DNA of 6,711 nucleotides from Candidatus Helarchaeota ASGARD archaeon Hel_GB_B (GTDB taxonomy: Archaea; Asgardarchaeota; Lokiarchaeia; Helarchaeales; HEL-GB-B). Positions 1 to 6,711 of the stretch are shown piece after piece (the first letter of the stretch is position 1; every line of letters starts with the position of its first letter). The position numbers and the translations under genes were made by a program. The notes beneath the pieces are model-generated. The model worked only from the letters and a program-made list of their open reading frames with translations. It did no database searches and had not been told where the DNA came from. The stretch spans positions 1 to 6,711 of the forward strand of contig SUPR01000146.1 in NCBI GenBank assembly GCA_005191425.1, given 5' to 3'.

Positions 1-180
1 AATTTAAAAATAAAGAGGTTGACTATTGACCCTCAAATAATGGGAGCATTAGGAGCAGCACTTTTTGCAATAGAGCAATATGTTAAAGAAAAATCAAAAA
101 TGATTGAAGCTAAAAAAGATGCTACACAAAGAAAAACTATTACTCCTAGAAAAAGAAAATTAAAAAAATGGGACTTTTGA
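1..180 (+). CDS. 3' end (partial) of BadF/BadG/BcrA/BcrD ATPase family protein (acyl-CoA dehydratase activator / CoA-substrate-specific enzyme activase type)
   Basis: Frame +1 is open from base 1 to TGA at 178-180: NLKIKRLTIDPQIMGALGAALFAIEQYVKEKSKMIEAKKDATQRKTITPRKRKLKKWDF*. The PQxxGAxGAALxA string is the characteristic C-terminal motif of HgdC/BcrA/BcrD-type ASKHA ATPases. Only 59 residues are visible, so the subfamily cannot be assigned. Confidence 0.72.
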   Translation, partial: NLKIKRLTIDPQIMGALGAALFAIEQYVKEKSKMIEAKKDATQRKTITPRKRKLKKWDF

Positions 181-252
181 TTAAAATTATAAAAATTGGG
201 CAATCGTATTAATTGTTGACCTATTCTATTCATAAAATAAAAAACATTTTAA

Positions 253-493
253 AACTTAAGAAATTTTGCTAAATGGATGCTTGGTGAAGGAGAATATCAT
301 GAATATAAAGATGTTGATTTAATAATTATTGGTCATTTTAAAAAGTTTCTCCCTGATATAATGGTTGATATACTGGATTTGAATTATATAAATTTTAGGT
401 TTATAACCCATAATCAATATTATTAACAAGTTTAATAAAATGACCAGAGATAAAAATAGGTTTATTCTATATATATTGGAAGAGAATATTTAA
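253..493 (+). pseudogene. Decayed minimal nucleotidyltransferase (MNT, pol-beta superfamily) remnant
   Basis: Frame +1 (253-426) reads ...GEGEYHEYKDVDLIIIGHFKKFLPDIMVDILDLN..., resembling the MNT GxxxxxSDxDLxxxG motif. Frame +2 (401-493) reads L*PIINIINKFNKMTRDKNRFILYILEENI*, with the spacing of the usual MNT C-terminus (EPxxYTxEEFxKMxxxxNxFIxxILEEG, recalled consensus). It has a frameshift, an in-frame stop, no recognisable GS motif and no intact N-terminus. Confidence 0.5.
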
Positions 494-616
494 ACTATAA
501 TTTAATAAAATTTTAAAAATAATTCGATACAATTATCTATTATTATTATCTATAATTATCATCATTTTTAGTAACGAAAATAATATCAAGAAAAATGGGA
601 CCATGTGAATAATACC

Positions 617-1849
617 ATGAATAGAACAGACATTTCATATCAAGATTATATGTATGACTTTATGAAGGAAATTTGTAATAAAATCGGACCTCGAATTGGT
701 TGGTCTGAAAATGAGAGGAAATGTGCATATATGATCCGAAATGAACTTAAAAAATATTGTGATGAAGTTGAAATTGAAGAATTTAATTATAATCGGTCTT
801 TTTATTTGATGTTTAAAATTCCTTTAATATTAAATATAGTTGGAATTTTATCCTACTTATTGGTCCTTTTCGGAATTAATGTACTCACATTATATTTTAA
901 TATAACCAGTGTTGCCTGCTTTTCTTTGGCATTATTTTTCCTTTTAGGTCAATTTATTTTTAATAAAGATGTAATGGGTATTTTTGCAAAATCAGGCGAG
1001 TCGCAAAATGTAATTGGAAAGATTAAAGCAAAAAAAAGTGCAAATAGGATTTTAATTTTTTCAGGACACCATGATTCAACTTGGCATTTTACTCTTATGG
1101 ACAAATTAGGAGAAAAATTTTTAATTTTTACATATATAACAATTTTTTTCTTATTTGCTACATTTATAGTTTCAATTATTAATCTGATTTGGTATATACT
1201 TACAAACAACTATAACCTGGTCTTAGATATCATTACAAGGTCCCTTTATATAGGGTCAATTCCATTTATTGCTACTTTCTCCTTATTTATGATCGATAAA
1301 TCCAGAGAAACATTGGGGGCAAACGACAATCTCAGTGGAGTTGTTGTAATGTTAGGTGTGGCAAAATATTTGGCAGAAAAAGGGAGGTGCAACAATATTG
1401 AAGTGTGGTGCGTTTCATTTGGCTCGGAAGAGGGAGGACTTCATGGAAGCAAAGCATTTGTCAAAAAACATTTAAATGAATTGGATAAAGCAATTTTAAT
1501 TAATGCAGATACAATAGGACATGGAAAAATCAGAATTGCTAAAAAAGAGTTATTAATAAGCCATGATAAACGCGTAATTGAGTTGATTGATACCGCTGCA
1601 AATAATTTAGGAATTGAACATAGTATTATGGGGTCTGGTGGCGGCAGAACAGATGCTATGTCATTTACTGAACGGGGATTATTAGCAGCTACTATGATTG
1701 GACTCGAGGACTCGAAAAAAATGCCACCAGATTATCATACAATACGCGATATACCTGAAAATTTAGACCCTACATTATTAAAACAAGTCCTTGAAATAGA
1801 CCTTGAAATAATCCATTTGCTTGATTCCGGAAAATTTAAGATTGATTGA
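617..1849 (+). CDS. M28 family zinc metallopeptidase with transmembrane insertions
   Basis: Long ORF (GTG at 605, first ATG at 617). All five M28 metal/catalytic motifs are present: GHHDS, GANDNLSG, FGSEEGGLHGS, INADTIG and YHT. It also has an N-terminal GPRxxxS motif and two long hydrophobic inserts. The start codon is uncertain (605, 617 or slightly later). Confidence 0.92.
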   Translation: MNRTDISYQDYMYDFMKEICNKIGPRIGWSENERKCAYMIRNELKKYCDEVEIEEFNYNRSFYLMFKIPLILNIVGILSYLLVLFGINVLTLYFNITSVACFSLALFFLLGQFIFNKDVMGIFAKSGESQNVIGKIKAKKSANRILIFSGHHDSTWHFTLMDKLGEKFLIFTYITIFFLFATFIVSIINLIWYILTNNYNLVLDIITRSLYIGSIPFIATFSLFMIDKSRETLGANDNLSGVVVMLGVAKYLAEKGRCNNIEVWCVSFGSEEGGLHGSKAFVKKHLNELDKAILINADTIGHGKIRIAKKELLISHDKRVIELIDTAANNLGIEHSIMGSGGGRTDAMSFTERGLLAATMIGLEDSKKMPPDYHTIRDIPENLDPTLLKQVLEIDLEIIHLLDSGKFKID

Positions 1850-1949
1850 ACTCAACATTCATTTGATATTTTCTTATAGTCTTTTTTCTCAATGAAAAAT
1901 CATTTTTTGACAAAAAATTTTTCTAATTTGTTTGTATTAATAAAATGTA

Positions 1950-2387
1950 ATGACAAATGAAACTTTAGACAAAATAATTGCAGATATTGTAATTAATATA
2001 ATAACCGAACTGCAAAAAATTACACCGTTAGATATTAATGAAATTGACCGATTTATGATATATCAATTTAAAACAAATAAAAGTATCAAAAATTATAAAG
2101 AAGAATTAATTCAGAATATAGAATTATTAAATAAAAGTACTCAAGAAAAAAAACAAATAAAGAAAATTTTTTTGGAATATTTAGATGATTTAGAGTTATT
2201 ACACAATATGAACCATATAATATTAAGTATGAAATTACAAGAAATTTTAACTGATAAAGAAACTATCAATTTAATTGATTTCTCTAAATTTAGGAAAATG
2301 ATTGAATTTAATATTAACCAAAAAAAAGATATTATTAAATATTATTTATCTATTTTAACTAGAAAATATGAGAACTTTTATATTTAA
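1950..2387 (+). CDS. Hypothetical protein, predicted all-alpha-helical
   Basis: 145-codon ATG ORF in DNA where stop codons are very frequent. It is rich in Ile/Lys/Glu/Leu/Asn with amphipathic-helix patterning. No family motif recognised. Confidence 0.72.
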   Translation: MTNETLDKIIADIVINIITELQKITPLDINEIDRFMIYQFKTNKSIKNYKEELIQNIELLNKSTQEKKQIKKIFLEYLDDLELLHNMNHIILSMKLQEILTDKETINLIDFSKFRKMIEFNINQKKDIIKYYLSILTRKYENFYI

Positions 2388-2421
2388 AAAATATTGTTAA
2401 AAATAATTATAAAATAATAAG

Positions 2422-2457
2422 AGCGATCTGCAACATCGCTGTCATTGGCCAATTACA
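2422..2457. other. GC-rich hairpin plus adjacent near-perfect palindrome between convergent genes (possible terminator / RNA element)
   Basis: AGCGAT(2422-2427)-CTGCAAC-ATCGCT(2435-2440) forms a 6-bp stem. TGTCATTGGCCAATTACA (2440-2457) is an 18-bp palindrome with one mismatched pair. On the minus strand the stem is followed by a U-rich tract (CUUAUUAUUUU). Confidence 0.35.
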
Positions 2458-2488
2458 AATTTAATTTGGTCAAATCATCCATTCTTAT

Positions 2489-2596
2489 TTATTTTTTGTA
2501 TATTTTTTTATATGTTTGTGTAATTGAATCATCATGTCCAAATCGGTCTATTAATGCTTTTATAAATTCATCATTATTAAGTCGATTTTCGACCAC
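2489..2596 (-). CDS. Possible small protein (35 aa) or in-frame readthrough extension of the upstream GC-terminated gene
   Basis: Minus strand GTG GTC GAA ... AAA TAA gives (M)VENRLNNDEFIKALIDRFGHDDSITQTYKKIYKK*. It is in the same frame as 2603..2935 and starts one codon after its TGA TGA. It looks like an amphipathic helix but is too short to be certain. Confidence 0.25.
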   Translation of the reverse strand: MVENRLNNDEFIKALIDRFGHDDSITQTYKKIYKK

Positions 2597-2602
2597 GTTT
2601 CA

Positions 2603-2935
2603 TCAACAACCGATATCAGGAGTAAAAATTGCTACCGTTTGGTCAGGAAGTATTAATAAAGGATCACTTCTGACATTCAAATATTTTTTATTATTATCAC
2701 GAACATCTATCCCAACATCTTCATAAAATTCTCCAGTTTTAGGATTGTAAATTACTTGTAACATACTTTTTATACCTTTAATTGGAAATTGACCGTTAGT
2801 CATCTTAAATAACTCTAAATCAGCCTTTGCAATGGTATGTATTATATTTCCAGTATCATCAATTAAAATTGTAAATGGTTCTTTGTTAATTTTTAATATC
2901 TCAGAGTTAATTAGTAAAAATTGTATAGTTTTCAT
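2603..2935 (-). CDS. Putative beta-grasp (MoaD/ThiS/SAMP-like, ubiquitin-like) protein with C-terminal Gly-Cys
   Basis: 110-aa ATG ORF. The pattern of strand (TIQFLLIN), strand (EPFTILI), helix (NIIHTIAKADLELFK), strand (VGIDVRD) and final strand LPDQTVAIFTPDIGC matches the MoaD/SAMP layout, which ends LxDGDEVAIFPPVSGG. The fold call is by eye; coding status is more secure than the family call. Confidence 0.7.
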   Translation of the reverse strand: MKTIQFLLINSEILKINKEPFTILIDDTGNIIHTIAKADLELFKMTNGQFPIKGIKSMLQVIYNPKTGEFYEDVGIDVRDNNKKYLNVRSDPLLILPDQTVAIFTPDIGC

Positions 2936-3098
2936 ATCTTAAATTAAATGTCTATAAATTAAATAATTTATGGTTCGAATTTTATTTCAATTTTATAAAA
3001 AATTTAAATATACTAAAAAATAAATATTAAAAATAACATTAATTTTAATTGTAAACCTAATTTTTTTAAAAGTCTTTTATTTAGTGGAAGTTAAAAAA
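2936..3098. promoter_or_regulatory. Divergent promoter region between the Ubl-like gene and the GTPase gene
   Basis: 163-bp extremely AT-rich gap between two head-to-head start codons. A TATA-like TTTTAAAA at 3064-3071 lies about 30 nt upstream of ATG 3099. Individual boxes cannot be assigned reliably in such AT-rich DNA. Confidence 0.35.
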
Positions 3099-3608
3099 AT
3101 GAGTGAAAAATTCGGTTTCAAAGTAATTATAACTGGTGATACCGCAGTTGGTAAGACTTCTTTAGTCCGTAGATATTGTGATAATAAATTTGATGCTAAC
3201 CAAAAACCGTCAATTGGTGCTGATTTTACCATTAAAGTAGTACATTTCGCGAAATATGAGGTTATTTTAACAATTTGGGATATTGGAGGTCAAGTATTAT
3301 TTGACAATTTACGTGACTTTTATTATCAAGGATCTGATGCCGGGATCATTGTTTTTGATGTCACAAATCAAGATTCTCTTAAACGCATAAGTGCGAAATG
3401 GCTACCTGAAATGCAATCTATAAACAATATTTCGATTATTATTTTAGCAAATAAAATAGACCTAAAACAAGATAGAATTATTGGGCCTGAAGAATGTCAA
3501 CAATTATCAAATGATTTGGGAATACCCGTTTTTGAAACATCAGCTAAGACTGGAATTAATGTGAAAAAGGCATTTGAAGTCTTAGCAAAATCACTAGTTG
3601 AAAGATAA
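3099..3608 (+). CDS. Rab-like small GTPase (Ras superfamily)
   Basis: G1 GDTAVGKTS, G2 PSIGADF, G3 WDIGGQ, G4 NKID and G5 ETSAK are all present, with RabF-like motifs IGADF, ILTIW, YYQGS and IVFDVT. ATG 3099 is preferred over GTG 3084. There is no C-terminal Cys/CAAX tail. Confidence 0.96.
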   Translation: MSEKFGFKVIITGDTAVGKTSLVRRYCDNKFDANQKPSIGADFTIKVVHFAKYEVILTIWDIGGQVLFDNLRDFYYQGSDAGIIVFDVTNQDSLKRISAKWLPEMQSINNISIIILANKIDLKQDRIIGPEECQQLSNDLGIPVFETSAKTGINVKKAFEVLAKSLVER

Positions 3609-4230
3609 ATTGACTACTTGTAATAAAATTATAAAATTAAAACCATAGATAATTAATTTTCATCAATATAACTAATATCAATGAACATTATTGTTTTTAA
3701 AAAAAAATTTCTAACTCGATATAACATTTTTTCAATCAAATTTCATTTATTTTTCTTTTTTCTGGTATCATTTGCTTTTAAAATTCAAATTTATCATTAA
3801 AAATTGAAATTCAAGTTGTGAATTAAAAATAAAATTATTATCATAAAATATCATTTTTAGAAGGAAGGTAAATCATATAAAAAGTCTTTTTGTAATTATT
3901 ATGAATATTTTTAACATGATTTGTTTAAAGATGAAATAAGTAAATACAAGTTAAGTTATAAATGTAAATATCACAAGTCAAATAATATTAAACTAAACTA
4001 GAAAAATAATTTACAAATCATAATTTATTAGTATCATTTATTTTAATTATTAATTAAAGCTTTTTCACTTATTAAATTAAAAATTTTAAAAATTAAGGTT
4101 AAAAGTGATTTTTATTTAATAAAAGTTCATTTTGACATTTTTTAAATTAAGTATCAATAAAATTTAATTAACGAAATGTAGCGGATATATCAGTCAAAAT
4201 TTACTTTATCCCGTTAAAAGACCATTATAA

Positions 4231-5265
4231 ATGATTAAAATGAAGAAAGAGCGTCCAATAGTAGCAATAATTAAAGGAACGCAGTATAAAGCTACAATAA
4301 AAGCACTATCATTAATCAAGGATTATATTGATGTAGAAAATAATGCAAAGATTATTTTAAAGCCGAATCTATTATCTAGCAATAAATCGCATATTATAAA
4401 TACAGATCCAAGAGTATGTTTAGCGGTACATGACTTTTTTAATAGAGAATTGAAAATCGATAAAAAAAATATTGTTTTATCTGCAGGGACAACTCACGGA
4501 AAACCACCAGATGCTAAATTTGCATTAGAAAATAATGACTATTTTAAATTTAAAAGTGATTGGAATTACCATGATTTTGCAGAAGACAAACCAGGTAAGT
4601 GGTTTAAGATTTATGAATTTAATAGTAATAGAAATCTGGAGTTAGCTTTAGCAAAATCACTTATTGAAGCGGATTACATAATAAGTGTCCCAAAATTTAA
4701 GACACATGATGTGTTAGGTTTGACATTATCGCTTAAGAATTTAATGGGTACACTCGTTGCTGCAAAAGACCAAACAGGGACTATCATTAAAACTAAACCC
4801 GCAAATGTATGCCCATTAATGCATGGATTTGGGAATAGAAGGCCACATCAATTAAGTGATGCAGAAAATTCTGGGCCATCAAAATTGTGCTTGGCGACTA
4901 ATCTTATACGAATGGCACAAAAGATCCAGCCTTCACTAGCCGTTATTGATGGGGTTGTTGCAATGGAGGGGAATGGGCCAGTTTTTGGCGTTAAAAAAAA
5001 TTTAGGAATAGTGATTGCAAGTAATGATTTCATTGCTGCCGATACAGTAGCAACTCATATTGCTGGAATGGAACCTAAAGATATCCAGTACATATTACAA
5101 GCAGGAAAAATTGGACTTGGTGAATATAATCCTGATAAAATAGAAATTGTGGGCGAAAATATTGATCTTATTAAAAATAAATTTATCCCGCATCGATTAT
5201 TCCATAAATCTAAATTTACTCAAGAAGAAATTGCTATTTTAGAAAAAAAGATAAGATATAACTAA
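4231..5265 (+). CDS. DUF362 domain-containing protein
   Basis: Family motifs IILKPNL, ADYIISVPKFKTH, LTLSLKNLMG, AVIDGVVAMEGNGP and ASNDFIAADTVA...GM are present in the expected order. No C-terminal CxxCxxC ferredoxin module. Alternative start ATG at 4240. Confidence 0.9.
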   Translation: MIKMKKERPIVAIIKGTQYKATIKALSLIKDYIDVENNAKIILKPNLLSSNKSHIINTDPRVCLAVHDFFNRELKIDKKNIVLSAGTTHGKPPDAKFALENNDYFKFKSDWNYHDFAEDKPGKWFKIYEFNSNRNLELALAKSLIEADYIISVPKFKTHDVLGLTLSLKNLMGTLVAAKDQTGTIIKTKPANVCPLMHGFGNRRPHQLSDAENSGPSKLCLATNLIRMAQKIQPSLAVIDGVVAMEGNGPVFGVKKNLGIVIASNDFIAADTVATHIAGMEPKDIQYILQAGKIGLGEYNPDKIEIVGENIDLIKNKFIPHRLFHKSKFTQEEIAILEKKIRYN

Positions 5266-5369
5266 TTTGTAAAATAAATTGAATTTTTTTTATATAATAA
5301 TTGTTTCTTTTTAATTATAATTAGGATTTATATTTCTTTTATAATATACTTTTACTATAAAATTTTGAT

Positions 5370-5397
5370 TTTTTAACACCTATTAGTCTGTTAAAAA
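5370..5397. promoter_or_regulatory. Perfect 9-bp inverted repeat, candidate transcription-factor operator
   Basis: TTTTTAACA(5370-5378)-N10-TGTTAAAAA(5389-5397), about 85 bp upstream of the oxidoreductase start codon. Confidence 0.35.
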
Positions 5398-5469
5398 GAA
5401 ATAAATAATAGCACATAATTTATTAAAATTAATTTGAATTTTTTCAAGAAATTATTAAATTAAAAGATT

Positions 5470-5474
5470 AGGAG
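5470..5474 (+). promoter_or_regulatory. Shine-Dalgarno-like site
   Basis: AGGAG lies 7 nt upstream of ATG 5482, supporting that start codon. Confidence 0.45.
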
Positions 5475-5481
5475 CGATTAA

Positions 5482-6711
5482 ATGTTAAGCATTGATGTTA
5501 TTAAAGAGTTAGGAAACATCGTTGGAGCACCATTTGTTAGCACTGCACCTGAAGATTTGTATATTTATAGCAGAGATATGACTGAAAGTGAGCCAGGTAA
5601 TCCAGACGCTATTGTTATGCCCAGTTCGGTTGAAGAAGTCCAAAAAATTATGCAGCTAGCAAATGAATTAAAAATACCAGTGGTACCATATGTTTCTGGT
5701 GCGAATATTGGGGGTCTAACTATTGCCACAAAAGGGGGTATTATATTAGATTTAAAACGAATGAAAAAAGTCGTTAAATTTGACCCCGAAAATAAATATA
5801 TTATTGTAGAACCAGGGTTTACATTTGGACATATGAAGAAATTTTTATCAGATAAGGATTTTATTTATAGTTATGCATTTTCGCCGCCCTATACATCAGT
5901 TGTTGCAAATGCACTTTTACAAGGGCTTACAGAATATAGTTTAAAATATGGTTGTATGGCAAATTGGATTACTGGACTTGAAATAGTCCTTCCAACGGGA
6001 GAAATTGTTCAAATAGGGTCGCACATAATTAGCGACAAAATGTGGGGAAAAAATCCACTTCCAGATATGGTCGGATTAATTACAGGTTGGCAGGGGACAA
6101 CTGGTGTTGTAACAAAGATGGGGTTAAAATTGTTGCCAAAACCACCTATAAAAAAACTATATGGAGCTGTTTGGAATAGTATTGAATCAGCTGAAGAAGG
6201 GTTAAAGTTTTTTACAGATTCAGGGATAGTTTTAGGAGAATTTTCTTTTTCATGGGAATGTATTTTAATGTTAAGCGGAGCTAAATATCCATTAAGGAAG
6301 ATCCGTGAAGATGAACCAAAAATGCTATCAGGATTTATACTCCATGCTGAAAATAAAAAACATTTAAAAATTCAAGAAGAAATTTTGAGAGAGAAATTTC
6401 ATGAACTTAATGAAAAATATAAAAGAAAAATAGACAATCAGATGTTGCCTGTAGAAATAGCAGTTACCAAAAAAATACAAAAAATGTTAGACTTACCAAG
6501 CGCATTACCACCATTTATGGAATTTAGGACAGGAATTGATGGTAAAAAAGGTACAGGAATGAGCTGGCTTGGTACATATTGTCCTAGATCAAATTGGACT
6601 AAATCTTATAATAAGGGCTATGAAATAATGAAAAAACATGGTTTTACTCCCTTGATATTTGTTAAAGTTATGGATAACGGTCGATATCATGTCGTTAGAT
6701 TCCTTGTACCA
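5482..6711 (+). CDS. FAD-binding oxidoreductase, VAO/PCMH (FAD_binding_4, GlcD/D-lactate dehydrogenase-like) family; partial, runs off the window
   Basis: Not in the ORF track because it has no stop inside the window. Frame +1 is open for 410 codons: MLSIDVIKELGNIVG...PDAIVMPSSVEEVQKIMQLANELKIPVVPYVSGANIGGL...GGIILDLKRMKK...IIVEPGFTFG...GLEIVLPTGEIV...PLPDMVGLITGWQGTTGVVTKMGLKL, which is the typical PCMH-type FAD-binding domain. Confidence 0.93.
   Translation, partial: MLSIDVIKELGNIVGAPFVSTAPEDLYIYSRDMTESEPGNPDAIVMPSSVEEVQKIMQLANELKIPVVPYVSGANIGGLTIATKGGIILDLKRMKKVVKFDPENKYIIVEPGFTFGHMKKFLSDKDFIYSYAFSPPYTSVVANALLQGLTEYSLKYGCMANWITGLEIVLPTGEIVQIGSHIISDKMWGKNPLPDMVGLITGWQGTTGVVTKMGLKLLPKPPIKKLYGAVWNSIESAEEGLKFFTDSGIVLGEFSFSWECILMLSGAKYPLRKIREDEPKMLSGFILHAENKKHLKIQEEILREKFHELNEKYKRKIDNQMLPVEIAVTKKIQKMLDLPSALPPFMEFRTGIDGKKGTGMSWLGTYCPRSNWTKSYNKGYEIMKKHGFTPLIFVKVMDNGRYHVVRFLVP

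Follow-up and report, generated by a model that had tools for sequence, protein, structure and literature searches.

The window analysed here, a stretch of 6,711 bp, is one entire contig (C54) of an Asgard MAG with a size of 3.5 Mb and a completeness of 94%. Under translation table 11 its minus strand contains an open reading frame (ORF; 2603..2935) for 110 residues ending in ...TPDIGC, in which the last residue is the sole Cys. The frame reads Cys110-TGA-TGA at this point and is then open for 36 codons up to a TAA (2489-2491), the sense part of the extended frame running from 2935 to 2492. Judged from the sequence, the gene product is most likely a protein of 148 residues, made up of a ubiquitin-like (Ubl) β-grasp domain, the motif Asp107-x-Gly-Cys110-Sec111-Sec112, and a tail of around 36 residues (Table 1). 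The 110-residue form with its Gly-Cys end could be the termination product formed when selenocysteine (Sec) insertion fails.

Table 1. Features proposed for the Ubl gene and its 3′ region in the window
Feature	Position	Strand	Remarks
Full proposed CDS	2489..2935	-	148 codons (Met1-Lys148) plus TAA (2489-2491); both TGA read as selenocysteine
Predicted β-grasp domain (MoaD/ThiS/SAMP/Urm1-like), codons 1-107	2615..2935	-	
Cys110 codon, TGT	2606..2608	-	Cys kept in at least 90% of the family
TGA TGA, codons 111-112, proposed Sec-Sec	2600..2605	-	Invariant in 46/46 Lokiarchaeia-class copies
First TGA	2603-2605	-	Stop under table 11
C-terminal extension, codons 113-148	2492..2599	-	NVVENRLNNDEFIKAL...KIYKK; homologous to the tails of relatives, R-L-x4-F-x3-L...[FY]G...Y
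Lokiarchaeota-type SECIS candidate	2441..2478	-	Position and motifs as in relatives; composite motif as in HdrA/VhuD of the same genome
SECIS candidate, AUGA	2478-2475	-	
SECIS candidate, 5′ arm	2474-2466	-	9 nt
SECIS candidate, loop	2465-2453	-	13 nt
SECIS candidate, 3′ arm	2452-2444	-	9 nt
SECIS candidate, GAC	2443-2441	-	
Second hairpin, AGCGAT / GTTGCAG / ATCGCT, then T-rich run	2422..2440	-	Abuts the SECIS candidate; helix 2 covaries in relatives

Fold of the Ubl domain

Sequence searches of Pfam, NCBIfam and the PDB returned no match, and for Pfam this held for the ORF at E values up to 1, including the ThiS (PF02597) and Urm1 (PF09138) models. AlphaFold2 (AF2) run on the single sequence of the 110-residue ORF gave a pLDDT of 43. 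An exhaustive phmmer search yielded 32 relatives, and with their alignment as input AF2 modelled the same 110-residue product with a pLDDT of 95.6 and a pTM of 0.87. The predicted layout is β-β-α-β-β with a short helix/hairpin insertion, and the best Foldseek matches of the model in the PDB are SAMP1, Urm1, HVO_2177 and MoaD. The ESM Atlas concurs, with a TM score of about 0.6 to ThiS/MoaD clusters. An hhalign comparison with the six ThiS proteins of the window's genome was collinear and not significant (probability 4.9%). From these models the domain can confidently be predicted to adopt the β-grasp fold of the MoaD/ThiS/SAMP type, and this fold rules out the Roadblock/longin identity that a GTPase neighbour had prompted.

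A preliminary description of the locus had proposed a Ubl or sulfur-carrier-like protein from an archaeal family not yet described and centred on a conserved thiol. Its ORF, its reading of the sequence and its fold all stand, and the proposal of a new family agrees with a Cys that is retained in nearly all members and with the lack of a Pfam or NCBIfam model.

Distribution of the family and sequence around the cysteine

The nearest database relatives are 59-64% identical, come from Helarchaeota MAGs and have the annotated end ...PDAGC. A profile search recovered around 130 clusters, all of them unnamed and none with a Pfam domain. Related loci were searched for with the Bathyarchaeia sub-alignment, the full alignment having no conserved stretch. 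The family was found in 137 of 400 sampled Asgard genomes, and all but one weak match belong to the Lokiarchaeia, the class of the window.

Members from the Bathyarchaeia are about 118 residues long and carry the motif P-[EQ]-G-G-C-x-T-D-W-E-E-P-x-x, with an internal Cys and a conserved tail. The Lokiarchaeia group, including the Helarchaeales, has the annotated end P-D-x-G-C. In some Lokiarchaeia genera this end is PDPMC, PDAQC or PDAEC, with Met, Gln or Glu before the Cys, which suggests that the Gly is dispensable and the Cys is not. In f6, a large family of Lokiarchaeia, there is also a paralogue with the annotated end ...VHAD and no Cys (the HAD type). The Asp before the proposed Cys-Sec-Sec triad is invariant, and the HAD paralogue would present His-x-Asp followed by two Sec. 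At the two proposed Sec positions the Bathyarchaeia homologues have Gln, Thr or Ile and Thr or Ser, so that the preceding Cys alone is common to both groups. Cys was not found at the Sec positions of these Sec-less homologues, which is unusual for a selenoprotein family.

In a tree the family falls into three groups. The Bathyarchaeia members have Cys only; the f6 members have Cys-Sec-Sec, together with the HAD-Sec-Sec paralogue, in an arsenic-resistance (ars) context; and a third clade, which holds the window, other Helarchaeales and families f5 and f7, has Cys-Sec-Sec without an ars context.

Probable recoding of UGA-UGA and the coding tail

Recoding was assessed in 46 Lokiarchaeia-class copies from seven GTDB families, Cys-type and HAD-type copies alike. 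Every copy has TGA TGA as its annotated end and none has TAA or TAG, in genomes of around 27% GC, and the pair lies directly 3′ of the Cys codon, or of the Asp codon in the HAD paralogue. An identical pattern was seen in a second set of loci (31 rows, families f1-f7), which was mostly drawn from the same matches. Beyond the pair the in-frame extension is open in all 46 copies, with a median of 34-38 codons, whereas the two alternative frames give 0-9. Within the tail of the f6 Cys group, third codon positions differ most between pairs of sequences (0.44, with 0.30 and 0.17 at the other two positions), and the ratio of synonymous to non-synonymous codon differences is 1104/1764 in frame 0 compared with 344/2621 and 249/2722 in the other frames. 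Conserved residues of the tail follow the pattern R-L-x4-F-x3-[LI]...[FY]-G...Y, and Cys-only homologues with long tails (P0014, P0016 and P0027) have the same EEFxKAL motif encoded by sense codons (...EEFIKAL...). The tail after UGA-UGA is protein-coding.

We know of no archaeal precedent for two adjacent Sec codons, and decoding of such a pair may be inefficient, which counts against the Sec-Sec reading. A GUCGA-AAA-UCGAC stem just 3′ of the UGAs was considered as a bacterial-type SECIS and rejected, being absent from the closest relatives (L001 and L002).

SECIS elements and the selenocysteine machinery

The SECIS of Lokiarchaeota has been described as AUGA, a 9-bp stem, an 11-nt loop and GA, located near the stop codon (Mariotti et al., PMC4989117). 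In the loop the first five bases favour A and the last base is G (PMC4989117). In 42 of the 46 copies a candidate element is found 0-25 nt past the true stop, consisting of AUGA, a 9-bp stem, an A-leading loop of 11-13 nt and GA, for example AUGA-AAUCUUUCA-AAAAAUGCUAG-UGAAAGAUU-GAC. It sits behind the end of the extended frame and not behind TGA-TGA, and the candidate matches the published description (PMC4989117). Stem sequences vary between clades. In an alignment of 39 sequences, each of the nine stem pairs has changed on both sides, with pairing in 92% of cells; none of 500 shuffles reaches the observed values, and sliding the partner strand gives 45-52%. Helix 2, a hairpin 3′ of the GAC with a GC-containing loop, covaries as well (6/6 pairs changed on both sides). 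Two of the four copies without a SECIS of their own are upstream members of tandem Cys-type/HAD-type pairs, and these may share the element of their downstream partner, as has been reported for HdrA-VhuD pairs (PMC4989117).

The window's own candidate begins 10 nt past the TAA that would be the real stop, and from this position in the 3′ UTR it would recode the UGA-UGA pair as a Lokiarchaeota-type SECIS. It is the weakest of the set. Its arms, UUUGACCAA (5′) and UUGGCCAAU (3′), pair at 7 of 9 positions, with one A.C mismatch and a closing U.U that adjoins the GA motif. A covariance model (R1), trained mainly on f6 elements with 11-nt loops, gave it 9 bits and an E value of about 1 within the window, and yielded no match in the window's genome among the 150 of about 10,600 first-look candidates that were scored. 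The single-sequence MFE fold of the region is not better than shuffles (z -0.3). The hairpin that follows does form in the MFE fold and has counterparts behind the HdrA and VhuD SECIS of the same genome; it is either an accessory helix of the SECIS or a terminator.

In place of the covariance model, the whole genome was scanned for the composite motif with a pattern search and shuffled controls. This gave 19 matches, compared with 7 in shuffled sequence. Strong matches lie 0-30 nt behind three HdrA genes, three VhuD genes and the Ubl gene, with one further strong match at a contig end, and those HdrA and VhuD genes have in-frame TGA at the classical Sec positions. Placed side by side, the window's element and those of VhuD and HdrA have AUGA, an A/U-rich loop, GAC and the next hairpin in common. 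Given about 11 weak matches in 7.1 Mb (both strands), the chance of a match in the 60 nt behind the Ubl gene is around 1e-4. Support for the window's SECIS comes from its context, namely the composite motif and the selenoprotein genes of the same genome. Genes for SepSecS (E 1e-113) and for a SelD with TGA in frame are present in this genome too. tRNA-Sec was not found in the MAG with Rfam RF01852 (33 bits, below the threshold of 47) or ARAGORN, but only 8 tRNAs were detected in total. Taken with the conserved frame, we consider the selenoprotein architecture of the Ubl gene to be highly probable.

Gene neighbourhood and a possible link to arsenic

Neighbouring genes were clustered over 68 loci of the family. 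The top cluster is the arsenite pump ACR3, located directly upstream on the same strand and matching TIGR00832 (333 bits in Bathyarchaeia, 271 bits in Lokiarchaeia), and the second is an ArsR/SmtB regulator. Other recurrent neighbours are a thioredoxin-type ArsC, a small CxC protein with a thioredoxin fold, DGC-domain proteins, ferredoxins, a YdjM-like membrane protein, an HD hydrolase and a CpaM/HgcA-like corrinoid methyltransferase fusion. E1, JAB, MoaE and ThiG are not among the recurrent neighbours at the 68 loci.

ACR3 lies within 4 kb at 20 of 29 f6 loci and at 5 distinct Bathyarchaeia loci, and other ars genes are present at 4 more Bathyarchaeia loci (5 with L003, which is beside an ArsC-like LMWPc gene). 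In f6 and around half of the Bathyarchaeia loci, arsR and ACR3 adjoin the gene, often together with an ArsC-type reductase. The ars linkage occurs in at least 3 different gene orders and in two phyla, and the several gene orders argue for a functional link rather than inherited synteny.

No ars neighbours were found for the window, its closest relatives or the whole non-f6 Lokiarchaeia clade. In the third clade, to which the window belongs, no neighbour is conserved beyond close relatives and the gene is stand-alone; the two ACR3/SBF genes of the window's genome sit on other contigs. A divergent Ras-family GTPase was considered as a partner and set aside, as it is a neighbour solely in the window and one close relative (L001) and not across the clade.

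Proposed function of the Cys-Sec-Sec triad

Overall, the gene is probably best explained as encoding a Ubl selenoprotein with Cys-Sec-Sec as its working part, whether in handling a soft metalloid or in redox chemistry. The β-grasp chain would run on through Cys110-Sec111-Sec112 at the place where MoaD, ThiS and SAMP have Gly-Gly. Behind the invariant Asp, the triad would offer three soft chalcogen ligands on a flexible linker, and it may bind a thiophilic metalloid, most likely As(III), or cycle between the selenol and the diselenide or selenenylsulfide. Arsenic is suggested because relatives in f6 and the Bathyarchaeia adjoin arsR and ACR3.

Trigonal coordination of As(III) is known from ArsR, ArsD and ArsA. 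An Asp with three adjacent chalcogens, or His-x-Asp with two Sec, would suit such coordination, and we therefore favour soft-metalloid binding or buffering, with a redox arm like that of thioredoxin reductase (TrxR) as the main rival. For the family, a metalloid or soft-metal role seems to us evenly balanced between acceptance and doubt, and for the window's own copy such a role is rather more doubtful. We tentatively put forward a 'selenium claw', in which a Cys-Sec-Sec on the ubiquitin-fold scaffold would take up As(III) or a different soft metalloid and pass it to ACR3.

The redox rival accepts the same selenoprotein and sees in Gly-Cys-Sec-Sec a mobile redox centre that binds no metalloid and passes electrons (selenenylsulfide/diselenide to selenol) to ArsC-type reductases, peroxiredoxins or disulfide reductases. 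The Gly-Cys-Sec sequence is that of the TrxR redox tail, the operons of relatives also contain thioredoxin-type ArsC, small thioredoxin-fold CxC proteins and ferredoxins, and a stand-alone gene, as in the window's clade, would suit a general redox role. However, the HAD-Sec-Sec paralogue has no Cys, and its His and Asp before the Sec pair resemble a ligand set more than a redox pair. In addition, the gene is linked most tightly and most often to the ACR3 pump and not to a reductase, and no flavoprotein partner recurs. On balance we consider a purely redox role unlikely.

That the protein is a Ubl or sulfur carrier truly ending in Gly-Cys, with the terminal thiol in use for a persulfide, lipid or thioester or the Cys removed for activation by an E1, now appears highly improbable, even though the fold is right, the tail is collinear with that of MoaD/SAMP, the window's genome has six ThiF-type E1 genes (on other contigs than the Ubl gene) and a 110-residue product may be released whenever Sec insertion fails. 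This was the core of the preliminary description, whose free C-terminal Cys in place of Gly-Gly proves to be an artefact of reading UGA as a stop, since UGA-UGA, a conserved coding tail and a SECIS follow the Cys. Among the homologues the Gly is variable, and in Bathyarchaeia the Cys is internal. Met, Gln or Glu before the Cys is a misfit with activation of a Gly carboxylate after Cys removal, and the suggested steps by JAB and E1 enzymes also find no counterpart among the recurrent neighbours, where MoaE and ThiG are equally missing. A lipid anchor on the terminal Cys, as in MUB proteins, had been suggested too; the sequence lacks a CAAX box, and reading through the UGAs places the Cys inside the chain. 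Furthermore, the genome has six canonical ThiS/MoaD proteins with Gly-Gly at or near the C-terminus (five end in it, and one ends in GGGFI), so its E1s already have partners.

If TGA-TGA were a true double stop, the downstream sequence would have to be something else, such as a small ORF of its own, a remnant or an RNA element. In favour of this, tandem stops are a known occurrence, the SECIS of the window is imperfect and tRNA-Sec was not detected. Set against this, there is no start codon between the two parts, the frame is kept in 46/46 copies, and third-position variation and the synonymous excess are confined to that frame. The tail has homologous counterparts, encoded by sense codons, in Cys-only homologues, TAA and TAG are never used despite the AT-rich genomes, and the SECIS lies behind the extended frame, all of which leaves a double stop with very little plausibility. 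Equally hard to credit is read-through of the UGAs as Trp, Cys or Arg by near-cognate or suppressor decoding: some database entries (P0033) do have Trp-Trp for the pair, probably from gene calls with an alternative genetic code, but elsewhere in these loci TGA functions as a normal stop, several of the extended frames themselves ending in it, and the SECIS belongs to the same type as those of the genome's known selenoprotein genes.

Relation to known systems

MoaD, ThiS, CysO, SAMP and Urm1 are alike in fold, although the ORF matches neither PF02597 nor PF09138 and the profile match to ThiS is at the 4.9% given above. These proteins use a Gly-Gly carboxylate, whereas here the proposed Cys-Sec-Sec is followed by 36 residues and there is no linkage to E1, MoaE, ThiG or JAB. 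Animal TrxR has a C-terminal Gly-Cys-Sec-Gly redox arm, and its adjacent chalcogens can form an eight-membered ring. The Ubl protein would resemble this arm in having Gly-Cys-Sec on a flexible segment with adjacent chalcogens capable of such a ring. In contrast to animal TrxR, it would have a second Sec in place of the Gly, its motif is not C-terminal, and it is an archaeal β-grasp protein rather than a flavoprotein.

A likeness in role may be found in ArsD, a small cytosolic As(III) metallochaperone of ArsAB pumps that is encoded in ars operons and binds As(III) by three closely spaced chalcogen ligands, including a vicinal pair. ArsD is thioredoxin-like, uses Cys only and serves the ArsA ATPase, whereas relatives of the Ubl gene adjoin ACR3 without ArsA. 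We know of no chaperone for ACR3.

The selenoproteomes of archaea are regarded as small, and their mapping has relied on homology to families already known. In more than 400 Asgard genomes, this approach has led to seven selenoprotein families: SelD, FrhA, HdrA, FrhD, Prx-like, AhpF-N and DsbA-like (PMC11227280). The Ubl family is not among these seven (PMC11227280). Known Asgard and archaeal selenoproteins (SelD, FrhA/VhuU, HdrA, FrhD/VhuD, Prx-like, AhpF-N and DsbA-like) have the same recoding, with a lokiSECIS behind the stop, but the Ubl family would differ from them in its two adjacent Sec and in that the Sec positions are not Cys in Sec-less homologues.

The tables searched of a 2026 review contain no β-grasp or Cys-Sec-Sec family (PMC13188914). 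This review describes SaoB/SaoC, MbdU, UXX-star and ArsM-/ArsC-type proteins as bacterial selenoproteins linked to metals or metalloids, with a CU motif near the C-terminus, Hg or As operons and Sec proposed as metal ligands (PMC13188914). The Ubl family is set apart from these by a different fold, an archaeal SECIS type and the proposed Cys-Sec-Sec triad, and the NCBIfam models of the bacterial families gave no sequence match to it. The Ubl proteins with Cys-Sec-Sec are therefore most likely a previously unlisted selenoprotein family of the Lokiarchaeia.

Implications

If this is correct, a new selenoprotein family would be joined by an unusual form of decoding, with two consecutive UGAs served by one SECIS in the 3′ UTR, which bears on how the Asgard, eukaryote-like Sec system handles closely spaced UGAs. 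Database entries of the ...PDxGC type would then all be truncated annotations. The β-grasp scaffold would provide a case of a Ubl tail armed without E1 chemistry. Should the capture of As(III) and its transfer to ACR3 also hold, this would be the first archaeal protein with a natural pair of adjacent selenocysteines, and the first archaeal selenoprotein dedicated to metalloid detoxification as well as the first chaperone proposed for ACR3. Selenoproteome surveys would have missed such a family because it has no known selenoprotein relative. The linkage with arsR and ACR3 in two phyla offers a testable connection between selenium and arsenic in archaea of anoxic sediments.

A second hairpin behind the SECIS element

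The SECIS GAC of the window's selenoprotein gene is followed by a second hairpin, whose loop contains GC (see table). The hairpin recurs in the homologues of this gene and behind the SECIS elements of HdrA and VhuD in the window's genome, G000 (loci L124-L130), and changes on both sides are seen in 6/6 pairs. It may act as an accessory helix of the SECIS or as a terminator, and no mention of it was found in the lokiSECIS section of PMC4989117.

In f6, a large Lokiarchaeia family, Cys-Sec-Sec and HAD-Sec-Sec paralogues occur in tandem. The upstream paralogue of the L084 and L088 pairs lacks a SECIS of its own, and therefore a single element may serve both genes, with four UGA codons between them. 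Sharing of a SECIS has been reported for HdrA-VhuD pairs, which offer a parallel (PMC4989117).

Only eight tRNAs were detected by ARAGORN in the whole of the G000 MAG (94% complete). One of these, at 704-792 of contig C139, is 89 nt long and of ambiguous identity.

Two copies from Bathyarchaeia carry in-frame stops, after which the conserved tail runs on in frame: a TAA immediately after the Cys in L037 (6174-6326), and a TAG replacing the tail Trp in L029 (1097-1435). Assembly error, pseudogene formation and read-through are all candidate explanations.

Gene neighbourhood

The synteny of the window is kept in the Helarchaeota contigs L001 and L002; in the latter, a CCG/Fer4 protein comes after the FAD_binding_4 oxidase, giving a glycolate-oxidase-like cluster. 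The 145-aa protein had no significant match in Pfam. The selenoprotein gene and the small GTPase gene are divergently transcribed in the window, an adjacency which is probably incidental, as it is confined to the closest relatives (the window's locus and L001) and is not clade-wide.

Features of the window and of related loci
Feature	Location	Strand	Evidence
Second hairpin, GC-containing loop, 3' of SECIS GAC	window 2422-2440	-	
M28 peptidase, hydrophobic N-terminal segments	window 605-1849	+	
145-aa protein, conserved in L001	window 1950-2387	+	
Ras/Arf/Roc-type small GTPase	window 3084-3608	+	PF00071, E 6e-44
DUF362	window 4231-5265	+	
FAD_binding_4 oxidase	window 5482-6711	+	
CpaM-like methyltransferase/HgcA-like corrinoid domain fusion, ~560 aa	L104 5578-7281	+	NF043039/NF040863
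Tandem Cys-Sec-Sec and HAD-Sec-Sec paralogues, f6	L084 6519-7350; L088 7986-8820; L089		
Second SBF/ACR3-like transporter, then CxC small protein, DGC-domain protein	G000 C125 about 22700-24400		

Genes of ars operons

The transporter cluster on contig C125 is a partial f6 operon from which the selenoprotein gene is absent, its CxC small protein having 57% identity to the f6 counterpart. The C-terminal part of the L104 fusion protein clusters with a 96-aa CxC protein whose gene lies between those for ACR3 and the selenoprotein. Homologues of the fusion occur in L082, L103, L105 and L106, the setting being Lokiarchaeia ars operons. Scoring about 175 bits against NF043039/NF040863, below the cut-off, this CpaM-like/HgcA-like protein may be a corrinoid-dependent metalloid methylase.
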